Part shown: positions 1 through 64,000 of the stretch, one piece after another
How the letters are laid out: each line of letters begins with the position of its first letter
How positions within the stretch are numbered: position 1 is the stretch's first letter
Source of the DNA: Acutalibacteraceae bacterium
GTDB taxonomy: Bacteria; Bacillota; Clostridia; Oscillospirales; Acutalibacteraceae
Direction: 5' to 3'
Assembly (NCBI GenBank): GCA_045612765.1
Contig: JAZKZS010000013.1
Location: forward strand, 5,275 to 69,274
Length of the DNA stretch: 64,000 bases
Notes under the pieces: model-generated
The model's database searches: none
What the model was told of the DNA's origin: nothing
The model's input: only the letters and a program-made list of their open reading frames with translations
Position numbers and translations under genes: made by a program

Positions 1-21
1 CGAATGAAATGTGCCTGAAAA

Positions 22-1425
22 TTATTTTTGAATATGATTTTGCGAAAAATGCTCACGAGTAATCTTGACTACAAGTCCCGAAAGACCAATAAGCGCTATA
101 AGGTTAGGTAATGCCATGAGGGCATTAAAACAGTCAGCTACAAGCCATACTGTATTTATCTCAGCAACTGCTCCTATAAACACAAAGGCAACGTAGATAA
201 TTCTGTAAATACCAATAGCTGTTTTTGAATGGTTTTTAAATATGTATCCAACGCTAACTTCGCCGTAATACGCCCAACCAAGTATGGTTGAAAGAGCAAA
301 GAAAACTGTTGAAACCGCAATTCCAATTCCGCCTATATAAGGTATAGCCTCATCAAACGCAGCGCTGCTGAGTGCTGCACCGCTAACGGAAGGAAGCTCA
401 CCGGAAGCATAAGCCGATGAATAAATATCAGATGTGAGAACAACTATAGCAGACATCGTACAAATAATTATAGTTGTAATAAACACTTCAAATACGCCCC
501 AAAGCCCCTGCTTAACGGGATCTTCGGTACTTGATGCAGAGTGAGCAATCGGAGCGCTACCGAGACCCGCCTCGTTTGAAAAAACGCCTCTGCCAACACC
601 ATAGCGCATTGCGGATAATATACTATATCCTGCAACTCCTCCAAATGCAGATTTGAAATTAAACGCCTCATTAAATATGAGTGCAAAAGCATTTGGAATC
701 TTGTTTGCGTTAAATGCAAGCGCAACAACCGATGCAAGTATAAAGAAAACCGCCATTACAGGTACTAATTTTTCATTTACCGTAGCAATTCTTTTTACAC
801 CACCAATAATAACAAATCCTACAATTACTGTAAGAATTACTCCGGTTATCCATGGCGCAATATTAAAATTCGAATTAATAACACCTGAAATTGAATTTGA
901 TTGTGTAGCATTTCCCGTGCCTATGCAGGCAATCATTGCAAACACAGCAAAAAGAATAGCAAGCCACTTAATGCCCAGACCGTTTTTAATATAGTACATA
1001 GGACCGCCTCTGAAAGCTCCGTGCTTGTCCTTCTCTCTAAATTTAAGAGCAAGAACAATTTCAGAATACTTTGTCACCATACCGAAAAGTGCGCTTATCC
1101 ACATCCAAAAAACGGCGCCCGGTCCTCCAAGCACCAATGCGGTTGCAACACCGGCAATACTTCCTGTACCAATAGTTCCCGCAAGCGCAGTGGTGACAGC
1201 TTGAAACGGACTTACACTGCCCGCATCTCGATGATGTAATTTTTTATTAAACATCATCCCTACTGTATTTTTTAAAACATAGCCAAACTTTCTAAATTGC
1301 AAGAAACCTGTTTTGATAGATAAAAATACACCAGTTGCAATCAAAAGAAACATCATAGCAATGCTTAGAATGTTGTCATATGTAAATCCAAGAAAAGCGT
1401 TTAAAGAATCAACTAATTTTTCCAT
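22..1425 (-). CDS. alanine/glycine:cation symporter (AGCS, sodium:alanine symporter family)
   Basis: ORF 22..1437. It is a polytopic membrane protein with family-typical stretches GFLQFRKF, SPFQAVTTALAGTIGTGSIAG and GGPGAVFWMW. The ATG at 1425 lies 5 nt after GGTGG, so I prefer it to the TTG at 1437. Confidence 0.85.
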   Translation of the reverse strand: MEKLVDSLNAFLGFTYDNILSIAMMFLLIATGVFLSIKTGFLQFRKFGYVLKNTVGMMFNKKLHHRDAGSVSPFQAVTTALAGTIGTGSIAGVATALVLGGPGAVFWMWISALFGMVTKYSEIVLALKFREKDKHGAFRGGPMYYIKNGLGIKWLAILFAVFAMIACIGTGNATQSNSISGVINSNFNIAPWITGVILTVIVGFVIIGGVKRIATVNEKLVPVMAVFFILASVVALAFNANKIPNAFALIFNEAFNFKSAFGGVAGYSILSAMRYGVGRGVFSNEAGLGSAPIAHSASSTEDPVKQGLWGVFEVFITTIIICTMSAIVVLTSDIYSSAYASGELPSVSGAALSSAAFDEAIPYIGGIGIAVSTVFFALSTILGWAYYGEVSVGYIFKNHSKTAIGIYRIIYVAFVFIGAVAEINTVWLVADCFNALMALPNLIALIGLSGLVVKITREHFSQNHIQK

Positions 1426-1521
1426 TGAAACCACCAACCAATAAACCTATATATTATATGTCACACAAAAAACAATCTCTTTAATATTAATTAAAGGGTT
1501 TTAAGAAAACTACATTTTTAA

Positions 1522-1550
1522 ATATTAATAACTTTATAGTAAAAAGTCAA
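1522..1550 (-). promoter_or_regulatory. sigma-A type promoter for the symporter gene
   Basis: Minus strand reads TTGACT, a 17-nt spacer, then TAATAT. Confidence 0.5.
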
Positions 1551-1553
1551 TAT

Positions 1554-1590
1554 AAAAAATTCCAAGGAAATTATGTCCTTGGAATTTTTT
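1554..1590 (-). terminator. rho-independent terminator downstream of tRNA-Leu (symmetrical)
   Basis: 9-bp stem TTCCAAGGA/TCCTTGGAA at 1560-1584, flanked by A6 and T6. Confidence 0.7.
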
Positions 1591-1677
1591 TGGTGCCGAT
1601 GACCGGACTTGAACCGGTACGATATTGCTACCGAGGGATTTTAAGTCCCTTGTGTCTGCCTATTCCACCACATCGGC
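1591..1677 (-). tRNA. tRNA-Leu (anticodon UAA), CCA encoded
   Basis: Minus strand has acceptor pairing GCCGATG...CATCGGC followed by A-CCA. It has a long variable arm, T-arm GGTTCAAGTCCGG and anticodon loop CTTAAAA. Length is 87 nt. Confidence 0.9.
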
Positions 1678-1686
1678 ATATCTAAA

Positions 1687-1715
1687 ATAATATAATATTT
1701 TAGATGTTTTGTCAA
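1687..1715 (-). promoter_or_regulatory. sigma-A type promoter for tRNA-Leu
   Basis: Minus strand reads TTGACA, a 17-nt spacer, then TATTAT, ending 9 nt before the tRNA 5' end. Confidence 0.6.
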
Positions 1716-1739
1716 GTGTTTTTTTACTACATTTGCAAA

Positions 1740-2108
1740 TTATTTGCAGCCACAACAGCTTCTGAAAAGTTTATCCACGTCTAAACGCTTTTCAGCCTTG
1801 TTTTTTACAAAGCTTAAAGCTTCAAAAACCGCTTCGGGTGCGGTGTTTGTATAAAATGCGTCGGTTACACCACGTTCACACCCAACGTGCAGGGTGCTTC
1901 TTAAAACGCCGTCCAAAAGGGACAAATCGTTCATTGGCTCAATTTTAAACAAGGTTAAAACCGAATCGACATCAAAAAGCGCATAACCTAATACCTCTGC
2001 CCCTTGGGTTGCTAAAAGCAAATTTGAATTATCAGAAAACGGAATATTTTCCTTTTGGTAATACTGCTTAATTAAATTTTTATCCTGTATGGGTTTTAAA
2101 ATAATCAA
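1740..2108 (-). CDS. hypothetical small protein (122 aa) with a Cys-rich C-terminal tail SCCGCK
   Basis: The ORF fills the gap after rluB, with a TTG start 1 nt after the rluB stop. I recognise no family. Confidence 0.5.
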   Translation of the reverse strand: MIILKPIQDKNLIKQYYQKENIPFSDNSNLLLATQGAEVLGYALFDVDSVLTLFKIEPMNDLSLLDGVLRSTLHVGCERGVTDAFYTNTAPEAVFEALSFVKNKAEKRLDVDKLFRSCCGCK

Positions 2109-2109
2109 A

Positions 2110-2856
2110 TTAATTACTTTCTTTCATTTGTGTAATGTTTGTCAAACGGCGCATTTCACGTTCGTTAAGGTTACGCCAACTGCCACGGGGCAACATACCA
2201 AGCTTAACACCTGCAATTTCGGTACGTTTAAGGCGTAAAACCTCTAAATTAACGGCTTCGCACATACGGCGGATTTGGCGGTTTCTTCCCTCACTTATAA
2301 TGAAAATAAGCACTGTTCGGTCAGCCTTTCTTTCGGCTACAAAGCAGTCACAGGGCTGTACCTTTTTGCCGTCAAGCGAAATGCTACCTTCGGTAAGCTT
2401 CAAAAGCTTTTCATCCTCTACCTGACCTGCAACGGTTACACGGTAGGTTTTATTAACGTGTGACGACGGGTGGGTAAGCTTGTTTGCAAAATCACCGTCG
2501 TTGGTCATAAACAAAAGACCTTCGGAATTCATATCAAGACGTCCCACTGGGAAAAGGCGGTCGCCCGCATCCTTAACCAAGTCGGTAACGCATTTTCTAC
2601 CCTTTTCGTCGCTTGTTGTCGTAACAAAGCCACGGGGTTTGTGAAGCATTATATAAACCTTTTCGGTTTTACCTGCAACAACAGTTTTACCACGAACGGT
2701 AATTTTATCACGCTTGGGGTCAACCTTTTGACCAATAATAGCCACGTGACCGTTCACCTTAACCTTACCCATTTCGATAAGCTCTTCAGCCTTGCGGCGT
2801 GAGGCAATGCCACATTCAGCTAAATGCTTTTGTAATCTTACTTTATTATCCTTCAT
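2110..2856 (-). CDS. rluB: pseudouridine synthase, RsuA/RluB family
   Basis: N-terminal S4 domain (LQKHLAECGIASRRKAEELI) and catalytic-Asp motif GRLDMNSEGLL. Confidence 0.9.
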   Translation of the reverse strand: MKDNKVRLQKHLAECGIASRRKAEELIEMGKVKVNGHVAIIGQKVDPKRDKITVRGKTVVAGKTEKVYIMLHKPRGFVTTTSDEKGRKCVTDLVKDAGDRLFPVGRLDMNSEGLLFMTNDGDFANKLTHPSSHVNKTYRVTVAGQVEDEKLLKLTEGSISLDGKKVQPCDCFVAERKADRTVLIFIISEGRNRQIRRMCEAVNLEVLRLKRTEIAGVKLGMLPRGSWRNLNEREMRRLTNITQMKESN

Positions 2857-2857
2857 T

Positions 2858-3982
2858 TTAATCTCCTAAAATAAATTGCGCTATATGTAAAAAGTTTTTT
2901 ATTACATTGTTTTTATCTTCATATTTATAAAGCTTAATATCGTTTTCGGCTTTAATTTGCTGTTCTAACAAAACCTTGCCGTTTTGCATATAAACCGCTT
3001 TACCTATTACCTCGCCCTTATTAACGGGTGCAAATATATATGGCGGCAAATATACCTGACAGCTAAAGCCCTCACTTTCGCTGCTATTTAATAAAAACGG
3101 TTTTATTTTAACGGTTAGGCTTTCAGTCGTACCGCTTATAACGGGAATTTCATACTCGCTTTTTTTAGGTGTAATTTCGGTTTGTATTATTTTTGAAAGC
3201 CCATACTGCAGCATATTTTTATGGTCTTGCCAGTCGTTAGGTGCATTAAGGGTTACCGCTATAACGTACTTGCCGCCGCTTTTAACCGCCGACACCAAGC
3301 ATCGTCCCGACTTTTTGGTAAAGCCTGTTTTAACACCCACACATCCGTTAACCATTTTTAAAAGCTTGTTGTGGTTTGTAAGGGTGCGCCTATAAGGCGG
3401 ATTACCGTAATTTAAAACTGCACTTTTGCAACCAACCGCCGCCGCAAAATCGTTGTTTTGCATTGCATATTTTGTAAGCAAGGCTAAATCGTAAGCGGTG
3501 GTGTAATGGTTTTCATCATCAAGACCCGACGGGGTAACAAAATTAGTGTTTTTAAGGCCAATTTCCTTTGCCTTATTGTTCATAAGAACGGCAAAATCCT
3601 TTGTGCTGCCCGCCATAACAATTGCAATAGTATTTGCCGCATCATTACCTGATGCCAGCATTAAGCCGTAAAGCAAATCACGAAGTGTTACCTTATCACC
3701 AACCAAAAGCCCCATTGACGAGCCTTCAACCTGTACCATTTCGGCAGTTATGGTAATTTCACGGTTTAAATTGCCGTGTTCACAAAGCAAAAGCCCCGTC
3801 ATAATTTTGGTGGTACTTGCCATTGGAAGCCGCTTATCACAATTTTTTGAAAACAAAACCTCGCCCGTGTCACCGCAAATAACCACCGCCGCCTTGGCCG
3901 AAACCTCAAGCGCTGAAGCAGTTATTGGTAATGATACGAAAATCATTATTAAAACAGTAAAAACCGAAGCTAACCTTTTCAC
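2858..3982 (-). CDS. D-alanyl-D-alanine carboxypeptidase (serine-type, PBP5 family)
   Basis: Signal peptide plus SxxK (ASTTKIMT), SxN (ASGND) and KTG (VKTGFT) motifs. The second GTG at 3982 lies 6 nt after GGGGTG, so I prefer it to 3991. Confidence 0.88.
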   Translation of the reverse strand: MKRLASVFTVLIMIFVSLPITASALEVSAKAAVVICGDTGEVLFSKNCDKRLPMASTTKIMTGLLLCEHGNLNREITITAEMVQVEGSSMGLLVGDKVTLRDLLYGLMLASGNDAANTIAIVMAGSTKDFAVLMNNKAKEIGLKNTNFVTPSGLDDENHYTTAYDLALLTKYAMQNNDFAAAVGCKSAVLNYGNPPYRRTLTNHNKLLKMVNGCVGVKTGFTKKSGRCLVSAVKSGGKYVIAVTLNAPNDWQDHKNMLQYGLSKIIQTEITPKKSEYEIPVISGTTESLTVKIKPFLLNSSESEGFSCQVYLPPYIFAPVNKGEVIGKAVYMQNGKVLLEQQIKAENDIKLYKYEDKNNVIKNFLHIAQFILGD

Positions 3983-3990
3983 AAAACACA

Positions 3991-4017
3991 CCCCGTTTTA
4001 AATTTATTAAAACGAGG
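3991..4017 (-). terminator. hairpin between ytfJ and the carboxypeptidase gene (weak terminator or RBS-occluding stem)
   Basis: 10-bp stem CCCCGTTTTA/TAAAACGAGG with one G-U pair. On the minus strand it is followed by TGTGTTTTGTG, and its 3' arm contains the GGGG of the downstream SD. Confidence 0.3.
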
Positions 4018-4034
4018 TTTCGCTTATGACAATA

Positions 4035-4406
4035 TTACTTTTCTTTGTCTTTTGAAAAAATTTCTTTAGCTTTATCAATAATTTCGGGCGCCATTGTAAC
4101 AGCCTTTTCAAGTGTGGTAAGCTCGTTATAAATGGGTACCATTTTAACGTTACCGTCCTTAATTACCATAAAAGCAATAGGCGAAACGGTAACACCTGCA
4201 CCGCTGCCACCGCCAAAAAGACCCTGCTGATTTTTGGTTGCAAAATCGCTGCCGCCTGTTGCAATACCGTAAGCCACCTTTGAAACGGGAATTAAAGTAA
4301 GCCCGTCTACAACAATGGGGTCACCTGTGATAACGTCGGCGTTAACCATAGCCTTTAGCTTGTCCATTGTAGTGTCTAAAATTGCTTGGATTTTATTATC
4401 GCTCAT
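4035..4406 (-). CDS. ytfJ: sporulation protein YtfJ (GerW family)
   Basis: 123 aa containing GDPIVVDGLTLIPVSKV...GGGSGAG, typical of YtfJ, and paired with a DUF2953 gene as in other spore formers. Confidence 0.85.
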   Translation of the reverse strand: MSDNKIQAILDTTMDKLKAMVNADVITGDPIVVDGLTLIPVSKVAYGIATGGSDFATKNQQGLFGGGSGAGVTVSPIAFMVIKDGNVKMVPIYNELTTLEKAVTMAPEIIDKAKEIFSKDKEK

Positions 4407-5014
4407 TATAACTCATTCCTCACACTGAAATTTTTATATTCTTTTAATGCCTTAAAGGCTATTATTAGAAGTAAAAGTGCATTAGCTTTAACGTCAAACG
4501 AGGTTGAAAATTCGCTTTCGTTATGCTTAAAGCCCGCCTCGACGTTAATTTGCTTTAGCTTAATATTTAGGTTTTGGTCAATAAATGAAAGCACGGGGTA
4601 AACAATACCGCAAACCGCGCCGTATTCAATTGCAGTCATTGCGGCATCCTCGCCAACAATTATTAAACCAAGCTTAAATTTTCTAAATTTAATTTTTAAA
4701 AGCTGCGGCTTTATTTCACGAATAACCGCACTTGCAAAATCGAAAAGCTCCTTAATTGCACCCTTAAAACCGTGCTTGGCTTTAAGCTTTGAAAATATAC
4801 CCTGTTCTTTTTCCTTGGGCTTTTGGTCGGTGCTTTCGCTTTCCTTCTTTTCGGTTTTTGGTTTTTCATCTTGCTTTAATTTATAAACCGTTATACCTAA
4901 AAATTTAATTTTTAAATTAAGGTCGTCCTTAAACTTAATTTGGGCAGTAATAGGCAAAAGCAAAATTAATGCTATCAGCAATAAAATACCGCCGATAATA
5001 TAAAGCGCTACCAC
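4406..5014 (-). CDS. DUF2953 (YtfI-like) membrane-anchored protein
   Basis: N-terminal TM helix and a Lys/Glu-rich linker. Its stop overlaps the ytfJ start. Confidence 0.6.
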   Translation of the reverse strand: MVALYIIGGILLLIALILLLPITAQIKFKDDLNLKIKFLGITVYKLKQDEKPKTEKKESESTDQKPKEKEQGIFSKLKAKHGFKGAIKELFDFASAVIREIKPQLLKIKFRKFKLGLIIVGEDAAMTAIEYGAVCGIVYPVLSFIDQNLNIKLKQINVEAGFKHNESEFSTSFDVKANALLLLIIAFKALKEYKNFSVRNEL

Positions 5015-5057
5015 TACAACACCCCTTTTAAGTTAATTTTGGCAAATTATTTATAGT

Positions 5058-5624
5058 TTATTCATCAGTTAGGGCTAACTGCTCGCCAACATCGTTCATT
5101 TCGCCGTCCTCTTGGTTTTTTGGAAGTGGCGGTAATTCACTTAAATCGCCAAGTTGGAAGCAGCGTAAGAAGTTTTTAGTGGTACCGTAAAGCAAGGGCT
5201 TACCGGGAAGCTCTAAACGGCCACGTTCTTCAACAAGCCCCTTTTCAATAAGGGTGGTAACAACACTTGAACAGTCAACACCGCGCACCTGCTCAATAAA
5301 CGATTTGGTAACGGGTTGGTTATAAGCCACAACCGCCAACACCTCAAGCGCGGCATTTGAAAGCGGTGTGCGGCGCTTAATATCAAAGGCTTTTTTAATA
5401 TATTCACTATATTCGGCCTTGGTGGTAAGCTGATATGCATTATCAAGTCTTACAAGCTTAATACCGCTGTCGTCAGCTTCTAGCTTTTTCATTAAAAGTT
5501 CCATAATTTCAACCGTTTTGTTTGGGGTAATTTCAAACACCTGTGTAAAACGGTCTATTGATAAAGGCTCGCCACTTGCGAAAAGCACGGCTTCAAAAGC
5601 CTTAACAAGTTCATTTTTTGTCAT
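5058..5624 (-). CDS. scpB: segregation and condensation protein B
   Basis: The stretch EAVLFASGEPLSI...LEVLAVVAYNQPVTKSFIEQVRGV is typical ScpB. The gene overlaps the scpA stop. Confidence 0.9.
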   Translation of the reverse strand: MTKNELVKAFEAVLFASGEPLSIDRFTQVFEITPNKTVEIMELLMKKLEADDSGIKLVRLDNAYQLTTKAEYSEYIKKAFDIKRRTPLSNAALEVLAVVAYNQPVTKSFIEQVRGVDCSSVVTTLIEKGLVEERGRLELPGKPLLYGTTKNFLRCFQLGDLSELPPLPKNQEDGEMNDVGEQLALTDE

Positions 5625-6340
5625 TTGCGCTTACGCTCCTTAATTAACGAAATTTCCTGTTCTTCACCGTCACCCGTAACAACAACACGGTTAGCTTTGC
5701 AAAGCTCAAGCACGGCTAAAAAGGTTGCCACCATTTCGGAACGGCTTTCAGCATTACCGTAAAGCTCAACAAGCTTTTTGCGGTTACCCTTCCAAAGAGT
5801 ACGAATAACAAACACAATTTTGGTTGAAACCGCCACAATTTTTTTTGCAACAATTTTGGTAAAGGGTGCGGTAGATGGCGGCAAACGGCGTTTGCCCCTG
5901 CCCACAGCCGAAATATATGCATCAAACACAACCTGTTTATCGTGCTTTAACACATAGGTCTTGTCCACCTCAATGTCGGCAGGAAGGCGCACAAACAAAT
6001 CAAAGCCGCCCTGCATTTGCGAAAACTTTTTAGCCATTTGCTGACAAACTAAGTATTCGAGCAGTTCGCCTGTAAGTTCTTCCTTAAGCTTAACAACCTC
6101 GTCGTGCTTGGGAAGTAAGCTTACGGTTTTTATGTACAAAAGACGTGACGCCATTTCCAAAAAATCGCTCGAAATTTCCATTTCGCCCTCTTTAACGGCT
6201 TCAATTTGAGCAAGATATTGGTCGATAAGCTCCAACAAAGGAATATCGTAAATATTATATTTGTTACGTGCAATAAGCTGCAGTAACAAATCAAGCGGGC
6301 CTTCAAAGCCGTCCAGCCTATAACTTAAAGTTTGTTCCAT
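5621..6340 (-). CDS. scpA: segregation and condensation protein A
   Basis: The stretch FEGPLDLLLQLIARNKYNIYDIPL is typical ScpA (kleisin). It lies upstream of scpB. Confidence 0.9.
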   Translation of the reverse strand: MEQTLSYRLDGFEGPLDLLLQLIARNKYNIYDIPLLELIDQYLAQIEAVKEGEMEISSDFLEMASRLLYIKTVSLLPKHDEVVKLKEELTGELLEYLVCQQMAKKFSQMQGGFDLFVRLPADIEVDKTYVLKHDKQVVFDAYISAVGRGKRRLPPSTAPFTKIVAKKIVAVSTKIVFVIRTLWKGNRKKLVELYGNAESRSEMVATFLAVLELCKANRVVVTGDGEEQEISLIKERKRK

Positions 6341-6348
6341 TAGTCACC

Positions 6349-7026
6349 TCAAAAAAACAATTGAAAAGGTAAAGACACAATTTCATTAATAAAATTCATT
6401 ATAGCGGTAGCAATCGTATCTATCGGAAGCGTTAAGATGTCTGATGCAATGAGAGCAAGCACAATTACCATTAAAATGCGTTCATACTGCATAACCTTCC
6501 AATAATATTTATCAGGTAAAATTGCAAACAAAATGCGTGAGCCGTCAAACGGAGGGATGGGTATAAAGTTAAAAACTGCCAAATAGATATTATAAAAAGC
6601 AATAGTCACAAAAAAGTCCCACGCGTATACCGCAAAAATGCCGAGCGGTGTAGCAAAAACAAAAATTATGTAAGCAAACACCATAGAAATTGTTGCCGAA
6701 ATAATATTTGCCGCAGGACCTGCAAATGCGGTTATCGCCATACCTATTTTAGGATTGTTAAAATTACGGGGGTTAACCTGTACAGCCTTTGCCCAACCAA
6801 CACCTAAAAACAACATAGATAAAGCACCTATATAATCGATATGCGCAAAGGGATTAAGGGTAAGTCTGCCTTGGTAACGGGGTGTAGGGTCACCAAGCTT
6901 TGTAGCAATAAAGCCGTGCGCCCATTCGTGAACAGGCATTGTTAGAAATATTATCACCAAACAGGATAACACGTGAACAATTAAGTCGGATATTTGAAAA
7001 TCACCTGTTATTATATCCATCAACAA
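6349..7026 (-). CDS. site-2 protease family (peptidase M50) membrane metalloprotease
   Basis: HEWAHG zinc motif in a polytopic protein. The TTG start lies 7 nt after GGAGTG. Confidence 0.8.
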   Translation of the reverse strand: MLMDIITGDFQISDLIVHVLSCLVIIFLTMPVHEWAHGFIATKLGDPTPRYQGRLTLNPFAHIDYIGALSMLFLGVGWAKAVQVNPRNFNNPKIGMAITAFAGPAANIISATISMVFAYIIFVFATPLGIFAVYAWDFFVTIAFYNIYLAVFNFIPIPPFDGSRILFAILPDKYYWKVMQYERILMVIVLALIASDILTLPIDTIATAIMNFINEIVSLPFQLFF

Positions 7027-7076
7027 GACATATCACTCCAAATTAGCATATTATTAGTTATATTATAATATATATT

Positions 7077-7095
7077 ACCAAAAAAGACAAGAAGA
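7077..7095. repeat. 19-nt direct repeat, copy 1 (ACCAAAAAAGACAAGAAGA)
   Basis: Identical to 7983-8001. Copy 2 is the 5' half of the terminator hairpin after the flippase gene. Confidence 0.8.
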
Positions 7096-7100
7096 AATAT

Positions 7101-7135
7101 AAAAACGGTGAGCAGAAAACTGCCCACCGTTTTTT
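7101..7135 (-). terminator. rho-independent terminator after the 75-aa ORF
   Basis: 11-bp stem ACGGTGAGCAG/CTGCCCACCGT with one mismatch, flanked by A5 and T5. Confidence 0.65.
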
Positions 7136-7150
7136 ATGCCATAATGATAA

Positions 7151-7378
7151 TTAAGCCTTAAGCCATTCGTCTGCCTTGTCAGCTGACATTCTCTTAATGT
7201 TTTCTTCGGGGTACTTAGAATCAACGCCGCCGTTTACATAAAGAAAATATTTGCCGCCTTCGGTTACATAAAGGCTTTCTTCATAACCTGCTGCATCACC
7301 GAATGCACCAAAGGTGTTCTTCTTAACAAGTGTTGCAGTTTCAGTATTATATTCAACCTTGCAAATGATTTTTTTCAT
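7151..7378 (-). CDS. hypothetical small protein (75 aa)
   Basis: ORF 7151..7420. The ATG at 7378 (MKKIICKVEYN...) lies 8 nt after GGAG. I recognise no family. Confidence 0.5.
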   Translation of the reverse strand: MKKIICKVEYNTETATLVKKNTFGAFGDAAGYEESLYVTEGGKYFLYVNGGVDSKYPEENIKRMSADKADEWLKA

Positions 7379-7603
7379 TTGTTTTACTCCTTTTTTAGAT
7401 TTCATAAATATTATACACATTATAATCTAAAATTCAATAGTCGAAATGCACATAAATAATTAACAGAATAAATCAATGTTGATAGTTTTATATTTTGTGG
7501 AGAGCGTTAAGGATTTATACTATAAGAATATCGCTTTTAATAAAACCGTCATAATGCTTATACACAAAGTTCATACCGTATTCTTCAATATTGCCCGTAA
7601 TCA

Positions 7604-7851
7604 TTAGGTAACAAAGCCGTTATTTAGCAAGGTTTCAATATATACATTATAATCGTCAAGAACTGTTTGGGTTGCTCGTGTTATATACATACCCTCCTGC
7701 TTTAAGGTAGCTAAAACACCACTGGGAAATTGGGGAAATTCGTCTACCTTTAACACCACTTTTGGCTTGCTATTATTGGAACTAGCGCCACAAGCCGAAA
7801 AAACACCCACAATTAACGCCAAAACAATAACCACCGCTAATATTTTTTCAT
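7604..7851 (-). pseudogene. small lipoprotein gene, apparently frameshifted in an A6 run within the signal peptide
   Basis: The ATG at 7851 lies 6 nt after AAGGAAG but reads MKKY-stop. With one extra A it would read MKKILAVVIVLALIVGVFSAC.., a standard lipobox signal, joining the tracked ORF 7604..7834. Confidence 0.4.
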
Positions 7852-7985
7852 CATTTACTTCCTTACATAATTAAAAGCAATTTAATTATACTAATTTTTT
7901 TGATAAATGAAAAACTGTACTGAAAACCAAAGAAGGCATATATTCCCCAATAGTATATCATCACCCGAATTATAAGATATAAACC

Positions 7986-8025
7986 AAAAAAGACAAGAAG
8001 ATAATTGTTTATCTTCTTGTCTTTT
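7986..8025 (-). terminator. rho-independent terminator after the flippase gene (contains direct repeat copy 2)
   Basis: 14-bp stem AAGACAAGAAGATA/TATCTTCTTGTCTT at 7990-8023 with A-run and T-run flanks. Confidence 0.75.
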
Positions 8026-8050
8026 AAGAAAGTTATTTATAAAAAAACTT

Positions 8051-9463
8051 TTATAGGCGCCTTTTTACAAATGAAATCAGCTTTTCAAAAAATGCCTTGA
8101 AAAACTTGAAATTTATTGCAAAAAGCAAGCTAAAGCAGGCGGCTTGTACAAGATAATTTAGCGGCAAACCAAAAAGCATATATCCAATTTGCAAAAGCAC
8201 TATTAAACAGTTAATAGAGACCGTAACAAAATGTATTTTGAAGGGAATATATTTTTTAGCATCATAGGTGCGAATAATAAACACCGCTATATAGCTTACA
8301 AAGGTTGCTATCGCGGCACCCTGCGAGCCAATTCTTGGTATTGGTATTAACAAAAAGTTTAAGGCAATGTTTAAGACGGCACCCACCATGGTGGTCAAAA
8401 ATGAATTTTTACTGCGCTTTTCAACCACATAAACTGAACCCATAAAGTTTGCAAATGCGCTGAATATCATTGCAAGTGACAGCATTGGAACAAATTTCCA
8501 AGCCGAATAAAAGCTTTCAGTTGTAAGAATTTTTATAAGAGGCACCGAAAGTGCGGTTATTGCCGAGCCTGCCAAAAACATTACGCTTTGGAAGGACGCC
8601 CACACCTTACCATAAAATTCGATATGCTCTTTTTTATCGTTTTCAGATTCGCTTATAGCTGAAAACTGCCACGCCTGCATGAAAACGGTAGAAATCAAGG
8701 TTAAAACGGTTGGAAGCTTATTTGAAACGGCATAAATACCATTTTCAGCTTCACCCAAAAAGTAGGTAACCATATACCTGTCAGACACGCTTGTTACCCA
8801 CCAAAAAATAGTTGCAGGTATCATTGGAATGCTAAAAATTAGCATTTGCTTTAGGGTTGATTTATTGGGCTTTGCAATAATTTCACGCCAAAGCTTTTCC
8901 TTTGCAAAAATTATAAGCGATGTAAGTCCGTCTGCCAAAGCAACCGACAAAACGTAGCCTATAATTCCAAATTCAAACACAGCCAAAAACAGTATATTAA
9001 ATACAATTACAAGTGCGGTATTAATAATACCCTGTACCGCAAAAAAGGCGGTTTTGTTTTTAGCACGTATAAACTGAGCGCAAAGTGAATGATAGCATGA
9101 AGCCATTGTATAAAGCACAACAAGCCACAAATAGCCTTGCATTTGGCTTGAAAGTGATAAAATTGGCCCAATTATTAAAAACAGCAAGCCACCAAGGGTT
9201 ATGGTATATAGGCCTGATGAAAAAACGCTTTTTTTATCGTGATTGCTATCAATAGCAAAACGAAAAACACCATTAGTAATGCCAAGTGAAATAATTGGTA
9301 ATAAAAGGTTGCAGGTTTGGGTTATAATATCCGCCGTGCCGAATTCGGCCGTGGTAAGATAGCCCGTATAAAAGCGCACCATAAAAAATACCAACAGCTT
9401 TGAACCAATGGTACCCAAACTTATAAGTGCAGTATTTGAAGCTAAGGTTTTGTATTTATTCAT
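8051..9463 (-). CDS. polysaccharide/oligosaccharide flippase (MOP superfamily, Wzx/SpoVB-like)
   Basis: 470 aa with about 14 TM helices. The N-terminus LASNTALISLGTIGSKLLVFFMVRFYT is typical of polysaccharide biosynthesis proteins. Confidence 0.8.
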   Translation of the reverse strand: MNKYKTLASNTALISLGTIGSKLLVFFMVRFYTGYLTTAEFGTADIITQTCNLLLPIISLGITNGVFRFAIDSNHDKKSVFSSGLYTITLGGLLFLIIGPILSLSSQMQGYLWLVVLYTMASCYHSLCAQFIRAKNKTAFFAVQGIINTALVIVFNILFLAVFEFGIIGYVLSVALADGLTSLIIFAKEKLWREIIAKPNKSTLKQMLIFSIPMIPATIFWWVTSVSDRYMVTYFLGEAENGIYAVSNKLPTVLTLISTVFMQAWQFSAISESENDKKEHIEFYGKVWASFQSVMFLAGSAITALSVPLIKILTTESFYSAWKFVPMLSLAMIFSAFANFMGSVYVVEKRSKNSFLTTMVGAVLNIALNFLLIPIPRIGSQGAAIATFVSYIAVFIIRTYDAKKYIPFKIHFVTVSINCLIVLLQIGYMLFGLPLNYLVQAACFSLLFAINFKFFKAFFEKLISFVKRRL

Positions 9464-9522
9464 AAAGTTATACTTCCCTTTTTTCTACATCCTATTAATG
9501 ATACTTTATTTTGCGACAACTG

Positions 9523-10263
9523 TCAAGACGATACTTGAATATACCTTGCCGCCACGTAACCTACAATCCCGTTATACTGAATTAAATACCAGTCGGGCAG
9601 GGTTGCAAAAATTGTCACCTCGGCACCGTTTGGTATTCGCCCCACAATAAAGGCATCGGTTATGGGGCGTGTTCTGACGTTTAAATGACCGCCGTTTGTT
9701 CTGACACTTCCCACCCTTATAGGCTGCGGCAAATTAAAGGGTATGCCAAAATATTCGCTAAGTGACTGCACAAGCGTACGTGCAATTAAATCAATATTAT
9801 TTCGCACCCAATCGGCATCCTCGGGGTTGTCGTGGTACCCAATTTCTATTAAAACACCGGGTGCCCGTACACGTGCCACCTCACCAAGCGAGGTAGTCGG
9901 TATTGCAGTAACGTTTTGCGGCAAAGGGTAAATTTGTTTGAAATCATTAACCAAAATATCGGCAAATTTTTTACCCGAAACACTTGACGGATAATAATAA
10001 ACCTCTACCCCACGGCGACTGCCGTTGCCTGAAGCAGTAGCGTTTGAATGGAGCGCCAAATGCAAATCAAAAACACCGCTGTTTGATGCGGCAATTGCAC
10101 TTGCCGCATTCATTTCGGGATTATTTCGCACAAACTGAATACCGCTTGCGGCTAAATAGGGCTCCATCGCATCGGCAATTAAATTCATATAATATTCTTC
10201 GTTACCACCGTTTACGTATGGGTTAAATTCCTGTGTGGAGGGGCTTAAATAAATTGTCGGCAT
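9523..10263 (-). CDS. N-acetylmuramoyl-L-alanine amidase (Amidase_3) with C-terminal SH3 domain
   Basis: Has IYLSPSTQEFN and LALHSNA...GYHDN amidase motifs and an SH3-like tail (GHLNVRTRP...GYVAARYI). The ATG at 10263 lies 9 nt after AAAGGA. Confidence 0.85.
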   Translation of the reverse strand: MPTIYLSPSTQEFNPYVNGGNEEYYMNLIADAMEPYLAASGIQFVRNNPEMNAASAIAASNSGVFDLHLALHSNATASGNGSRRGVEVYYYPSSVSGKKFADILVNDFKQIYPLPQNVTAIPTTSLGEVARVRAPGVLIEIGYHDNPEDADWVRNNIDLIARTLVQSLSEYFGIPFNLPQPIRVGSVRTNGGHLNVRTRPITDAFIVGRIPNGAEVTIFATLPDWYLIQYNGIVGYVAARYIQVSS

Positions 10264-10312
10264 AAAAAAACATCCTTTCATTTCAAGTTATGAAACAAAA
10301 GGACGTTGTATG

Positions 10313-10849
10313 TTAAATATTAATCCTGTCGGCCGATTTTTTAACAACCGATAAAAACCAACAATATAAAGCTTCGCCAAGCTCTTGATATATTGGGTCG
10401 CCATCGTGCGAGCAAAGCATTGCAAAGGTTTGCCCCATTCGTCTTTCAAGGTCAAAGCCTCGACGAAAAACAAGATAATAAAACGAAAAAGCGCCCGTAT
10501 CGGTCGAGGTTTTATAAAGCTCCTCATTTTTTTGCTTTAAGGTATCAAGAAAGCTTTTTTGGGCAATACCCGTAATGGTATCGTCGGGAGCGAATTCCTC
10601 AAAACCGACGGTAGCAGTAAAAGAAATTAAAAGTCGGCGCTGAATAAAAATATCGTTGCCGATTTCCTCCGATAAGGGATTTTCGTTAGCGTCGGCAATA
10701 AATTCAAGCGCAACATCCCTGCCCCACTGTTCAGCCTTTTTTTGAATTTCGTCCGAAACCTTTGTGCCGTCAGCAGCGCTGTTTAAATTTCTCTTTACAT
10801 CTATGGAAGGCTTGTCGCCTACGATTTTAATGTCTTCATCTAAAAACAA
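10313..10849 (-). CDS. hypothetical protein (178 aa)
   Basis: The ORF fills the interval, with a TTG start after AAGGA. I recognise no family. Confidence 0.5.
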   Translation of the reverse strand: MFLDEDIKIVGDKPSIDVKRNLNSAADGTKVSDEIQKKAEQWGRDVALEFIADANENPLSEEIGNDIFIQRRLLISFTATVGFEEFAPDDTITGIAQKSFLDTLKQKNEELYKTSTDTGAFSFYYLVFRRGFDLERRMGQTFAMLCSHDGDPIYQELGEALYCWFLSVVKKSADRINI

Positions 10850-10862
10850 TTAAATCATTCCT

Positions 10863-11105
10863 TTATTGTAAACTCTTAAGGGCTTGTGCCAACTGGTCAG
10901 GACAGGAAGTGCCCTTAAAACCACATTTTGTGCCTTCAAGACGTGCGATAACGTCTTCCACAAGCATACCCTCAACAAGTGCGGATATACCTTTTGTGTT
11001 ACCGTTACATCCGCCTTCAAACTTAAGATTATAAACCCTTCCGTCTTCAATGTCGGCGGTGATTGTCCTAGCACAAACCCCACTAGTTTTATATGAAAGC
11101 TTCAT
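10863..11105 (-). CDS. TSCPD-domain small protein (TIGR03905-like, 4 Cys)
   Basis: 80 aa with SGVCARTI...FEGGCNGNTKGI...GTKCGFKGTSCPDQLA. Confidence 0.8.
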   Translation of the reverse strand: MKLSYKTSGVCARTITADIEDGRVYNLKFEGGCNGNTKGISALVEGMLVEDVIARLEGTKCGFKGTSCPDQLAQALKSLQ

Positions 11106-11116
11106 ATTAATTATTC

Positions 11117-12169
11117 CTATCTATCCTTAAATTTATTGCTTCTTACGGGGTGACGTAGCTTTCTTAAAGCCTTTGCTTCAATTTGGCGAATACGCTCACG
11201 TGTAACGTTAAATTCCGAGCCAACCTCTTCAAGGGTATGGCATCTGCCGTCCATAAGACCAAAGCGCAAACGAATAACGGCTTCTTCACGGGGTGTAAGA
11301 GTCTTTAAAACACCGTCGATATCTTCGTTTGTAATGGTTTTCAAAGCAGCTTCATCAGGTGCCAATGCGTCTTCGTCACGGATAAAGTCCATAAGGCGAG
11401 AATCTTCCTCAGGACCTATTGGTGTTTCCATTGAAACAGGTTCCTGTGCGACACGCATAATTTCACGTACACGTTCAACTGGTAAATCCATCTTTTCAGC
11501 AATAAGCTCTTCACTTGGCTCTGAGCCGTTTTCGTGCAAAAGCTGACTTTGAATTTTCTTTAAACGGTTAATGGTTTCAACCATGTGAACAGGAATACGA
11601 ATAGTTCTTGCCTGGTCGGCAATGGCTCGGGTAATAGCTTGTCTAATCCACCATGTAGCATAGGTTGAGAATTTAAAGCCCTTTGTATAGTCGAACTTAT
11701 CAACAGCCTTAATAAGACCAACGTTACCCTCTTGAATTAGGTCAAGGAAGTACATACCACGGCCAACGTATTTTTTAGCAATACTTACAACAAGACGAAG
11801 GTTTGCTTCGGTAAGACGTTGCTTTGCATACTGACTGCCTTCGCTTATTTTAACCGCAAGTTCAATTTCCTCCTCAGAAGACAAAAGCGGAACACGGCCA
11901 ATTTCACGAAGATAAACTTTTACAGGGTCATCAAGTGAAATATTATCAAAATTTGTGTCATCGGTTAAAGCATCAACGTCAACGTCTACCTCTTTAAGCT
12001 CTTCTTCGGTAGGTTCTTCGTCGAAATCAAGTTCTAAAACAGTAGGCTCAGAAAAAAGCTCCTCTAAATCCTCGGGTGCGTTTTCAATATCGTGTATACT
12101 TTCTTCTTTAGGCTCGATTTCTTCAATTTCGGTATTTAAAAGTTTTTCTTCCTTTTTTGTTTTAGCCAT
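11117..12169 (-). CDS. rpoD: RNA polymerase primary sigma factor
   Basis: Acidic N-terminus, region 2 ([27 protein letters not shown]) and region 4 ([30 protein letters not shown]). Immediately downstream of dnaG. Confidence 0.95.
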
Positions 12170-12183
12170 TTTCAAATTCTCCT

Positions 12184-13947
12184 TTATTTTTTCTTATCAA
12201 TAATACTTTGAAGCTGTGCCGCCCAATCTTCAACAGAAACTTCAGACGGGTTTTGGTAATTTAAGCGTTCGCTTTCTTCTAATATAACCTTTACACAGTC
12301 AGTTAATACTGTTTTAGGGTTTGCGCCACCCTTATTATTGTTTTGAAGTGAAACCAAATATCCCACTTCAGCAGGTAACAGCTTTTGCGCAAAAACCGAA
12401 ATATCAAGCGCACGACCGTCGTTTAAGGTGTCGCATATAAGCTCGTATATTCTACGATTAAGCCCCGTAACCATGTTATCGGGTGTAAGTTCTTCTTTTA
12501 TTGACTTATAAAAATCAGGGTGCTGTAATAAAAGTGAAATTACAGTTTCTTCAGCGGCGGTACCCTTTAAAGAATTACGCCTTTCGGGGTTAATATCATC
12601 CTTTGAAAATTTGGGGTGAATCACCTCGTTAATTTCAGCCTTTTTAACCGCCCTAATATTCTTTTTGCGAAGCTCGTCCACCCTAGTGGTTAATGCAGTA
12701 CGTGAAACACCGTATTTTTCACAAAGACGGCCAATATAAATATCACGTTCCATAACGTCGTTGGTGGTTGCCAAAATTTCAGCCGCAAGACTTAAATATT
12801 TAAGCCTTCCATCGTCGTTGGTTAAATCAAGTCCCTGTGCCGCCATAAGCAGCTTATATTCCATATTGCTTACCGCACCCTCTAAAAGTGCTTTAAAGCG
12901 TTCAGGTCCTTGGGTTTTAATATATTCGTCAGGGTCCTTGCCGTTAGGAATTGAAACAACCCTAACCGAAAGGCCTGTGTTTCGTAAAATTTCTTCAGCC
13001 CTTTTAACTGCCTTTTGCCCTGCCGCATCGGCATCAAGCATAAGCACAATTTCTTTAGTGTAGCGTGCAATTAAATTGGCCTGTTCGGTTGTAAATGCAG
13101 TGCCTAACGGAGCAACAACGTTTTCAAACCCCGCTTGATGAAGCGATATAACGTCCATATTGCCTTCAACCAAAATTATTTGTTCACTGCAAAAATTCTT
13201 AGCGTAGTTAATACCAAAAAGGTTTTCACTTTTTTTGTAAACCGGTGTGTCAGAGGTGTTAACGTACTTGCCACCCTGCTTGTCCTCGCCCGGCATGGCA
13301 CGTCCGCTAAAGCCGACAACGTTACCCCTTATATTAATTATTGGGAACATTGCACGTTTTCTAAAACGGTCGTAATAGCTGCCACTTTGACTAACGCCAA
13401 CAACGTTTGCCGTTACCATATCACTTATAGTGAAGCCCTTGCCTTTCAGGTGATTGATAAGTGCATCCCAGCTATCAGGTGCGGCGCCTAAACCAAAATG
13501 CTTAATGGTCTTTAGTGTAAGCCCACGGCTTAAATAATATTCAAGCGCCCATTTGCCGTCTTCACTCATTAAATAACTATGGAAAAACTTTGCAGTTTCA
13601 CGGTTAATGTCGTAAACGGTATTTTTAACCTTTTGAAAGCTATTGTCATAACCATCGTCGGGTAATTGAATATTGCTTCTTTCGGCTAAAAGCTTTACAG
13701 CTTCGATATAATCTAAATTTTCAATAAGACCAGTAAAGACAACGACATCTCCGCCGACACCACATCCAAAGCAGTAAAATGACCCACTTTCAGGATAAAC
13801 GGTAAAGGACGGGGTTTTTTCACTGTGGAACGGGCAAAGACCAACAAGGTTTTTACCCCTGCGCTTTAACACAGAATATTGCGAAATAACCGTTTCAATA
13901 TCGTTTCTGTACTTTATTTCGTTTATAACCTCTTCAGGTATTGCCAT
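12184..13947 (-). CDS. dnaG: DNA primase
   Basis: Zinc finger [13 protein letters not shown]...CFGCG and TOPRIM motifs ([16 protein letters not shown]). Confidence 0.95.
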
Positions 13948-13978
13948 AAAAACACCGCCCTTTCGTTGAAAATTTAAA

Positions 13979-14977
13979 TTAAATTGACCAACCCTTAGGA
14001 ATGTAAATATTAGAATAAACCGTAACGGCGTAATGGTCGGTCATACCTGCAATATAGTCGCATATTGCACGGTCGATACCGTCGGTTTCAAGTATAGCCT
14101 TATATTCGTCACCCAATTTTTCTGGATGTGCTTTAAAGTATTTATACATACCCTCAACAATGCCAAGCACCTTACTTTCTTCAGCCTTGGCAACAGGGTT
14201 GCGGTAAACGTGTTCGTACAAAAATTCGTGCAGTTCATTATAATAAGTGAAAGTTTCTTCATCCATTACAATGTCCTGACTGCCGTTTTTAACAATTGAA
14301 TTTAAAAGTGTTGTAATGCGCTTGGTTTTGGTGTGCCCCAAAGCATCACGAATTTCTTTAGGTATATCATCATTAGAAATTACACCTGCACGTACAGCAT
14401 CGTCAATATCGTGATTTATGTATGCAATACGGTCAGCAAAGCGTACAAGCTTGCCTTCAAGAGTATTTGCCCATTCACCACGGGTGTGGCGTTCAATACC
14501 GTCAAGCACCTCGTAGGTTAAATTTAAGCCCCTACCCTCTTTTTCAAGACGTTCACACACACGAACACTTTGCTCAAAATGTGTAAAATTAAACGGCATT
14601 AAATCGTTAAGCGCCCTTTCACCTGCATGACCAAAGGGTGTATGACCCAAATCGTGACCTAAAGCGATTGCCTCGGTTAAATCTTCATTAAGTCTTAAAG
14701 CGCGTGCAACAGTACGCGCAATTTGCGACACCTCAAACGTGTGGGTTAAACGGGTGCGATAATGGTCAGATTCAGGTGACAAAAACACCTGTGTTTTATG
14801 CTTTAAACGGCGAAAAGCCTTTGAATGAATAATTCTGTCCCTGTCACGCTGAAAGTCAGTACGAAGGGTACACTTTTCCTCATCACGTTTTCTGCCCTTT
14901 GAATTAGCACTTAATGTAGCATTTTCACACAATAATATTTTTTCATTATCTTCAGTTATAATTCTTGCACATTCCAC
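13979..14977 (-). CDS. dgt: dGTP triphosphohydrolase-like HD-domain phosphohydrolase
   Basis: Has RTRLTHTFEVSQIARTVA and GHDLGHTPFGHAGE HD motifs. The GTG start lies 8 nt after AGGAGG. Confidence 0.85.
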   Translation of the reverse strand: MECARIITEDNEKILLCENATLSANSKGRKRDEEKCTLRTDFQRDRDRIIHSKAFRRLKHKTQVFLSPESDHYRTRLTHTFEVSQIARTVARALRLNEDLTEAIALGHDLGHTPFGHAGERALNDLMPFNFTHFEQSVRVCERLEKEGRGLNLTYEVLDGIERHTRGEWANTLEGKLVRFADRIAYINHDIDDAVRAGVISNDDIPKEIRDALGHTKTKRITTLLNSIVKNGSQDIVMDEETFTYYNELHEFLYEHVYRNPVAKAEESKVLGIVEGMYKYFKAHPEKLGDEYKAILETDGIDRAICDYIAGMTDHYAVTVYSNIYIPKGWSI

Positions 14978-15027
14978 ATTATTCGCCTCCTATATAACTA
15001 ATATTAGCAAAAAAACTCAAAAATCCT

Positions 15028-15654
15028 TTATTTTTTTAAAAAAGGCAGTAAAATATGCTCTTTTTCCTCCATTTTAAGCCTTGCACAAAAGGTTTCGCGA
15101 AGCTTATCCTTAAAATCTTCACAAAATTCGTCCTTTAAAACAAGGGTAATGGTAATTTTATCGGTATATTGAGTATCCTTAATTTCACCGTCACATGCGG
15201 CAATAAGGTTTTGAAGCAGGGTTAAATCTGAATATTCGCAAACAATTTCACCTAAAATCCCGTGAAGCATAATATAAACCTCGGCCGAGGATAAAACATC
15301 CTGTGTGGATTTAGAATAAGCCCTGACTAAACCGCCCGTACCAAGCAAAATGCCACCAAAATAACGTGTTACAACCACCGCAATATTAGTAATGCCGCTG
15401 CCCTGAATACAGTCAAGCATTGGCTTGCCTGCCGTACCGTGAGGCTCGCCATCGTCTGAAAAACGGCAAGAACGCCCCTCGTCTACCGAATAGGCATAGC
15501 AATTGTGCCTTGCATCCCAATATTTCGACTTCATTTCCTTAACAAAGGCATTTGCCTCTTCTTCATTTTCGCAATGGCAAAGGGTTGCAATAAAGCGTGA
15601 ACGCTTTTCAACATATTCAGTTTCGTTTCGCTTAAACACGGTTTGATAGCCCAT
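15028..15654 (-). CDS. YigZ/IMPACT family protein
   Basis: Contains EKRSRFIA...DDGEPHGTAGKPML...VVVTRYFGGILLGTGGLVRAY. Confidence 0.8.
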   Translation of the reverse strand: MGYQTVFKRNETEYVEKRSRFIATLCHCENEEEANAFVKEMKSKYWDARHNCYAYSVDEGRSCRFSDDGEPHGTAGKPMLDCIQGSGITNIAVVVTRYFGGILLGTGGLVRAYSKSTQDVLSSAEVYIMLHGILGEIVCEYSDLTLLQNLIAACDGEIKDTQYTDKITITLVLKDEFCEDFKDKLRETFCARLKMEEKEHILLPFLKK

Positions 15655-15681
15655 TTTCACACCTGCCTAAAATTATATAAA

Positions 15682-15717
15682 GAAAAATCCGCAGCCGCCT
15701 TTACGGCAGTTGCGGAA
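15682..15717 (-). terminator. terminator after rpmE
   Basis: Interrupted GC stem CCGCA-GCCG/CGGC-TGCGG, followed on the minus strand by a T-run. Confidence 0.55.
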
Positions 15718-15729
15718 ACAAAGGTAAAA

Positions 15730-15933
15730 TTATTTATTGATATTGAAACGCTTGTTAAATCTATCAACGCGTCCGCCGGTATCTACCAATTTTTGCTTAC
15801 CGGTGAAAAAAGGATGACATTTAGAGCAGATATCTAAACGGATATCCTTTTTAGTAGAACGAGTTTCAAACTCAGCACCACAAGCGCATTTAACTGTTAC
15901 CTTTTCATACTCAGGATGAATTCCTTGTTTCAT
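15730..15933 (-). CDS. rpmE: 50S ribosomal protein L31 (zinc-binding type)
   Basis: Has MKQGIHPEY and CxC...CSKCHPF motifs. The ATG at 15933 lies 8 nt after GGGAG. Confidence 0.95.
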
Positions 15934-15967
15934 CTTGGTCACTCCCTTCCATAACGATAGCCAAGAT

Positions 15968-15996
15968 ATAATACCACAAAATTATTAAAAATGCAA
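15968..15996 (-). promoter_or_regulatory. sigma-A type promoter for rpmE
   Basis: Minus strand reads TTGCAT, a 17-nt spacer ending in TGG, then TATTAT. Confidence 0.5.
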
Positions 15997-16003
15997 GTGT
16001 TTT

Positions 16004-16600
16004 TTAGCGATTTATAAAATTTTTTATTTTTTCATAAATTTCAACCGTTTTAAACCGCATTATATAGCGTTTTCCGCCCTTTGCAATTTGGGCAGATTCG
16101 TCGTTTACTGCATCATTAAGCTCGCCTTTGGCGGCAGGTATGCATACTGTCGGATATACTACGCACCACCAATTTTGCCCTTCGGCTTCGCCCAAGGTAA
16201 TAATTAAGGACTGATATTCCCCCGCCGGTAAAGTAAAATCATCATAATAACGAGTCGAAAATTGAGACACACCAAACGAAGCGTTGGCTGTATAATTAAA
16301 CCCATTTTCCGCTATAACCTCATTTGCAATTTCTTCAAAAAGCGCAAGGTTTTCACAAACAAGATTTTCAGCCTGTTGCAAATCAACCGCGCCTTCAAAA
16401 AGCCCGTCGGTTTGCGCTAAAATTTCGTCCCTTATTTTCAGCTTTAGCTGTTGGTCGGCGTCACTATCGGAATTGGCGATTATATGTAACCGCAAAACAT
16501 TTTGCCTTAAATCATCACAAGCCGCCGAAAAATGCGACATTGAAAGCATAACAGCACAAATTAGCCCAAAACAAATTGATAATTCTATTTTTCTTTTCAT
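16004..16600 (-). CDS. spoIIR: stage II sporulation protein R
   Basis: Signal anchor, then LRLHIIANSDSDADQQLKLKIRD and NWWCVVYP, typical SpoIIR. Confidence 0.85.
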   Translation of the reverse strand: MKRKIELSICFGLICAVMLSMSHFSAACDDLRQNVLRLHIIANSDSDADQQLKLKIRDEILAQTDGLFEGAVDLQQAENLVCENLALFEEIANEVIAENGFNYTANASFGVSQFSTRYYDDFTLPAGEYQSLIITLGEAEGQNWWCVVYPTVCIPAAKGELNDAVNDESAQIAKGGKRYIMRFKTVEIYEKIKNFINR

Positions 16601-16632
16601 AATTAAAGCTCCTTTTAATATTCGCTAAAAGG

Positions 16633-16661
16633 AATATTGCCAAAAGCTTTAATTTTTATTC
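16633..16661 (-). promoter_or_regulatory. candidate sigma-F type promoter for spoIIR
   Basis: Minus strand reads GAATA, a 15-nt spacer, then GGCAATATT. This resembles the forespore sigma-F pattern GYATA-15-GGnRAnAnT. spoIIR is sigma-F dependent in Bacillus. Confidence 0.3.
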
Positions 16662-17489
16662 AAATATAATTGCGCTGTCGCAGGGGGTACATATCCAACA
16701 GGGTATTTGCTTTTCTGATAAAGCGTTTTTTGCCGCCTCGGCTTTTTCGATATCGTCATAAACCGCAAACCAGGTAGGACCGCTTCCCGTAAGCGAAACC
16801 ATTACGGCGTCGGTCTTCGAAAGCTCAGCCTTAACCTTGCTTTGCGGCCATACAGCTTCAAAAGCGTTATATAAATTATCAGAAAGCTGTACCAAGTCGT
16901 TGTTTTTAATTGCTTCAAGCACCGCAAGGTTATTTGCCAAAACGGTTTGTTTCGCATCAAGTCGGCGGTACATTTCAGCAGTCGAAGGTTTTAAATCTGC
17001 CTTAGCAAGCAAAATTGCACCGCTTTTTAAAGGTGCAGCAGGCGTTAAAATTTCGCCTATACCTTGGCTGCGCATACAGCCACCCTTTATAAAAAAGGGT
17101 ACGTCAGCCCCCAATTTAACCGCCATATCACAAAGTGTTTCATACGAAAGGCTTGTATTATAAAGCTTATCAAGTCCCAAAAGCACTGCCGCCGCATCAG
17201 CACTGCCACCACCAAGCCCGGCGCTTAAGGGTATTCGCTTTTCAATTTTAATTTTACAGCCGCCGGCAATATTAGTGCTTTCAAAAAACAGCTTTGCAGC
17301 TTTATAGGCAATATTTTCATCTTTAGACATATCCCCGCAGGCGACGTCAATATCGGTTGCCTTTTCAATAAAAACTGTATCAAAAAGACTTATGGAATGC
17401 ATGACAGTATCAACTAGATGATATCCATCTTCCCTTTTGCCACAAATTGAAAAGGAAAAATTTATTTTAGCATTAGCTTTAATTTTCAC
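16656..17489 (-). CDS. ispE: 4-diphosphocytidyl-2-C-methyl-D-erythritol kinase
   Basis: AKINFSF start and GHMP-kinase motif PLSAGLGGGSADAAA. Confidence 0.9.
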   Translation of the reverse strand: MKIKANAKINFSFSICGKREDGYHLVDTVMHSISLFDTVFIEKATDIDVACGDMSKDENIAYKAAKLFFESTNIAGGCKIKIEKRIPLSAGLGGGSADAAAVLLGLDKLYNTSLSYETLCDMAVKLGADVPFFIKGGCMRSQGIGEILTPAAPLKSGAILLAKADLKPSTAEMYRRLDAKQTVLANNLAVLEAIKNNDLVQLSDNLYNAFEAVWPQSKVKAELSKTDAVMVSLTGSGPTWFAVYDDIEKAEAAKNALSEKQIPCWICTPCDSAIIFE

Positions 17490-18375
17490 GGACTTGCCCC
17501 CTTAAATTTAAAACTAAAATTGATAAAAGCACCAAAACAATACCGCAAAAATGGCAAACGGTAAGAGCTTCGTTAAAAATTGCAACACTTATAACGGTTG
17601 CCACCACAGGCTCAAGGGTAGCAATAATAGGTGCTACCGACGTTGGCACGCCTAAAAGCCCCAATGTATAAAGTAAATACGGTATAACGGTGTTAAAAAT
17701 TGCCATTAAAACCATTACTAAAATGCCCATTGGTGCCGCCGTTACCTGTGTAACAGTTTTTGTAACGTTTACAACAGGTAATGCGCCAATGGCCGCAAAC
17801 AAAAAGGTGTAAAAAGTAATTGTTAAGATGGCATAACCCTTATTAATAAGTATTTGACTGAATATTGTGTAAAGCGAATAGCCAAAGCCGGTTAAAAGGC
17901 CAAAAATTAACGCAGTTAAGGTTATGCGCTGACCTTGGGTAAACAAGCCGGTCACAAAGCAGCAACCCACAAAGGCAATTACCAATGCGGTTATTTTATT
18001 TAGTGTAATTTTTTCACGAAACAATAAAACCGATAAAATTGACACGAAAATAGGTGCAGTATAAAGCAGTACCGCCGCTACTGAAAGTGAAGTTAGCGCC
18101 ATTGTTTTATAATAGCTGAAATTAAACAGCACAATGCTGAAAACACCCGCCGCAGCAAACAGCCATATATCCCTTAGCGCAAGCCTAAATTTGCGCTTAT
18201 CCCTTAGCAAAATAATAAAGCCTAATATAGCAGCCGAAAACATAGCCCTGAAAAAGACAATTTGCATTTCTTTAATGCCGTATTGCCCCGCCGCTTTTAC
18301 AAAAATACCTGCACCACCCCAAAGGGTTGCGGCAACTAAAACGTATAAAAAATGTATATTAAATTTTGACTTCAA
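17479..18375 (-). CDS. EamA/DMT family transporter
   Basis: 298 aa with 10 TM helices in two EamA-like halves. Confidence 0.8.
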   Translation of the reverse strand: MKSKFNIHFLYVLVAATLWGGAGIFVKAAGQYGIKEMQIVFFRAMFSAAILGFIILLRDKRKFRLALRDIWLFAAAGVFSIVLFNFSYYKTMALTSLSVAAVLLYTAPIFVSILSVLLFREKITLNKITALVIAFVGCCFVTGLFTQGQRITLTALIFGLLTGFGYSLYTIFSQILINKGYAILTITFYTFLFAAIGALPVVNVTKTVTQVTAAPMGILVMVLMAIFNTVIPYLLYTLGLLGVPTSVAPIIATLEPVVATVISVAIFNEALTVCHFCGIVLVLLSILVLNLRGQVREN

Positions 18376-18390
18376 AAACTATCACCCGCA

Positions 18391-18423
18391 AAAACAAAAG
18401 GCATAATTCCGAAGAATTATACC
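18391..18423 (-). terminator. terminator after the polysaccharide deacetylase gene
   Basis: 10-bp stem GGCATAATTC/GAATTATACC with one mismatch and loop CGAA. On the minus strand it is followed by TTTTGTTTT. Confidence 0.6.
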
Positions 18424-18459
18424 TTTATTTTAACTATATAATAATATTATGTCAAGAAA

Positions 18460-19464
18460 TTAGTTGCGCACAGTATGCTGAAAGCCATAGCATTTTTCAT
18501 TTAACGCTTCAAAACGGTAACCCATCGACTTTAAGCCCTTTAAAATTTCGGGAAGCGCTTCAACCGTTGTTTTTTTAGATGACGTATCGTGCATTAAAAC
18601 ACAAATGGAATTCTTTTTAGTAGCAGCGTTTAAAACACTGTTGACAATTGTTTTAGCAGGCACGTTTTTAGCCGAAGCATCACCCGAATCTACGTTCCAG
18701 TCAAAATAGGCATAGCCCTTAATTTTAACCTGATTTGTAAGCCGTGTCATAACACCCTTGCAATAAGATTTGCTAACCTTGTTACTGCCGCCACCCGGAA
18801 AACGAATAACTTTTGAATGAACACCTATCAAATCGTAAACCTTGTCAGAAAGGGTGTTTAAATCGTTAAAAAACGCGTCGGTGCTTTTATATATTTTAGA
18901 ATAATCGTGTGTGTTTGAATGAAGCCCGATGGTATGCCCCTTTTCCGCAATTTTAGGTAAGTATTGCAGCTTTGCACTGCCTATCACAAAAAAGGTTGCT
19001 TTAGCGTCGTATTTATCCAAAATATCTAAAATTTCAAGTGTGCGGTCAGACGGCCCATCATCAAAGGTTAAATAACAAACCTTACTTTGCGGTATAACCG
19101 TTGCTTGTGGTGAATTTTGCGCCGCAAGACTTTTTTCAGCCTCTATTACCTTTTTTGCACTTGCCTTATTTAAAAGTGATTTAGCATCCTTAATTTCCTT
19201 TTGTGCGGCTTCAAGCTTAAATTTTAAATCATTATTTTCTTTTTCAAGCTGTGCATTTTTATCCTTAGTTTCAGCATTTTCGGCCTTCATTTTATCATAT
19301 AAGCCATTAGCTTTATCCATATCGGCCATTGTTGTTACTACGCGGTTTTTAAGCATATAATTTTGTATGGTTAAAACAACCGTGCAAGCGCTCATTCCCA
19401 CAAGAGCGGCCACTAAAATTGAAACTACTATTATAAATACGTTGGTTTTAACAAATTTTTTCAA
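18460..19464 (-). CDS. polysaccharide deacetylase (NodB domain) with N-terminal TM anchor and coiled coil
   Basis: Contains LTFDDGPS...HSNTHD...VLMHD. TTG start. Confidence 0.8.
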   Translation of the reverse strand: MKKFVKTNVFIIVVSILVAALVGMSACTVVLTIQNYMLKNRVVTTMADMDKANGLYDKMKAENAETKDKNAQLEKENNDLKFKLEAAQKEIKDAKSLLNKASAKKVIEAEKSLAAQNSPQATVIPQSKVCYLTFDDGPSDRTLEILDILDKYDAKATFFVIGSAKLQYLPKIAEKGHTIGLHSNTHDYSKIYKSTDAFFNDLNTLSDKVYDLIGVHSKVIRFPGGGSNKVSKSYCKGVMTRLTNQVKIKGYAYFDWNVDSGDASAKNVPAKTIVNSVLNAATKKNSICVLMHDTSSKKTTVEALPEILKGLKSMGYRFEALNEKCYGFQHTVRN

Positions 19465-19562
19465 AATCTCAGTCCTTAAAGTTGTTGCTTTATAATTATA
19501 GCAAATTTAATGAAAAAAAGTCATTACAAATTATTACAAAATACGACACAAAAATAAAAAAG

Positions 19563-19591
19563 TTGCCAAAACCAATATTTAATGGTATAAT
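19563..19591 (+). promoter_or_regulatory. sigma-A type promoter for degV
   Basis: TTGCCA, a 17-nt spacer ending in TGG, then TATAAT. Confidence 0.6.
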
Positions 19592-19622
19592 ATCGGGGTA
19601 AACTTATTGTGGAGGAAAACTT

Positions 19623-20480
19623 ATGTCTAACATTATAATTACTTGTGATTCTACTGCTGACTTACCGTTAGCACTTCGTGAAAAATATAACATTAACGTT
19701 ATTCCCCTTGGCGTAACCTTGGGCGCTACCACCTATCAGGACGGTGTAAACATTACACCTGACGAAATTTATGCACACCACGCAAAAACAGGTGAATTAC
19801 CCAAAACCACCGCTGCAAACGTTGGCGACTTTTTGGATTTCTTTACACCCTTTGTTGAAGCAGGCAAAACTATAATTCACTTCCCCATATCTTCAGAAAT
19901 GTCCTCAACCTATAACAACGCTTTACTTGCTGCGGCTGATTTAGGTAACGTTTTTGTTGTTGATTCTAAAAACCTTTCAACAGGTATCGGTCTTGTTGTG
20001 CTTGCCGCTGCTGAAATGGCACAAAACGGCTTGAGCGCTGAAGAAATTATTGCAAAAGCTGAAGAGCTTGTAAAATGCGCCGATGCATCCTTTGTAATTG
20101 ACAACCTTGAATATTTACACAAGGGTGGCAGATGCTCGGCTGTTGCAATGCTTGGCGCAAACCTTTTAAAATTAAAGCCCTGCATTGACGTTACAAACGG
20201 CAAAATGGACGTTAGCAAAAAATACCGTGGCAAATATGGCGAGGTTTTAAAGCAATATGTATCAGAACGCCTTGCAAACCTTGACGATATTGACAATACC
20301 CGCATTTTTGTTACCCACGCAGGCTGTGCCGACGAAATTGTAAACGCTGTTATTGCACAAGTTGAAGCTTACGGTTACTTTAAGGAAGTTATTCCCTGCC
20401 GTGCGGGTTGCACCATCTCATCACACTGCGGCGCTGACACATTGGGTATTTTGTATATCCGCAAGTCACTCAAAGCGTAA
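19623..20480 (+). CDS. DegV family fatty-acid-binding protein
   Basis: Contains IIITCDSTADLP...SSEMSSTYNNA...GGRCS, typical DegV. Confidence 0.9.
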   Translation: MSNIIITCDSTADLPLALREKYNINVIPLGVTLGATTYQDGVNITPDEIYAHHAKTGELPKTTAANVGDFLDFFTPFVEAGKTIIHFPISSEMSSTYNNALLAAADLGNVFVVDSKNLSTGIGLVVLAAAEMAQNGLSAEEIIAKAEELVKCADASFVIDNLEYLHKGGRCSAVAMLGANLLKLKPCIDVTNGKMDVSKKYRGKYGEVLKQYVSERLANLDDIDNTRIFVTHAGCADEIVNAVIAQVEAYGYFKEVIPCRAGCTISSHCGADTLGILYIRKSLKA

Positions 20481-20575
20481 TTTTGCATAGTATATTGCAG
20501 GGGACCTTTTCAGGATGTCCTGCATATCGGCGGCAAAAATGTTTTTGTCTTTAAAATTACCGATTATTCCCCTTT

Positions 20576-20609
20576 ATATAAAAAAGCCATCCGTCTGGAT
20601 GGCTTTTTT
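20576..20609. terminator. bidirectional terminator shared by convergent degV and pflA
   Basis: Stem GCCATCC/GGATGGC with loop GTCT at 20586-20603, flanked by A5 and T6. It is a near copy of the hairpin at 25554-25575. Confidence 0.75.
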
Positions 20610-21319
20610 CATTTTATAAGGTTATTTAATTTTGTTTGTAATTCTTTAACAGCATTAGGGCTTGCCGCATCAAAACTCTTAAACAAAAACTCACGGTTTA
20701 AAGCATCATACTTTGTTTTACAAATTTTCTTAAAGGGCAAAAGCTCGACCATTTTCACACAGTTATGCTCTTTTACAATTTGCGCAAGCTTTAAAAGGTT
20801 AGCTTCATTATCGTTAAGGCTTGGCACAATTACCTGACGAAGCCTTACGTTTTTACCATTTAACAGCCTTAAAAATTCAAGCGGTTTTGAAAGCTGACAG
20901 CCAACATAATTTTCATAATCGGTGTTATTGGTAAACTTAATATCAAGCATTATATAGTCGCTCAATTCGATAACACGCAAAGCCGTGTCGTTTATAATAC
21001 ATCCGCTTGTGTCAAGACAGGTGTTAATGCCGTTTTGGTGGCATTTTTCGAAAATTTCGGCAACAAAGTCAGCCTGCAAAAGCGGTTCGCCGCCTGAAAT
21101 GGTTATACCGCCCTGTTCACCAAAATATTCCTTGTAGCGTATTGCTATATTTACAATTTGGTCGGCAGTGTATTCCTTCCCGCCCGACATACTTTGGGTT
21201 TCAGGGTTGTGACAATAACCGCACCTGAGAGGACAACCCTGCAAAAACACCACAAAGCGTACCCCCGGCCCATCAAGTGTGCCGAGGGTTTGTATTGAAC
21301 TTACAAAGCCACTTACCAT
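20609..21319 (-). CDS. pflA: pyruvate formate-lyase activating enzyme (radical SAM)
   Basis: GCPLRCGYCHNP CxxxCxxC motif. The ATG overlaps the pflB stop (TAATG). Confidence 0.95.
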   Translation of the reverse strand: MVSGFVSSIQTLGTLDGPGVRFVVFLQGCPLRCGYCHNPETQSMSGGKEYTADQIVNIAIRYKEYFGEQGGITISGGEPLLQADFVAEIFEKCHQNGINTCLDTSGCIINDTALRVIELSDYIMLDIKFTNNTDYENYVGCQLSKPLEFLRLLNGKNVRLRQVIVPSLNDNEANLLKLAQIVKEHNCVKMVELLPFKKICKTKYDALNREFLFKSFDAASPNAVKELQTKLNNLIK

Positions 21320-23550
21320 TATAATGCCTCATGGAAGGTACGGCTTATAACCTCTTTTTGCTGTTCCTTTGAAAGCTTATGGAAATTAACCGCATAACCC
21401 GAAACACGTATTGTAAGGTTGGGATATGATTCAGGATTATTGTAAGCTTCGATAAGTGTTTCACGGTTTAAAACGTTAACGTTAATGTGGTGCGCCATTT
21501 TTGCAAAATAACCATCAAGAATTGCAACCAAGTTTGTAATTCTTTCTTCGGGCTCACGTCCAAGGGTTTCTGGAGTGATTGAGAAGGTGTTAGAAATACC
21601 GTCACGGCAGTCGTCATAGCTTAATTTTGCAATTGAGTTAAGAGACGCCAAAGCACCGTTTTCTTCACGGTTGTGCATGGGGTTAGCACCTGGTGCAAAG
21701 GCTTGTCCCGATTTTCTGCCGTCGGGGGTTGCGCCTGTATTTTTACCATACATAACGTTTGAGGTAATAGTAAGCACTGAAAGGGTGTGTGTTGCATTAC
21801 GGTATGTAGGTGTTTTGCGAAGCTCGGTAATGGTTTTGTGGGTAATTTCCTTAGCGATAAGGTCAACCCTGTCATCATCGTTACCAAACTTGGGGAAATC
21901 GCCTTCAATATCAAAATCAACTATGTAACCCTCTTCATCACGAATTGGCTTAACCTTAGCGTACTTAATAGCGCTGAACGAGTCGGCAATAACCGAAAGA
22001 CCTGCAACACCAAACGCCATAAGACGTTCAACGTCGGTATCGTGTAATGCCATTTGTGTCTTTTCATAAGCGTATTTATCGTGCATATAATGAATTACGT
22101 TCATTGTATCAACGTAAAGCTTTGAAAGCCATGCAAGATATTTGTCAAAGCGCTTTACAACAGCCTGATAATCTAAAACGTCTCCCTGCACAACGTGTGA
22201 TTTGGGGCCAATTTCAATACCGCTTGTGGTGTCAAAGCCACCATTCAAAGCGATAAGCAATAATTTAGGCAAATTACATCTTGCGCCGAAGAACTGCATT
22301 TGCTTACCAACACGCATTGCAGATACACAGCAAGCAATAGCATAATCATCACCGTAAATGGGGCGCATTAAATCATCGTTTTCATACTGAATAGAGTCAG
22401 TATCAGCCGAAACCTTAGCGCAAAAACGCTTAAAGCCGTCGGGCAAAGCGGTTGACCAAAGCACAGTAAGGTTAGGCTCGGGTGATGAGCCAAGTGTGTA
22501 TAAGGTATTTAAAATTCTAAAGCTGCTCTTGGTAACAAGAGTTCTGCCATCTTCACCCATACCGCCTACAGCTTCGGTAATCCACATTGGGTCGCCGCCG
22601 AAAAGCTCGTTATATTCAGGTGTGCGAAGGTGACGAGCCATACGAAGCTTCATTACGAAGTCGTCAATAATTTCCTGTGCGCCTTCTTCAGTAAGGGTAC
22701 CGTTTTTAAGGTCACGTTCAATATAAATATCAAAGAAGGTCGCAACACGGCCAAGTGACATTGCCGCACCGTTTTGTTCTTTAATAGCACCAAGGTAAGC
22801 AAAATATGTCCATTGAACAGCTTCCTTTGTGTTACTTGCGGGACCGCTTATATCAAAACCGTAAATCTTCGCCATTTCTTTCATATATTCCAAAAAGCGA
22901 ATTTGCTGATATAATTCTTCACCTAAACGAATTTGTTCGGTTTTATAATCCCCTTTTTCTAAATTTAATTTATCCTTACGCTTTTCTTCAATAAGGCGGT
23001 CAACACCGTAAAGTGCAACACGGCGATAGTCACCAATAATACGGCCACGGCCGTAAGCATCAGGAAGACCTGTTATTACGTGGCTGCGACGTGCTTGACG
23101 CATTTCGGTAGTATAAGCACGAAAAACACCGTCGTTATGTGTAGTACGGTACTGAAATTCATTTTCAATTTTGTCAGACAACTTATAACCGTAAGCCTCG
23201 CAAGCTTGACGTGCCATACGAATACCACCAAAGGGATTAATGCCACGGCGAAGCGGACTGTCGGTTTGCAAACCAACAATAATTTCGTTTTCCTTATCCA
23301 AATAACCTGCAGAGTATGCCGCAAGCGATGAAACAGTTTGTGTGTCAATATCTAACACACCGCCGGCTTGACGTTCAGCCTTGAAAAGCTCGTTAAGCTT
23401 TTTCATAAGCTCGGTTGTTCTTTCAGTTGCACCTGCCAAAAACTCATCGTTTCCTAAATATTCGGTGTAGTTTTGTTGAATAAAATCCCTAACGTTAATT
23501 TCATCCTGCCATACACCTGTTTTAAAACCATTCCAATTTTCACTATACAT
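21319..23550 (-). CDS. pflB: formate C-acetyltransferase (pyruvate formate-lyase)
   Basis: 743 aa with active-site ACCVSAM and glycyl-radical motif [11 protein letters not shown]. Confidence 0.95.
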
Positions 23551-23564
23551 TTAAAATTCCTCCA

Positions 23565-23597
23565 TAAAAAAGGCAATTCAGTAAGAACTGAATTGCC
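23565..23597 (-). promoter_or_regulatory. terminator-like hairpin in the pflB 5' leader (candidate attenuator)
   Basis: Minus strand has an 11-bp perfect stem GGCAATTCAGT/ACTGAATTGCC with loop TCTT. It is followed by T6, then immediately ATGGAGG (SD) and the ATG at 23550. Confidence 0.45.
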
Positions 23598-23672
23598 CAG
23601 ACGGTCGACATAACTATCAATGCAATTCCCGTGGTTATATCCACAATCCGTCAGTCTTGCACTGTATAGTAT

Positions 23673-23701
23673 ATTGTATATCATACCACCAATTTTGTCA
23701 A
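23673..23701 (-). promoter_or_regulatory. sigma-A type promoter for pflB-pflA
   Basis: Minus strand reads TTGACA, a 17-nt spacer, then TACAAT. This predicts a leader of roughly 115 nt. Confidence 0.6.
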
Positions 23702-23835
23702 TATGTATTATTGACTAAAAAGCTAGCGAAGAACGCCCTAACCGATAGCTAAATTTATCAATACGGCAAACTTTCAACTGCATTTCTACACCTTAATATT
23801 TTTAAAATATGCTATATAAAAAATCAAATAAATAC

Positions 23836-23864
23836 ATTGATATTTTTAAATCAATATGTTAAAA
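23836..23864 (+). promoter_or_regulatory. sigma-A type promoter for the ACT/UPF0210 operon
   Basis: TTGATA, a 17-nt spacer ending in TGT, then TAAAAT. Confidence 0.5.
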
Positions 23865-23894
23865 TACAAATAATTATTTCTAAAGGGTGATTTT

Positions 23895-24164
23895 ATGAAA
23901 ACTGTTATTTCGGTTATCGGTAAAGATGCTGTTGGCATTACTGCAAAGGTAAGCGGTCTTTGCGGCGAATGTAACGCCAATATTTTAGACATTACACAAT
24001 CCGTTTTGCAGGATATGTTCGTAATGGTTATGCTTACCGAAATTAAAGACCTTAACTGCACTTTTGCTGAATTTTCAGACAAAATGAAGGTGCTTGGCAA
24101 GGCAAATAATCTTGATATTCGTGTTATGCACGAAGATATTTTTAATTCAATGCACAGAATTTAA
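23895..24164 (+). CDS. ACT domain-containing protein (UPF0237-like)
   Basis: 89 aa starting [21 protein letters not shown]...NILDITQ. Precedes a UPF0210 gene, as in the conserved pair. Confidence 0.8.
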
Positions 24165-24175
24165 GAGGGGTAAAA

Positions 24176-25534
24176 ATGATTAATATTCATGATATAATGG
24201 AAACCATTAATATGATTTCCGAAGAAAATCTTGATATCCGTACTATAACTATGGGTATTTCGCTTTTGGACTGCTGTGACAGCGACCCCGAAAAAGCCTG
24301 TGAAAAGATTTATAACAAAATAACCCGTCTTGCAGGCAACCTTGTAAAAACGGGTGAAGATATTGAAAAGGAATACGGTATTCCGATTATTAACAAGCGT
24401 ATTTCGGTTACCCCAATTTCTATGATTATCGCCTCATCAGGCGGCGACCCTGTTATGTACGCTAAAACTCTTCAACGTGCGGCTGATGCCACAGGCGTTA
24501 ACTTTATAGGTGGTTTTTCAGCACTTGTACATAAGGGCTTTTCAGCAGGTGATGAAGCGCTTATTCGTTCTATTCCCCGTGCTTTAGCCGAAACCACAAA
24601 CGTTTGCTCAAGCGTTAATATCGGCTCAACCAAAGCGGGCATTAATATGGATGCCGTAAAACTCATGGGCCAAATTGTACGTGAAGCGGCTGAAATTACA
24701 GCCGACCGTGAATGTATTGGTTGTGCTAAATTGGTTGTATTTTGCAACGCTGTTGAAGATAATCCCTTTATGGCGGGCGCTTTCCACGGTGTAGGCGAGC
24801 CTGACTGTGTTATTCACGTTGGTGTATCGGGCCCCGGTGTTGTTCAGGCTGCGATTAAAAAACACCCCGATGCAACCCTCGGTGAATTGGCCGAAATTAT
24901 TAAACGCACCGCATTTAAAATTACAAGAATGGGTCAGTTAGTTGGTACCGAAGCATCCCGTCGCTTGGGCGTACCCTTTGGTATTGTTGACTTACCTCTT
25001 GCACCCACACCCGCTGTTGGTGACTCGGTTGCCCATATTTTAGAGGAAATGGGTCTTGATAGCTGTGGTATTCACGGCACAACCGCCGCCTTAGCAATGC
25101 TTAACGACGCCGTAAAAAAGGGTGGCGTTATGGCGTCATCCTACGTTGGCGGTCTTTCGGGTGCGTTTATCCCCGTTAGTGAAGATGCAGGCATGATTGC
25201 TGCTGCCCGTTCGGGTGATTTGTCACTTCAAAAGCTTGAAGCAATGACTGCTGTATGCTCGGTTGGTTTGGATATGATTGTTATCCCCGGTGAAACCCCT
25301 GCTGAAGTTATTTCAGCAATCATTGCCGACGAAGCCGCAATTGGTATGGTTAACTCAAAAACCACTGCTGTTCGTGTTATTCCCGCAATTGGCAAGCAAA
25401 GGGGTGAAGAGCTTGACTTTGGTGGTCTTTTGGGCTCTGGTCCGATTATGGACGTTAACCTTCAAAAGCTTCCTACTAAGTTTATTGACCGTGCAGGTCG
25501 TATTCCCGCACCACTTCAAAGCCTTAAAAACTAA
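24176..25534 (+). CDS. PFL-family / UPF0210 (DUF711) protein
   Basis: 452 aa with [13 protein letters not shown]... and ...[10 protein letters not shown], characteristic of UPF0210. Confidence 0.85.
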
Positions 25535-25550
25535 GCTAATTAATAAAACC

Positions 25551-25584
25551 AAAAGCCCATCCGTCTGGATGGGCTTTAAATTTT
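25551..25584 (+). terminator. terminator after the UPF0210 gene
   Basis: Stem AGCCCATCC/GGATGGGCT with loop GTCT at 25554-25575, then TTAAATTTT. Confidence 0.65.
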
Positions 25585-25594
25585 GCAATTTTCA

Positions 25595-25611
25595 GGGTTC
25601 GAATCCCCGAT
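25595..25611 (+). repeat. 17-nt inverted copy of the tRNA-Lys T-arm (tRNA fragment)
   Basis: GGGTTCGAATCCCCGAT is the exact reverse complement of 25675-25691, inside the intact tRNA-Lys. No acceptor or anticodon arms are present around it. Confidence 0.7.
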
Positions 25612-25628
25612 TATTTTTTAACAAAAAT

Positions 25629-25665
25629 AAAAAACCGAAACAACCAAATGGTCGTTTCGGTTTTT
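25629..25665 (-). terminator. terminator downstream of tRNA-Lys (symmetrical)
   Basis: 9-bp stem AACCGAAAC/GTTTCGGTT with a 12-nt loop, flanked by an A-run and a T-run. Confidence 0.65.
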
Positions 25666-25741
25666 TGGTGATCCATCGGGGATTCGAACCCCGGACACCT
25701 TGATTAAAAGTCAAGTGCTCTACCGTCTGAGCTAATGAATC
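25666..25741 (-). tRNA. tRNA-Lys (anticodon UUU), CCA encoded
   Basis: Minus strand has GATTCAT...ATGGATC followed by A-CCA, D-arm AGCTCAGACGGTAGAGC, anticodon stem-loop CTTGA-CTTTTAA-TCAAG and T-arm CGGGGTTCGAATCCCCG. Length is 76 nt. Confidence 0.9.
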
Positions 25742-25758
25742 ATTTAGACAGCTTTAAT

Positions 25759-25787
25759 ATTATACCAAGCTATGCCTAAATTGTCAA
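25759..25787 (-). promoter_or_regulatory. consensus sigma-A promoter for tRNA-Lys
   Basis: Minus strand reads TTGACA, a 17-nt spacer, then TATAAT. Confidence 0.65.
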
Positions 25788-25813
25788 CTATAATTTTAAA
25801 TTTATTTGAAAAT

Positions 25814-26086
25814 TTATTTGAAAAAATTAAAATAAATTATTGCTGAAACTGCAATTTCAAGCATTACTATAACCGGTATTCCCACCATAAACTTATTTTT
25901 GCGTGTTTTGTGGCGAATTATTCGCATTGCCGCATACATTGCAATACCACCGCCAATGCTTGCAAGTATCATTAACGCCTTTTCGCTTATGCGCCTTTTT
26001 CCATTGCGGGCGGCTGTTTTATCCAACATAACCGCAAAAATAGAAATTATGCTTATTGTTAAAATATATATTATAAAATATTCCAT
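25814..26086 (-). CDS. DUF1294 small membrane protein
   Basis: 90 aa containing DKTAARNGKRRISEKALMILASIGGGIAMYAAMRIIRHKTRK, typical DUF1294. Confidence 0.75.
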   Translation of the reverse strand: MEYFIIYILTISIISIFAVMLDKTAARNGKRRISEKALMILASIGGGIAMYAAMRIIRHKTRKNKFMVGIPVIVMLEIAVSAIIYFNFFK

Positions 26087-26123
26087 AAACTAAACTTCCG
26101 TTTTTTTATTTAATATACCACAC

Positions 26124-26816
26124 CTAAACCGCTTTTTCAATTTGTTTTTTCAACTTTGAAATTATTCTTTTTTCAAGGCGAGATATATACGACTGCGAAA
26201 TGCCCAAACAGTCGGCAACTTCCTTTTGGGTATATTCCTCGTACCCGTTCATACCAAAGCGCATTTCCATAATTTGCTTTTCACGCGGCGTTAATCCATT
26301 TACAAATCCGTTTAAAATCACACGTTCGTCCTCTTGCTCTACCCCACGTCCAACCTCGTCGCTTTCACTGCCTAAAACGTCTGACAGTAACAGCTCGTTA
26401 CCATCCCAATCAATATTAAGTGGCTCATCAATTGAAATTTCATTTTTTTGTGTTGCATTTTTTCTTAAATACATTAAAATTTCGTTTTCAATACAGCGCG
26501 ACGCATAGGTAGCAAGCTTTATATTTCGGTCAAGACAAAAGGTATTTACCGCCTTTATAAGCCCGATTGTACCAATTGAAATTAAATCTTCAATATTTGT
26601 GTTGGGTGCTTCAAACTTTCTGGCAATATACACCACAAGCCTTAAATTATGCACAATTAAAATATCCTTGGCTTTTTTATCATCACGAGAAAGTAAAATT
26701 GCTTCTTCGTCGGCATTAAGTGGGGGTGGCAGTGTTTGCGCCCCGTTTATGTAATGTGTAGGCTTAATAAAACCAAGCTTAATCAAAAAGCTGTAAAACA
26801 GCATTTTTATTTTCAT
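26124..26816 (-). CDS. sigE: sporulation sigma factor SigE (pro-sigma-E)
   Basis: Pro-sequence [19 protein letters not shown]... then [10 protein letters not shown], followed by sigma-70 regions 2 and 4. It follows spoIIGA directly. The ATG at 26816 lies 5 nt after AGGGTGA. Confidence 0.9.
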
Positions 26817-26821
26817 AAATA

Positions 26822-27649
26822 TCACCCTAAAACCTTTGGATTAATTATTGCTTCGCCGTCGGAAAGCTTTGTTTTTGAAACGGCAAGTATAGGGTGTGAA
26901 AGTGTAATTTTTCGGTTTTCAAAATTTATTACCGCCTTATCACAACGCACCCCTTCTAAAACGTCCATACCCATTACCGTACTACATGGCAAAAGCCTGT
27001 AACGGCTTTTAAGCTTTTCATCTTCCTTTATATCCTTAACGCAAAACAGCCTTTTTAATATTGCATTATCACAAATTATAATTTCGCCACGCGAAAATAC
27101 GTCTTCAATAGAATTTCCCGTATCAACAATAGCTGAAAACTCTATCGATTCTCCGTCAGCAAAAGCGGTTATATTGCACCTTTTGGCAGTTATTGCCTTG
27201 CGTGAGAATATATGAAACAAAACCGAAAAGCCAATATACCCCAAAACCGTAAAAACTATTAACTGCAAAAGAGAAATATTAAAATAAACAACCGAATTAT
27301 TTATAACCATGCCCTTAGGCGAAAATAAAAGCCATACGGCATACATAATACCGCCATAGCCAACCGTTACCCCAAAAAGCAAGGCCACACTTTTTAAAAA
27401 TGCTTTAATACCGCTAAAGCCAAAAGCCACAAAACACATAACCCCGCAAACTAAAAATTTTAAAACCCCATCAACCAATGGGTTAAGCGGCGGCAAAAAT
27501 ATGTAAAGTGATGAAATCGCACCTAAAAATGCCGACAACACAAGCCTTAAGGTTTTTGGACTTTTTCTTAATATTTTGGATACGGCAAGCAGCAAAAAAT
27601 AATTAACAATTAAATTTAAAAAAACCAAAACATCTGCATAAACAATCAA
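26822..27649 (-). CDS. spoIIGA: sigma-E processing peptidase SpoIIGA
   Basis: Five N-terminal TM helices and a C-terminal aspartic protease region (AIVDTGNS). The TTG at 27649 ([13 protein letters not shown]...) lies 5 nt after GGGGTGG and downstream of a TATAAT, so I prefer it to 27676. Confidence 0.85.
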
Positions 27650-27667
27650 TAAAACCACCCCAAAACG

Positions 27668-27728
27668 ATTATACAATACCTAAATTAAAAAAATTGTCGT
27701 TTATAAGTGGCACAAAAAATTTACGACT
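27668..27728 (-). promoter_or_regulatory. candidate spoIIG-type promoter with Spo0A-box-like motifs
   Basis: Minus strand has TATAAT at 27673..27668 and a -35-like ACGACA at 27700..27695, with an unusually long 21-nt spacer. Two 5/7 matches to the 0A box TGTCGAA lie at 27695-27701 and 27722-27728. Confidence 0.3.
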
Positions 27729-27771
27729 AATTATTTAAAAGCCGGAATATTATAAAATTATGTTTAATTAA

Positions 27772-27810
27772 TAAAACAAAAAACTCCTGCCCTTTCGGAC
27801 AGGAGTTTTA
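27772..27810 (-). terminator. terminator after gap
   Basis: Stem AAACTCCTG/CAGGAGTTT around CCCTTTCGGA. On the minus strand it is followed by TTTGTTTT. Confidence 0.7.
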
Positions 27811-27831
27811 TAAGCATTTTAAAACCTAAAA

Positions 27832-28863
27832 TTAGATTTCAGCGAAGTACTTAATGGTGCGAACCATTTGGCTGGTGTAGCTGTTTTCGTTGTCATACCA
27901 AGAAACAACTTGTACTTCATAAAGGTCGTCAGCAATCTTAGCTACCATTGTTTGAGTAGCATCGAAGAGAGAACCGTAACGCATACCGATAACGTCAGAA
28001 GAAACGATTTGATCTTCATTGTAACCGAAAGAATCAGAAGCAGCAGCCTTCATAGCAGCGTTGATGCCTTCCTTAGTTACGTCAGTACCCTTAACAACAG
28101 CGGTAAGGATAGTGGTAGAACCGGTAGCAACAGGAACACGTTGAGCAGAGCCGATGAGCTTGCCGTTGAGTTCAGGAATTACAAGACCGATAGCCTTAGC
28201 AGCGCCGGTGCTGTTAGGAACGATGTTAGCAGCGCCTGCACGTGCACGACGAAGGTCACCCTTTCTGTGAGGACCGTCAAGAATCATTTGGTCGCCGGTG
28301 TAAGCGTGAATGGTGCTCATGATACCGCTTTGGATAGCAGCATAATCGTTAAGAGCCTTAGCCATAGGAGCGAGGCAGTTAGTTGTGCAAGAAGCAGCAG
28401 AAATGATAGTATCTTCTTTGGTGAGGATGTCTTCATTTACGCTGAATACAACTGTGGGAAGATCGTTGCCTGCGGGAGCAGAAATAACAACCTTCTTAGC
28501 ACCTGCATCGATGTGAGCCTGTGACTTTTCTTTTGAGCAGTAGAAACCGGTGCATTCGAGAACTACGTCAACACCGAGTTCGCCCCAAGGAAGATCCTTA
28601 GCGTCTTTTTCAGCATAGATTTTGAGAGTTTTGCCGTCAACAGTGATTGTGCCGGCTTCATCATCAGCAGCTACGGTGTGAAGATTTTCACCGATGTAAC
28701 CGCAGTAGCCACCTTGAGCGGTGTCATACTTGAGAAGATTTGCGAGCATTGAGGGCTTTGTAAGGTCGTTGATAGCTACTACATCGTAACCTTCAGCACC
28801 AAACATTTGACGGAATGCGAGACGACCGATACGGCCGAAACCATTAATTGCAACTTTAACCAT
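27832..28863 (-). CDS. gap: type I glyceraldehyde-3-phosphate dehydrogenase
   Basis: INGFGRIGR at the N-terminus, active site SCTTNCLAP and WYDNE. Confidence 0.95.
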
Positions 28864-29002
28864 TGGAATATACCTCCTAATATTTTTACTTTTATATTTT
28901 ACATTATTTGTGCAATTATTTCAAGTGGTTTGTTTATTTTTTAACAATTTTTTTAAAATTTAGATATTTTGGCATAATAACAAAGTGTCAGGAGGGCGTT
29001 AT

Positions 29003-29542
29003 TTGATAGATTTGCCAAATAGTTTTGAAAGATATCTCAATAATTTACGGATTTACACATCAATTTCAATATTAAATCACGGACTTTTGCCGCGCCATAT
29101 TGAAAACCTTAAAAAAATTTACCTTGCCGAAGGTTTTTTATTCAGAAAACATAAACAACCAATAGATTTGAAATTTTTAAGTTTTAATTTGCTTTGCTGT
29201 GTTAATACAGTTAAAAAGTTTGATTTTCAAGTTAAGGCTACCCAAAAAACTATGATTAATTCGCACCTATACACAGCACTGCTTTTAACATTGGCAAAAG
29301 ACACGTCACATTTAAAAATTGAATTCAAAAACGGAATTATAATTAAAGGTGCAGGTGAAATAAAATACAGCCGTAAGATAATTGCTCATCTTGACGGCTG
29401 TAGCTTTTTTGACATAAAAACTATGCACTATTTAATTTATGTACCCTGCACCGAAACCAGCCTTTTTCCCATACCAACCATTAGCCAATGGGAACTTTTA
29501 TTCGATAAATTTTCGGTGTTTAACTTATTTATAAATCCTTAA
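29003..29542 (+). CDS. hypothetical protein (179 aa)
   Basis: ORF 28985..29542. The TTG at 29003 lies 7 nt after AGGAGG, with an extended -10 (TGGCATAAT) upstream. I recognise no family. Its 3' end overlaps the convergent FAD gene by 14 nt. Confidence 0.45.
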   Translation: MIDLPNSFERYLNNLRIYTSISILNHGLLPRHIENLKKIYLAEGFLFRKHKQPIDLKFLSFNLLCCVNTVKKFDFQVKATQKTMINSHLYTALLLTLAKDTSHLKIEFKNGIIIKGAGEIKYSRKIIAHLDGCSFFDIKTMHYLIYVPCTETSLFPIPTISQWELLFDKFSVFNLFINP

Positions 29543-31085
29543 TAACCTGTTCGGCAACACGCATGCCATCAACTGCGGCTGACATAATACCTCCCGCATA
29601 GCCTGCACCCTCGCCACAAGGATAAAGGCCGCCAAGCGAAAGTGAATGATAATTTTCATCCCTTAAAATTCGCACAGGTGACGAGCTTCTTGTTTCGGGT
29701 GCGGTAAGCACTGCCGAAGGGTCGGCAAAGCCTTTAATTTTATTATCAAAAAGGGGCAAAGCTTCTTTTAAGCTGTCGGTTATAAAGGACGGAAAAATTT
29801 TTGTAAAATCAGCAAAAACAACCTTTGGCTTTACGGTTGGCTTAACCTTTGTGATTTCGGCCTTTTTGCCATAAACAAACTGACCGACAGTAGTTATCGG
29901 CACGGCACCGTTTTTAATATTATAGGCAGCTTTTTCAATTTTTTGCTGCAAATAGCAACCTGCCATAATATCATCGCTTTCAAGGTCTTCGGGGTTTACG
30001 CTTACAAGCAGCGCTGAATTTGCATTTTCGCCGTCACGACGGCTATAACTCATACCGTTTACGGCAATGCCACCCTCTTCAGAAGACGAGTTAATAACCT
30101 CGCCACCAGGACACATACAAAAGGTGTAAACACCTCTACCACTTTCTAAATGCACCGCCATTTTATAATCCGCCGCCGATAATGCGGGGTGATTATAAAA
30201 TTCACCGTAAAGGGCACGGTTAATATCCTCTTGCCTGTGTTCAATTCGAACACCCATAGAAAATGGCTTTTGCGCCATACTAACGCCCATATCCTTTAAA
30301 AGTGAAAAAACGTCACGTGCTGAATGCCCTGTTGCCAAAATCACCTTATTACAAGCAATTTCTTTACCGCTTGCCACCACTGAAACAATTTCAAAATTAT
30401 TTGCGTTAATTTTTTCAAGCTTTGTATTAAAGTAAACCTCACCCCCAAGGGCAATAATTTCACGGCGAATATTTTTAACAACCTTGATTAAAACGTCGGT
30501 ACCAATGTGCGGCTTGGCTTCAATTAAAATTTTATCCCCCGCGCCAAAATGTGCAAAGCTTTTAAGCACTTCACGGCAACGGACGTCCTTAATGCCTGTA
30601 TTAAGCTTACCGTCCGAAAAGGTGCCTGCGCCGCCTTCACCAAACTGAACGTTACTCTCGGTTTTAAGAGGTTCACCGCTGAAAAAATCATCTAAATCAG
30701 CCTTTCGGGTGTCGGCGTCCTGTCCACGTTCAAGCACAATTGGTTTAAGCCCTGCACGTGATAAAACAAGCGCCGCAAACATACCCGCAGGGCCAAAGCC
30801 GACAACTACGGGGCGATTATCAACCTCACCCTCAAAAACGGGGTATACATATTCCTTTTCATTATAAACACTTGCATTTTTATTTTTGCGTAAAAGGATT
30901 TGCTCGTTATTTGCTTCCACAAGTACCGAACAACAAAAATGCACATCGTTCTTTTTTCTTGCATCGACCGACCTTTTATAAAGCCTTGCCGATTTTAATG
31001 GTGTTTTTAAATACCCTTCCATAACCGATTTTATATTTTTAAAATCAGTTTCAAGTGGTAAATTTACGTTATTTATTAAAAGCAT
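29529..31085 (-). CDS. FAD-dependent dehydrogenase (uncharacterised, COG2509-like)
   Basis: 518 aa with dinucleotide-binding VVVGFGPAGMFAAL and C-terminal LYPCGEGAGYAGGI. Confidence 0.8.
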   Translation of the reverse strand: MLLINNVNLPLETDFKNIKSVMEGYLKTPLKSARLYKRSVDARKKNDVHFCCSVLVEANNEQILLRKNKNASVYNEKEYVYPVFEGEVDNRPVVVGFGPAGMFAALVLSRAGLKPIVLERGQDADTRKADLDDFFSGEPLKTESNVQFGEGGAGTFSDGKLNTGIKDVRCREVLKSFAHFGAGDKILIEAKPHIGTDVLIKVVKNIRREIIALGGEVYFNTKLEKINANNFEIVSVVASGKEIACNKVILATGHSARDVFSLLKDMGVSMAQKPFSMGVRIEHRQEDINRALYGEFYNHPALSAADYKMAVHLESGRGVYTFCMCPGGEVINSSSEEGGIAVNGMSYSRRDGENANSALLVSVNPEDLESDDIMAGCYLQQKIEKAAYNIKNGAVPITTVGQFVYGKKAEITKVKPTVKPKVVFADFTKIFPSFITDSLKEALPLFDNKIKGFADPSAVLTAPETRSSSPVRILRDENYHSLSLGGLYPCGEGAGYAGGIMSAAVDGMRVAEQVIKDL

Positions 31086-32311
31086 TATTTATTCCTTAAA
31101 ATATTATCACAAGCGCAGAAAGAACTGCTCCACGCCCATTGTAAATTAAAGCCGCCGCAATCGCCGTCAATATCCAAAATTTCACCAACCGCATAAAAGC
31201 GGTCATATTTTTTGCTCATCATTGTTTTGTCTTCAAATTCGTCGGTTGAAATACCACCCGCAGTAACCTGTGAATTAACAAAGCCCGTGGTATCAAGCAC
31301 CTTAAAATCAAAGGATTTAATCATTCTAGCAATGCGGTCAATTATATTGGTGTTTAGCACCTCTGCCTTATCAGAAAGCTTTAAGCCGCATTGTTTTAAA
31401 ATAACCTGACCAATACGTTTTTGAAGCATACCTGTAAAGAATTCTTCAAGGGGTCTTGACTTTAAATTTTCTACCCTGTTCTTAATTTGCACCTTTAAAT
31501 CTTCAAGTGAAATTTCAGGCATAATATCAAGGGACAAGGTCATAGAATTTTTAGTACGGGGTACCTCACGTGAGATTTGCATAACGGGTGGGCCCGAAAG
31601 ACCATAATCGCAAAACAGCACCTCGCCAAAGTCTTGCCTTATAATTTTATCATTCACTTTTAAGGTAACGTTTGCGTCGACCTTAATACCTTTAAGCTGT
31701 TTTGTAATATCATTTTCGGTTTTAAGCTGAACAATTGCAGGTGTGGTATTAACCGTTTTAAAGCCTGATTTTTTAAGCAGCTCGAACATACTGCCGTCGC
31801 TACCGCATTTATAACCGCCCGAATAAAGCCCTGTCGCAACAATTACCGTATCACAAACAAAGCTTAATTTATCGGCCCAAACGCGATATTGGTTTTTCAG
31901 AATTTGTATATTTGTAACCTTAGTGTCGGTATGTATAATAACACCACTTTCTTCAGCGGCAAAGCGTAAACAATCCACCACCGAGCCTGCCTGAAGTGAT
32001 GCAGGATAAGCCTTGTCACCTTCGAATACAAAGGGGACGCCGATGCTTTCAAAAAAGTCGGCAGTAAAGCTTATGTCATACTTATTAAGGGCGTATTCAG
32101 CAAAAGAAACCTTATTGCCGTGATAACGGTTAAGATTAATATTTTTATTTGTAATATTACACCTGCCGTTACCCGTAACCGCAAGCTTTTTACCAACACG
32201 TGGTAAAGCTTCCAAAATGCGAATATTAAGCTTGGGATTCTGTTTTTTAAGATAAACGGCAGAAAGCAGTCCGCCTGCCCCGCCACCTATTATAATAATA
32301 TCGGTAGTCAT
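31085..32311 (-). CDS. NAD(P)/FAD-dependent oxidoreductase, HI0933/BaiN-like flavoprotein
   Basis: Has IIIIGGGAGGL, TGNGRCNITN and GGFNLQWAWSS, typical of the HI0933 family. Confidence 0.85.
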   Translation of the reverse strand: MTTDIIIIGGGAGGLLSAVYLKKQNPKLNIRILEALPRVGKKLAVTGNGRCNITNKNINLNRYHGNKVSFAEYALNKYDISFTADFFESIGVPFVFEGDKAYPASLQAGSVVDCLRFAAEESGVIIHTDTKVTNIQILKNQYRVWADKLSFVCDTVIVATGLYSGGYKCGSDGSMFELLKKSGFKTVNTTPAIVQLKTENDITKQLKGIKVDANVTLKVNDKIIRQDFGEVLFCDYGLSGPPVMQISREVPRTKNSMTLSLDIMPEISLEDLKVQIKNRVENLKSRPLEEFFTGMLQKRIGQVILKQCGLKLSDKAEVLNTNIIDRIARMIKSFDFKVLDTTGFVNSQVTAGGISTDEFEDKTMMSKKYDRFYAVGEILDIDGDCGGFNLQWAWSSSFCACDNILRNK

Positions 32312-32340
32312 AAAACTTCACCTTTTTATTTTAAAGTTTA

Positions 32341-33096
32341 TTACACTGATTTTTCAATTTGCTTTTTAATAAAGACAGAACGAACAGCATGTAAATACGG
32401 TAAAAAAATAAAATTCACACCATAATTTGCCGATGCTAGACACATTCTCAACAAATCATTCATACCGGGCAATTTTATAATTATAATACCCAACGCAAAA
32501 GCTATCACTAACCATAAAATAAGAGAAATACTTAAAAACACAGTTAGCCAAAACTTTTTGTGCATAAGATTATACGAAAATTCAATAGCTTCTTTAGCGG
32601 TACCTTCATTAAGTGCAAAATGATAGAAGGCAGCGAAAAGTTTGTATTCAAAATATATTTCAAAAATATTTATCAAAGCCGAAAAAAACAAAATCATTAA
32701 ACCATAGTTGGCATATAACTCACTTTCAGCCAAACCGTCAAGAAATAAACTAATAAAGCCAAAAATTATTAACGGTAAATATATCAAAATAACCTTTATA
32801 AGTTTTGAAAAAGAAAATTCAAACTTTATAGGTATATTATTTAATGCCATCGCAGGCACTTTAAAAAGCAAATATTTTGCCAAAGGCAAAACAACACAAT
32901 AAGCCAAAACAAAAAACAATATCCAAAGCCAAAACTGTGGTGTTGCCCAATTTTTTAAACCGTCATTATAAAAAATGAAATAACAGCAAGCACTGATAAT
33001 GCAGTTTGTCAAGATATGTAAAATTGTAGGAAATATAAAATATTTATAATTTTTAAAAAGAATTTTTCTTGCTTCTTTTTTAATTTCTCTAAACAT
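32341..33096 (-). CDS. polytopic membrane protein, possibly DUF975-like
   Basis: 251 aa starting MFREIKKEARKILFKNYK, with several TM helices. The family assignment is from memory only. Confidence 0.5.
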   Translation of the reverse strand: MFREIKKEARKILFKNYKYFIFPTILHILTNCIISACCYFIFYNDGLKNWATPQFWLWILFFVLAYCVVLPLAKYLLFKVPAMALNNIPIKFEFSFSKLIKVILIYLPLIIFGFISLFLDGLAESELYANYGLMILFFSALINIFEIYFEYKLFAAFYHFALNEGTAKEAIEFSYNLMHKKFWLTVFLSISLILWLVIAFALGIIIIKLPGMNDLLRMCLASANYGVNFIFLPYLHAVRSVFIKKQIEKSV

Positions 33097-33126
33097 TTAA
33101 CATCACTTCCTTTATAACATATCAAC

Positions 33127-33155
33127 ATTTTAACATAAATTTAAAAATATTGCAA
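33127..33155 (-). promoter_or_regulatory. sigma-A type promoter for the 32341..33096 gene
   Basis: Minus strand reads TTGCAA, a 17-nt spacer ending in TGT, then TAAAAT. Confidence 0.5.
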
Positions 33156-33169
33156 TTATATAAATTGGA

Positions 33170-33381
33170 AGTTTATCGCTCGGTTGAATGGATATATCAT
33201 TGGCTCCCTCTGACGAGGGAGCTGGCACGAGGAACTCGTGACTGAGGGAGAGAAAGTGCTTATTTACAGTGTTTTCGGTCTCTCCCTCCGTCTTTTTGCT
33301 TTGCAAAAATCCACCTCCTTCATCAGATGGAGGCAAGGGTCTGTACAATAATTCCGAATTCCGCATTACGCATTCCGAATT
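33170..33381 (+). repeat. hairpin-dense non-coding element C (ORF-less relative of the DUF559 cassette?)
   Basis: The element contains five hairpins. They are GCTCCCTC-TGAC-GAGGGAGC (33203-33222), CACGAG-GAA-CTCGTG (33226-33240) and a 10-bp stem GAGGGAGAGA/TCTCTCCCTC around a 25-nt loop (33244-33288). The last two are TTTTTGC-TTT-GCAAAAA (33293-33309) and CCTCC..GGAGG (33314-33333). An ATTCCGAATT direct repeat follows at 33351-33360 and 33372-33381. The element lies between an upstream terminator and a downstream promoter. Confidence 0.7.
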
Positions 33382-33421
33382 GGGCATCATCCCCACAAAC
33401 TATAATTTTAAAATTAAATTA

Positions 33422-33458
33422 CAAAAAGAAAACCCGACCTTGCGGTCGGGTAAAAAAT
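33422..33458 (-). terminator. terminator after the 33464..34045 gene
   Basis: 8-bp stem ACCCGACC/GGTCGGGT with loop TTGC. On the minus strand it is followed by TTTTCTTTTT. Confidence 0.75.
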
Positions 33459-33463
33459 TCATA

Positions 33464-34045
33464 TTAAAGCGCCATTGCAAATTCAAGCGGATATGCCAAA
33501 TCGCTGAAAAGAATATTAAATCCAAACTGCGATTCTTCATTTGGTAAGAAAATTGTTGTACTTACAGCCTCTACCTTTTCGCCAAAATGATAATCAATAA
33601 TAACATTGGTAATTACAAGATAGCTGCCGTCTTCATTTTCAACAACCGAAGCAATTTCATGCTCGTAAAGGTCATATCCACGGGGGATTACATAAAAATA
33701 GCCGTCCTTTTTAGGTGCTTCGGGGTTAAACTGTGAAAAGTCGTCATAAATTCGGCCGTACATATTAAAGATATAATCCTTAATATACGCTTCCTCAATA
33801 TAACCTTCATTTGCAAGGTCTAAAAGTGCAAGCGCAGAATCGTTAACAAATGCTTGGTCGTTATAAAATGCTTCACTATAAACAAAGTTGTGGTTAAGCA
33901 TATTTAAGAAACGTGCCTCCAACACCTTTGCGCTATCAAAGGCTGGAGTATCTTGTTGTATCTCAACCGATTTAACGGGGGCAAAACTGCAAAAGGTTAA
34001 TAAAACAATACTGCAAACTAAAACCACTGTGATAAGTTTTTTCAT
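33464..34045 (-). CDS. hypothetical secreted protein
   Basis: ORF 33464..34132. The ATG at 34045 (MKKLITVVLVCSIVLLTFCSFAP, a signal peptide) lies 7 nt after GGAGG. Confidence 0.55.
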   Translation of the reverse strand: MKKLITVVLVCSIVLLTFCSFAPVKSVEIQQDTPAFDSAKVLEARFLNMLNHNFVYSEAFYNDQAFVNDSALALLDLANEGYIEEAYIKDYIFNMYGRIYDDFSQFNPEAPKKDGYFYVIPRGYDLYEHEIASVVENEDGSYLVITNVIIDYHFGEKVEAVSTTIFLPNEESQFGFNILFSDLAYPLEFAMAL

Positions 34046-34295
34046 GATTTTGCCTCCTTCAAATTTGATATTATAATTATATACGATTTCTTTTAAAATT
34101 ACCAAAAACAATTCAGTTACAAATAGTATCATTTTTGTAACCTAATTGGTTAATTTTTACTTTTCAAAATTACAAATTGTAACTAAAATTTATGCCTTTT
34201 ATTAATTTGTATGAAAATTGACTTATTGTTTACTGCAATATGCCCAAATTTATTAAAATTAAATAAATTCTTTTAACACTTTTTAAAAAAATTGG

Positions 34296-34324
34296 TTGTA
34301 ATTGCTAAAAAGATATGTTATAAT
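34296..34324 (+). promoter_or_regulatory. sigma-A type promoter for the EF-G paralog
   Basis: TTGTAA, a 17-nt spacer ending in TGT, then TATAAT. Confidence 0.5.
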
Positions 34325-34362
34325 TCGATTATTAACATAAACCCCAAAAGGAGTGCATCAAA

Positions 34363-36396
34363 TTGAAACAGTATTCTGAAACCCAAATTCGCAACATTGC
34401 CTTGCTCGGTCACGGCGGTTCGGGTAAAACCACCCTTGCCGACGCTATCCTTTTCTACGGAAAAGCAACCGAACGTATAGGTAAGATTAGCGACAGTACT
34501 ACCGTTATGGACTTTGATGCGGAAGAAAAGAAGCGCAAAACATCGGTTTCTACCGCAGTTTACGCTTTAGAAATTAATGATAATAAGCTAAACCTTATTG
34601 ACGCCCCCGGTCTTTTCGACTTTGCGGCAGGCGTTAGCGAAGCTTTAGCCGCTGCTGACAGCGCAATTATCGCAATTTCAGGTAAATCGGGGCTTACAGT
34701 TGGCGCAAAGCAGTGCTTCGAAAAAGCACGTGCCCTTAAAAAGAGCGTAGGCTTCTTTGTTGGTAAGCTTGATTCTACCCACGCCCACTTCTACCGTGTA
34801 TTGTCCGCATTAGCAGGCCAGTACGGCGCAATTATTTGTCCTGTTGTTGTTCCCTATATCGAAGGTGAAGAGGTTAAATCATACATAAACCTTATTGAAA
34901 ATAAAGCTTACGGCTGTAACGGTCTTGAAATTAAAGAAATGCGTATGCCTGTCAGCGAAGAAATTGACAATATGCGTAGCATGCTTTTAGAAGCAGTTGC
35001 AACAACCGACGAAGCTTTAATGGAAAAATATTTCGGCGGTGAAGAATTCACCACTGAAGAAATTATTAACGGTCTTGCTATTGGTGTTAAATCAGGCGAT
35101 ATTTGCCCCGTTTACAGCGGTGTACAGCAAAGCGGTAATGCTATTCCCTTAATGGTTGACAATATTTTAAAGATTATGCCTTCAGTTGCTGACTGCGCAT
35201 ATACCAACGCTGATGATGCTGCTGTTGCATTTGACAAAAACGGTGAAGCTGCAATTACAGTTTTTAAAACAATTGCTGACCCGTTTGTTGGTAAGCTTTC
35301 ATACTTTAAGGTAATTTCAGGCTCTATTAAGGGCGATACACGCCTTATTAACAACCGCACAGGTAATGAAGAACGTCTTTCAAAGGTTATGTGGCTTAAG
35401 GGCGGTAAACAGGAAGATGCCGACGTAATTACTGCCGGTGACATTGGCGCAGTTGCGAAGCTTGGCGACGTTTTAACAGGTGATACCCTTTCAGCTAAAG
35501 GCGCTATTGCCGCTAAAAAGCCTGACTTCCCAAACCCCAACCTTACAGTTGCAGTTTATCCCAAATCTAAGGGTGATGAAGAAAAAATAGCTTCAGCCTT
35601 AGCACGTATCACTGAAGAAGACCCCACCGTTAAGGTATATAACGATAAAGAAACCCACGAGCTTATTCTTTGCGCACTCGGCGAACAACACATCGACGTT
35701 GTTATTTCACGCTTAAAGGCAAAATTCGGTGCTGAGGTTGAGCTTAAAGCACCTAAGATTGCATACCGTGAAACTATCCGCAAGGAAGTTAAGGTGCAAG
35801 GCCGTCACAAGAAGCAGTCAGGCGGTCACGGTCAGTTTGGTGATGTTTGGATTAAGTTTGAACCCTGTGATGAAGAAGAACTTATATTCCAAGAAGAAGT
35901 ATTCGGTGGCGCTGTTCCAAAGAACTTCTTCCCCGCTGTTGAAAAAGGCCTTAAAGAAGCTGCAATTAAGGGTGTGTTAGCAGGCTACCCAATGGTTGGT
36001 ATTAAAGCAACACTTTATGATGGCTCATACCACCCTGTTGACTCTTCTGAAATGGCATTCAAGATGGCTGCCGCTATTGCTTATAAGGATGGTATACCTC
36101 AAGCTTCTCCCGTATTGCTTGAACCTATCGGCACTTTAAAGGTATTAGTTCCCGATGAAATGCTTGGTGACGTTATTGGCGACATTAACAAACGCCGCGG
36201 CCGTATTATCGGTATGAACCCCGCCGAAAACAAATTGCAAGAAATTATTGGTGAAGTACCAATGGCTGAAATGTCTGACTTTGCAACAGCAATGCGTTCT
36301 ATTACTCAAGGTACTGCAACCTTCACACTACAGCCTACAAGATATGAAGAAGTACCCGCAATGATTACCCAAAAAATTATTGACGCCAACAAATAA
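34363..36396 (+). CDS. elongation factor G paralog (EF-G-like translational GTPase)
   Basis: 677 aa with G1 GHGGSGKTT, G3 DAPG and EF-G domains II-V. It lacks the canonical AHIDAGKTT motif of primary FusA. The TTG start lies after AAAGGAG. Confidence 0.85.
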   Translation: MKQYSETQIRNIALLGHGGSGKTTLADAILFYGKATERIGKISDSTTVMDFDAEEKKRKTSVSTAVYALEINDNKLNLIDAPGLFDFAAGVSEALAAADSAIIAISGKSGLTVGAKQCFEKARALKKSVGFFVGKLDSTHAHFYRVLSALAGQYGAIICPVVVPYIEGEEVKSYINLIENKAYGCNGLEIKEMRMPVSEEIDNMRSMLLEAVATTDEALMEKYFGGEEFTTEEIINGLAIGVKSGDICPVYSGVQQSGNAIPLMVDNILKIMPSVADCAYTNADDAAVAFDKNGEAAITVFKTIADPFVGKLSYFKVISGSIKGDTRLINNRTGNEERLSKVMWLKGGKQEDADVITAGDIGAVAKLGDVLTGDTLSAKGAIAAKKPDFPNPNLTVAVYPKSKGDEEKIASALARITEEDPTVKVYNDKETHELILCALGEQHIDVVISRLKAKFGAEVELKAPKIAYRETIRKEVKVQGRHKKQSGGHGQFGDVWIKFEPCDEEELIFQEEVFGGAVPKNFFPAVEKGLKEAAIKGVLAGYPMVGIKATLYDGSYHPVDSSEMAFKMAAAIAYKDGIPQASPVLLEPIGTLKVLVPDEMLGDVIGDINKRRGRIIGMNPAENKLQEIIGEVPMAEMSDFATAMRSITQGTATFTLQPTRYEEVPAMITQKIIDANK

Positions 36397-36404
36397 TTTA
36401 ATAG

Positions 36405-36444
36405 CAAAACCGCCTAGGTGTTAAACCTAGGCGGTTATTTTTTA
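36405..36444. terminator. terminator between convergent EF-G paralog and dCMP deaminase genes
   Basis: 11-bp stem AACCGCCTAGG/CCTAGGCGGTT, then ATTTTTT on the plus strand. Confidence 0.8.
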
Positions 36445-36450
36445 TGCTTA

Positions 36451-36930
36451 TTAAAGGTCAAGAACTATTTTTTTATCGCTCATTGCATAAGGACGGTATA
36501 AAACACCTGCCGCATCAAACATACGCTTTGAAGCCCTAACACTGTCAGTATCGGCGTATTTGTCGTGCATATAAACAACCTCGGCAATGCCTGACTGAAT
36601 AATTGCCTTTGCACATTCGTTACAGGGGAAAAGTGTAACGTAAACAGTGCATCCACGCAAATTACCACGGTCACAGTTTAAAATTGCATTAAATTCAGCA
36701 TGGCATACATATAAATATTTTGAATTAAAAGGGTCTTCTTCTCTGCCCCAAGGGAATTCGTCATCGTTACAGTTACGTGGCATACCGTTATAGCCCATAG
36801 ACATAATACGCTTGTCCTGATTAACAATACAAGCCCCAACCTGAGTTGAAGGGTCCTTACTGCGCATTGCCGCCAAGGTAGCAATACCCATAAAATATTC
36901 GTCCCAAGTTAAATAATCTTCACGTTTCAT
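36451..36930 (-). CDS. comEB: dCMP deaminase (ComEB-type)
   Basis: Zinc motifs CHAEFNAI and PCNECAK. The ATG at 36930 (MKREDYLTWDEYFMG) lies 5 nt after GGTGA and avoids overlap with the upstream gene. Confidence 0.9.
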   Translation of the reverse strand: MKREDYLTWDEYFMGIATLAAMRSKDPSTQVGACIVNQDKRIMSMGYNGMPRNCNDDEFPWGREEDPFNSKYLYVCHAEFNAILNCDRGNLRGCTVYVTLFPCNECAKAIIQSGIAEVVYMHDKYADTDSVRASKRMFDAAGVLYRPYAMSDKKIVLDL

Positions 36931-36958
36931 AATCATCACCAAATATATTTTACTATTA

Positions 36959-38149
36959 CTACTGCTTTTTTGCAACCCTATTTTTTAAAATAGCAATTGA
37001 ACATATAACCATTACAAAGGGGAATACTGCCGCTGCAATAAAGCCAATATTAAGATTTGTATATTCAGCCACAAGACCAACTAGCCCCGGGCCCAAGGCG
37101 CAACCTATATCACCGCACATTGCAAAGGCGCTAAACATTACCGCACCGCCCGTTTTAAAGGTACGTGCTCCCGCCGAATAAATGCCCGGCCACGAAATGC
37201 TGACAGACAAACCGCAAAGCGCACAAAATACAAGCGAAAGTGCCGCAATCTTAGAAATGCCCACCATAACATAGCAAACAAAGCAAAGTAGATTAAGCCA
37301 AATTAAAAGCCTTGTAAATGACACCTTTTTTGAAAACTTAGCATATATCACACGGCCAAGCGCCATAAACAATGCAAAAAGGCAAGGACCGACAATATCG
37401 CCAATAGCCTTTGAAACCCCAAGCGCCTCTTCAACAAAAAGTGAAGCCCACTGCGACATTGCAATTTCACTAGCACCGCCGCAAAACATCATAACCATAT
37501 ATATAATAAAGCTTGGCATTTTTAAAAGCTCAATTAAGGTGGAGTGCTTTACTTCCTTGCCCGGCTCTACAATAGGAACACGCAAGAATACCAACATATT
37601 AACAAACGGTACAACCGCCCACACTAGCGGAATATACGACCAATTTTCATACCCAAAGGCAAACACCATTAAGGTAGTAAACGGCACAACCACAGTTTGC
37701 CCCCAACAATAAAAGGAATGCAGCACCGCCATATTGCCTGATTTATTACCGGTGGGAAGCATTTCTATCATGGGGCTTAATATTACCTCCATAAGCCCAC
37801 TACCCGTTGCATAAACCGCAATAGCAATAAACATAGCGGTATACGGGCTAGGCATAACACGTGGCAAAATTGCCATTAAGCAAAGCCCTAAGCAAGCCGT
37901 AAACTGACATAAAAACGCCGCACTTCGATATCCTATTTTATGTATTATTTTAGGTGTTATAAAATCAATAAACATTTGTACGGCAAAATTAAAAACAATT
38001 AATCTGCCAAGCTTTTCATAACCAAGACCATATATATCCTGAAAAACTATAAAAAGTATAGGCAAAAAGTTATTAACAATAGCCTGCACCACAAAGCCAA
38101 CGTAGCCCGCAAGCTTTGTAGGTAAATATTTTCTACTTTGTTCAGTCAT
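36959..38149 (-). CDS. MFS transporter
   Basis: 396 aa with about 12 TM helices. Confidence 0.75.
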   Translation of the reverse strand: MTEQSRKYLPTKLAGYVGFVVQAIVNNFLPILFIVFQDIYGLGYEKLGRLIVFNFAVQMFIDFITPKIIHKIGYRSAAFLCQFTACLGLCLMAILPRVMPSPYTAMFIAIAVYATGSGLMEVILSPMIEMLPTGNKSGNMAVLHSFYCWGQTVVVPFTTLMVFAFGYENWSYIPLVWAVVPFVNMLVFLRVPIVEPGKEVKHSTLIELLKMPSFIIYMVMMFCGGASEIAMSQWASLFVEEALGVSKAIGDIVGPCLFALFMALGRVIYAKFSKKVSFTRLLIWLNLLCFVCYVMVGISKIAALSLVFCALCGLSVSISWPGIYSAGARTFKTGGAVMFSAFAMCGDIGCALGPGLVGLVAEYTNLNIGFIAAAVFPFVMVICSIAILKNRVAKKQ

Positions 38150-38804
38150 TTAAAAGTTCCTTTACAAAGGGTACAATTTCATTCGGGTGGATAATAAGTG
38201 TTTTAGCGCCGTTTTCAAGCAGTTCTTCCCTTTTTCTAAAGCCCCAAAGCACACCAAGTGGGTAGCAACCGCTGTTGACAGCGTTTTTGCAGTCCATACC
38301 GCTATCCCCCACAAATATACATTCGTGCGGTTTAACACCCATTTCATCAATAATTTTTAAAGTAAGTGTAGGGTCGGGCTTGGTGGGGTAACCTTCACGC
38401 TTGCCGGTTACTGCTGTAAAAATTTCACCAAAATAATTTTTAACTATAATATTAGTCATATCGTCAGCCTTGTTTGAAACCACTGCCAGCTTTAAGCCCA
38501 TATTATTAAGCTCTAAAACAGCGTCCATAACGCCGTCATAAACATAGGTATGAACAAGACAATGCTCACGGTAATAGCCCATAAAACCGTTAAAAACCGA
38601 TTTAAAGGTTTCTTCTGTTAAGGCATCATCGGGTATTGCCCTTTCAATAAGCTTTACCATACCATCACCGACAAGATATTTATAATCATCAAGCGGATAA
38701 AGCTTAAAGCCGTGTTGTTCTAATGAATAATTAGTTGCCACTGCTAAATCCTTAAGTGAATTAACAAGTGTGCCGTCTAAATCAAAAATAACTGCCTTGT
38801 ACAT
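38142..38804 (-). CDS. HAD-family hydrolase (phosphoglycolate phosphatase-like)
   Basis: Has IFDLDGTL, VSNK and GDSGMD motifs. The ATG at 38804 lies after AAAGG. Confidence 0.8.
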   Translation of the reverse strand: MYKAVIFDLDGTLVNSLKDLAVATNYSLEQHGFKLYPLDDYKYLVGDGMVKLIERAIPDDALTEETFKSVFNGFMGYYREHCLVHTYVYDGVMDAVLELNNMGLKLAVVSNKADDMTNIIVKNYFGEIFTAVTGKREGYPTKPDPTLTLKIIDEMGVKPHECIFVGDSGMDCKNAVNSGCYPLGVLWGFRKREELLENGAKTLIIHPNEIVPFVKELLND

Positions 38805-38828
38805 AACTTTCCTTTCTAAAAACGGATA

Positions 38829-38862
38829 CAAAAAACCCCTGAGTAAAAAACCCAGGGTTTGT
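38829..38862 (-). terminator. terminator after rpmB
   Basis: Stem CCCTG/CAGGG extended by A:T pairs. On the minus strand it is followed by TTTTT. Confidence 0.5.
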
Positions 38863-38875
38863 TTGTAAGAAATTA

Positions 38876-39064
38876 TTAGATAGCTCTGGTAACTTTACCC
38901 GAACGTAAGCAGCGGGTGCAAACATTGATACGACGGGGAGAACCGTTAACGATTGCCTTTACCTTCTTAACGTTGGGCTTCCAAGTTCTGTTTGAACGTC
39001 TGTGTGAGTGAGAAACCTTAATACCGAAAGCAATTTCTTTATTGCAGATATCACATTTAGCCAT
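38876..39064 (-). CDS. rpmB: 50S ribosomal protein L28
   Basis: Contains MAKCDICNKEIAFGIKVSHSHRRSNRTWKPNV. Confidence 0.95.
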   Translation of the reverse strand: MAKCDICNKEIAFGIKVSHSHRRSNRTWKPNVKKVKAIVNGSPRRINVCTRCLRSGKVTRAI

Positions 39065-39167
39065 GGTCTGCACCTCCTTTTTTAATAGCCGATAACTATT
39101 ACCGACCGCATAGCAAATAATATATTACCACAAAGTGACAAAAAAATCAAGTATTTTTTTTACTATT

Positions 39168-40151
39168 TTAACGTTCACTTTTTTGTGGCCTATTCATAAG
39201 GGTTTTTACAACCTCGTTTACAGGCTTTTCTTCATATAAAAGCGCATAACATTCGTTAATAATTGGCAACTCAACACCATATTTTTGTGCTAGCTGATAT
39301 GCCATTTCGGTTGCGTAATAGCCTTCAACCGTGCCTACCTCTTCCAAGGCGGTTTTAACTGATGTGCCGCTACCAACCTTATAACCAAAACGATTATTAC
39401 GGCTGTGGCGTGAGGTACAGGTAACAACCAAGTCACCAATACCGGTAAGTCCCGCAAAGGTATATTCGTTAGCGCCCATACAAACACCTAAGCGTGCCAT
39501 TTCAGAAAGGCCACGTGTTATAAGTGCCGCCTTTGTGTTATCGCCAAGACCAAGACCGTCACAGCAGCCCGCCGCAATAGCAATAACATTTTTTATTGCG
39601 CCGCCAAGTTCAACACCGACAAGGTCGGTAGAGGTGTATACACGAAGGCAACCGCCCGACATTATATCCTGTACTGTCTCGGCCGCAATAATTGAATTAG
39701 AGGTTGCTACAATAGAGGTGGGTATATTACGTGCAACCTCCTCCGCATGAGAGGGACCCGAAAGCGCAACAACCTTTGCAGTTGGTAGTTCTTCCGAAAT
39801 AACTTCGGTTAAAAACTTAAGACTTCCCTTTTCAAAGCCCTTTGAAACATTAACAACAATACCAAAGTTCTTATATGCTGAAAGCTGCTTTGCAACGCTT
39901 CTAACCGCTACTGAAGGGGTCGCAATAATTGTAAGGGTATCACCCTCAACAACCGACATATCGGTAGTGATTTTAATGCCCATAGGTATAACTACACCAC
40001 GAAGCAGCTTTTCGTTTGTACGCTTTTCTAATAAAAGGTCAACCTCATCTTGAAAGGGCGACCAAAGGGTAACGTCGTTACGTTTGTTATATGCAGCAAT
40101 TGCCAAGGCAATGCCCCAACCACCGCTGCCAAGCACTGTGATTTTAGCCAT
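39168..40151 (-). CDS. gpsA: NAD(P)H-dependent glycerol-3-phosphate dehydrogenase
   Basis: Has KITVLGSGGWG and GAIKNVIAIAAG. Confidence 0.95.
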   Translation of the reverse strand: MAKITVLGSGGWGIALAIAAYNKRNDVTLWSPFQDEVDLLLEKRTNEKLLRGVVIPMGIKITTDMSVVEGDTLTIIATPSVAVRSVAKQLSAYKNFGIVVNVSKGFEKGSLKFLTEVISEELPTAKVVALSGPSHAEEVARNIPTSIVATSNSIIAAETVQDIMSGGCLRVYTSTDLVGVELGGAIKNVIAIAAGCCDGLGLGDNTKAALITRGLSEMARLGVCMGANEYTFAGLTGIGDLVVTCTSRHSRNNRFGYKVGSGTSVKTALEEVGTVEGYYATEMAYQLAQKYGVELPIINECYALLYEEKPVNEVVKTLMNRPQKSER

Positions 40152-40800
40152 GCTTTTTACCCCCAAGCTTAACTTTAGATTCGGTACCGTTTAAAAGGCG
40201 CTTAATATTTTCCTTATGCTTGCCAATAACCATTGCGCCCATTACAAGCGCAAGTAAAATTTGCGGTAAAATGCTTGCCGTATTTTCATAAAAAATGATA
40301 GAAAATAATACAACCACAACTGCCGCTAATACCGAGCCTAAAGACACATAGCGTGTAATAATTACACAAAGTATAAACACACTTAATCCGATTATAATTG
40401 CAATTGGGCAACAAACCGCAAAAATACCAACACTGGTTGCAACGCCCTTGCCGCCCTTAAATTCAAAAAATATGGGTAAAATGTGGCCCAGCATACATGC
40501 CGCACCGCAAAGATAAGCGCCGTAAATAGCGTATGACCATTCGCTGTTTGTTTGGGTATGAATATAATCAAATATTGCATAACCCATATATGAAGCGGCG
40601 AAGCCCTTTAAAGCGTCACAAACAAAGGTTAATAGCCCCGGTAAAACACCTGCATTACGCATAACGTTTGTTGCGCCTGCATTACCGCTGCCAAGCTCTC
40701 TAACGTCCTTTTTAAGAAAGCTTTTAGCAAAAATAACCGCAAAGCTAATACTACCAATTAAATATGCCGCAGCAACCGTAACCAAAGCAGTAACTAACAT
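40144..40800 (-). CDS. plsY: glycerol-3-phosphate acyltransferase PlsY
   Basis: Has GSGNAGATNV and FKGGKGVAT motifs. Confidence 0.9.
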   Translation of the reverse strand: MLVTALVTVAAAYLIGSISFAVIFAKSFLKKDVRELGSGNAGATNVMRNAGVLPGLLTFVCDALKGFAASYMGYAIFDYIHTQTNSEWSYAIYGAYLCGAACMLGHILPIFFEFKGGKGVATSVGIFAVCCPIAIIIGLSVFILCVIITRYVSLGSVLAAVVVVLFSIIFYENTASILPQILLALVMGAMVIGKHKENIKRLLNGTESKVKLGGKKHG

Positions 40801-42123
40801 TTACTTGTCGCCCCTTTCGCGAATAACAAACCTTACAGGTGTACCTTCAAGACCAAAGGTAGAACGTATTTGGTTTTCAAGATAACGTTGATATGAGAAA
40901 TGGAACAATTCGGCATTGTTACAAAAACACACAAATGTTGGCGGTTTTGTAGAAGCCTGAGTCATATAATAAATCTTAACGCGCTTACCCTTATCTGACG
41001 GGGGCTGAACACGTGCAGTTGCATCCGCCAAAATATCGTTAAGCTTACCTGTCGAAATCCGCATTGTGTTTTGTTCGCTTACATATTTAATTAAATCAAA
41101 CAAGCGGTCAACCCTTTGCCCTGTTTTAGCCGAAATAAAAATAATCGGGGCGTAAGGCATAAACGAAAAGTCCTTCATAAGCTGTTTGCGGAAGGAATCC
41201 AACGTTTTGCCGTCCTTTTCAACGGCATCCCACTTATTAACGGCAATTATACAAGCCTTACCCTGCTCCATTGCAAGACCGGCAACCTTAGAATCCTGTT
41301 CGGTAAAGCCTTCACAGCCGTCAATCATAATAACGCAAACATCAGCACGTTCAATTGCCATATTAGCACGAAGCACGCTGTATTTTTCGATTTTATCTTC
41401 AACCTTACTTTTACGGCGAAGACCCGCAGTATCAATAAAGTTATATTTAACTCCACCACGTTCAATATGAAGGTCGATGGCATCACGGGTGGTGCCCGCA
41501 ATGTTAGAAACGATTGATCTTTCTTCCCCGGCGATTTGATTTATAAGGGAGGATTTACCCGCATTTGGCTTACCAATAACGGCAACATTTATAATCTCCT
41601 CGTCCTCATCTTCAAATTCTTCAGGCGCAATATGGTCGATTACGGCGTCTAAAAGGTCACCTGTGCCATGACCGTGTACCGAAGAAACTGCAATAGGGTC
41701 ACCAAGACCCAAGTTATAGAATTCGTAAAATTCCATAGGAGTGTCACCAATGTTGTCACACTTATTAACACACAAAACAATTGGCTTGCCACTTTTTTGA
41801 AGCATTGCCGCAACGTCCATATCAGCCGCAGTAACGCCCGACTTTAAATCGGTAACAAAAATAATTACCGAAGCAGTTTCAATAGCCAAATTAGCCTGCG
41901 CACGCATACTTGCAAGAATAATATCGTCAGTTTTAGGTTCGATACCGCCGGTATCAACAAACATCATTTTACGCCCAAGCCATTCACCGTCGCCGTAAAT
42001 ACGGTCACGGGTAACGCCGGGTGTATCGTCAACGATAGAAAGGCGCTTGCCTATAATTTTATTAAATAAAGTAGATTTACCAACGTTTGGACGACCTACA
42101 ACAGCAACTACAGGTTTTGCCAT
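40801..42123 (-). CDS. der: ribosome-biogenesis GTPase Der (EngA)
   Basis: Two G domains (GRPNVGKST and GKPNAGKSS) plus a KH-like C-terminus. Confidence 0.95.
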   Translation of the reverse strand: MAKPVVAVVGRPNVGKSTLFNKIIGKRLSIVDDTPGVTRDRIYGDGEWLGRKMMFVDTGGIEPKTDDIILASMRAQANLAIETASVIIFVTDLKSGVTAADMDVAAMLQKSGKPIVLCVNKCDNIGDTPMEFYEFYNLGLGDPIAVSSVHGHGTGDLLDAVIDHIAPEEFEDEDEEIINVAVIGKPNAGKSSLINQIAGEERSIVSNIAGTTRDAIDLHIERGGVKYNFIDTAGLRRKSKVEDKIEKYSVLRANMAIERADVCVIMIDGCEGFTEQDSKVAGLAMEQGKACIIAVNKWDAVEKDGKTLDSFRKQLMKDFSFMPYAPIIFISAKTGQRVDRLFDLIKYVSEQNTMRISTGKLNDILADATARVQPPSDKGKRVKIYYMTQASTKPPTFVCFCNNAELFHFSYQRYLENQIRSTFGLEGTPVRFVIRERGDK

Positions 42124-43430
42124 ACCGCACCTCCTAAAATATTTTCTACCATGTCATAACCGTCAACCGAAGTAACGGTAATTTTTACACCAAGTTTATT
42201 TGAAAGCTCGTCTACGGTTATGCTGTCCAAAAACATATCCTTTTCAGACCTTAGCATTACGTCGGGAATTATTAGCTCATCCCCTAAATCAACACCTTGT
42301 AATTGGTCGATAATATCGGTTGCGGTAACAAGCCCTGCAACCGTAATTAAAGGGCCGAAAAAGTTATTTTCAATTTTAATAACCTTACCATTTAGATTAT
42401 CCCATTTTTTGCTGATTTTGTCAACAATTTCTGTAATTAATGGATATGCCGCTTTGCCTGTAATTAAAGTAACCTTGCGGTTATTCTTAAGCTCATATTC
42501 ACAGTCGTTTATGGCATCGTCGACTTCTTTTTCTAAAAGCGACCACATACCAACGCCGTTATCAAGCTGTAAAAAATCACCGTAGTAGTCAGCCTTTGGC
42601 ATTTCTCTTTCAGATAAAAGGTAAAATTCATCACTTGCATAAACCCTGCGGCTACCATATTTGTCAAGACATTTATCACCAAAGCGGTTTATAATATCAA
42701 TAGTTTCACCGGCGGTTTGCTTATTAAATGGTTCTAGCTTTGCAAGGCCGTCACGGTATTTTGTAAGCCCCACAGGCACCGCCGCAATACATTCAGCATT
42801 TTCAAGATTTGTCAAATCCTCTAAGGTTCTTTCAAGCTCTTTACCGTCGTTATAGCCGGGGCAAAGCACCATTTGACAATTTATCTTAATGCCTGCATCG
42901 TTAAAGCGGTTTATAATTTCCAAAACGTTACCCGCATTTTTGTTGGTCATCATTTTAACACGCAAATCGGGATTTGTGGTATGCACCGAAATATTAATGG
43001 GGCTTATGTGCATTTTAATAATGCGTTCAACCTCGTGTTCGGTAATATTGGTAAGGGTGATATAGTTACCAAATAAAAATGAAAGGCGTGAATCGTCATC
43101 CTTAAAATAAAGGCTGTCACGCATGCCCTTCGGTAACTGGTCAATAAAACAAAAAACGCATTTGTTAAGGCAAGAATGCTTGTTATCCATTAAATAGGTA
43201 GCAAAATTAAGGCCAAGTTCTTCAAACTCGTCCTTCTTTATACGCTTATTTTTAATTTTCCCTTTACAGTTAATAAACTGAATATTAAGCTTTTGGTTAT
43301 TTTGATAAAAACGATAATCCAAAACGTCCATAATATCATTACCGTTTATTGAAAGTAACGTATCGCCGCTTTTTATACCCGCTTTAAAGGCAGGGCTTCG
43401 CTTTTCTACCGACTGGATTATAACAGACAC
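42108..43430 (-). CDS. DUF512 protein with N-terminal PDZ domain (radical-SAM-like)
   Basis: PDZ region (SPAFKAGIKSGDTLLSING) and CLNKCVFCFIDQLP. It has the conserved position upstream of der. The GTG at 43430 lies 6 nt after GGGGTG, and 43448 has no SD. Confidence 0.75.
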   Translation of the reverse strand: MSVIIQSVEKRSPAFKAGIKSGDTLLSINGNDIMDVLDYRFYQNNQKLNIQFINCKGKIKNKRIKKDEFEELGLNFATYLMDNKHSCLNKCVFCFIDQLPKGMRDSLYFKDDDSRLSFLFGNYITLTNITEHEVERIIKMHISPINISVHTTNPDLRVKMMTNKNAGNVLEIINRFNDAGIKINCQMVLCPGYNDGKELERTLEDLTNLENAECIAAVPVGLTKYRDGLAKLEPFNKQTAGETIDIINRFGDKCLDKYGSRRVYASDEFYLLSEREMPKADYYGDFLQLDNGVGMWSLLEKEVDDAINDCEYELKNNRKVTLITGKAAYPLITEIVDKISKKWDNLNGKVIKIENNFFGPLITVAGLVTATDIIDQLQGVDLGDELIIPDVMLRSEKDMFLDSITVDELSNKLGVKITVTSVDGYDMVENILGGAVWQNL

Positions 43431-43448
43431 ATTCTTCACCCCATTCAC

Positions 43449-43486
43449 AAAAAAACAGAGAGAGAATTTAACCTTCCCCCTCTGTC
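43449..43486 (-). terminator. terminator after rpmF
   Basis: Imperfect stem ACAGAGAGAG/CCCCCTCTGT. On the minus strand it is followed by T7. Confidence 0.6.
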
Positions 43487-43494
43487 AATTTGAA

Positions 43495-43674
43495 TTATTC
43501 GCCAACCTTTACAACTTCACGGCCGTCATACTGACCGCAAGCAGCGCAAAGTCTGTGAGGACGCTTGTAAGCTCCGCAAGCGCACTTTACTAAAGTGGGA
43601 GCGCTTAACTTCCAAACATTATTTCTTCTTTTATCTCTTCTAGCTTTTGAATGCTTTCTCTTTGGTACTGCCAT
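43495..43674 (-). CDS. rpmF: 50S ribosomal protein L32
   Basis: Has MAVPKRKHSKARRDKRR and CxxC...CxxC. Confidence 0.95.
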   Translation of the reverse strand: MAVPKRKHSKARRDKRRNNVWKLSAPTLVKCACGAYKRPHRLCAACGQYDGREVVKVGE

Positions 43675-43705
43675 TTTCAGCACCTCCTTAAATTGATTAA
43701 AAAGT

Positions 43706-44203
43706 TTAATTGTTTAACAGTTCAGCCAGCTTTGCAAGACGTGGGTCTATTTCCCTTGTGTCGCAATTGCAGGCGCCTTCGTTAAGGTTTTTACCACATT
43801 TGTAACAAATGCCCTTGCAATCCTCACTGCAAAGATGCTTAAGCGGCAAATTAACGATTACTTCAGTGTAAAGAAAATCGTCAAGGTCCAACTTCATATC
43901 GGGTACTAAAAGAATCGTATCGCTGTCTTCCCCTTCAATTGAAGTAGCAAGTGACTTTGAAACGTCGACCGAATATATTTTGGAAGTTTCCTTACCGCAA
44001 CGGTCACATAGTGCATCAAACTGAAACTTAACCTCAGCCTGAAACCTTATTAGGCTTGATGTGTTGGAAATACTGCCTGTTATAGTAACGGGTTTTTTGA
44101 GTGGGAAAACACCGCCGTGTTCAACCTGGCTTAAATCCAACGAATACTCAACAGGTAATGAAGAATTTTCATTGACAAAAATGTGTTTTAAATCAATAAC
44201 CAT
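43706..44203 (-). CDS. yceD: YceD family (DUF177) protein
   Basis: C-terminal CSEDCKGICYKCGKNLNEGACNC and a position directly upstream of rpmF. Confidence 0.85.
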   Translation of the reverse strand: MVIDLKHIFVNENSSLPVEYSLDLSQVEHGGVFPLKKPVTITGSISNTSSLIRFQAEVKFQFDALCDRCGKETSKIYSVDVSKSLATSIEGEDSDTILLVPDMKLDLDDFLYTEVIVNLPLKHLCSEDCKGICYKCGKNLNEGACNCDTREIDPRLAKLAELLNN

Positions 44204-44230
44204 ACTTCCACCTCTATCGTCGCAAAGATT

Positions 44231-44259
44231 ATTATATATATTTATAACCGTTTTGTCAA
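44231..44259 (-). promoter_or_regulatory. consensus sigma-A promoter for yceD-rpmF
   Basis: Minus strand reads TTGACA, a 17-nt spacer, then TATAAT. Confidence 0.65.
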
Positions 44260-44356
44260 GGTTTTATTTGTAAAAAAATAGCTAAAAAACAAGCAAAACG
44301 CACCTTGTGTTTATGTTAATAAAACCAAGATGCGCTTATTTACTTTATTTAGTTAA

Positions 44357-44767
44357 TTAATTGCAAACCTCTGCAAAGTCGAAAATCTTCTTTGGAAGCT
44401 CTTCCTTATCAGCAGAAACGGTGAAAATAAATTCAACGTCTTCAATTTTAGCAATTCTTTCAAAGAAATCAGCCAACTTGTCAAAATCTCTGCCACCGAT
44501 GCGAAGAGTAGCGTCGCCAAAGATGTGGGTAATGTCGTGGTTGCCTGCCTTAATGCCTGCTATCATACCAAAGTATTCATCATAACCGTTGATGCCATAG
44601 GTATCAGTGTCAACAAGTCTTGCCTTATATTTAATGGAATAGATAAGAGCATCGCTTTTTTCAATACATACAACGTTACCAAGACTAGTGTCGGCAGCGG
44701 CATTTACCATTTCTGCCAATAATTTAGTTTTGCCCGAACCTTTTTTTCCGATAATGATTTTAATCAT
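44357..44767 (-). CDS. small P-loop NTPase-like protein (136 aa), function unknown
   Basis: Walker A GKKGSGKT at residues 7-14 and a good SD (AAGGAG). I did not recognise a clear Walker B motif or a family. Confidence 0.5.
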   Translation of the reverse strand: MIKIIIGKKGSGKTKLLAEMVNAAADTSLGNVVCIEKSDALIYSIKYKARLVDTDTYGINGYDEYFGMIAGIKAGNHDITHIFGDATLRIGGRDFDKLADFFERIAKIEDVEFIFTVSADKEELPKKIFDFAEVCN

Positions 44768-44818
44768 TTAAAACAACTCCTTTTTTATATAACACTGCAG
44801 ACTGCAGTAATATCTAAA

Positions 44819-46159
44819 TTATTTTGAAAGGCGTGCTTCAAGCTCAGCCTTTTGTGCTTCATAACCTGGTTTGCCAAGAAGTGCAAACATATTCTTTTTA
44901 TAGCTTTCAACACCGGGTTGATCAAAGGGATTAACGCCTAACATATAACCGGAAATTGCACAAGCCTTTTCAAAGAAGTAAATAAGACGACCAAGGTTTT
45001 CTTCGTCTGCCTTTGCAACCTTAATTTCAAGGTTGGGTACGCCACCGTCGGTATGTGCTAAAACGGTACCTTCAAATGCCTTTTGATTTACAAAAGACAT
45101 TGTTTTGCCTGAAAGGAAGTTAAGACCGTCACCGTCGTTTTCTTCCTTTTCAATAACAACGTCAGCAGTGCTTTCGTCAAAGGTTACAACGGTTTCAAAC
45201 ATAAGACGTGCGCCGTCTTGTACGTATTGACCCATTGAGTGAAGGTCGGTTGAGAAGATAAGGGATGCGGGTAAAAGACCCTTGTTATCCTTGCCTTCGC
45301 TTTCGCCGAAGAGCTGCTTAAACCATTCAGCCATTAAAGCAAAGCGAGGTTCATAGCTTACTAAAATTTCAACTGCCTTACCCTTGCGATATAAGGCATT
45401 ACGAAGTGCTGCGTAAAGATAGCAATCGTTTTCGTAAAGGTTTTCGTTTGAATATTCTTCCATAGCCTTTGCAGCGCCTGCCATTAAAGCATCAATATCA
45501 GCGCCGGCAGCAGCGATTGGTAAAAGACCAACTGCAGTAAGAACAGAGAAACGGCCACCAACGTCATCCGGTACTACAAAGCATTCATAGCCCTTTTCGT
45601 CAGCCAACTGCTTGAGTGTGCCACGTGCCTTGTCGGTTGTGCAGTAGATGCGCTTTGCAGCTTCCTCTTCACCGTAGCGTTCCTCCAAAAGCTTTCTGAA
45701 CACACGGAAAGCAATTGCAGGTTCAGTTGTGGTACCTGATTTTGAAATTATGTTCACTGATACGCGCTTGCCTTCGCAAAGCTTTAACATATCGTCAAGA
45801 TAAGAACCGCTTATGTTGTTACCTGCAAAATAAATTTCAGGTGCGTCACCACGAAGATTATTATAATATGGACCCTTTAAGAATTCAATTGCGGCACGTG
45901 CGCCAAGGTAAGAACCGCCAATACCGATAACGATTAAAATATCAGTATCCTTCTTGATTTTTTCAGCCGCTAATTTAATGCGTGCAAATTCTTCCTTATC
46001 ATAATCAACAGGAAGGCTTACCCAACCCAAAAAGTCGTTGCCAAGACCGCTTTTTTCATTTATCATTTTATGGGCAGCGGCAACCTGTGCTTCAAGACCG
46101 ATAAGGTCGTTTTCACGTATAAATTCTTTTGCGTAAGACTTGTTAAATTTAATGGACAT
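44819..46159 (-). CDS. pgi: glucose-6-phosphate isomerase
   Basis: 446 aa containing [12 protein letters not shown]...SKSGTTTEP...GGRFSV. Confidence 0.95.
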
Positions 46160-46251
46160 TGCTTTTTCACCTATTAGGATTATTCTTTTTTATTATTTTA
46201 CTATATCTTGCAGATATTTTCAAGGGTAAATAGTGAATTATTTACAAAAAA

Positions 46252-47475
46252 TCACAAAATTAATAGTCCTGACATTATACGTTTAAACGATATCCACAAA
46301 TTTAGACCTTTTACTTGGTTATTAGACACAATTTTAATACTTCCAACCGATTTATCACCAACAAAAATATCAACATTGCCAACCACCTGACCTTTTTTTA
46401 CGGGTGCTGTGAGGTCGCTTTTTAGGTTGATTTTTTGGTTTATTTGCTTTGCCTCGCTTTTAGGTAAAAGTAAATTAAGTTTGCCGTCGGCTGAAATTTC
46501 TACATTTTTATTAACACCTTTTTTTACATTTATCTTTGTGGTTTCGCCCAAATCAGCCTCTACCTCGAAAAAGGTATAGTTAGCAAAGCCGTAATCCAAA
46601 AGCTTTTTAGCGCCGTTAAAACGGTCATTGCTGGTTTCCCCCGACATTACAACCGCCACGAGCTCCATACCGTCACGCTGTGCCGTTGCCGAAAGGCAAT
46701 ACCCCGCCGTGCTTGTAGTGCCTGTTTTTAAGCCTGTTGTGCCTTGATAAAAACGCACCAGCTTATTTGTGTTTACAAGCTCGCTTTCACCGTTTCGAAG
46801 GGCGTCCATCCACACGGTAGAATAATCTTTAATAAGGTCGTGCTTTATAAGTTCGCTTGACATGACCGCAACGTCATAAGCGGTGGTTAAATGACCTTCA
46901 GCATCAAGACCGGTGCAATTAATAAAATTTGTATTATTACAGCCAAGCTCCTTTGCGCGTGAATTCATTAGGGCAACAAAGCCTTCCTCACTGCCCGAAA
47001 TAAGCTCACCAAGCGCCACACAGGCATCATTAGCTGAAGCAATAACGGTAGCCTTTAAAAGCTCGTGCACCGTCATAGTTTCATTCGGTTCAAGCCAAAT
47101 TTGCGAACCTCCCATACTGCAGGCGTGTTCGCTTGCGGTAACAACTGTTTCAAGGGTTATATCTCCCCTATCAAGCGCTTCCATAACAAGCAAAAGTGAC
47201 ATTATTTTCGTAATTGATGCGGGGGATAATTTTTCGTCGGAATTGCTTTCATAAAGCACCGTCATTGTGTGAGGTTCCATTAAAATGACCGATTTTGCTT
47301 TAATATCAAGTGTTTGCCCGATTGCCGCATTATTAACCGAAGTATCAATTGGCACATTAATGTCGGATAAGTCACATTCACTTGAAACCGTAGCTGCCGA
47401 AGCGCCTATACAAAGTAAAGAAAACGAAAGCAACAACGATAAAAATATTTTTAAAAATTTAGCCAAAAAAAGCAC
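46252..47475 (-). CDS. D-alanyl-D-alanine carboxypeptidase (second PBP5-family paralog)
   Basis: Signal peptide plus SxxK (ASITKIMS), SxN (ASAND) and KTG (LKTGTT). The start codon is uncertain (GTG 47475 or TTG 47466). Confidence 0.85.
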   Translation of the reverse strand: MLFLAKFLKIFLSLLLSFSLLCIGASAATVSSECDLSDINVPIDTSVNNAAIGQTLDIKAKSVILMEPHTMTVLYESNSDEKLSPASITKIMSLLLVMEALDRGDITLETVVTASEHACSMGGSQIWLEPNETMTVHELLKATVIASANDACVALGELISGSEEGFVALMNSRAKELGCNNTNFINCTGLDAEGHLTTAYDVAVMSSELIKHDLIKDYSTVWMDALRNGESELVNTNKLVRFYQGTTGLKTGTTSTAGYCLSATAQRDGMELVAVVMSGETSNDRFNGAKKLLDYGFANYTFFEVEADLGETTKINVKKGVNKNVEISADGKLNLLLPKSEAKQINQKINLKSDLTAPVKKGQVVGNVDIFVGDKSVGSIKIVSNNQVKGLNLWISFKRIMSGLLIL

Positions 47476-47515
47476 ACCCTTTTATATATTCTATAAAAGG
47501 ATATGCTTTAAAAAA

Positions 47516-48556
47516 TTATTCTATACCGCATACGATAGTGCCGCCGCCAACAACAATATCGCCGTCGTAAAATACCGCTGCTTGTCCGGGGCTGGGTGCA
47601 CGTTGAGGCTCTTGGAATTCAACCAAAACGCCGTTTTTATAGGGCTTTATGGTTGCGGGCTGTTCGGTATGGCGGTAACGAAGCTTACAGTAAACCTGCA
47701 TTTCGCCCTCTAAGTCATCAAATGGTATAAAGTTAAGATTTTCAATATACACCTTATTAAAAAACAGGTGTTTTTCATCACCTATTACGACCTCGTTAGT
47801 GTTTGGATTTTTATCAATAACAAAGGCGGGTTTACCAAGTGCAATGCCAAGACCCTTACGCTGACCGATTGTATAACGGATAACACCCTTGTGCTGACCC
47901 AAAACCTTGCCGTTTATATCAAGATAATTGCCTGTTTGTGATACAAAATCAGCCGTTTTTTCAATAAAAGCGGCATAATCGCCATCGGGCACAAAACAAA
48001 TATCCTGACTGTCTTTTTTATTAGCATTAACAAGGTTTAAGCTTTCGGCGGTTTGGCGCACCTCGTCTTTAGAATGACTAGCCAAAGGGAAAACCGTGCG
48101 GGAAAGCTGTTCTTGTGTTAAGCGGTAAAGCACGTAGCTTTGGTCTTTTGCTTTATCGTCACCACGACAAAGCAAGAAACGACCGTCTTTTTCAATTATT
48201 TTGGCGTAATGCCCCGTTGCAATTTTGTAGCATCCTAGCTCGTTGGCAATCTTTAGCATTTCGCCAAACTTGATTGTACGGTTGCAAACAATACACGGAT
48301 TAGGGGTGCGACCGTTTACATATTCGTTAATAAAATTATCAATTACAAAGCCTTTAAATTCGTTTTTTAAATCAAAAACGGTGTGTTCAATTCCTAGACT
48401 GTCACAAACCGCTTTAGCATCGCTTTGTGATTGGGTTGTATCACCAAAGAGGTCAAGGGTTATGCCCAAAACCTCGTACCCGTCGTTTTGTAAAAGCGAA
48501 GCGCAAACCGAAGAATCCACTCCTCCGCTCATACCAACTAAAACCTTTTGCTTCAA
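47516..48556 (-). CDS. mnmA: tRNA 2-thiouridine(34) synthase
   Basis: PP-loop GMSGGVDSS and typical CNRTIKF. TTG start after GAGGAA. Confidence 0.95.
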   Translation of the reverse strand: MKQKVLVGMSGGVDSSVCASLLQNDGYEVLGITLDLFGDTTQSQSDAKAVCDSLGIEHTVFDLKNEFKGFVIDNFINEYVNGRTPNPCIVCNRTIKFGEMLKIANELGCYKIATGHYAKIIEKDGRFLLCRGDDKAKDQSYVLYRLTQEQLSRTVFPLASHSKDEVRQTAESLNLVNANKKDSQDICFVPDGDYAAFIEKTADFVSQTGNYLDINGKVLGQHKGVIRYTIGQRKGLGIALGKPAFVIDKNPNTNEVVIGDEKHLFFNKVYIENLNFIPFDDLEGEMQVYCKLRYRHTEQPATIKPYKNGVLVEFQEPQRAPSPGQAAVFYDGDIVVGGGTIVCGIE

Positions 48557-48574
48557 AAAAATTCCTCACTTACT

Positions 48575-48605
48575 AAAAAAGGGCCGTTTTCAGCGGCCCT
48601 TTTTA
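48575..48605 (-). terminator. terminator after pfkA (symmetrical)
   Basis: Stem GGGCCG/CGGCCC extended by A:T pairs, flanked by A6 and T5. Confidence 0.7.
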
Positions 48606-48608
48606 ATA

Positions 48609-49568
48609 TTAAATAGATGTGGTATCTGCAACAAGATACATATATTCGTCAAAGGGCTTATTCATATTAAGCGCTTCGTAAATATCATAATTAACAATCT
48701 TGCCAAGCTTGTAAGCAACAACACGGTTGCCGATACCTTCCTTAAGAAGATTTACAGCTTCAAAGCCCATTTGTGATGCGATTACACGGTCACGAACTGT
48801 GGGAGCTCCGCCACGCTGAACGTGACCAAGAATTGTTCCACGGGTTTCAATACCTGTAACAGTTTCGATCTTTTTAGCCATTTCGTCAACGCCGCCAACG
48901 CCTTCAGCAACCATAACGATGAAGTGCTTTTTACCGAGTGCACGTGTACGTTCAATTTTTTCAATTACTTCTTCAATAGTTGTGTCACGTTCGGGAACTA
49001 AAATTGCAACGGCACCAACAGAAAGACCGGTGCGAAGCGCAATATGACCTGCACGACGACCCATAACCTCAACAACACTGCAGCGTGCGTGTGAATCACA
49101 GGTATCACGCAAACGGTCAACCATTTGAATAACAGTGTTCATAGCGGTATCAAAGCCGATAGTATATTCGGTTGAAGAAATGTCATTATCGATTGTTGCG
49201 GGAATACCAACACAAGGAATACCACGAAGTGATAAATCACGTGCGCCGCGGAATGAACCGTCACCGCCGATAACAACAATACCTTCAATGCCGTGCTTTT
49301 TGCAGGTTGCCATAGCGTCTGCAATGCCTTCTTCGGTCTTAAAACGACTGCTACGTGCGCTGTAAAGCATTGTGCCGCCAAGCTGAATAATATCCGAAAC
49401 GTCACGTGCGCCAAGATCAATAACGTCGTCTTCCATAAGACCGTTATAGCCACGGCGAATACCCTTAACGGTCATACCGTTAGAAATAGCAGTGCGAACA
49501 ACCGCGCGAACTGCCGCATTCATACCCGGTGCGTCGCCGCCACTGGTAAGTACGCCTATAGTTTTCAT
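48609..49568 (-). CDS. pfkA: ATP-dependent 6-phosphofructokinase
   Basis: Contains IGVLTSGGDAPGMNAA...GGDGS...TIDNDI...MGR. Confidence 0.95.
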   Translation of the reverse strand: MKTIGVLTSGGDAPGMNAAVRAVVRTAISNGMTVKGIRRGYNGLMEDDVIDLGARDVSDIIQLGGTMLYSARSSRFKTEEGIADAMATCKKHGIEGIVVIGGDGSFRGARDLSLRGIPCVGIPATIDNDISSTEYTIGFDTAMNTVIQMVDRLRDTCDSHARCSVVEVMGRRAGHIALRTGLSVGAVAILVPERDTTIEEVIEKIERTRALGKKHFIVMVAEGVGGVDEMAKKIETVTGIETRGTILGHVQRGGAPTVRDRVIASQMGFEAVNLLKEGIGNRVVAYKLGKIVNYDIYEALNMNKPFDEYMYLVADTTSI

Positions 49569-49611
49569 TATAAATCATCTCCAAGATTATTACAAAAATT
49601 CAGTAACTTAT

Positions 49612-49640
49612 AGTATATACCATAAATTAACTTTTTTCAA
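49612..49640 (-). promoter_or_regulatory. sigma-A type promoter for pfkA
   Basis: Minus strand reads TTGAAA, a 17-nt spacer, then TATACT. Confidence 0.5.
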
Positions 49641-49651
49641 CAAAAATTTTA

Positions 49652-52600
49652 TTAAACAAACCTTACGTTGTCTTCAGTTAAAATTTCACACAATTCACGG
49701 TTTAATTCTCCACATTTTTTAACGTAAAGCGACCTTGGTGCTTCTAAACGCTTGCGCGTATCGTTACAAACGATATAAACGGGGGTGTCGCCCTTATATT
49801 TTGCCAAGGTTTCACGAATTAATGCAAAATTAGGGCTGGCTTGACTTTCTACCCTTAAATAAAGACCTGATTTCACCTTCGGTTTAATTTCTTGTTGGGT
49901 AGAGCCCTTTAAATTTTCGGGTATAAGATCAACCTTTTCAAGCACCAATTCAATATCCCTGTCTTCCCTTTCGGACACGCGGCCTGTTAAAATAACGGGC
50001 TTTGCATCGCTTAAAATGGATTTATAGGTTGAATAGGTATTGGCAAATGCCGTAACGTTAACCGATGCCGAAACGTCTTCAATTATAGCCGTACATAAAA
50101 GGTTGTTATTTTTAAGCTGTCGCACCTTTACTGCGCTTATAATACCTGCTACCGTTACACGCTTACCGTCGGGATATTTACCCATTGTAACTTCGGCTAT
50201 GCTTGTCATTTTTGCGTTTTTAAGAAATTCGGCATAATCGTCCATCGGGTGTCCGGTAAGATAAAGCCCTGTGGCCTCTTTTTCAAGTGATAACAGCACA
50301 TCCTTTGACATTTCAGGCACCTTTATAGGCCCGAAAACATTTGGGGCTCCCATTTCTTCAAACAAATTAAGCTGACCTTGTCCTGAAAAACGGCGTTCGT
50401 TTTCAACGGCTGATAAAACCGCATCGATATTATAAAGCATTTCACGGCGGTTATCACAAACACAATCCAAGGCCCCGCTTTTTATTAAACCTTCCAATGC
50501 TTTGCGGTTAAATTCACGTGAATAATTGCGAAGGCAAAAGTCGTAAAACGATTCATATTTGCCGTTTTCTTGACGTTCATTTATAAGTCGTTCTATAAGC
50601 CCAAGGCCTAAATTTTTAATTGCCAAAAGACCAAAACGAATGTTTTTACCCTCAGGGGTGAAATACTGCAAACTGTGGTTTACCGATGGTGGCAAAATTT
50701 TAATGCCCGTTTTATTACATTCGGCAGTATATTGCGAAATTTTAAGTGGGCTGTCCATCATACTTGTCATTAAAGCGGCAAAATATTCCGATGGGTAATG
50801 ACATTTTAAATATGCAGTGCGATAAGCTACAAAAGAATATGCACAAGCGTGAGCTTTGTTAAACGCATAGGATGAAAAGCTGGACATTTGTTCAAAAATT
50901 CTATTAGCGCTTTCTTCACTAATACCAAAAGCTAAAGCACCTTGGCTTATAACCTTGCCGTCCTTGTCTTTTTCACCGTAAAGGAAGAATTCCTTTTCCC
51001 TTTTCATAACGTCATGCTTCTTTTTAGCCATGGCACGACGAACAATGTCCGCACGACCAAGTGAATAACCTCCCAAAGCCCTAAACACCTGCATTACCTG
51101 TTCCTGATAAACAATACAGCCGTAGGTAATACCCAAAATTGATTCAAGCGCGGGTATATCGTATTTGATTTTATCGGGGTTGTGGCGGTTTTCAATATAC
51201 CTTGGGATAGAGTCCATAGGACCCGGTCGGTAAAGGGATAACACAGCCGTTAAATCTTCAATACTTTCAGGGTTTAACTGACGAAGAACATTTTTCATTC
51301 CGTCCGATTCAAACTGAAACACGCCAAGGGTTTTACCCTTCCCCATCATAGTATATGTCGCCTTATCGTCAAGGGGGATTTTTTCAATATCAAAATCAGG
51401 CTTATACTTGCGGATATAATTTTGGGTATCTTCAATAATGGTTAAATTTCGAAGGCCCAAAAAGTCCATTTTTAAAAGACCAAGCTCTTCAAGTGAGGTC
51501 ATTGTAAACTGTGTTACGGTAGCCTCATCATTAACTGCAAGGGGCACGTATTCGGCCACAGGCTTGTCCGAAATAACAACACCTGCCGCATGGGTTGAAG
51601 CGTGGCGGGGCATACCTTCAAGCTTAATTGCCATATCGATAAGTTCTTTAACGGCGGAATCGTTATTATAAAGTTCACGAAGCTCCTTACCGCCTTCAAG
51701 CGCACGGTCAATAGTCATACCAACTGCTTGAGGTATAAGCTTTGCAACCTTGTCGCACAGTGCATAAGGCACGTCCATAGCACGACCAACGTCACGTATA
51801 GCCGCGCGGGCGGCAAGTGTACCAAAGGTAACAATTTGAGAAACGTGGTCGTCGCCATATTTTTCAATAACGTAATCAATAACCTTTTGGCGATTAACGT
51901 AGCAAAAGTCAATATCAAAATCAGGCATTGAAACACGTTCGGGGTTTAAAAAGCGTTCAAAGTACAAATCGTATTTAATCGGGTCAATACCTGTAATACC
52001 AACACATTGCGCGGCAAGTGACGCCGCACCCGAGCCACGACCGGGGCCAACCGGAATATTATGTGTTTTAGCATAATTTACAAAGTCGGCTACTATTAAA
52101 AAGTAGTCAACGTAACCCATTTTATTAATAATTGAAAGCTCGTAATTTAAACGGTCGATATATTCCTGCTTGGGATTTTGACCGTAAATTTTATAAAGCC
52201 CGTCAAAGCATTTTTCTTTAAAATATTCAAAATGGTCATGGTCACCTATATCAAAGTGTGGCAATTTAATTTTACCAAATTCAAAGGTGACGTTGCATTT
52301 TTCGGCGATTTTATTTGTATTTTCAAGCGCTTCAGGGGTATTACCGAAAAGCTCCGCCATTTGTTCATGGCTTTTTAAATAAAATTCATTAGTTTTAAAT
52401 TCTAAAATATTATCCTCGGTGATTTTGGTTGCAGTTTGAATACACACCAAAACCTTATGCATTTTATAATCGTCTTCATTTATATAATGCACGTCGTTTG
52501 TGGCAACAAGGGGTATATCACATTCATTAGCAATGCGAATAATTTGAGGATTTACAAGCTTTTGCTCCCCAATGCCGTGGTCCTGAATTTCAAGGTAAAA

Positions 52601-53101
52601 ATCTTCCCCAAAGACCGACTTATACCAAAGTGCCGTTTCCTTTGCTTTATCATATTCGCCGTTCATTAAAGCACGGGGAATTTCACCCGCCAAGCAAGCC
52701 GAAAGACATACTAAACCCTTTGAATATTTTTGCAATAATTCACGGTCAACGCGGGGCTTTGAATAAAAGCCTTCGGGAAAGCCTGCCGACACTAATTTAA
52801 TTAAATTTTGGTAACCCTCGTTATCCTTACACAAAAGCACCAAATGGGTGTTACCGTCAAGCCCCTTTTGTTTATCAAAACGGCCACGGGTAGCGACGTA
52901 AACCTCGCACCCGATAATCGGCTTTACACCCTTACTAATAGCATATTTATAAAAATCTATCACGCCGTACATAACGCCGTGGTCGGTGATGGCAATACTT
53001 TTTTGACCCATTTCGGCCGCACGGTCTATAAGCTTTTTAATACGGGCGCAACCGTCTAATAAGCTATACTCGGTATGCACGTGCAAATGCGTGAAATTCA
53101 T
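49652..53101 (-). CDS. dnaE: DNA polymerase III alpha subunit (DnaE type)
   Basis: PHP-domain start FTHLHVHTEYSLLDG and a length of about 1150 aa. The ATG at 53101 lies 9 nt after AAGGAG. The ATG at 53110 abuts the SD and is less likely. Confidence 0.95.
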   Translation of the reverse strand: MNFTHLHVHTEYSLLDGCARIKKLIDRAAEMGQKSIAITDHGVMYGVIDFYKYAISKGVKPIIGCEVYVATRGRFDKQKGLDGNTHLVLLCKDNEGYQNLIKLVSAGFPEGFYSKPRVDRELLQKYSKGLVCLSACLAGEIPRALMNGEYDKAKETALWYKSVFGEDFYLEIQDHGIGEQKLVNPQIIRIANECDIPLVATNDVHYINEDDYKMHKVLVCIQTATKITEDNILEFKTNEFYLKSHEQMAELFGNTPEALENTNKIAEKCNVTFEFGKIKLPHFDIGDHDHFEYFKEKCFDGLYKIYGQNPKQEYIDRLNYELSIINKMGYVDYFLIVADFVNYAKTHNIPVGPGRGSGAASLAAQCVGITGIDPIKYDLYFERFLNPERVSMPDFDIDFCYVNRQKVIDYVIEKYGDDHVSQIVTFGTLAARAAIRDVGRAMDVPYALCDKVAKLIPQAVGMTIDRALEGGKELRELYNNDSAVKELIDMAIKLEGMPRHASTHAAGVVISDKPVAEYVPLAVNDEATVTQFTMTSLEELGLLKMDFLGLRNLTIIEDTQNYIRKYKPDFDIEKIPLDDKATYTMMGKGKTLGVFQFESDGMKNVLRQLNPESIEDLTAVLSLYRPGPMDSIPRYIENRHNPDKIKYDIPALESILGITYGCIVYQEQVMQVFRALGGYSLGRADIVRRAMAKKKHDVMKREKEFFLYGEKDKDGKVISQGALAFGISEESANRIFEQMSSFSSYAFNKAHACAYSFVAYRTAYLKCHYPSEYFAALMTSMMDSPLKISQYTAECNKTGIKILPPSVNHSLQYFTPEGKNIRFGLLAIKNLGLGLIERLINERQENGKYESFYDFCLRNYSREFNRKALEGLIKSGALDCVCDNRREMLYNIDAVLSAVENERRFSGQGQLNLFEEMGAPNVFGPIKVPEMSKDVLLSLEKEATGLYLTGHPMDDYAEFLKNAKMTSIAEVTMGKYPDGKRVTVAGIISAVKVRQLKNNNLLCTAIIEDVSASVNVTAFANTYSTYKSILSDAKPVILTGRVSEREDRDIELVLEKVDLIPENLKGSTQQEIKPKVKSGLYLRVESQASPNFALIRETLAKYKGDTPVYIVCNDTRKRLEAPRSLYVKKCGELNRELCEILTEDNVRFV

Positions 53102-53117
53102 AATTGCCATCTCCTTT

Positions 53118-53495
53118 TTATTTAATGCCTTCCCCTTGAGGGGAAGGTGCCGAATATAATGAGGCGGATGAGGTGGAAATATATCTTAATATTTCTTCAC
53201 AAACGCCTCTGAAATTATTATCCACATCATAATTTGAATATCTCAAAACAGTCAAACCTAATGATTTAAAATATTCATCTCTTGTTTTATCATTTTCTAT
53301 CCCAAGCGGTTCAAAATGTTGCGAACCGTCAAGCTCGATTATAAGCTTTGCCGAAGCACAATAAAAATCAACAATATAGCACCCTATAACCTTTTGGCGA
53401 TTAAAATTCACAGATAATCCTTTTAAAAAATCAAACCATAAATGTCTTTCATGTCTTGTCATATTACGACGAAGTGTTTGTGAATTACGAGTCAA
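53118..53495 (-). CDS. DUF559 endonuclease-domain protein (Vsr/restriction-endonuclease-like fold)
   Basis: The stretch LRRNMTRHERHLWFDFLKG...NRQKVIGCYIVDFYCASAKLIIELDGSQH...LTVLRYSNYDV matches the DUF559 pattern. An in-frame ATG at 53519 with an SD lies 8 codons upstream but is cut off by a TAA at 53496-53498. Confidence 0.8.
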   Translation of the reverse strand: MTRNSQTLRRNMTRHERHLWFDFLKGLSVNFNRQKVIGCYIVDFYCASAKLIIELDGSQHFEPLGIENDKTRDEYFKSLGLTVLRYSNYDVDNNFRGVCEEILRYISTSSASLYSAPSPQGEGIK

Positions 53496-53568
53496 TTAAG
53501 GATTATTAATTGTGTTCATTTAACACCTCATCCGTCACTACGTGACACCTTCCCCTCAAGGGGAAGGC
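53127..53568 (-). mobile_element. hairpin-bounded DUF559 cassette (putative selfish mini-element)
   Basis: There is a perfect 23-bp terminal inverted repeat: 53127-53149 is the reverse complement of 53546-53568, and each copy forms a CCTTCCCC/GGGGAAGG hairpin. A second inverted pair lies inside (53165-53175 vs 53524-53534). The only ORF inside is a DUF559 endonuclease. Confidence 0.55.
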
Positions 53569-54451
53569 TTTGTTCGTAAATTTCAATAATCTTATTTAGC
53601 CTGTGATTAAGTCCCGAAACTGTAATAGGTGTGGGTGAAATTTTGCAAAGCTCTTTAAGTGTTGCTTCGGGGTTGTTTTTACGCAAAAGCGCCGCGTCCA
53701 AAAGCTCTTGCGGTAGGCTTAAAAGCCTGTCCGCCTGTTCTAAATATTCAATGGCGGTGCGCTGCTTTAGTGAAGCCTCAACCGTTTTTGTAATATTTGC
53801 ATTATCACAATTTCGTTGGCGGTTAATTTTATTTTTAACACTTTTCATTATTTTAGCATCCATAATTTCAAGTGTGCGGTTAGTGTCGCCCATAAGGGTT
53901 AAAAGGTCCTCAATCATACTGCTGTCTTTAGTGTAAAGCACAGTAGCAGTTCCCCTTTGGGTTTTCTTCATAAAAATATCATACTGCTGTAAAAGGTTGT
54001 CCAAATCGTTTGCAAGCGCTTCATTTTTAACCGAAAATTCGGCACGGTATTCTTTTTCGGGGTCGTTAATATTACCGCAAGCCAAAAAAGCACCGCGAAT
54101 AAAGCTTAAAGGGCAACATTCCCTTGTAAAAAGACTGCGGTCAATAACCGTATCACTAATGCCAAAGTCGATAAGCGCCAAAATTTTAAGTCGGTCAGAG
54201 GCCGATTCCACCTCGGCTTTATATGTAGGTCTTTTACTGCCACCACAGGTAATTTTAACCTCGGCACCATAATTGAACTTAATTAAATCGGCATAGGCCT
54301 TGGCAACATTTTCGTTACCTGTTTGAAGGGCTATTCTTTTTATGCAAAAAGACCTTCCGAAAAGCATAAACCCATATATATATGACGGCTTACAGCAGGC
54401 GGATGGTCTTATGGCGATAAGTTCGTTTTTAACGTCGCTACAAAAGGACAT
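53528..54451 (-). CDS. whiA: DNA-binding protein WhiA
   Basis: Has MSFCSDVKNELI and a C-terminal HTH (ELCKISPTPITVSGLNHRLNKI). The last 13 codons run into the cassette repeat. Confidence 0.9.
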   Translation of the reverse strand: MSFCSDVKNELIAIRPSACCKPSYIYGFMLFGRSFCIKRIALQTGNENVAKAYADLIKFNYGAEVKITCGGSKRPTYKAEVESASDRLKILALIDFGISDTVIDRSLFTRECCPLSFIRGAFLACGNINDPEKEYRAEFSVKNEALANDLDNLLQQYDIFMKKTQRGTATVLYTKDSSMIEDLLTLMGDTNRTLEIMDAKIMKSVKNKINRQRNCDNANITKTVEASLKQRTAIEYLEQADRLLSLPQELLDAALLRKNNPEATLKELCKISPTPITVSGLNHRLNKIIEIYEQSLPLEGKVSRSDG

Positions 54452-54460
54452 TTTATTCTC

Positions 54461-54742
54461 CTAAATTAATTTCCAAATAATTATTTGTGGTTTATCTTTT
54501 GCCTTTGCCTTTAAAACAACAAGCTGTGTTTTATCGGTCACAAGCAAAAATGCAAGGTTTTTATCTTCGTTTTTAAGCTCAGCGGTGTAGTAAATTTTAT
54601 TATCGTCAAAAATTTTTTGTATATCACCGTTTGGAAGCCTTACTTCAAAATTTATTGCGCCTCCCTTATGCCCGTAAAGCTTTGAAAGAGGCGGCATATC
54701 GGGAATATTTAATTGGTTAAAAGCATTTATTAAAGTTTGCAT
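54461..54742 (-). CDS. hypothetical small protein (93 aa)
   Basis: Tightly packed between murB and whiA. I recognise no family. Confidence 0.5.
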   Translation of the reverse strand: MQTLINAFNQLNIPDMPPLSKLYGHKGGAINFEVRLPNGDIQKIFDDNKIYYTAELKNEDKNLAFLLVTDKTQLVVLKAKAKDKPQIIIWKLI

Positions 54743-54744
54743 CG

Positions 54745-55641
54745 TTATTCCCTGCCTATAAATATAATTTCAGGTTCTAATTCTACGCCGTTATTTTCCT
54801 TAACCGTGTTTTTAATTTTTGCCATTAAGCCCTTAACGTCAGCGGCAGAGGCATTGTTGTAATTAATAACAAAGCCTGCGTGCTTTTCGCTTACCATTGC
54901 ACCACCGAGTGATACACCCTTAAGGTTGTTTTGTTCAATAAGCGCACCCGCAAAATAGCCCGTTGGGCGCTTAAAGGTACTGCCTGCGCTTGGATATTCA
55001 AGTGGCTGTTTAGATATGCGACGACCCATATAATCGTCCATAGCGGCTTTAATACTACTACTTTCACCCTCGCTTAGCTTAAAGGTTGCCGACAGTATAA
55101 TACCGCCGTTTTGTTTAAAAATGCTTGTGCGGTAACCAAGCGCCATATCTTCAACTTTTATAGTTACAACTTGACCTTCTTTAGTTAAATATTCGGCTTT
55201 AACAACGGTATTTGAAAATTCGCCGCCGTATGCACCTGCATTCATATAAAGACCGCCGCCCACACTACCGGGTATACCGTAAGCAAATTCAAGCCCTGAA
55301 AGGCTGTTATTTAATGCTGTGGTGCAAAGATTAGCAACGCTTACCCCTGCGCCTGCGGTAATTTCGTTACCATTTACACTAATCTCGCAAAGCCCTAACA
55401 TAGAAATTACAACACCTTCAACGCCATTGTCGGACACCAAAAGGTTAGAGCCCTTGCCAAGTATGAAAATTGGTAAATTTAATTCCTTGGCCTTTTCAAT
55501 AACCGCTTTAAGCTGGTCGGTATTTTTAGGCATAACGAAATAATCACAACCTCCGCCAATTTTAAAGCTTGTGTGATTTTTCATGGGCTCGTTTTGTTTA
55601 ATTTCAATGCTTTGCGCTTTGCAAAATGTTAAAAAAGGCAT
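54745..55641 (-). CDS. murB: UDP-N-acetylmuramate dehydrogenase
   Basis: Contains MKNHTSFKIGG...GKGSNLL...GSVGG...PSAGSTFKRP. Confidence 0.9.
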   Translation of the reverse strand: MPFLTFCKAQSIEIKQNEPMKNHTSFKIGGGCDYFVMPKNTDQLKAVIEKAKELNLPIFILGKGSNLLVSDNGVEGVVISMLGLCEISVNGNEITAGAGVSVANLCTTALNNSLSGLEFAYGIPGSVGGGLYMNAGAYGGEFSNTVVKAEYLTKEGQVVTIKVEDMALGYRTSIFKQNGGIILSATFKLSEGESSSIKAAMDDYMGRRISKQPLEYPSAGSTFKRPTGYFAGALIEQNNLKGVSLGGAMVSEKHAGFVINYNNASAADVKGLMAKIKNTVKENNGVELEPEIIFIGRE

Positions 55642-55655
55642 TTTTAAAAACTCCT

Positions 55656-56612
55656 TTAAAATGCTTCAACGGTTGTATCGGTTGGGTCTTCCTCGGTCAT
55701 ACCAAGCTTTTTAAGTAAATCCTCAGCCGCATTGTAGCCAAGCTTCTTTTGGCGGTGGTTCATAGCGGCAACCTCGATAATAACCGCAAGGTTACGACCG
55801 GGCTTTACAGGAATTGTAAGTGAAGGAACGTTAAGACCCAAAATTTCGGTGGTTTGCTGTTCAAGACCGATTCGGTCGTACATTTTTGTAACGTCCCATT
55901 GTTCAATGTTAATTACAAGGTCAATCTTTTCGGTCAGCTTTACTGCACCCGCACCAAATATACGGCTGGCATTAATAATGCCTATGCCACGAAGTTCAAT
56001 AAAATGACGGATATTATCGGGCGCTGTACCAACAAGTGACTTATCAGAAACACGGCGAATTTCAACCGCATCGTCAGCAATAAGGCGGTGACCACGTTTT
56101 ACAAGTTCAATTGCGGTTTCACTTTTACCAACGCCGCTGTCACCCATAAGCAAAATACCTTCACCGTAAACTTCAACCAAAACACCGTGCTGTGTCATAC
56201 GGGGTGCAAGGTTAAGGTTTAAAAAGGCAATAAGCGCTGCCGAAAAAGCAGAGGTCGACTCGCTTGTTTTTAAAAGCGGAATGCCACATTCCTTTGCAAT
56301 TTCAATATATTTGTCGCCAAATTCTAAATCACGGCAAACAACAACGGCCGACGGCTTTTTAGCAAAAAAGTCACGAATTCTTTGCTCGGCCTTTTCGGGC
56401 GTAAAGCGTTCAATAAAGCTTTCCTCGCTTTTACCTATAACTTGAATACGGCGTTCGTCAAAAAACTCATAATAGCCCGCCATTTGTAAACCGGGGCGGT
56501 TAATTTCGTTTGAAGAAATTAAAATTTCAGACAATGGTGTAGGCGCATTAAGCACCCTAAGTGAAAATTCGTTAACAATTTTTTCAAGGGATACGGTGTA
56601 TTTTGAATTCAT
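55656..56612 (-). CDS. hprK: HPr kinase/phosphorylase
   Basis: Walker A GDSGVGKSE and signature IELRGIGIIN. Confidence 0.95.
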   Translation of the reverse strand: MNSKYTVSLEKIVNEFSLRVLNAPTPLSEILISSNEINRPGLQMAGYYEFFDERRIQVIGKSEESFIERFTPEKAEQRIRDFFAKKPSAVVVCRDLEFGDKYIEIAKECGIPLLKTSESTSAFSAALIAFLNLNLAPRMTQHGVLVEVYGEGILLMGDSGVGKSETAIELVKRGHRLIADDAVEIRRVSDKSLVGTAPDNIRHFIELRGIGIINASRIFGAGAVKLTEKIDLVINIEQWDVTKMYDRIGLEQQTTEILGLNVPSLTIPVKPGRNLAVIIEVAAMNHRQKKLGYNAAEDLLKKLGMTEEDPTDTTVEAF

Positions 56613-56699
56613 AATATACCACCTTATAATTTATTCAAAGTCATTATAATATATTTTTTGCAAAAAGGCAAAGCATTTTATGTAAAAATTAACTTTTTC

Positions 56700-56728
56700 T
56701 TGCCAATAACGACATTTGGCTGTATAAT
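56700..56728 (+). promoter_or_regulatory. sigma-A type promoter for ychF
   Basis: TTGCCA, a 17-nt spacer, then TATAAT. Confidence 0.6.
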
Positions 56729-56763
56729 TAACAGGATAATTTTCTAAAAAGGATGAAAAAATT

Positions 56764-57864
56764 ATGAAACTAGGTATGGTAGGTTTACCAAACGTTGGTA
56801 AATCAACACTTTTTAACGCTATTACAAACGCTGGTGCTCAGTCGGCAAACTACCCCTTTTGCACTATCGAGCCTAACGTTGGTATGGTAAGCGTACCCGA
56901 TGAAAGACTTGAAAAATTAGCTGAAATTTATCAGCCCAATAAGTTTACCCCCGCTGTTATTGAGTTTGTAGATATTGCAGGTCTTGTAAAGGGCGCTTCT
57001 AAGGGTGAAGGTCTTGGCAATAAATTCCTTTCAAATATTCGTGAGGTTGACGCTATTGTTCACGTTGTACGTTGCTTTGAAAGTGACGATATTATTCACG
57101 TTGAAGGCTCGGTTGACCCCGCACGTGACATTGAAACCATTAATTTAGAGCTTGTTTTTTCAGATATGGAAATGGTTACCCGCCGTTTAGATAAAGCAAC
57201 AAAGGCATTAAAGGGTGACAAAAAAATGCAGGGCGAGGTTGACTTTTTAAAGCGCCTTTTGGAACACCTTGAAAACGGACAACCTGCAAGAAGCATTGAA
57301 ATTAATGATGAAACCGAACAAGAAATTATTAATACCACCGCACTTTTATCAGCAAAACCTGTTATTTACGCTTGTAATATGAGCGAGGATGATTTTGTAA
57401 ACGGAATTGACAGTAATAAAAATTATAAAACCGTGCAAACTATTGCTGAAAGCGAAAAAGCAGAAATTTTACCTATTTGCGCCGCTTTAGAAGCTGAAAT
57501 TTCAGGTCTTTCTGATGAAGAAAAGGTAATGTTTTTAGAAGAATTGGGTCTTGAGCGTAGCGGTCTTGACCGTATGATTCAAAAATGCTATGCCCTTTTA
57601 GGTCTTATTTCCTACCTTACTGCAGGTAAGGATGAGGTGCGCGCTTGGACAATTACTGTTGGTACAAAAGCGCCTCAGGCAGCAGGCAAAATTCACACCG
57701 ACTTTGAACGTGGCTTTATTCGTGCCGAGGTTATTAACTTTACCGAATTTATGGAATGTAACGGGAATATGGTTACCGCCAAGGAAAAAGGCTTAGTTAG
57801 AAGCGAAGGCAAGGAATATATTATGAAGGACGGCGACATTGTTCTTTTCCGCTTTAACGTTTAA
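56764..57864 (+). CDS. ychF: redox-regulated ATPase YchF
   Basis: Has [16 protein letters not shown] and a C-terminal TGS/YchF domain. Confidence 0.95.
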
Positions 57865-57877
57865 TTAGGAGAAAATC

Positions 57878-58570
57878 ATGCTGTTTTACTATGGTTTGGA
57901 CTATTATTATTTAGTCTTGGTTTTACCTGCGATTTTGCTTATGATGATTGCACAATTTTCGGTAAAATCCACCTTTTCAAAATATTCGCAAAAGCTTTGC
58001 AACATAACAGGCGCCGAGGCTGCTCGCCGTGTCCTTAACGCAAATGGCGTAAGCGGTGTAAAAATCGAACGTGTTTCGGGAAATTTAACCGACCATTTTG
58101 ACCCCAAAACTAACGTTATTCGCTTATCTGATGCGGTTTATAACAGCAATTCGGTTGCCGCCGCAGGCGTTGCCGCACACGAAGCAGGGCACGCAGTGCA
58201 ATACGCCTTAAACTATGCACCAATAAAAATTCGTGGCGCAATTTACCCTGTTTGCAACTTAGGCTCCAAACTCGCTATTCCCCTTGTTATGTTCGGCTTT
58301 TTATTCAGTTTTTATTATTTAATTGATTTGGGCATTATCTTTTTTGCATTGGCACTTTTGTTTCAGCTTGTTACCCTGCCGGTTGAATTTAATGCTTCCC
58401 GCCGTGCGATAAATGCCCTTTCAGGATATGGCATTTTAGCGAATGAAGACGAAGTAAAGGGCGCTAAAAAAGTGCTTTTTGCCGCCGCAATGACATACGT
58501 AACATCATTCCTTGTGTCATTGGCACAATTACTTCGTTTACTAGCCCTTGCAAACAGACGAAGAAGATAA
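57878..58570 (+). CDS. membrane zinc metallopeptidase (YugP-like, Zn_peptidase_2)
   Basis: HEAGHAVQ motif with N- and C-terminal TM helices. Confidence 0.8.
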   Translation: MLFYYGLDYYYLVLVLPAILLMMIAQFSVKSTFSKYSQKLCNITGAEAARRVLNANGVSGVKIERVSGNLTDHFDPKTNVIRLSDAVYNSNSVAAAGVAAHEAGHAVQYALNYAPIKIRGAIYPVCNLGSKLAIPLVMFGFLFSFYYLIDLGIIFFALALLFQLVTLPVEFNASRRAINALSGYGILANEDEVKGAKKVLFAAAMTYVTSFLVSLAQLLRLLALANRRRR

Positions 58571-58575
58571 AATTA

Positions 58576-58607
58576 AAGTACGGTAGATTATCTGCCGTAC
58601 TTTTTTT
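58576..58607 (+). terminator. terminator after the metallopeptidase gene
   Basis: Stem GTACGG..CCGTAC followed by T7. Confidence 0.75.
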
Positions 58608-58629
58608 ACACTTTTATACTTCAAATTAT

Positions 58630-58745
58630 AGTTTATCGCTGCGCGATTAAATAATAAATAATAAAATTGATGTCGGCTTTGCCGACATATTTATATGTCG
58701 TGGCATAGGCACACATTTTTTTCTTATTCGTTTTTTATTATTCAT
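58630..58745 (+). repeat. structured AT-armed element A (same family as 62745-62850)
   Basis: The element begins with AGTTTATCGCT, which also starts element C at 33170. It then has hairpin ATCGC-TGC-GCGAT and an AT-rich arm TAAATAATAAATAATAAAATTG. Two more hairpins follow: ATGTCGGC..GCCGACAT (58670-58688) and one at 58696-58715. The right arm ends ...TTTTTTATTATTCATT. Confidence 0.65.
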
Positions 58746-58775
58746 TAAATCAAAGAAATCGGAGTTAATATATTT

Positions 58776-58901
58776 ATGAAGGCTACAGGCATTGTTATAA
58801 GAATAGAGGCTCGTGTTATTATAACACAAGAAGTCGCTTAAATCCTTATAAATAATGAACTTGTTGGCGATTTTTCAAGAGAGACTTTTGACAAAAAATA
58901 G
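58776..58901 (+). pseudogene. decayed AbrB/SpoVT/MazE-type (swapped-hairpin) gene remnant
   Basis: It reads MKATGIVIRIEARVIITQEVA-stop-ILINNELVGDFSRETFDKK-stop. The N-terminus resembles the AbrB-family start MKATGIVRR.D.LGRVVIPKEIRR.L.I.EGD, with an apparent 3-residue gap and an in-frame TAA. Confidence 0.35.
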
Positions 58902-58922
58902 CATATTTTGACCTATCATAGC

Positions 58923-58951
58923 AAAAGCGAGGTGAATTTCACCTCGCTTTT
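58923..58951 (-). terminator. terminator after the SSS symporter gene (symmetrical)
   Basis: Stem AAAAGCGAGGTG/CACCTCGCTTTT with loop AATTT. Confidence 0.75.
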
Positions 58952-58976
58952 ATATAAAAATGGTTTTGGGCAAAAA

Positions 58977-60560
58977 TTATAGAGCGTTATGATATGGAAT
59001 AACCCAAAGAACAATCAAGGCTACAGTTACTGCGACACTGAATAACAAGAAACCTATAAGGGTGCGCTTGGTTTTTTTCTGTTCCTTAGGATCATTTTCT
59101 TTTTCGGGAACTAAGAACAATTTTTCTCTGGCTTGTTTTTCTTCATCGGTGGGTTGTGTTAACGCGGAACCAATTACCAAGGCTAAAATATTAGCAACCA
59201 AACCGACAACAAATGAGTCTAAATAAATAGGCAACGTAATACCGCCCACGGCGCTAATAATTTTCATAACGGCGCAACCTATAAATCCACACAACATACC
59301 CGCAAAAGCACCGGTTTTAGTTACCCTCTTGCTCCAGACAGATGCAATGCAAACAGGGAACCAAGAACAAACTACAACAGTACCGCTAAGCAACAAAATA
59401 ACGTATATCTGAGGCGGATTGAAGTATGCAAGAATCATAACTAAGATGCAAACTATTAATATTGCAATCCTACTATAACGCAGTTTTTTTCTATCATCTT
59501 TAAACTCAACAATATCATTTGCTATTGAAGAACCGATGAGGGAAAGGAAGGTTGTAGCAGAGGAAATACCTGCGGCGAGTACACCTGTTAGAGCAACTAT
59601 ACCAATAATAGGAGGAACTAAATTCATAACACCCCAAATCATTGAGTGAACAGGACTTGGAATTACGTCGCTATAAACCTTTAAAAGAGCGCCTGTAGTA
59701 GGAATGAAAAATTCCAATGCAGCAACAAACATAGCGGCCCAAACAGACGAACGAATAACAACGTGCTCGTTCTTTGCCATTAAATAGCGGCTTGACTGCC
59801 AAGGTGCTACCGCACAAACCGCAGTCCAGGTAAGACCGGTCATAATAGCCCAAGCCATATTTTCCGCGCCGGTAGGATAGAGATAATTTAAATCTCCACG
59901 CCAAGATAGTAAAGCATCGTCTAATTTAGTTATATTCTCAATAGCAGTGTTCCAACCACCAAGTTTACCTATAATAATACCAACGGAAATTAGGGAAAAA
60001 ATAGTGAAAATGCTAAACATTAAGGTGTCAGTTATCAAAACACCCTTCGACCCTGATGTAATAGTTAAAATGGCGAAGGTAAGAAGAGCTAAAAATACAC
60101 AAAGATTATAGTTGACGCCGGTTACGTAATTCATTAAAGTTCCAATACCTTGCATTACAGAAAGGGTATATACCGCCATAGTGATAATAGCGGTGATGGC
60201 TGCCAAAACTCTCAGAGGTTTAGAATCGAAGCGTTTTCCAAAAAATTCGGATATAGTAATTGCCTCGCTGCGACGCAGATATTTTCCAAAAAAAACGCTT
60301 CCAAGGACATAACCTCCGATTAACATCATAACCGTCATCATAAATGGGCTGAATAATCCGCTATAAGCTTCTCCGACATCGCCCATAAATAAGCCTGTGG
60401 AACAATATGAAGCAACCAAAGAACCAACAATAAGAAATGTTGGCGCATTACGGCCGGCAACAAAGAAGTCGTTGGCATTTTTTACACCTTTGCTAATGAG
60501 CAAGCCAAGAGCAACATATATAATCATAGAAATTATCATACCGATTAAGTATGCATTCAT
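58977..60560 (-). CDS. sodium:solute symporter (SSS family)
   Basis: 527 aa with about 13-14 TM helices and an N-terminal region ...FFVAGRNAPTFLIVGSLVASY typical of SSS. Confidence 0.85.
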   Translation of the reverse strand: MNAYLIGMIISMIIYVALGLLISKGVKNANDFFVAGRNAPTFLIVGSLVASYCSTGLFMGDVGEAYSGLFSPFMMTVMMLIGGYVLGSVFFGKYLRRSEAITISEFFGKRFDSKPLRVLAAITAIITMAVYTLSVMQGIGTLMNYVTGVNYNLCVFLALLTFAILTITSGSKGVLITDTLMFSIFTIFSLISVGIIIGKLGGWNTAIENITKLDDALLSWRGDLNYLYPTGAENMAWAIMTGLTWTAVCAVAPWQSSRYLMAKNEHVVIRSSVWAAMFVAALEFFIPTTGALLKVYSDVIPSPVHSMIWGVMNLVPPIIGIVALTGVLAAGISSATTFLSLIGSSIANDIVEFKDDRKKLRYSRIAILIVCILVMILAYFNPPQIYVILLLSGTVVVCSWFPVCIASVWSKRVTKTGAFAGMLCGFIGCAVMKIISAVGGITLPIYLDSFVVGLVANILALVIGSALTQPTDEEKQAREKLFLVPEKENDPKEQKKTKRTLIGFLLFSVAVTVALIVLWVIPYHNAL

Positions 60561-60661
60561 TATTTTTTACCTCCTTTATAGTCTTTTGTTATTCGAAAAT
60601 AACAAATAAGGCCGATAGAAAGTAGATATACACCTAGGAAAATTGAAACTATGTATTCCAT
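60560..60661 (-). CDS. 33-aa single-TM ORF, probable symporter small accessory subunit (not in the ORF track)
   Basis: It reads MEYIVSIFLGVYLLSIGLICYFRITKDYKGGKK. The ATG lies 8 nt after AAGGGAG. Its TAA overlaps the symporter ATG (TAATG), and the symporter SD GGAGG lies inside it. Confidence 0.55.
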   Translation of the reverse strand: MEYIVSIFLGVYLLSIGLICYFRITKDYKGGKK

Positions 60662-60706
60662 TTTAAATACTCCCTTTTTAATAAATTTTTATAAGTTTAT
60701 ATTAAA

Positions 60707-62479
60707 TTACCCATGGCTTTCAATTTGTGAATTAAACTCTTTCTGATAACGTTTAAATACAGTCATATATTTGAGCATCAAATCCGCATAATCATTGCCG
60801 CACTTGACCATATAAAGTGCCCATATATACCAATAGTAAAACGATACAGCCGCACAACCGACTATGTGTTGTTTTTCAGAAGCAGTGGGAGTTCGCTGAA
60901 AATAATAATATAGCCACTTGTCAATATCAAAACCCTCCGCATCATTTTTAACAAACAATTTGCAAAGGTCAAAACCAATATCGGTATCACCGGCATATTC
61001 CCAGTCTATTAAATAAAGCTTATTTCCTGAAATTAGCAGATTATCTTCATATAAATCGTTATGTATCATTTGAATAGGCCAATTGTCTGATTTGATTATT
61101 TCGTCTATTTTTTTTATATTGTCTAACTGAGATACGGCAATCTGGTATGCCTCGACATCTAAGGTTTTTATGCCTGCAAGCAGTTTTATAGCCTCATCCA
61201 TATAATCCATACGTTTGCCGCAGGTAATCGGATTATCATGCATTTTTCTAAGAGTCTGACATAGCATTTGCAAACACTTTGAGTTTGCAAAATCAAAATC
61301 ATCGGTTATATTGATAAAATGAGAAATTTTCCAACCGTTCTCATCGTCGCAATAAATATAAGAATCATCTATACCTTGCTGTTTTGCATATTCCAAAGCT
61401 TTTTTCTCACTTTTTCTGTCTATCCATTCAGAAGAAATGTCGCCGGGGTTTCTGTAAACGTAAGATTTTCCTTTACAAATAAAACTGAAAGAATGGTTAG
61501 TGTATCCCTTGTTTATTGGACGAATTTCACAGATATCACCTGGAACACATTTAAGGGTGGAACAGATGTTTTCGATTAAAGCAATGCTGTTGTACTTAAT
61601 ATATTCAGGATCGAATGCCTCCAATTCTGCTATAGAATCAAACTCTATAATCTGTTGAGAGCTATATCTTTTTTCATACAACGGCAGTTCACTAACGTGC
61701 TCGGCATACACTTGCTCCCAATAAAGTCCGTCAGTTCCGGGAGTATCGTATATTTGCTCTAAAATAGGTTTGAATTTGTCGCTGAATTCCTTATTAAAAT
61801 AAGCGTATCCATTCATTACCCATTGGTTAACAGAGGGGCGTTGAGTCGCAACGATAAGTCCCTTGCTATCAGTAAATACTCCGCGCTCACCGTGTAGAAC
61901 TCCTTCCATATAAATGGTAGAATATAAAGAATGGGGTTCGTATTTGTGAAATACTGATTTAGGGAAATAATTATCCGCACAGCATATATAACTGCTTTTC
62001 AAAAAATCTCTTGAGAAATATAAACTAGAATGGGTGTTTTTGTGTCTGTATTCTTTATTTATAACAACTTTAACGTCGAATTTATCAACAAGATATAGAA
62101 ATTTCTCCAACATAGCTCCAAGAACAAGGATAATTTCTTCTATACCGGCTTCTTTCAGCTGTCTGATTTGACGTTCAATTAAAACCTCACCCTTAACAAC
62201 AGTTAAGCCTTTTGGTTTTTCGTAGGAAAAAGGAATAAATCGGGTGCTCATACCGGCAGCAAGAATAATAGCATTTTTAACTTTGTAAGGTTCCATTGCC
62301 TTTATTCCTTCGGGCAATACCTGATAACATTCTGTTACATAACCTTTTTTTCTAAGCTTTGAAATTACAGAATTTACCGTTCCAAGAGAAAGGTCTAATT
62401 CTTCCGAAATCAATCTTTGTGTAGATGACCCGGAATTTTCACAAAAAAATCTAAGCACCTTAAATTCGTTTTGCGTCAT
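60707..62479 (-). CDS. tri-domain protein: winged-helix HTH + LicC-like nucleotidyltransferase + LicA-like choline/ethanolamine kinase
   Basis: There are three recognisable parts. The N-terminus is STQRLISEELDLSLGTVNSVISKLRKKGYV. The NTP-transferase region is AIILAAGMSTRF...KPKG. The kinase region is IHNDLYEDNLLI...LIDWEYAG (Brenner/APH motifs). Confidence 0.75.
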   Translation of the reverse strand: MTQNEFKVLRFFCENSGSSTQRLISEELDLSLGTVNSVISKLRKKGYVTECYQVLPEGIKAMEPYKVKNAIILAAGMSTRFIPFSYEKPKGLTVVKGEVLIERQIRQLKEAGIEEIILVLGAMLEKFLYLVDKFDVKVVINKEYRHKNTHSSLYFSRDFLKSSYICCADNYFPKSVFHKYEPHSLYSTIYMEGVLHGERGVFTDSKGLIVATQRPSVNQWVMNGYAYFNKEFSDKFKPILEQIYDTPGTDGLYWEQVYAEHVSELPLYEKRYSSQQIIEFDSIAELEAFDPEYIKYNSIALIENICSTLKCVPGDICEIRPINKGYTNHSFSFICKGKSYVYRNPGDISSEWIDRKSEKKALEYAKQQGIDDSYIYCDDENGWKISHFINITDDFDFANSKCLQMLCQTLRKMHDNPITCGKRMDYMDEAIKLLAGIKTLDVEAYQIAVSQLDNIKKIDEIIKSDNWPIQMIHNDLYEDNLLISGNKLYLIDWEYAGDTDIGFDLCKLFVKNDAEGFDIDKWLYYYFQRTPTASEKQHIVGCAAVSFYYWYIWALYMVKCGNDYADLMLKYMTVFKRYQKEFNSQIESHG

Positions 62480-62595
62480 TGAAAGAATCTCCTTTGTTCG
62501 TTTTTTGGGTATTTTTTCAAAAAAATGAACACGCTAATAAAAAAATAAGCCAAATATGGTACGCTCTGCTTATAACTTTAATAGCACTGAATAAT

Positions 62596-62624
62596 TATAT
62601 AACATATATAAACGAAAAAGTCAA
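62596..62624 (-). promoter_or_regulatory. sigma-A type promoter for the licC/licA-like gene
   Basis: Minus strand reads TTGACT, a 17-nt spacer ending in TGT, then TATATA. A 19-nt spacer would give TATAAT. Confidence 0.5.
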
Positions 62625-62744
62625 ATTAAAAATTAAACCCAGTGGTATAAATCCTTTTTTAACACAAGCGCTGACGTCACATTTTGAATTAAAGGAGAAA
62701 TGTATATGTGAAAGTAACAGGAGCGCAATGCGGAGCCTTGCAAA

Positions 62745-62850
62745 TTAATAATGAATAGTTAATAATTGAAAGTTGTGCCTTCGGCACGATATATAAATCC
62801 GTCGCGAAGCGACACCAAAATTCTTCATTTTTTATTTTTCATTATTCATT
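62745..62850 (+). repeat. structured AT-armed element B (same family as 58630-58745)
   Basis: Left arm TTAATAATGAATAGTTAATAATTGAAAG, then hairpin GTGCC-TTC-GGCAC (62775-62787) and spacer GATATATAAATCC. Next is hairpin GTCGC-GAA-GCGAC (62801-62813). The right arm ends ...TTTTTCATTATTCATT and is partly complementary to the left arm. Confidence 0.65.
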
Positions 62851-62917
62851 CGCGTAAGCTTAAACCCCAATTTCACATATTAATTTCCAAACTGCGCATA
62901 CTAAAACAGGTGAAATT

Positions 62918-63295
62918 ATGGCTAAAATTATTATGTTTTTAATTGGGTCCTTTGGATATGGTTTAATTGAAATTTTATGGCGTGGACGCACCCATTTTTC
63001 AATGCTTTTGGCAGGCGGTGTTTGCTTTTGCGGTTTTGCATATTTAGGTAAAAAATTAAAACGGTTTAATATGCTTATAAAGGCGGTTACAGGCAGTGCT
63101 TTTGTAACATTTGTCGAGCTTGTTTTTGGTATATTTTTTAACCTTATTTTAAAGCAAAACGTGTGGAATTATTCCGCTCGCCCCTTTAATTTTAAGGGGC
63201 AAATTTGCCTTTTATATTCGGTTTATTGGGCGGCTTTAAGCGTTATTTTTATGCCTTTGGCACAAAAGGTAAATAACCGATTGCAAAACAAATAA
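62918..63295 (+). CDS. small 4-TM membrane protein (resembles the 'putative ABC-transporter type IV' / CmpB-like family)
   Basis: 125 aa starting ...GSFGYGLIEILWRGRTHFSM. SD is AGGTGA. The family assignment is from memory only. Confidence 0.5.
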   Translation: MAKIIMFLIGSFGYGLIEILWRGRTHFSMLLAGGVCFCGFAYLGKKLKRFNMLIKAVTGSAFVTFVELVFGIFFNLILKQNVWNYSARPFNFKGQICLLYSVYWAALSVIFMPLAQKVNNRLQNK

Positions 63296-63323
63296 TTTAT
63301 GGTATAATGTTATTGGTGATATT

Positions 63324-64000
63324 ATGGATTTTTTGCATAGAGCCTGGGCTGAAATTGACACGAAAGCCCTTGTACATAATTTAAAAATCTTCAAAGAAAA
63401 ACTGGGCGACAAAAAGTTTATGGCGGTTGTAAAAGCCAACGCTTATGGTCATTCGGTCATAGATTTATGCCCTGTTTTAGAACAAAACGGGGCTGATTGG
63501 TTTGCCGTTTCAAATATTATTGAAGCTGTCGAATTGCGAGAAATTGGCATAACTAGGCCGATTTTGATTTTGGGATATACCCCAGCCCAAATGGTAATCG
63601 AGCTTGCAAAAAATGACATTTCACAATGTGTTTATTCGACAGAATATGCCGAACAGTTATCCGCTGCGGCTGTTTGTAACGGCGTTAAAATTAAATCGCA
63701 TATAAAGCTTGATACTGGTATGTCCCGCATTGGCTTTAACTGCAGAACTGATGCTTTATGCGAGCTTGAAAATTCAATAAAAGCGGCCACCCTTCCCAAT
63801 ATAGTATGTGAAGGTGTATTCACTCATTTTGCCGTTGCTGACAGAAATGAATTAGAGGAGGACGGCTTTACACAAAAACAATATGATTTATTTAAAAAGT
63901 CTTGCGACCGTTTTAAAGAAGCGGGACTTGATAATTTAATTTTACATTGCTGTAATTCGGCCGGTACACTTTTAGATGATGATAAATATTTAGATATGAC
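63324..64000 (+). CDS. alr: alanine racemase (5' part, runs off the window)
   Basis: Open frame from the ATG at 63324 with no stop. It reads MDFLHRAWAEIDTKAL...AVVKANAYGHS (PLP-lysine motif) ...KLDTGMSRIGF. It is absent from the ORF track because it is truncated. Confidence 0.9.
   Translation, partial: MDFLHRAWAEIDTKALVHNLKIFKEKLGDKKFMAVVKANAYGHSVIDLCPVLEQNGADWFAVSNIIEAVELREIGITRPILILGYTPAQMVIELAKNDISQCVYSTEYAEQLSAAAVCNGVKIKSHIKLDTGMSRIGFNCRTDALCELENSIKAATLPNIVCEGVFTHFAVADRNELEEDGFTQKQYDLFKKSCDRFKEAGLDNLILHCCNSAGTLLDDDKYLDM

Follow-up and report, generated by a model that had tools for sequence, protein, structure and literature searches.

Features of the locus

The DNA analysed, referred to below as the window, is a 64-kb stretch (64,000 nucleotides) from an Acutalibacteraceae bacterium. 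Between the terminator of a 222-aa gene and the promoter of a gene for a 251-aa membrane protein (32341-33096), it contains a hairpin-dense segment with a GC content of 0.49, against 0.21-0.33 in the flanks. A scan reproduced both the terminator (33432-33451) and a promoter-like site (33155-33127), each on the minus strand; the gap between them measures about 276 nt and not about 210 nt, as given in a preliminary description of this DNA. That description placed the element at 33170-33381. Its hairpins are all where it had put them, but the full unit extends from 33162 to 33408 and includes terminal inverted repeats (TIRs) and a heptamer tract that had gone unnoticed. The components are as follows.

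33162..33408, minus strand: whole element, TIR-bounded palindromic repeat, 247 bp (the strand given is the orientation of module A and of the flanking genes)
33162..33178, unstranded: promoter-proximal TIR, AAATTGGAAGTTTATCG; matches the family end CCGATAAACTCCAATTT / AAATTGGAGTTTATCGG
33202..33253, minus strand: module A, TCTCTCCCTCAGTC-[ACGAG ttc CTCGT]-GCCAGCTCCCTC-gtca-GAGGGAGCC (minus-strand reading)
33254..33278, unstranded: 25-nt spacer separating inverted modules B and A; the cassette form has its DUF559 ORF here
33279..33334, plus strand: module B, TCTCTCCCTCCGTC-[TTTTTGC ttt GCAAAAA]-TCCACCTCCTTC-atca-GATGGAGGC
33350..33381, unstranded: heptamer tract in which AATKCGK (minus-strand reading) is repeated about 4.5 times; a quasi-palindrome in itself
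33388..33408, unstranded: terminator-proximal TIR, AAATTATAGTTTGTGGGGATG in minus-strand reading; matches the left ends of L230, L196, L161, L245 and L001:11617
58623..58645, plus strand: solo TIR AAATTATAGTTTATCGCTGCGCG, a related feature about 20 nt past a terminator

Read in gene orientation, the order is TIR, heptamer tract, inverted module B, 25-nt spacer, module A, TIR. Modules A and B are inverted, 52-56 nt each and 25 nt apart, and in each the 5′ segment and the outer hairpin are conserved and the middle hairpin is hypervariable. The conserved segments, CCGTC..CCACCTCC..GGAGG for B and CAGTC..CAGCTCCC..GGGAGC for A, are both present in the 247-bp element. The individual pairings comprise an 8-bp hairpin with a 4-nt loop (GCTCCCTC-TGAC-GAGGGAGC, 33203-33222), a short hairpin (CACGAG-GAA-CTCGTG, 33226-33240), a 10/10 match of GAGGGAGAGA (33244-33253) with TCTCTCCCTC (33279-33288) across exactly 25 nt, and two further hairpins, TTTTTGC-TTT-GCAAAAA at 33293-33309 and CCTCCTTC..GATGGAGG at 33314-33333, the latter with one T.T mismatch. 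The outer hairpin of module B has decayed by about two substitutions from the consensus CCTCCCTC/GAGGGAGG; module B at 33279-33334 is near-identical in L144 and L125. The segment had been called ORF-less, and in substance this is correct: the two mechanical ORFs running across it, of 88 and 92 aa, match no Pfam family.

Related copies do exist, as had been supposed, and the element is one member of a large repeat family. Its whole length can be aligned with L230:7229-7466, L196:4342-4579 and L216:4910-5122 (Ca. Fimenecus / Pelethomonas MAGs), and in all three the similarity ends at the TIR ends. What had been described as a hairpin-dense stretch represents a single 247-bp copy of a mobile palindromic DNA repeat family of gut Clostridia. 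The two TIRs, AAATTGGAAGTTTATCG and CACAAACTATAATTT, are imperfect to each other, each matching family ends; in L216 these ends are perfect (AAATTGGAGTTTATCGG / CCGATAAACTCCAATTT). The promoter-proximal end is found with the same junction in L002 and L244. The heptamer tract occurs at the same position in L230 and L196 and at the inverted position in L002, and related tracts are present in L101 and in a Klebsiella plasmid. The window holds one full copy and one solo TIR, whose TCGCTGCGCG extension is the same as in the L002 TIR; neither a second full copy nor a partner end for the solo TIR was found in the 64 kb.

State of the site in relatives

Comparison with relatives gave several versions of the same intergenic site. 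The locus with 86% amino acid identity in the flanking gene (L001) lacks the element at the orthologous position, the terminator T-run being joined directly to AATTGCAATATTTTT. At 67% identity (L245 and L247) the site contains only TIR, GCCTTCCCCTCAAGGGGAAGGC and TIR, 59 bp in all, and at 69% (L244) it contains module A and a TIR. At 99% identity (L002) the heptamer end adjoins the promoter, so the interior is inverted there. Conversely, elements are present at L001:11617-11776 and L230:7229-7466, sites that are empty in the window, and L230 has three TIR-bounded copies in 8 kb. These empty, mini and inverted states bear out the view of a non-coding, mobile-looking insertion; from the alleles compared, the 247-bp element is an insertion showing presence, absence and inversion polymorphism at its site. 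The junction with respect to L001 is ambiguous by about 4-12 AT-rich bases and cannot be fixed exactly, because the 86% relative is too diverged. A search of metagenome contigs for further alleles, using a promoter-region pattern, gave no match, the collection evidently not containing this organism.

No consistent target-site duplication was seen in the flanks of 12 TIR-bounded copies, at least seven of which lie directly after a terminator. The fetched loci, 1.9 Mb in total, contain no TIR pair more than 318 nt apart, and they yielded neither an autonomous element with these TIRs nor a transposase for the TIR-bounded element. The TIR motif matched once in viral contigs. Plasmids gave no convincing match: most hits were chance-level ones in Yersinia and related genera (E 2-8), and one was an unannotated 36-nt match in a 1.9-kb uncultured-bacterium record.

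The element abuts the promoter of the 251-aa membrane protein gene, and the state of the site varies between strains. In this window the element is probably neutral.

Occurrence of the modules elsewhere

The modules were found well beyond the Acutalibacteraceae. A general module pattern matched at least 120 IMG/VR (phage-like) contigs, with at least 169 matches and up to 11 per contig; a subfamily pattern, all 30 conserved bases of which are matched exactly by module A (33202-33253), occurs in at least 120 stretches of species-representative genomes from Oscillospiraceae, Acutalibacteraceae, Ruminococcaceae, Ca. Fimenecus and Bifidobacterium. By blastn, module A matches Klebsiella plasmids and faecal phage contigs at 84-88% identity. 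The Klebsiella plasmids are rmtG plasmids, with the modules upstream of rsmH-tgt-rmtG, a placement that points to an Oscillospirales-like donor for the resistance region. A heptamer-tract pattern and a pattern for hairpins 1 and 2 with fixed stems had no match in viral contigs.

The arrangement of the two modules recurs as well. An inverted module lies within 110 nt upstream in 69 of the 125 module-A matches listed, against a background of 2.7%, and the spacers of these 69 external B/A composites cluster at about 25-35 nt; the patterns used to collect these external loci came from the 247-bp element itself, so that frequencies among the matches listed describe biased samples. A profile HMM made from 47 rc(B) modules of external loci detects module B (33279-33340) at E 1e-12 and cross-detects module A at E 3.6e-8. 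Its only four hits in the window are these two modules and both ends of the DUF559 cassette described below.

We found no published account of the repeat family in the literature on DUF559 (PF04480), on Vsr-like hairpins or on REP/REPIN sequences in Clostridia/Firmicutes. This very widespread palindromic repeat family is apparently undescribed.

DUF559 cassettes and their ORF-less form

The second place in the window where such modules occur is outside the element:

53118..53571, minus strand: DUF559 cassette with modules of a distant subtype, in which a 125-aa ORF lies between inverted CACCTCATCCG-stem-CACCTTCCCC-loop-GGGGAAGG modules

The ORF matches Pfam DUF559 at E 1.2e-30, and the cassette has a 26-nt inverted repeat (I10). 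The features previously reported for it are real: CCTTCCCC hairpins at 53128-53147 and 53548-53567, TCACTACGTGA at 53535-53545, and GGATGAGGTG (53166-53175) set against CACCTCATCC (53524-53533). Among all perfect stems of 7 bp or longer in the scan, only those at 33203, 53128 and 53548 are pyrimidine-rich, 8 bp long and closed by a 4-nt loop, the remaining stems being mostly A/T-flanked and terminator-like. A proposed likeness between CCACCTCCTTCATC of the element and CCACCTCATCC of the cassette did not stand, the two not being positionally equivalent: the former is the left arm of the outer hairpin of module B, the latter the module 5′ segment in the cassette.

Cassettes with the same B and A modules came from external loci. 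By tblastn, a DUF559 ORF ends at the module in 15 of the 125 module-A matches listed, and 12 of these 15 have the structure rc(B), ATG, about 347 nt, A, with the ORF placed precisely between B and A. A GGAGG contributed by the B 5′ segment lies 9 nt ahead of the ATG of DUF559. Among the external cassette ORFs that were translated, seven of eight are intact at 115 codons; the ORFs share 70-88% DNA identity and have mostly unrelated flanks. One contig (L237) contains both an ORF-bearing form (L237:2224) and an ORF-less form (L237:4782) in flanks that are about 90% identical, the two differing by a clean indel of about 350 nt exactly between the modules. In the 247-bp element only the 25-nt spacer occupies that place, with no DUF559 ORF. 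These comparisons show one unit in two forms, with and without the ORF.

The preliminary description saw in the hairpin-dense stretch a MITE-like counterpart of the window's cassette, a reading that is largely right. Its core, inverted B, short spacer and A, is indeed the ORF-less form of DUF559 cassettes. The window's own cassette, however, is a distant subtype and not the parent: the external B HMM detects both of its ends, in the expected inverted orientation, at only E 0.015 and 0.21. Moreover, the inserted unit is a TIR-bounded 247-bp carrier, which the cassette does not have. In module-rich viral loci totalling 1.04 Mb there were only three DUF559 matches, and the modules therefore spread or persist without a linked DUF559 gene; the related-loci search found no relative of the window's DUF559 protein in viral contigs. 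DUF559 genes have been reported as enriched among predicted programmed inversions, with an odds ratio of 14 (PMC9881135).

We think it probable that 33162-33408 is a non-coding, DNA-level, selfish repeat of MITE/REPIN-like type, the B/A pair of which represents the gene-less state of a DUF559 cassette. The modules would act as DNA hairpins, cruciforms or dyad-symmetric sites recognised by a nuclease, and a DUF559 enzyme provided in trans would nick at or near them. Gene-conversion repair could then spread the ORF between module pairs or remove it; the inverted arrangement of the modules would permit inversion of the interior, and the TIR-bounded carriers would be moved enzymatically. The copy at 33162-33408 looks old and is probably inert, because the outer hairpin of its module B has decayed.

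The same observations admit a bolder proposal, which we put forward tentatively and hold to be possible but doubtful: DUF559 nucleases and inverted bipartite hairpin modules might together form an unrecognised class of intragenomic replicator, combining a PD-(D/E)XK nuclease with recombinational copying and spread across Oscillospirales, Bifidobacterium and their phages. ORF-less doublets would be its non-autonomous population, and it would have left footprints even in Klebsiella rmtG resistance plasmids.

Alternative explanations

A different history for the B/A composite, which we regard as unlikely though worth weighing, makes it the empty allele of a homing-type DUF559 gene and not a deletion derivative, the nuclease recognising the pseudo-palindromic junction of the inverted modules and repair copying the ORF in. 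The placement of the ORF in the 12 cassettes and the clean L237 indel, with module hairpins identical on both sides, speak for such a process; ORF-less pairs outnumber ORF-bearing ones 69 to 15 among the matches listed, and Vsr-like domains are known in homing endonucleases (PMC2677866, PMC3239194). However, the direction of the indel is not readable from the data, and some spacers end like the 3′ end of the ORF (..CTG-TAA-AAATC), which favours deletion. Homing also leaves unexplained how module pairs arrive at new loci such as the 33162-33408 site.

Less likely still is a REP/BIME-like element retained by the host for a cellular role, be it as a stabiliser of transcript 3′ ends, as a terminator or insulator between two genes, or as a site for gyrase or a nucleoid protein. 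The element is intergenic and directly follows a terminator, as do at least seven of 12 TIR-bounded copies, and relatives at 67-99% identity also have this site occupied. In addition, modules adjoining a gene start are co-oriented with it 27:3, which could reflect a role at the RNA or expression level, and the GGAGG that the B 5′ segment places before the DUF559 ATG also counts in its favour. (The 27:3 count comes from a test based on RBS and start codon; it replaced an ORF-based orientation test that proved unreliable in high-GC loci, where 59 of 142 modules lay inside spurious ORFs.) Against such a role, the 86% relative does without the element in front of the same promoter, the content of the site differs radically among relatives (59 bp, 247 bp, inverted), the B hairpin of this copy is decayed, and no T-run follows the hairpins.

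It is highly improbable that the segment encodes a structured RNA, whether an sRNA or, for the 251-aa membrane protein, a riboswitch or other cis-regulatory leader that adopts alternative folds. Predicted folding is strong: RNA folds of 33130-33460 are far better than shuffles on both strands (z -5.56 on the minus and -4.96 on the plus strand, none of 100 shuffles being as good), and the ssDNA fold of 33162-33408 has a z of -4.76. Both GCTCCCTC and TCTCTCCCTC have two possible pairing partners, GAGGGAGC and GAGGGAGAGA, and the middle stems show compensatory changes. The nature of these changes, however, speaks for DNA. The middle hairpin exists in 151 distinct versions, the variable part of which contains 588 Watson-Crick pairs, 1 G.T and 7 A.C; the covariation count of the middle helix is reached in none of 500 shuffles, with 2 G.U in 469 cells. 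(MAFFT placed the 3′ arm of the outer hairpin out of register in the module alignment, and the nhmmer B profile and the pair count of the middle helix were used instead.) The stems are kept by Watson-Crick compensation, and a middle stem that is hypervariable yet almost purely Watson-Crick favours selection at the DNA level over the RNA level. The earlier suggestion of mutually exclusive folds acting as an RNA switch gained nothing, the stems having almost no G.U pairs and the element lying downstream of a terminator and upstream of a conserved promoter. Furthermore, a close relative lacks the element, another strain has it inverted, its two modules are on opposite strands, and the family occurs in unrelated gene contexts. 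Rfam gave nothing at gathering score in the window or in seven multi-copy loci, and only chance-level hits in E-value mode.

Two narrower readings were rejected. The CUGAUGA in module B is not taken as a hammerhead, there being no Rfam ribozyme match up to E 10. Three-way covariation of the 5′ segment, left arm and right arm is not evidence for a switch, because it results from subfamily descent and from the resemblance of 5′ segment and left arm as direct repeats.

Finally, a decayed protein gene (for instance a defunct DUF559 gene) or hairpins arisen by chance in an AT-rich spacer, for which the two mechanical ORFs and a 25-nt spacer that may be an ORF remnant could be cited, is barely conceivable and as a full explanation refuted, given the lack of a Pfam match for either ORF, the recognition of both modules by the HMM, the full-length Fimenecus alignment, and fold z-scores near -5 that exclude chance.

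Comparison with known repeat systems

The element resembles REPIN-RAYT systems, with which it shares an inverted palindromic doublet with a short spacer (here rc(B), 25 nt, A) that is intergenic, non-coding and numerous, and an associated enzyme gene itself flanked by the same units in inverted orientation. It differs in that the gene between the units encodes, according to Pfam, a DUF559/Vsr-like PD-(D/E)XK nuclease and not an HUH Y1 transposase, that its units are bipartite and contain a middle hairpin of hypervariable sequence, and that the two ends are systematically of different types (B and A). Whereas the inheritance of REPIN-RAYT systems is mostly vertical, the same module bases are conserved here across phyla and phage-like contigs, which suggests horizontal spread.

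Bacterial MITEs include Correia/NEMIS, RUP and IS-derived elements. Like them, the 247-bp element is small (under the limit of about 600 bp for such non-coding elements), TIR-bounded, highly structured and intergenic, varies in presence between relatives and can occur in several copies per contig (three in 8 kb in L230). Unlike them, it has no detected target-site duplication and no parent IS or transposase with the same TIRs in the 1.9 Mb of fetched loci, and the cargo between its TIRs is exchangeable, different copies containing different palindromic modules. BIMEs of E. coli are mosaics of REP and other short motifs; the likeness lies in a mosaic of a few short palindromic bricks in variable order and orientation after genes, the difference in unrelated sequences and host range and in the link of one brick pair to a nuclease gene.

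Free-standing homing endonuclease genes, among them those of the Vsr-like EDxHD family (PMC2677866, PMC3239194), offer a parallel in the fold of the nuclease and in a small nuclease ORF present or absent at an otherwise identical site, as in L237; here, however, the putative target is a dispersed repeat pair and not a unique conserved gene, and DUF559 is a separate Pfam family from the EDxHD enzymes. The ends of IS200/IS605 elements and their ORF-less derivatives (PATEs; PMC6006769, in the HUH context) are similar in having subterminal hairpins as recognisable ends, no target-site duplication and ORF-less derivatives; on the other hand, IS200/IS605 elements lack TIRs and encode TnpA/TnpB, neither of which is associated with the 247-bp element.

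DUF559 is a very common family that is annotated only as "endonuclease domain-containing". If its link to the modules holds, it would acquire both a function, as the nuclease of a selfish element, and a substrate. The system would then be a nuclease-based counterpart to REPIN-RAYT, and it would account for a large class of the GC-rich hairpins that clutter gut Firmicutes and their phages. The modules are in any case practical markers, and palindromic repeats of this kind may fragment assemblies. Module repeats also form long open stretches and may be miscalled as small hypothetical ORFs; a frame of the GELSAKLTEG type was seen.

A bounded, polymorphic insertion

The preliminary description had singled out 33170-33381 as an ORF-less, hairpin-dense segment, and all of the hairpins that it listed were found in place. 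The segment lies between two minus-strand genes, for neither of whose proteins a Pfam family was found:

33464-34132, minus: 222-aa ORF, its 3' end marked by a clean terminator (33451-33432)
32341-33096, minus: 251-aa membrane-protein ORF, preceded by a promoter-like site (33155-33127)

The GC content of the segment is 0.49, against 0.21-0.33 in the flanks. RNA folding gave z = -5.56 (minus strand) and -4.96 (plus strand) relative to dinucleotide shuffles, and single-stranded DNA folding of 33162-33408 gave z = -4.76 relative to shuffles. When the whole window was scanned for perfect stems of 7 bp or more, the 8-bp pyrimidine-rich stem with a 4-nt loop occurred only at 33203, 53128 and 53548, the last two being the ends of the window's DUF559 cassette; the remaining stems are mostly A/T-flanked, terminator-like hairpins. 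Distinct composition, folding beyond shuffles and a rare stem class therefore establish that the hairpin density is real and not due to chance.

Only four homologues of the 251-aa protein were found in a large protein collection. Compared at the orthologous site, their contigs form a series of alleles:

Alleles at the orthologous site (external contigs, amino acid identity of the 251-aa protein)
L001 (GCA_045632165.1), 86%: terminator T-run directly abutting AATTGCAATATTTTT, no element
L245 / L247, 67%: 59-bp mini element, AAATTATAGTTTATCGAG + GCCTTCCCCTCAAGGGGAAGGC + AGATAAACCCCAATTT
L244, 69%: module A and the same right end
L002, 99%: heptamer-tract end adjoining the promoter; promoter-side terminal repeat of the same type as in the window

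The intergenic region measures 101 nt in L001 and 367 nt in the window. In L002 the heptamer-tract end stands beside the promoter, and the interior is therefore inverted relative to the window. The reverse situation was also observed: in L001 the 519-aa gene is followed by an element of 160 bp with the same ends, which the window lacks at that place, and a Ca. Fimenecus MAG (L230) has one of full length and of the same subtype immediately past the gap gene terminator, where the window has the terminator only. These data show that the element is a bounded insertion and that the state of the site is polymorphic. The gap genes (L230:6064-7159; window 27832-28920, minus) share 92% protein and 82% DNA identity, which, together with the 39% GC of the window, makes Ca. 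Fimenecus or a close Acutalibacteraceae relative the probable source of this DNA.

End-to-end alignment with the full-length copies of L230, L196 and L216 (Ca. Fimenecus and Ca. Pelethomonas MAGs) ends at the terminal inverted repeats (TIRs). From 33408 to 33162, the direction of the genes (minus strand), the element comprises:

33408-33388: TIR AAATTATAGTTTGTGGGGATG
33381-33350: heptamer tract, about 4.5 x AATKCGK
33349-33335: linker
33334-33279: inverted module B
33278-33254: spacer, 25 nt
33253-33202: module A
33201-33179: linker
33178-33162: TIR CGATAAACTTCCAATTT

Each module is tripartite, its conserved 5' segment being followed by a middle and then an outer hairpin: TCTCTCCCTCAGTC / ACGAG-ttc-CTCGT / CAGCTCCCTC-gtca-GAGGGAGCC in module A and TCTCTCCCTCCGTC / TTTTTGC-ttt-GCAAAAA / CCACCTCCTTC-atca-GATGGAGGC in module B. 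The 10/10 pairing of GAGGGAGAGA with TCTCTCCCTC, noted previously, is that of the 5' segments shared by the two inverted modules.

Modules with and without a DUF559 ORF

Sorting 125 genomic module A matches by upstream context gave four groups:

69/125: inverted module within 110 nt upstream (52 B-type, 17 A-type; background 2.7%)
31/125: solo module
15/125: DUF559 ORF ending at the module
10/125: contig edge

Spacers of the 69 inverted pairs cluster at 25-35 nt. Twelve of the 15 DUF559 cases have exactly the architecture GCCTCCCTC-tgac-GAGGGAGGTGG, middle stem, GACGGAGGGAGAGA, ATG, an ORF of about 347 nt, TCTCCCTCAGTC..., the B 5' segment supplying a GGAGG about 9 nt ahead of the start codon. 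Of the eight ORFs translated, seven are intact at 115 codons and well conserved (the other has a premature stop); between species the ORFs share 70-88% DNA identity and the flanks are mostly unrelated. L237 provides the decisive evidence: here, two paralogous intergenic regions with about 90% identical flanks and identical middle hairpins carry rc(B)-DUF559-A and rc(B)-TGGTTT-A, respectively, rc(B) being the reverse complement of B. The difference is a clean indel, about 350 nt long and located precisely between B and A, which shows the ORF-less and ORF-bearing forms to be equivalent states of a single unit. A weak point for the mechanism proposed below is that DUF559 seldom occurs near modules of phage contigs (3 matches in 1.04 Mb). 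Milman et al. (PMC9881135) independently report enrichment of DUF559 genes in their set of predicted programmed inversions (odds ratio 14), in keeping with the flanking of these genes by inverted modules and with the inverted interior of L002.

An nhmmer profile was built from 47 external rc(B) modules, fetched via the neighbouring A and so without selection on B. Searched on both strands of the whole window, it gave only four matches at E < 3:

33279-33340, minus: module B, E = 1e-12
33195-33254, plus: module A, E = 3.6e-8
53531-53574, minus: right end of the DUF559 cassette, E = 0.015
53122-53151, plus: left end of the DUF559 cassette, E = 0.21

The cassette ends match in the expected inverted orientation. 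The element had been likened, from its architecture, to a miniature counterpart of this cassette; as the profile matches both, the analogy reflects homology. The window cassette, however, is of a distant subtype (CACCTCATCCG... / CACCTTCCCC...GGGGAAGG) and not the parent of this copy.

The whiA ORF (53528-54451, minus) ends within the end module of the cassette (53528-53571). Module sequence makes up roughly the last 14 codons (LPLEGKVSRSDG*), so that the native 3' end of whiA seems to have been lost to the inserted cassette. Elsewhere (L237, L203, L239 and L243), module A is directly followed by a conserved sigma-70-like promoter (TTGTCC-17-TATAAT) and an RBS, the downstream genes differing. 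Upstream regions of about 250 nt are repeated, suggesting a paralogous gene array whose upstream block includes the element.

Palindromes probably kept at the DNA level

The element is neither a known RNA nor a gene: it has no Rfam match at the gathering score (E-value mode gave chance-level matches only, the best on the terminator), nor have seven external loci rich in module copies, and the two mechanical ORFs crossing the region match no Pfam family. The window does contain a ZMP/ZTP riboswitch (23588-23668, minus; 59.5 bits, gathering score 39), which is unrelated to the element.

The middle hairpin is hypervariable, with 151 distinct versions that differ even inside one contig. Pairs in its variable part number 588 Watson-Crick, 1 G.T and 7 A.C; combining arms of different modules gave 42% Watson-Crick positions. 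In alignment A2, 87% of cells are paired (69% in shuffles) and 75 are changed on both sides (23 in shuffles); the observed value was not reached in any of 500 shuffles, slid controls gave low values and G.U occurs in only 2/469 cells. The hairpins are thus maintained by compensatory changes. Strict Watson-Crick symmetry with almost no wobble is expected of a DNA palindrome and is not typical of RNA-level selection. An RNA gene or leader is further argued against by the position of the element between a terminator and a promoter, by its two modules being on opposite strands and by its absence or inversion in close relatives. A purely neutral view of the modules does not fit their orientation: within 80 nt of an RBS and start codon, 27 are co-oriented with the gene and 3 opposed.

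Relation to known systems and a possible mechanism

The closest analogue in logic is REPIN-RAYT (PMC3116915, PMC3337134), where spacer-separated inverted doublets likewise occur and copies of the same units flank an enzyme gene; the defining enzyme differs, being an HUH Y1 transposase there and DUF559 here. In size, TIRs and polymorphism the element resembles a MITE, but no target-site duplication was detected and no autonomous partner is known; no parent transposon was found in 1.9 Mb of fetched loci. Nor did we find a description of the module family in the searchable literature, which is incomplete, and an earlier one may exist. The modules could act as DNA-level recognition structures at which a DUF559 nuclease, supplied in trans, would nick. 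Recombinational repair between dispersed module pairs might then spread or remove the DUF559 ORF in a homing-like cycle. Inverted modules would also permit inversion of the interior, and some activity would move the TIR-bounded carriers. The copy in the window is ordinary and probably inert; the interest lies rather in the repeat family and its possible nuclease partner.

Family size, carriers and hosts

Strings of this kind, which recur in Clostridia, were the starting point for a general module pattern, CCCTCAGTC N10-24 CAGCTCCC N4-10 GGGAGC. All external samples were fetched by pattern, and counts are of the matches listed. The family, to which the window element is shown to belong, is very large: the general pattern is present in at least 120 IMG/VR contigs, with 169 matches in the fetched loci and up to 11 per contig. 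Two of these contigs (L016, L039) have eleven modules each (e.g., L016 rc 3600-4000 and 6600-7050), some of them arranged as tandem units about 160 nt long; the units fill the intergenic regions and include a GGGCGATTTTCATCGCCCCTACGA hairpin as well (GTAG-type, REP-like).

Elements bounded by AAATTGGAGTTTATCGG / CCGATAAACTCCAATTT repeats are 59-318 bp long, and their palindromic cargo differs greatly between copies; the pair of TIRs thus serves as a general carrier for hairpin modules. Such copies were seen at L230:2-186, L230:5066-5221, L101:3484-3658, L231:3714-4031 and L001:11617-11776, with cargo of the types GTCATTCTGAG..CTCAGAATGAC, GTCATTGCGAG..CTCGCAATGAC and GTAGGGGCAGG..CCTGCCCCTAC. 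Viral contigs rarely have the TIR motif (one match). The 64-kb window has no further copy of the element. A solo terminal repeat, AAATTATAGTTTATCGCTGCGCG, lies at 58623-58645, about 20 nt past a terminator and with no partner end; it may be a remnant of another element.

A stricter subfamily pattern (30 fixed bases) matched at least 120 stretches of species-representative genomes. Among the matches listed, most hosts belong to Oscillospiraceae, Acutalibacteraceae, Ruminococcaceae, Faecousia, Ca. Fimenecus and other Clostridia MAGs. The same 30 conserved module A bases occur in cultured Bifidobacterium spp. (L139, L140, L168, L179, L186, L187, L200, L229), sometimes as inverted doublets, and the family therefore crosses the Bacillota/Actinomycetota boundary. 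The few matches in MAGs labelled Bacteroidaceae or Alloprevotella may be bin contamination.

By blastn, conjugative plasmids of Klebsiella and Enterobacter were also found to carry module A and an inverted B-like module, located between a truncated trpS-like ORF and rsmH-tgt-rmtG. In L123 (NZ_CP004000.1, pKP13f; about 3005-3170) and 7 other Klebsiella/Enterobacter plasmids, this interval contains module A, the inverted B-like module and an 'attacgaatt' motif. The Oscillospirales-type repeat at this site suggests the origin of the rmtG aminoglycoside-resistance region.

Follow-up and report, generated by a model that had tools for sequence, protein, structure and literature searches.

A hairpin-armed DUF559 nuclease cassette inserted in the last codons of whiA in an Acutalibacteraceae bacterium, with arms of an apparently undescribed REP/MITE-like repeat family

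The 64-kb stretch of DNA analyzed here (the window, to which all positions refer) carries on its minus strand whiA (53528..54451) and dnaE (49652..53110), the latter encoding a PHP-type DNA polymerase III alpha subunit; both were identified from their ORFs and Pfam matches. In the last codons of whiA, and directly upstream of dnaE, lies a 442-bp cassette (53127..53568, minus strand) composed of two inverted C-type arms around a gene of the DUF559 family. The first-pass annotation described its ends as a perfect 23-bp inverted repeat, and the sequences at 53127-53149 and 53546-53568 are indeed exact reverse complements, with a repeat that reaches 26 nt at 96% identity. Allowing up to three mismatches, the 23-mer occurs in the window only at these two sites, and none of 100 shuffles produced any match. 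The two arms of the cassette are the only ones in the window, where the other GC-rich hairpins are unrelated in sequence. As had been noticed, each repeat copy is a hairpin (stem of 8-9 bp, DNA fold z of -3.4 to -4.6), a second inverted pair, which is perfect, sits just inside (53165-53175 and 53524-53534), and the small hairpin GTCAC-TAC-GTGAC is present at 53534-53546.

Read in the direction of the genes, the whiA-proximal arm, located 5′ to the DUF559 gene, starts with hairpin A (53546..53568, minus strand), whose sense-strand core is CCTTCCCC-TTGA-GGGGAAGG. Its repetition, its fold and the compensatory variants in other copies define it, and it encodes the LPLEGK of the WhiA tail. Hairpin B follows (53534..53546, minus strand), with the sense strand GTCAC-GTA-GTGAC, a GNA triloop and a C-G closing pair, and then the box CGGATGAGGTG (53524..53534, minus strand). 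This box, conserved in about 390 arms, is the Shine-Dalgarno sequence of the ancestral DUF559 start and holds the current whiA stop. In the dnaE-proximal arm, 3′ to the gene, the complement of the Shine-Dalgarno box, box′ CACCTCATCCG (53165..53175, minus strand), is translated as TSS, a motif found in 107 of 120 homologues. A degenerate B′ module of the GCC-GA...GA-GGC type (53150..53164, minus strand) was recognized by its fold; this module type also exists in L054, L102 and L028, and the orthologous DUF559 copy in L146 has a different one. The arm ends with hairpin A′ (53127..53149, minus strand), which supplies the PSPQGEG at the end of the DUF559 protein and lies 16 nt before the first ATG of dnaE.

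The arms are thus part of two reading frames. The whiA stop had been placed 8-32 nt outside the unit, which was an error: whiA reads through the right hairpin and stops at a TGA (53528-53530) inside the inner repeat. The resulting protein ends in ...EQSLPLEGKVSRSDG and is 11 arm-encoded residues longer than its orthologues (307 amino acids versus mostly 296-297). The proposal that the inner right repeat provides a GAGGTG Shine-Dalgarno for the DUF559 gene holds for an in-frame ATG at 53517-53519, but this ATG is cut off from the 125-codon ORF by a TAA at 53496-53498. The ancestral ATG and seven codons ended by this TAA (53496..53519, minus strand) read MNTINNP-stop-LTRNSQ..., the TAA being codon 8 and a nonsense change of Lys-8. 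A 97%-identical homologue, P0001, has Lys at this codon, and the N-termini of P0001-P0005 read MNT.NN.KLT. The 125-codon ORF (53118..53495, minus strand) starts with a TTG directly after the TAA, and in 106 of 120 homologues the start lies farther upstream than this position. Because of the nonsense codon at position 8, the copy in the window is, as judged from its reading frame, impaired or decaying. The ORF runs through the left repeat, its final 17 or so codons being arm sequence with the tail ...STSSASLYSAPSPQGEGIK, and an arm-encoded C-terminal tail of the PSPQGEG type is found in 95 of the 120 closest DUF559 homologues.

The assignment of the ORF to DUF559 was confirmed by an HMM search (PF04480, E=1.2e-30, 106 bits versus a cutoff of 20.6, profile positions 4-108 of 109), and PDB 3hrl is a sequence-level match (E=1.5e-14). 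The AF2 model has a pLDDT of 76 overall and about 90 in the core, with a disordered tail at residues 117-133. A Foldseek search with this model returned 3hrl (TM 0.77), 3r3p (0.74) and 1vsr (0.56), all target-normalized; the closest solved folds are 3hrl, the catalytic domain of the homing endonuclease I-Bth0305I, and Vsr. On the basis of this model, the protein is predicted to have a Vsr-like PD-(D/E)XK nuclease fold. Residues D51, E62, D64 and H68 (D...E-x-D-G-x-x-H motif) do not vary among 40 homologues, and the copy in the window keeps the predicted catalytic residues (VDF...IELDGSQH). The NCBIfam model for the E. coli YcjD equivalog, PRK09767, scored 72.6 bits versus a cutoff of 218, indicating the same superfamily and a different orthologue group. 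An exact-protein look-up found neither the DUF559 nor the WhiA protein of the window on record. The phage reference set held no close relative of the DUF559 protein (two matches, at 45-52% identity), nor did the plasmid set (all matches below 46%), and PADLOC gave only marginal matches that indicate no known defense system. As the first-pass annotation stated, the unit contains no transposase or integrase: DUF559 is the sole ORF and Pfam showed no Y1_Tnp match. No methyltransferase is part of the unit either. No promoter of its own is visible in the cassette, so its expression most likely relies on the whiA-dnaE transcript.

Comparison with relatives identified the cassette as an insertion. 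In L001 and L002 the site is empty: dnaE begins 14 nt after whiA, and WhiA ends in ...EQIK. Excising 53127..53568, with an ambiguity of 1 nt (A), restores GAA CAA ATT AAA TAA, that is, ...EQIK followed by the stop, as in P0126. The DUF559 gene is missing at the whiA-dnaE junction in most close relatives. L004, L145 and L146 carry other arm-bounded inserts at this junction, with an Imm11 gene between the arms in L145, and L003 has an internally deleted copy with an intact 5′ arm. In the WhiA tree, at least three junction types are interspersed among empty relatives. The orientation with respect to the neighboring genes is identical in the window, L145 and L146. About 24 nt of the whiA end are duplicated around the element in L146 and L003, a duplication of ambiguous origin. 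Read from these junctions, the element entered the last whiA codons in an ancestor of the window lineage and displaced the whiA stop. A short target-site duplication of fixed length is not seen at whiA-dnaE, where the comparison of the window with the empty site allows 1 nt at most, and 38 of 42 elements have no flanking direct repeat; L054 has a 19-nt flanking repeat that is ambiguous as a target duplication.

Other genomes have units of the same type at further loci, one downstream of tex and one between groES and pepF, with DUF559 homologues of 66-71% identity and a single orientation in 20 contigs. The empty L001 and L002 junctions and these copies elsewhere contradict an insertion fixed at this locus in all relatives, with neither empty sites nor other copies. 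The tex locus was considered as a second filled/empty pair and discarded, since in relatives with 90-93% Tex identity the intergenic regions are rearranged and offer no clean boundary.

The orthologous DUF559 copies at whiA-dnaE differ by a dS of 0.84-1.03 with a dN/dS of 0.07-0.08, and their arms are about 96% identical (43/45 for the 5′ arm). By these rates, the gene at this junction is old and under purifying selection, and the arms are conserved too. Recent transposition of the window copy is ruled out by the dS between orthologues at the same site. Of the earlier idea of a small selfish insertion, the insertion itself stands, on the empty junction, the other loci and the decayed or gene-less derivatives, but it is not a recent hop. 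Nor was any direct sign of recent movement found among identical DUF559 proteins, each of which occurs in a single context; P0017 and P0026 have one fixed locus each across 10-24 metagenomic contigs.

The arms belong to a larger family, the unit of which is an arm of about 45 nt with a conserved hairpin A, a hairpin B and a box. The hairpin A consensus is (C/G)CTTCYCC-TTGA-GGRGAAG(G/C), with the TTGA loop in 328 of 388 arms and compensatory stem variants in other copies (CCTTCTCC/GGAGAAGG and GCTTC../..GAAGC). The box, (G/T)GATGAGGTG, doubles as a Shine-Dalgarno sequence, and each of the two arm types goes strictly with its own base before GATG. Hairpin B is hypervariable in sequence and perfect in pairing: its 136 unique sequences contain 635 Watson-Crick pairs versus 2 G-T pairs, mostly with GAA, GCA or GTA (GNA) triloops, and the GNA loops are confined to the strand that has its 5′ end at the element terminus. 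In the arm alignment 98.1% of the cells are paired, versus 82.5% in shuffles, and double-sided changes were counted in 80 cells versus 25 expected, a number reached by none of 500 shuffles. Doublets fold as A:A′ + B + box:box′ + B′ with z of -6 to -8; they are intergenic in all gene-orientation contexts, including between divergent genes, and the arms show no orientation bias relative to neighboring genes. An RNA-level element is rejected for now because of the scarcity of G-U pairs (2 of 643 stem pairs), the DNA-type GNA loops and this lack of orientation bias with respect to transcription. Rfam searches of the window region and two gene-less elements (the L063 mini-elements) at permissive E-values gave at best 19-27 bits versus gathering thresholds of 37-80. 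A hammerhead ribozyme, suggested by CUGAUGAG in the G-type box, was also discarded: the box merely pairs with its own complement and no GAAA core follows.

A scan with the 20-nt hairpin found at least 120 stretches in genome contigs of five phyla and 98 stretches in viral contigs. The 218 loci that were fetched contain about 390 arms, mostly as gene-less doublets of 115-180 bp or as solo arms, and the hosts are Clostridia, Negativicutes, Bacteroidales, Bifidobacterium and phage contigs. Six assemblies have at least two separate arm blocks among the matches listed. Among 41 paired elements, 33 are gene-less with centers of 16-76 nt and five have DUF559. It is the arm of about 45 nt that forms the basic unit, and arms without the gene far outnumber those that frame it. 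Most gene-bearing copies are armed on both sides, and DUF559 is flanked by arms in the window, L005, L016, L035, L037, L107, L125, L135 and L146. Decayed and gene-less derivatives exist, with L003 and L073, an element that retains the first 25 or so DUF559 codons, as deletion intermediates. Direct-repeat arms also serve as ribosome-binding modules in L029, where they lie ahead of two unrelated genes. A Deinococcus DUF559 protein (41% identity) has an inverted repeat of its own, 56 nt long at 95%, which travels with the gene in four species; the Deinococcus gene has a single fixed locus in the hpa operon. Across a diverse set of 150 DUF559 representatives, only about 20 have arm-like tails; the link between gene and arms may therefore hold for DUF559 sub-families only. 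Our literature search found no description of hairpin-armed DUF559 cassettes or of the arm family.

Several known systems share part of this organization. Like REP/REPIN-RAYT systems (Bertels & Rainey 2011, PMC3116915; PMC3337134), the family has short structured palindromic units that occur as singlets and as short-spacer inverted doublets, one small nuclease-type gene flanked by inverted units that is vertically inherited at a single locus under purifying selection, and hairpins with the hallmarks of single-stranded DNA recognition. The differences are that RAYT is an HUH/Y1 (IS200-like) transposase, whereas the enzyme here is a predicted Vsr-fold PD-(D/E)XK hydrolase; that the arm combines two hairpins and a box doubling as a ribosome-binding site; and that the hosts are gut Bacillota, Bacteroidales, Bifidobacterium and their phages. 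REPIN-RAYT genomes have tens to hundreds of units matched to one cognate gene; the window has two arms in its 64 kb. Bacterial MITEs (Correia/CREE, RUP, ERIC, Rickettsia palindromic elements) resemble the doublets in being intergenic, 115-180 bp long and bounded by terminal inverted repeats, in including internal-deletion derivatives of a gene-bearing parent (here L003 and L073), and in being translatable when they land in a reading frame (here the WhiA and DUF559 tails). Unlike them, the parent has no DDE transposase and only DUF559, no regular short target-site duplication was found, and the terminal repeats are hairpins that vary in sequence while pairing is kept. As in IS200/IS605 ends and integron attC sites, the elements are defined by a one-strand hairpin structure and not by sequence, with B stems that co-vary freely and loops that are strand-specific; here, however, there is no HUH transposase or tyrosine recombinase, and the ends are inverted copies of each other and not left and right ends on the same strand.

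The reading that we favor, with a probability of about 0.58, is that 53127-53568 is an old, vertically inherited, hairpin-armed DUF559 cassette belonging to a REPIN/RAYT-like or MITE-like system with a Vsr-fold nuclease, and that its arms are, apparently, an undescribed REP/MITE-like repeat family with the DUF559 nuclease as its sole protein. The full element consists of two inverted arms around the gene of the Vsr-fold PD-(D/E)XK nuclease and the common gene-less doublet of two arms around 16-76 nt, and solo arms are also frequent. The inner box of the 5′ arm may act as a ribosome-binding site with which its complement in the far arm could pair. The nuclease would be an arm-specific enzyme with a role like that of RAYT for REP/REPIN, recognizing arms that have folded into hairpins or a four-way junction within single-stranded or extruded DNA, and host replication and repair would complete the copying. 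Against such a role, PD-(D/E)XK nucleases are DNA hydrolases, and none is known to perform strand transfer on its own. While the insertion, the anatomy of the arms, their dispersal, the deletion derivatives and the selection on gene and arms are demonstrated, that the DUF559 nuclease mobilizes the arms is what we infer. Also counting against this reading are the missing direct sign of recent movement, the absence of a clean target duplication in 38 of the 42 elements, the strong purifying selection at one fixed locus, which suits a host-useful gene equally, and the Imm11 gene that likewise sits between arms in L145.

A host-useful gene is the core of an unlikely but serious alternative, in which DUF559 is a solitary Vsr-like nuclease serving the host in very-short-patch mismatch repair or defense and the arms are unrelated REP-like repeats moved otherwise, a chance flank or a recruited expression module (ribosome-binding site plus anti-Shine-Dalgarno partner). 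The low dN/dS (0.07-0.08 over a dS of about 0.9) at a fixed locus and the single fixed loci of other species, as well as that within the hpa operon of Deinococcus, agree with it, and so does the precedent of Caulobacter VsrA, a DUF559 protein with methylation-linked Vsr-like nuclease behavior (PMC12907096). Also in its favor, a palindrome at E. coli ycjD pairs CACCTCAT with the Shine-Dalgarno ATGAGGTG and no matching inverted repeat flanks that gene, most arms are gene-less, and the direct-repeat arms of L029 precede two unrelated genes. The window protein does share the DUF559/Vsr fold and the D...E-x-D-G-x-x-H motif with E. coli Vsr and VsrA, but its unit has no linked cytosine methyltransferase and inverted hairpin arms enclose the gene. 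The gene is also patchy, missing at the site in most close relatives, and dispensable, as the deletion in L003 and the nonsense codon in the window indicate. Deletion intermediates moreover join gene-bearing to gene-less elements, 95 of 120 homologues read into an arm, and a distant subfamily has a different, equally long inverted repeat. A free-standing homing endonuclease gene specific to the whiA-dnaE junction that spreads from strain to strain by cleaving the empty allele, followed by recombinational repair, with the repeats incidental, is rather improbable. Vsr-like (EDxHD) homing endonucleases such as I-Bth0305I (PDB 3r3p, the second-best fold match at a target-normalized TM of 0.74) have the same catalytic fold, and small selfish-looking genes between conserved same-strand genes with filled and empty alleles are common to both; at least three junction variants within about 10 nt of the whiA stop and the whiA 3′ end doubled around the element in L146 and L003, which could be a recombination scar, point the same way. 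However, the long DNA-binding N-terminal domain of I-Bth0305I is absent, close homologues occupy many unrelated loci, such as those at tex and groES-pepF, mostly with arms that also exist alone, and the arms are conserved independently of their flanks, hundreds of them without the gene. With about 120 WhiA lineages inspected, a few inserts at one permissive site would be near chance if arms are common.

The perfect inverted repeats could also suggest an invertible DNA switch, and Milman et al. 2023 (PMC9881135) found an enrichment of DUF559 genes (odds ratio 14.3) in their set of predicted programmed-inversion targets. We regard inversion as very improbable since a single orientation was found in the window, L145, L146 and 20 contigs of the two other loci, no invertase lies within or adjoining the unit, and the enrichment would be a trivial result of inverted repeats that overlap coding sequence. 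There is slightly less still to be said for ordinary intrinsic terminators or RNA stabilizers of the neighboring genes with coincidental symmetry, a reading that we consider highly implausible. The right hairpin does score as terminator-like, on the plus strand, i.e., antisense, and a T-run follows many copies, but the dnaE-proximal hairpin in the sense direction is followed by ATTAAAT and not by a T-run. Furthermore, 191 of 209 A hairpins (91%) have a GATGAGGTG box within 75 nt and are tied to the box and hairpin B, which also removes the first-pass concern about generic terminator hairpins; the other GC-rich hairpins of the window are unrelated in sequence, the arms have no orientation bias with respect to transcription, and doublets lie between divergent genes as well.

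If the hairpin-armed cassette is a REPIN/RAYT-like or MITE-like system, a broader proposal can be made tentatively, as a possibility that we do not yet favor: DUF559 nucleases may be the dedicated enzymes of an unrecognized class of mobile or persistent hairpin-armed repeats in bacteria and phages that are recognized in the form of folded single-stranded DNA or four-way junctions. This would be a functional analogue of REPIN-RAYT in which a Vsr-fold PD-(D/E)XK hydrolase replaces the HUH transposase, with subfamilies co-evolving with their own arms (Clostridial CCTTCCCC, Deinococcus 56-nt). DUF559 is one of the large nuclease families of unknown function, and REP-like repeats are, to our knowledge, essentially uncharted in gut Bacillota. 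The arms lengthen neighboring proteins by translated tails, as with the 11 residues added to WhiA here; they cause assembly and annotation artefacts, and they flag insertion-tolerant sites in essential operons. A functional link between gene and arms would give DUF559 a testable role, would account for DUF559/endonuclease domain-containing genes as false or unexplained programmed-inversion targets, and would represent a second, mechanistically distinct, long-lived partnership of nuclease and repeat besides RAYT/REPIN. The reading of DUF559 as a repeat-associated enzyme, if true, would provide a function for a large family of unknown function, with 19,123 representative clusters at E<1e-3.

The DUF559 ORF (53118-53495, minus strand) lies between whiA (53528-54451, minus strand; Pfam WhiA) and dnaE (49652-53110, minus strand; Pfam DNA polymerase III alpha), and the Pfam profile assigned it to DUF559 (E=1.2e-30), as the first-pass annotation had proposed. 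The repeats described there were recovered as well. Nucleotides 53127-53149 are the exact reverse complement of 53546-53568, and at 26 nt the repeat still matches at 96%; the inner repeats of 11 nt (53165-53175 with 53524-53534) match perfectly, and a small hairpin, GTCAC-TAC-GTGAC, occupies 53534-53546. Folded as single-stranded DNA, each end of this 442-bp cassette forms two adjacent hairpins (z -3.4 to -4.6). Within the 64-kb window the 23-mer was found only at these two positions (up to 3 mismatches allowed) and shuffled sequences gave no match; the remaining GC-rich hairpins are unrelated in sequence to the arms, as we call the repeat units of about 45 nt composed of hairpin A, hairpin B and a box. 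The stop codon of whiA had been placed before the unit. Instead, the gene runs through the right-hand hairpin, which encodes the WhiA tail ...EQSLPLEGKVSRSDG, and ends at a TGA (53528-53530) within the inner repeat. GAGGTG, previously taken as the Shine-Dalgarno sequence of the ORF, is a ribosome-binding site, but the start that it serves is an ATG at 53517-53519, in frame with the ORF and separated from it by a TAA (53496-53498). Since the 97% identical homologue P0001 has a lysine at the corresponding codon and 106 of 120 homologues use the upstream start position, the window gene is interrupted by a nonsense mutation in its eighth codon; we infer that translation might re-initiate at the TTG directly after the TAA. 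The dnaE gene has in-frame ATGs at 53110 and 53101. AAGGAG stands at the right distance from the second alone, and the true start is therefore probably three codons inside the annotated 1152-aa ORF.

The window cassette is inserted DNA, as had been suggested, and lies at the whiA 3′ end. WhiA orthologues are mostly 296-297 residues long and end in ...IEIYE-x-x-K, and the 307-residue form with the arm-encoded tail occurs only in the two closest clusters. In two relatives (L001 and L002, WhiA 84% identical) the junction is empty: WhiA ends in ...EQIK* and dnaE starts 14 nt further on. Removal of the block G-CCTTCC...GGAAGG-C (one A is ambiguous) from the window leaves GAA CAA ATT AAA TAA, restoring the same ...EQIK* end. 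Other relatives show filled or decayed states. The cassette is intact at this junction in L146. In L003 (WhiA 93%) the left junction is that of the window and the 5′ arm is intact, the DUF559 body is deleted and the right hairpin is broken. In L145 a 60-nt insert splits the left hairpin of the first cassette. In the more distant species L004 the order is a hairpin in degenerate form at ...ENEK|PSP*, a 175-aa ORF (L004:3943-4470) with no match in Pfam or NCBIfam, a DUF559 without the tail, a gene-less doublet of 115 nt (two inverted arms around a short centre) and then dnaE. In a neighbour-joining tree of WhiA, the window, L145 and L003 form a single filled clade, and L004 and the homologue P0139 share a third junction type (...LKASP*) in a distant clade amid empty relatives. 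This placement of the junction types therefore implies at least three events in the last ~10 nt of whiA.

In L146 (655-735) and L003 (3617-3690) the element is flanked on either side by roughly 24 nt of whiA 3′-end sequence (IEIYEQS..) in diverged form, the far-side copy being followed by the AT-rich simple repeat TTACGCATTACGAATTACGC; a ATTATGCATTATGC repeat in L255 resembles the latter. The duplicated segment, absent from the window, may be either the scar of one-sided homologous recombination or a long target duplication of old date. The doublet at L054:3075-3330 lies between near-perfect direct repeats of 19-20 nt that reach into the half-hairpin GGGGAAGC; they may represent a target duplication or, alternatively, local sequence duplicated beside an older arm remnant. 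A second arm-bounded cassette, which follows the first in L145 (3403-4126; GCA_054275675, whiA-dnaE), has as cargo Imm11 (PF07791, polymorphic-toxin immunity) in place of DUF559; therefore, arms are able to frame other cargo.

The arms are widely dispersed, with and without the gene. A scan for CCTTCYCCTCAAGGRGAAGG, using one genome per species, returned at least 120 stretches, the matches listed including Clostridia, Negativicutes, Bacteroidales, Bifidobacterium and Cloacimonadota; the same scan of a viral collection returned 98. Among the matches listed, the box GATGAGGTG lay within 75 nt of the hairpin in 191 of 209 hairpins, and a DUF559 gene was nearby in only 13 of the 120 genome blocks and in a single one of the 98 viral blocks. 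Of the 41 paired elements listed, 33 have a centre of 16-76 nt and five bear DUF559. L073, where the first ~25 DUF559 codons are retained, and L003 are deletion intermediates that link full elements to gene-less ones; solo arms are frequent in the scanned loci. Two arm types are strictly coupled to their boxes' motifs, C..G stem bases with GGATG (304/307) and G..C stem bases with TGATG (70/71). Elements listed combine G+C (29) or C+C (10, including the window), never G+G. The viral contig L170 (1-11160) encodes portal, capsid and tape-measure proteins and is a real phage; four solo arms lie on one strand at intergenic spots of its structural module, and the 8.7-kb locus L155 has nine arms. Phages may carry arms from host to host.

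Several arrangements deserve description in their own right. Two viral contigs (L167:8150-8450 and L171:600-900) contain ~113-nt tandem arrays of arms and a second palindromic unit, GTAGGGGCGA..TCGCCCCTAC, like the mosaic structure of E. coli BIMEs; relatives of this unit, GGGCGACC..GGTCGCCCCTAC, adjoin arms in L050, L102 and L156. In Cloacimonadota (L029:985-1500) two directly oriented arms lack hairpin B (A + TTGG + GATGAGGTG), one upstream of a 30%-identical DUF559 and the other of an unrelated gene, each providing the ribosome-binding site of that gene. The spacer downstream of tex, which holds a DUF559 cassette in L125, holds in L253 (4195-4320) a different ~110-nt palindromic element, GTGTCTCACTAAAGG ... 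CCTTAGTGAGACAG, with the inner hairpin CTCCCTC-GTCA-GAGGGAG; in L254 only CTCAAGGATGAGGTGTTTT is left there, which may be a footprint.

The hairpin arm is modular and under structural selection. In 45 ungapped arms, 98.1% of cells were paired, versus 82.5% in shuffles and 50-58% with slid partners, and double-sided changes numbered 80 cells against 25 expected, a value reached in none of 500 shuffles. The 136 distinct hairpin B sequences listed for the genome set contain 635 Watson-Crick, two G-T and one A-C pairs. Wobble pairs are nearly absent, which argues against RNA. Most loops of hairpin B have the sequence GAA, GCA or GTA and a C-G closing pair; complementary TNC loops were absent from the same set. 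C-G-closed GNA triloops are unusually stable DNA mini-hairpins. Hairpin A has the loop TTGA in 328 of 388 arms, and the loop sequences of both hairpins identify the structured strand, at both ends, as the one with its 5′ end at the element terminus. The arms favoured neither orientation with respect to the genes beside them (42:38 in viral loci, 34:26 in genomes), doublets lie between genes whether these are in tandem, convergent or divergent, and an Rfam search gave no match. The structured arm looks like DNA. The predicted fold of gene-less doublets, a four-way junction, consists of an outer A:A′ stem, hairpin B, a box:box′ stem and hairpin B′ (z -6 to -8).

Selection acts on the gene and on the arms. 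Between the orthologous whiA-dnaE copies (window, L145 and L146) dS is 0.84-1.03 and dN/dS 0.07-0.08; across this divergence 43 of the 45 nt of the 5′ arm have stayed identical, both differences falling within hairpin B. The 3′ arm of L146 has a wholly different B′ module, which suggests exchange with other arms. P0017 and P0026 are each found, as identical proteins, at a single locus across 10-24 contigs of many samples. Within species, inheritance of the system is therefore mainly vertical and its persistence long, as with RAYTs. It is also patchy and in places decaying. By sequence, the nearest solved structure is 3hrl (E=1.5e-14). The AlphaFold2 model (pLDDT about 90 in the core, below 50 in the arm-encoded tail) matches 3hrl, the catalytic domain of the homing endonuclease I-Bth0305I and Vsr; residues D51, E62, D64 and H68 do not vary among 40 homologues, and PADLOC and PHROGs gave only marginal nuclease matches.

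Nearly all of the 120 closest DUF559 homologues (60-97% identity) end in ...TSS...PSPQGEG, the translation of the inner box and outer hairpin; therefore, the hairpin travels together with the gene. We infer that the DUF559 nuclease would act on the arms, and so maintain or spread them, in the manner of REPIN-RAYT systems. Insertion could proceed by structure-specific nicking followed by replication or repair, by arm-to-arm gene conversion, or through staggered nicks, which would produce the long duplications of L146 and L003. In the strongest rival reading, DUF559 is a Vsr-like nuclease useful to the host, merely sitting amid repeats moved by something else; its main basis is the recently reported tie of the Caulobacter DUF559 protein VsrA to cytosine methylation and DNA damage (PMC12907096). 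Arm-like tails were found in only ~20 of 150 diverse DUF559 representatives, and the association of DUF559 with arms is therefore clear for some subfamilies only.

In Deinococcus proteolyticus, a 41% identical DUF559 is enclosed by an inverted repeat of its own (56 nt, 95%), which contains CCTCCCCC-GCAA-GGGGGAGG, and repeat and gene occur together inside the hpa operon of four Deinococcus species. The gene (L150:328-800; L250, L251 and L252) is antisense within this 4-hydroxyphenylacetate operon, at slightly different positions relative to the oxidoreductase gene among the four. E. coli ycjD, also a DUF559 gene, has a perfect 19-nt palindrome (TCACCTCATTCTGACAAGA / TCTTGTCAGAATGAGGTGA; L149:351-395) ending 5 nt upstream, which pairs CACCTCAT with the ribosome-binding site ATGAGGTG, the box pair of the Clostridial arms. 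The searched literature and database families contained no description of such cassettes, and no inversion polymorphism was seen among the compared copies. DUF559 proteins were listed without comment as enriched among predicted targets of programmed inversion (Milman et al. 2023, PMC9881135); the inverted arms explain this enrichment.

What the first reader, a model, noticed from the sequence alone, without database searches (positions are those of the whole stretch)
58630..58745. Element A: one of two ~110-nt AT-armed elements with conserved hairpin positions but different hairpin sequences
Elements A (58630-58745) and B (62745-62850) share a layout. Each has an AT-rich left arm (TAAATAATAAATAATAAAATTG in A, TTAATAATGAATAGTTAATAATTG in B), then hairpin 1, an AT spacer, hairpin 2 and an AT-rich right arm.
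- Spacer: ATTTATAT in A and GATATATAAATCC in B.
- Hairpin 2 begins GTCG in both.
- Right arm ends in the identical decamer ATTATTCATT in both.
- Hairpin 1: ATGTCGGC/GCCGACAT in A and GTGCC/GGCAC in B.
- Hairpin 2: TGT-GTG..CAC-ACA in A and GTCGC/GCGAC in B.

The arms are conserved in sequence. The hairpins keep pairing while changing sequence. That pattern is expected if structure, as RNA or single-stranded DNA, is what is selected.

Element A also starts with AGTTTATCGCT, the same 11-mer that starts element C at 33170.

From memory, similar ATTCAT-rich arms next to GC hairpins occur in other gut Clostridia. I know of no functional description.
Basis: partly seen in the sequence, partly recalled or inferred. 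Interest (0 to 1): 0.62.

Follow-up and report, generated by a model that had tools for sequence, protein, structure and literature searches.

The report
Inverted fold-back repeats bracketing inserted genes
Elements A and B are two inverted copies of a multi-copy, hairpin-forming intergenic repeat of ruminant-gut Clostridia, and together they form the ends of a 4.2-kb transposon-like insertion that brought a choline-uptake gene pair into this genome; this is an undescribed but ordinary kind of mobile repeat, not a demonstrated structured RNA.

Summary
A (58628-58746) and B (62743-62868) are real and related far beyond chance. The best alignment is A reverse-complemented against B (score 85; shuffles 24 ± 4).

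Each is a fold-back unit: arms made of 7-nt tandem repeats, (AATRAAT)n and (ATTYATT)n, enclosing two short GC hairpins.

In close relatives the flanking Zn-peptidase and CmpB-like genes are adjacent. Window 58628-62868 (4241 bp) is therefore an insertion. It holds A, an SSF symporter, a LicC/choline-kinase-type gene and B.

Its outer ends, ATAGTTTATCG… and …TAAACCCC, are imperfect inverted repeats with AATT on each side. The same termini bound element C and unrelated short inserts at this and other sites in relatives.

A stringent pattern scan found 17 further units, 16 in herbivore-gut Oscillospirales/Clostridia MAGs. Rumen metagenome contigs pile up about 90-fold on B's outer half. Rfam gives nothing, and no RNA data were available.

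Best reading (0.6): a non-autonomous, modular MITE/foldback-like mobile repeat family, mobilised in trans, here carrying passenger genes. The transposase is unidentified.

The parts
58624..58627 (.). AATT directly left of the insertion. It is the putative 4-bp target duplication, left copy.
   Evidence: AATT flanks both ends in 7 of 9 termini-bearing elements. The empty allele of site 2 (L067) has a single AATT.
58628..58645 (+). Left terminus ATAGTTTATCGCTGCGCG. It contains a small ATCGC-TGC-GCGAT hairpin at 58635-58647.
   Evidence: The same terminus bounds inserts in L005, L008 (two sites), L009 and L026. The 15 nt GTTTATCGCTGCGCG are identical to the reverse complement of the L026 right end. 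The hairpin appears in the folds.
58646..58746 (-). Fold-back unit A, inverted relative to B. Outer arm 58646-58669; hairpin ATGTCGGCTTTGCCGACAT 58670-58688; spacer 58689-58699; degenerate hairpin GTGGCATAGGCAC 58700-58712; inner arm 58713-58746.
   Evidence: folded as DNA, z = -3.5. Contig depth in rumen run X1 is 35-77 against a baseline of about 4.4.
58776..58841 (+). 21-codon remnant of an AbrB/MazE-type gene start (MKATGIVIRIEARVIITQEVA*).
   Evidence: Translation. The intact homologue MKATGIVRRIDDLGRVVIPKEIRR… lies next to the licC-type gene in L073.
58917..58958 (.). Bidirectional terminator-like hairpin AAAAGCGAGGTGAATTTCACCTCGCTTTT at the 3' end of the symporter gene. It is part of the imported DNA.
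   Evidence: The same hairpin follows the orthologous symporter gene in L070 and L071. Contig depth exceeds 1000 in X1.
58977..60560 (-). Passenger gene 1: sodium:solute symporter (527 aa).
   Evidence: Pfam SSF, E = 4e-33. It is absent between the Zn-peptidase and CmpB-like genes in L002-L004, L008 and L067.
60707..62479 (-). Passenger gene 2: wHTH + nucleotidyltransferase + choline-kinase fusion protein (590 aa, LicC/LicA-like).
   Evidence: Pfam hits. In L070 and L071 the same gene pair sits in a locus containing LicD, with no A/B units and no termini.
62686..62729 (+). Degraded ribosome-binding site and start of an AbrB-type gene (ATGTGAAAGTAACAGG; the metagenome consensus is ATGAAAGCAACAGG = MKATG), cut off next to B.
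   Evidence: variants G62708A and T62715C at depth 120-350. The donor-like context is seen in L073.
62743..62850 (+). Fold-back unit B. Inner arm 62743-62774; hairpin GTGCCTTCGGCAC 62775-62787; spacer 62788-62800; hairpin GTCGCGAAGCGAC 62801-62813; outer arm of 7-mers 62814-62850.
   Evidence: RNA fold z = -3.7; longest inverted repeat in the window; depth up to 450 against about 5 on 62797-62850; 17 further loci.
62851..62868 (+). Right terminus CGCGTAAGCTTAAACCCC, an inverted-repeat partner of the left terminus.
   Evidence: the rcA/B alignment runs through CGCG…AAAC…AATTT. Other copies read …CATTCGCCAGCGATAAACCCCAATTTA (loose ends).
62869..62872 (.). AATT directly right of the insertion. 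It is the putative target duplication, right copy.
   Evidence: The right flank AATTTCACATA is shared with the unoccupied alleles L002 and L067.
33167..33403 (-). Element C: a 237-nt member with the same termini and a GC-hairpin interior. It is inverted (GGAAGTTTATCG on the left, CACAAACTAT on the right) and flanked by AATT at 33163-33166 and 33404-33407.
   Evidence: DNA fold z = -3.9. Its right part matches the left arm module of L026. There is no Rfam match.

Best explanation
**What A and B are.** They are two inverted copies of a fold-back repeat unit of about 105 nt, or about 120 nt with the outer terminus. The unit belongs to a modular, multi-copy family of intergenic repeats in herbivore-gut Oscillospirales. 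Its layout is:
- a 5' arm of tandem 7-mers, (AATRAAT)n;
- a GC hairpin;
- an AT spacer of about 10-13 nt;
- a second GC hairpin, consensus GTCGCGAAGCGAC, followed by ACC;
- a complementary 3' arm, (ATTYATT)n.

**How they sit in this genome.** In this lineage such units lie inside non-autonomous, transposon-like elements. These are delimited by imperfect terminal inverted repeats (left ATAGTTTATCG…, right …CGATAAACCCC) and flanked by AATT on both sides.
- A carries the left terminus and B carries the right terminus.
- Together they delimit one 4241-bp insertion (58628-62868).
- That insertion placed a choline-uptake/activation gene pair between the Zn-peptidase and CmpB-like genes. The pair was copied from a lic-type cell-wall locus.

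**Shown.**
- The insertion is real.
- The inverted termini exist.
- Termini of this type bound unrelated inserts at the same site and at other sites.
- The unit is present in many copies in related MAGs and in rumen metagenomes.

**Inferred.**
- A transposase encoded elsewhere moves the elements in trans. It would recognise the termini and duplicate AATT at an AAATTT-like target.
- The fold-back core serves the element, for example in synapsis or cruciform/ssDNA hairpin formation, rather than the host.
- The 7-mer arms grow and shrink by slippage.
- The passenger genes were captured between two units, in the manner of a MITE-flanked composite or a foldback transposon.
For: **Presence/absence at an orthologous site**
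- Relatives with 87-95% identical Zn-peptidase have the CmpB-like gene 72-330 bp downstream (L002-L004, L008, L067). The window has 4.3 kb there.

**Shared termini, different contents**
- L005/L007 hold a 140-nt GC-hairpin element at the same site and L008 holds an element of about 230 nt. Both have the same termini as the window's insertion.
- A second site, between the abhydrolase and enolase genes, is occupied in L008 and L009 and empty in L067 and L068.

**Termini and flanking AATT**
- The termini are inverted repeats, and rcA aligns to B through the terminus.
- AATT is present on both sides in 7 of 9 elements. The empty site 2 has a single AATT.
- L002 site 1 reads TATT-ACAG-CCAC-AATT. 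This resembles an excision footprint of AATT-ATAG|CCCC-AATT.

**Complete short members**
- L026 holds a 155-nt element with both termini.
- L028 6455-6632 holds a solo fold-back with both termini, (AATGCAA)n arms and two hairpins.

**Copy number and distribution**
- A pattern with 24 specified bases, expected about 0.1 times by chance, hit 17 loci. Sixteen are in ruminant or other herbivore-gut Oscillospiraceae, Acutalibacteraceae or Clostridia MAGs. Several MAGs or loci have two copies.
- Logan contigs of four gut metagenomes reach depth up to 450 on 62797-62850, against about 5 on flanking DNA.

**Non-autonomy and origin of the cargo**
- The insertion encodes only the two passenger proteins.
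- Elsewhere that gene pair lies in a LicD locus without these repeats.

**Repeat-mediated rearrangement**
- L005 lacks the four genes between site 1 and site 2 and keeps one element at the junction.
Against: - No transposase or recombinase with matching ends was found.
- The rest of the source genome was not available. Copy number in this genome is therefore known only for 64 kb, which holds three termini-bearing elements.
- AATT is itself a palindrome, so it could be the outermost part of the inverted repeat rather than a duplication.
- The filled and empty alleles at site 1 also differ in their terminators, which makes that comparison less clean.
- The tips of the two ends differ consistently (ATAG vs CCCC). 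That is unusual for DDE transposon ends.
- A and B lack inner termini, so a simple 'two complete MITEs' composite does not fit.
- 15 of the 17 units found in other genomes lack the GTTTATCG termini and show no obvious target duplication. The unit may therefore spread by another route.
- A and B are only about 70% identical, so the event is not recent.
Confidence: 0.6

Rival explanations
1. The ends are recombination sites of a site-specific recombinase (tyrosine or serine type). In a circular intermediate the joined ends would read CGATAAAC-CCC-AATT-ATA-GTTTATCG. That is two inverted binding arms around an asymmetric core, with AATT as the crossover sequence shared with the target. The locus would then behave as a cassette-exchange hot spot, comparable to integron cassettes or to the modules flanked by plasmid dif-like (pdif) sites.
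For: - The asymmetry of the tips (ATAG vs CCCC/TCCC/CTTCC) is conserved across genomes. A directional core would explain it naturally.
- The same chromosomal site holds four different contents with identical borders.
- L002 site 1 (…ATTACAG·CCACAATTT…) matches the joined outer flanks plus tips at 20 of 25 positions, as an attB-like sequence would.
Against: - The two ends are inverted repeats. Integration by a simple site-specific recombinase leaves direct repeats.
- The empty site 2 (L067) lacks the TAG·CCCC sequence.
- The integron core sites RYYYAAC/GTTRRRY are not present in the required arrangement.
- No recombinase gene was seen next to any element.
Confidence: 0.12
2. The units are mobilised as single-stranded DNA by an HUH/Y1 enzyme, as REP/REPIN elements are by a RAYT (REP-associated tyrosine transposase), or as IS200/IS605-derived palindrome-associated elements are. 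The GC hairpins would be the recognition structures.
For: - The hairpins have GAA/TTC triloops. From my own knowledge, GCGAAGC is the classic very stable DNA mini-hairpin.
- Units without the GTTTATCG termini show no target duplication.
- The left tip reads ATAG or GTAG.
- Other inserts with the same termini contain REPIN-like doublets that begin with GTAGGG… and end with …CCCTAC.
Against: - The A/B hairpins begin GTGC or GTCG, not GT[AG]G.
- The elements have clear terminal inverted repeats and flanking AATT, which IS200/IS605 and REP elements lack.
- No Y1 transposase gene was identified.
Confidence: 0.12
3. The units are structured RNAs or ssDNA elements under selection for structure, for example small RNAs, 5'-UTR regulators or bidirectional insulators/terminators. 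Their repetition would be secondary.
For: - The fold-back energies are better than those of shuffles: B as RNA z = -3.7, A minus strand z = -3.1, L019 z = -8.3, L028 solo z = -5.6.
- The upstream hairpin varies in sequence but is usually present.
- Three units abut a ribosome-binding site (L014, L017, L019).
- The 5' arm contains stop codons in all three frames on both strands, as the sequence shows directly.
Against: - There is no Rfam match, even at E ≤ 10.
- The units have no consistent gene neighbourhood or orientation.
- Arm length varies widely and is asymmetric; L019's arms are about 90 and about 45 nt.
- The hairpin differences look like module swaps.
- The units are absent from orthologous sites in close relatives.
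- No transcript data could be obtained.
Confidence: 0.1
4. A and B are not a functional pair. They would be chance AT-rich similarity, or leftovers of a local duplication.
For: - The two are only about 65-70% identical.
- AT-rich, low-complexity arms inflate apparent similarity.
Against: - No shuffle or other AT-rich window reaches the observed alignment score.
- Independent copies exist in 17 loci of other genomes and in many metagenome contigs.
Confidence: 0.03

Closest known systems
Bacterial MITEs such as the Neisseria Correia elements, pneumococcal RUP and Bacillus cereus bcr1 (from my own knowledge).
   Same: - Short, non-coding and multi-copy.
- Intergenic, with terminal inverted repeats and a fold-back structure.
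- A short AT-rich target.
- Presence/absence polymorphism between strains.
   Different: - No parent IS is known here.
- The arms are built of tandem 7-mers of variable number.
- The interior is modular and interchangeable.
- The tips of the two ends differ (ATAG vs CCCC).
- One member carries 3.6 kb of passenger genes.
MITE-flanked composite structures, such as integron mobilisation units and the 439-bp MITEs that flank class 1 integrons in Acinetobacter (from my own knowledge).
   Same: Two copies of a short non-autonomous repeat bracket passenger genes that encode no transposition function, and the whole unit is bounded by the repeats' outer ends.
   Different: - Here each flanking copy has only its outer terminus.
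- The two copies are about 70% identical, not near-identical.
- Movement of the composite as one unit is inferred, not observed.
Mosaic repeats: E. coli BIMEs/REP elements and pneumococcal BOX elements (from my own knowledge).
   Same: - Modular construction from a small set of hairpin-forming sub-units with variable copy number.
- Location near the 3' ends of genes and near terminators.
- Very high abundance.
   Different: - The BOX modules and the REP GT[AG]G motif are absent from A and B.
- This family has defined terminal inverted repeats and a likely target duplication.
Foldback (FB) transposons of Drosophila (from my own knowledge; an analogy only).
   Same: - Long inverted terminal regions composed of short tandem repeats of variable number.
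- The ability to bracket and move unrelated genes.
   Different: - FB elements are eukaryotic and much larger.
- There is no sequence relationship, and no homology is claimed.

Membership tests
MITE (non-autonomous element with terminal inverted repeats) | Terminal inverted repeats. | tested here: met
   The left end ATAGTTTATCGCTGCGCG matches the reverse complement of the right end, GGGGTTTAAGCTTACGCG. The rcA/B alignment runs through the termini. The same termini occur in L005, L008, L009, L026 and L028.
MITE (non-autonomous element with terminal inverted repeats) | Target-site duplication. | tested here: inconclusive
   AATT lies on both sides in 7 of 9 elements, and the empty site 2 has a single AATT. 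However, AATT is a palindrome and could instead be part of the inverted repeat. Site 1 'empty' alleles look like a footprint or an att-like site.
MITE (non-autonomous element with terminal inverted repeats) | Small size and no coding capacity. | tested here: not met
   Solo members are 140-240 nt (C, L005, L008, L026, L028). The A…B element itself is 4241 bp and carries two passenger genes. It carries no transposition gene.
MITE (non-autonomous element with terminal inverted repeats) | Many copies within one genome. | tested here: inconclusive
   The 64-kb window holds three termini-bearing elements. Three MAGs each have two stringent hits, and L027 and L023 each hold two units. Rumen contigs show about 90-fold excess depth. 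The rest of the source genome could not be read.
MITE (non-autonomous element with terminal inverted repeats) | An autonomous partner IS with the same ends. | not testable with these tools
   The genome and metagenome scan quotas were exhausted. None was seen in the loci held.
MITE (non-autonomous element with terminal inverted repeats) | Insertion polymorphism at orthologous sites. | tested here: met
REP/REPIN elements with a RAYT transposase | A conserved GT[AG]G immediately 5' of a short palindrome, arranged in inverted doublets. | tested here: not met
   The A/B hairpins start GTGC or GTCG. GTAG/ATAG occurs only at the element tip. REPIN-like GTAGGG…CCCTAC doublets occur in other inserts but not in A or B.
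REP/REPIN elements with a RAYT transposase | An associated Y1 (RAYT) transposase gene. | not tested
   The window's 56 ORFs were not all scanned. Only the four genes around the element were.
Integron attC site / gene cassette | One imperfect palindrome per cassette carrying R'' (RYYYAAC) and R' (GTTRRRY) boxes, with the crossover at G|TT and direct orientation along the array. | tested here: not met
   GTTTATC and GATAAAC lie at opposite ends of the insert in inverted orientation. No GTT lies at the right border on the same strand.
Curated structured RNA families (Rfam 15) | A covariance-model match. | tested here: not met
   There is no hit at the gathering threshold in the window. Only noise appears at E ≤ 10 over A and B and at E ≤ 1 over C.
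Intrinsic terminator | A GC-rich stem directly followed by a run of T. | tested here: inconclusive
   The consensus scan flags the A hairpin 58670-88 on both strands and the B hairpin 62800-14 on the minus strand. The tails are interrupted AT-rich 7-mers. Both neighbouring genes already have their own terminators (58580-58607 and 58917-58958).

The most novel reading that the evidence does not exclude
The conserved asymmetric ends (AATT-ATAGTTTATCG … CGATAAACCCC-AATT) would mark a dedicated cassette-exchange or gene-capture system in uncultured rumen Clostridia. In this reading, fixed chromosomal hot spots swap inserts ranging from 140-nt hairpin modules to multi-gene cassettes. The swapping enzyme would be an as yet unknown recombinase or transposase that reads the ends. 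The fold-back units, with their 7-mer arms and very stable GAA-triloop hairpins, would act as its ssDNA or cruciform recognition modules. This would be a Gram-positive analogue of integron attC or dif-module logic.
Probability: 0.15. Interest if true: 0.75.

Novelty: new member of a known kind. Interest (0 to 1): 0.45.

Why it matters
- It identifies and delimits an apparently undescribed repeat family that is abundant in ruminant-gut Oscillospirales.
- It explains a strain-specific 4.2-kb acquisition of choline uptake/activation genes, which are likely used for phosphocholine decoration of the cell wall.
- It shows the same elements marking hot spots of insertion, turnover and deletion. One relative has lost four genes between two element sites.
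- For MAG annotation, these units are a likely source of spurious small ORFs, contig breaks and strain-level structural variation.
- If the ends prove to be substrates of a new recombinase or transposase, the family would offer a handle on gene flow in an uncultured, economically relevant group.

Tried and rejected
**Searches that found nothing useful**
- Rfam at the gathering threshold and at permissive E-values returned only noise.
- Exact-protein look-ups for three window proteins were not on record.
- A search for RNA sequencing runs found none.
- Raw-read runs X19 and X20 do not contain this organism.
- The metagenome scan with the 19-nt left end gave 13 hits. Most are chance matches in unrelated environments; only L031, L032 and L040 look real.
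- Four viral-contig scans gave nothing or chance coding matches.
- A distant plasmid BLAST with B found no match.
- A literature search for six signature sequence strings found no paper. Two keyword searches turned up no description of this family.

**Ideas considered and dropped**
- Hammerhead ribozyme for the CUGAUGAG in C-type elements. The motif lies inside a plain hairpin and there is no GAAA core.
- dif/Xer site and IHF site resemblance of the terminus. Neither consensus matches.
- Fur/Zur-box resemblance of the 7-mer arms. The 7-1-7 inverted arrangement is missing.
- Promoter function. TTTACA-16-TATAGT overlaps the left tip, but promoter-like sites are not enriched and the -35 element is not conserved in relatives.
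- Homologous integration of a circle into a resident unit. This would give direct copies, and A and B are inverted.

**Analysis not completed**
- A structural alignment for pair counting (A2) placed the variable hairpin inconsistently. No covariance model was built, and hairpins were tabulated directly instead.
Full report
**1. The observation**

A lies between the terminator of a Zn-peptidase gene (57878-58570, +) and a convergent symporter gene (58977-60560, -). B lies between a divergent LicC/choline-kinase-type gene (60707-62479, -) and a small CmpB-like membrane-protein gene (62918-63295, +).

The similarity between A and B is not a by-product of AT-richness.
- In a sensitive blastn of A against the whole window, B is the only hit above noise. 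It is found in both orientations (E = 1e-6 on the minus strand, 2e-5 on the plus strand). A also hits its own reverse complement. The next best match has E = 0.02.
- Smith-Waterman scores are 61 for A vs B and 85 for rcA vs B. One thousand dinucleotide shuffles give a mean of 24, sd 4 and a maximum of 46. The best of 71 other windows with less than 30% GC scores 36.
- B contains the longest inverted repeat of the 64-kb window: 38-nt arms, 71% complementary.

**2. Correction of the anatomy**

The better alignment is A reverse-complemented against B. It is collinear over about 125 nt.

| Segment | rcA | B |
|---|---|---|
| Hairpin 1 | GTGCC-TAT-GCCAC (one C·C mismatch) | GTGCC-TTC-GGCAC |
| Spacer | GACATATAAATAT | GATATATAAATCC |
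| Hairpin 2 | GTCGGC-AAA-GCCGAC | GTCGC-GAA-GCGAC |
| Terminal block | CGCGCAGCGATAAAC | CGCGTAAGCTTAAAC |

An arm precedes hairpin 1, and a second arm lies between hairpin 2 and the terminal block. The alignment then continues into …AATTT.

The two hairpins are therefore homologous in sequence. The only compensated change between A and B is one extra G:C pair in the GTCG…CGAC hairpin.

The arms are tandem 7-mers: AATTAAT AATGAAT AGTTAAT… on the 5' side and …TTCATTA TTCATT on the 3' side. Identity at lag 7 is 0.70 in both arms of B and 0.69 across the family, but only 0.45 in A's right arm. At most other lags it is 0.2-0.5.

Each unit folds back on itself, with the arms pairing and the two small hairpins at the tip.
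- B as RNA: -32.3 kcal/mol, z = -3.7.
- A, minus strand, as RNA: z = -3.1.
- A as DNA: z = -3.5.
- B as DNA: only z = -1.2.

**3. A and B are the ends of an insertion**

The Zn-peptidase protein has relatives of graded identity in uncultured Clostridia MAGs from ruminants.

In L002-L004 (94% identical protein) and L067 (87%), the CmpB-like gene follows the Zn-peptidase gene after only 72 bp. In L008 (95%) it follows after 330 bp. In the window, 4.3 kb lie between the two genes.

The inserted segment is 58628-62868 (4241 bp).
- Its left end is ATAGTTTATCGCTGCGCG, followed by unit A.
- Its right end is unit B, followed by CGCGTAAGCTTAAACCCC.
- The two ends are inverted repeats of each other.
- AATT lies immediately outside both ends (58624-27 and 62869-72).

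The cargo is an SSF symporter and a wHTH-nucleotidyltransferase-choline-kinase fusion protein. In other Clostridia MAGs this gene pair is 73-74% identical and sits in a locus containing LicD, with no such repeats. The pair even carries the same terminator hairpin.

In L073 (87% identical) an AbrB/MazE-type gene lies divergently upstream of the fusion gene. This explains the degraded 'MKATG' gene start that abuts B at 62686-62729. A second 21-codon AbrB-type remnant follows A at 58776-58841.

The element therefore carries imported passenger DNA and no transposition gene.

**4. The termini define a family that includes element C**

A search of all fetched loci finds pairs of AAATT-ATAGTTTATCG (left) and CGATAAAC(C/T)CCC-AATTT (right) bounding very different contents.

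| Location | Content between the termini |
|---|---|
| L005/L007, site 1 | 140-nt GC-hairpin element |
| L008, site 1 | GC-rich element of about 230 nt |
| L008 and L009, site 2 (abhydrolase/enolase) | short elements containing GTAGGG…CCCTAC doublets |
| L026, Acutalibacteraceae MAG | complete 155-nt element with both termini, whose right half is an A/B-type module (hairpin 2 + 7-mer arm) |
| L028 6455-6632 | complete solo fold-back with (AATGCAA)n arms, two hairpins and GTAGTTT tips |
| Window element C, 33167-33403 | same termini, inverted orientation, AATT on both sides |

The empty allele of site 2 (L067) has a single AATT where filled alleles have AATT-element-AATT. This fits a 4-bp target duplication at an AAATTT-like target.

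At site 1 the unoccupied alleles read TATT-ACAG-CCAC-AATT (L002). That looks like AATT-ATAG|CCCC-AATT with three substitutions. It could be an excision footprint or, alternatively, an att-like target. A more distant relative (L068, 78%) has neither an element nor such a sequence.

L005 lacks the four genes between site 1 and site 2 and keeps one element at the junction. This is a repeat-mediated deletion.

**5. The fold-back unit is a widespread multi-copy repeat**

This pattern has 24 specified bases and about 0.1 chance matches are expected. It returned 17 loci.
- Sixteen are in Oscillospiraceae, Acutalibacteraceae, Ruminiclostridium or Clostridia MAGs from sheep, goat, deer and other guts.
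- Three MAGs have two hits each.

The unspecified parts of these hits show the same architecture:
- a GC hairpin of variable sequence;
- an AT spacer of about 10 nt;
- the conserved hairpin, followed by ACC;
- 7-mer arms, often with a complementary (AATGAAK)n arm on the other side. L019 has about ten copies of the 7-mer.

An nhmmer profile found second copies in L027 and L023.

Logan contigs of four gut metagenomes that contain this organism pile up on 62797-62850 to depths of 24-450, against a baseline of about 2-5. Many matches stop exactly at 62850 or continue with CGC-CAGCGATAAACCCCAATTTA. One contig shows two units in tandem. A's outer part is also over-represented, at 35-77 against 4.4.

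15 of the 17 units in other genomes lack the GTTTATCG termini and show no obvious duplication. The unit is therefore a module that also exists outside the termini-bearing elements.

**6. Structure versus sequence at family level**

The hairpin upstream of GTCGCGAAGCGAC has about ten different stems. Examples are GTGCC, TATGCC, TATCCCC, GTCCCC, GGGCGGGC, GGGCGGCC, GCTCCCCC and GTGTGCGC.

A perfect stem of at least 5 bp is present in 7 of 15 members, against 5% of shuffles. Most of the rest have imperfect stems.

However, the stems coincide with GC-hairpin modules that recur in other repeats of these genomes. Module exchange is therefore at least as likely as compensatory evolution.

MAFFT could not place this hairpin consistently, so no formal covariation statistic is offered.

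Both conserved hairpins have GAA/TTC triloops. From my own knowledge, GCGAAGC is the classic very stable DNA mini-hairpin. This is a hint, and no more, that the structure matters as DNA.

**7. What it most likely is**

The evidence consists of:
- insertion polymorphism;
- terminal inverted repeats;
- a probable 4-bp duplication;
- non-coding solo members of 140-240 nt;
- high copy number;
- a modular interior;
- association with deletions and gene gain.

Together this fits a non-autonomous mobile repeat family of MITE type, with a mosaic (BIME/BOX-like) interior and foldback-like arms of tandem repeats. In the window, two inverted units bracket passenger genes, much as MITE-flanked composites do. 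I put this at 0.6.

Three steps are inferred rather than shown: mobilisation in trans by an unidentified transposase, movement of the 4.2-kb unit as a whole, and any role for the fold-back core.

The rival readings are:
- site-specific recombination with AATT as the crossover core (0.12). It is favoured by the conserved asymmetric tips but disfavoured by the inverted arrangement of the ends;
- HUH/Y1 single-strand mobilisation (0.12);
- a selected RNA structure (0.10). There is no Rfam hit, no consistent gene context, and no transcript data;
- chance (0.03).

**8. Novelty and limits**

No paper in the searchable library contains the signature strings. No Rfam family matches and no plasmid record matches.

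This is a new member of a known kind, of moderate interest.

The limits of this analysis are:
- The remainder of the source genome, and therefore the true copy number and any autonomous partner, could not be examined.
- The genome and metagenome scan quotas are spent.
- No RNA data exist for this organism in the served runs.

Noticed in passing
window 58917-58958: The palindromic terminator-like hairpin AAAAGCGAGGTGAATTTCACCTCGCTTTT reaches contig depths of 160-1330 in four gut metagenomes, against a baseline of about 5. Near-identical copies follow the symporter gene in L070 and L071. It may be a very widely shared terminator or a separate REP-like repeat.
   Followed up: partly
window 58776-58841 and 62686-62729: Two independent remnants of AbrB/MazE-type gene starts (MKATG…) lie just inside A and B. 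The 44 nt at 62686-62729 are themselves highly over-represented in metagenome contigs (depth 120-350).
   Followed up: partly
window 33167-33403; L005 7750-7895; L028 7770-8000: C-type elements from a low-GC genome and a high-GC genome share a hairpin layout with changed sequence. GGCTTCCCCTTGAGGGGAAGC corresponds to GGCTTCCCCCGGGGGGAAGC, and GATGAGGTG…CACCTCATC corresponds to GATGAGGAATG…CATTCCTCATC. This could be a conserved structure. There is no Rfam match.
   Followed up: partly
L005 7693-7899, compared with L001 and L008: One relative lacks the four genes (CmpB-like, alanine racemase, FGGY kinase, abhydrolase) between the two element sites. A single element sits at the junction, so this is a repeat-mediated deletion.
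   Followed up: yes
L002 795-825 and L067 7725-7750: The unoccupied alleles of site 1 carry ACAG·CCAC between TATT and AATT. This resembles the two element tips (ATAG, CCCC) left behind between duplicated AATT copies, which would be a possible excision footprint.
   Followed up: partly
L009 4119-5886 (the same in L010): A different insertion of about 1.8 kb, carrying HTH_3 and DUF6036 genes, sits at the very start of the ychF gene. The first ~17 nt of ychF (ATGAAACTAGGTATGGT) are repeated at both borders. This is a separate integrative element.
   Followed up: no
L008 12025-12182 and L009 11767-11950: Inserts with the same termini contain REPIN-like inverted doublets that begin with GTAGGG… and end with …CCCTAC. 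This hints that these genomes may also have a REP/RAYT-type system.
   Followed up: no
L019 2140-2230: The left arm is expanded to about ten tandem AATGAAG units directly upstream of a gene's ribosome-binding site. This microsatellite-like length variation could alter expression of the neighbouring gene.
   Followed up: no
window 23588-23668 (-), 1591-1677 (-), 25666-25741 (-): A ZMP/ZTP riboswitch and tRNA-Leu(TAA) and tRNA-Lys(TTT) genes. A 17-nt perfect copy of part of tRNA-Lys lies at 25595-25611, in inverted orientation.
   Followed up: no
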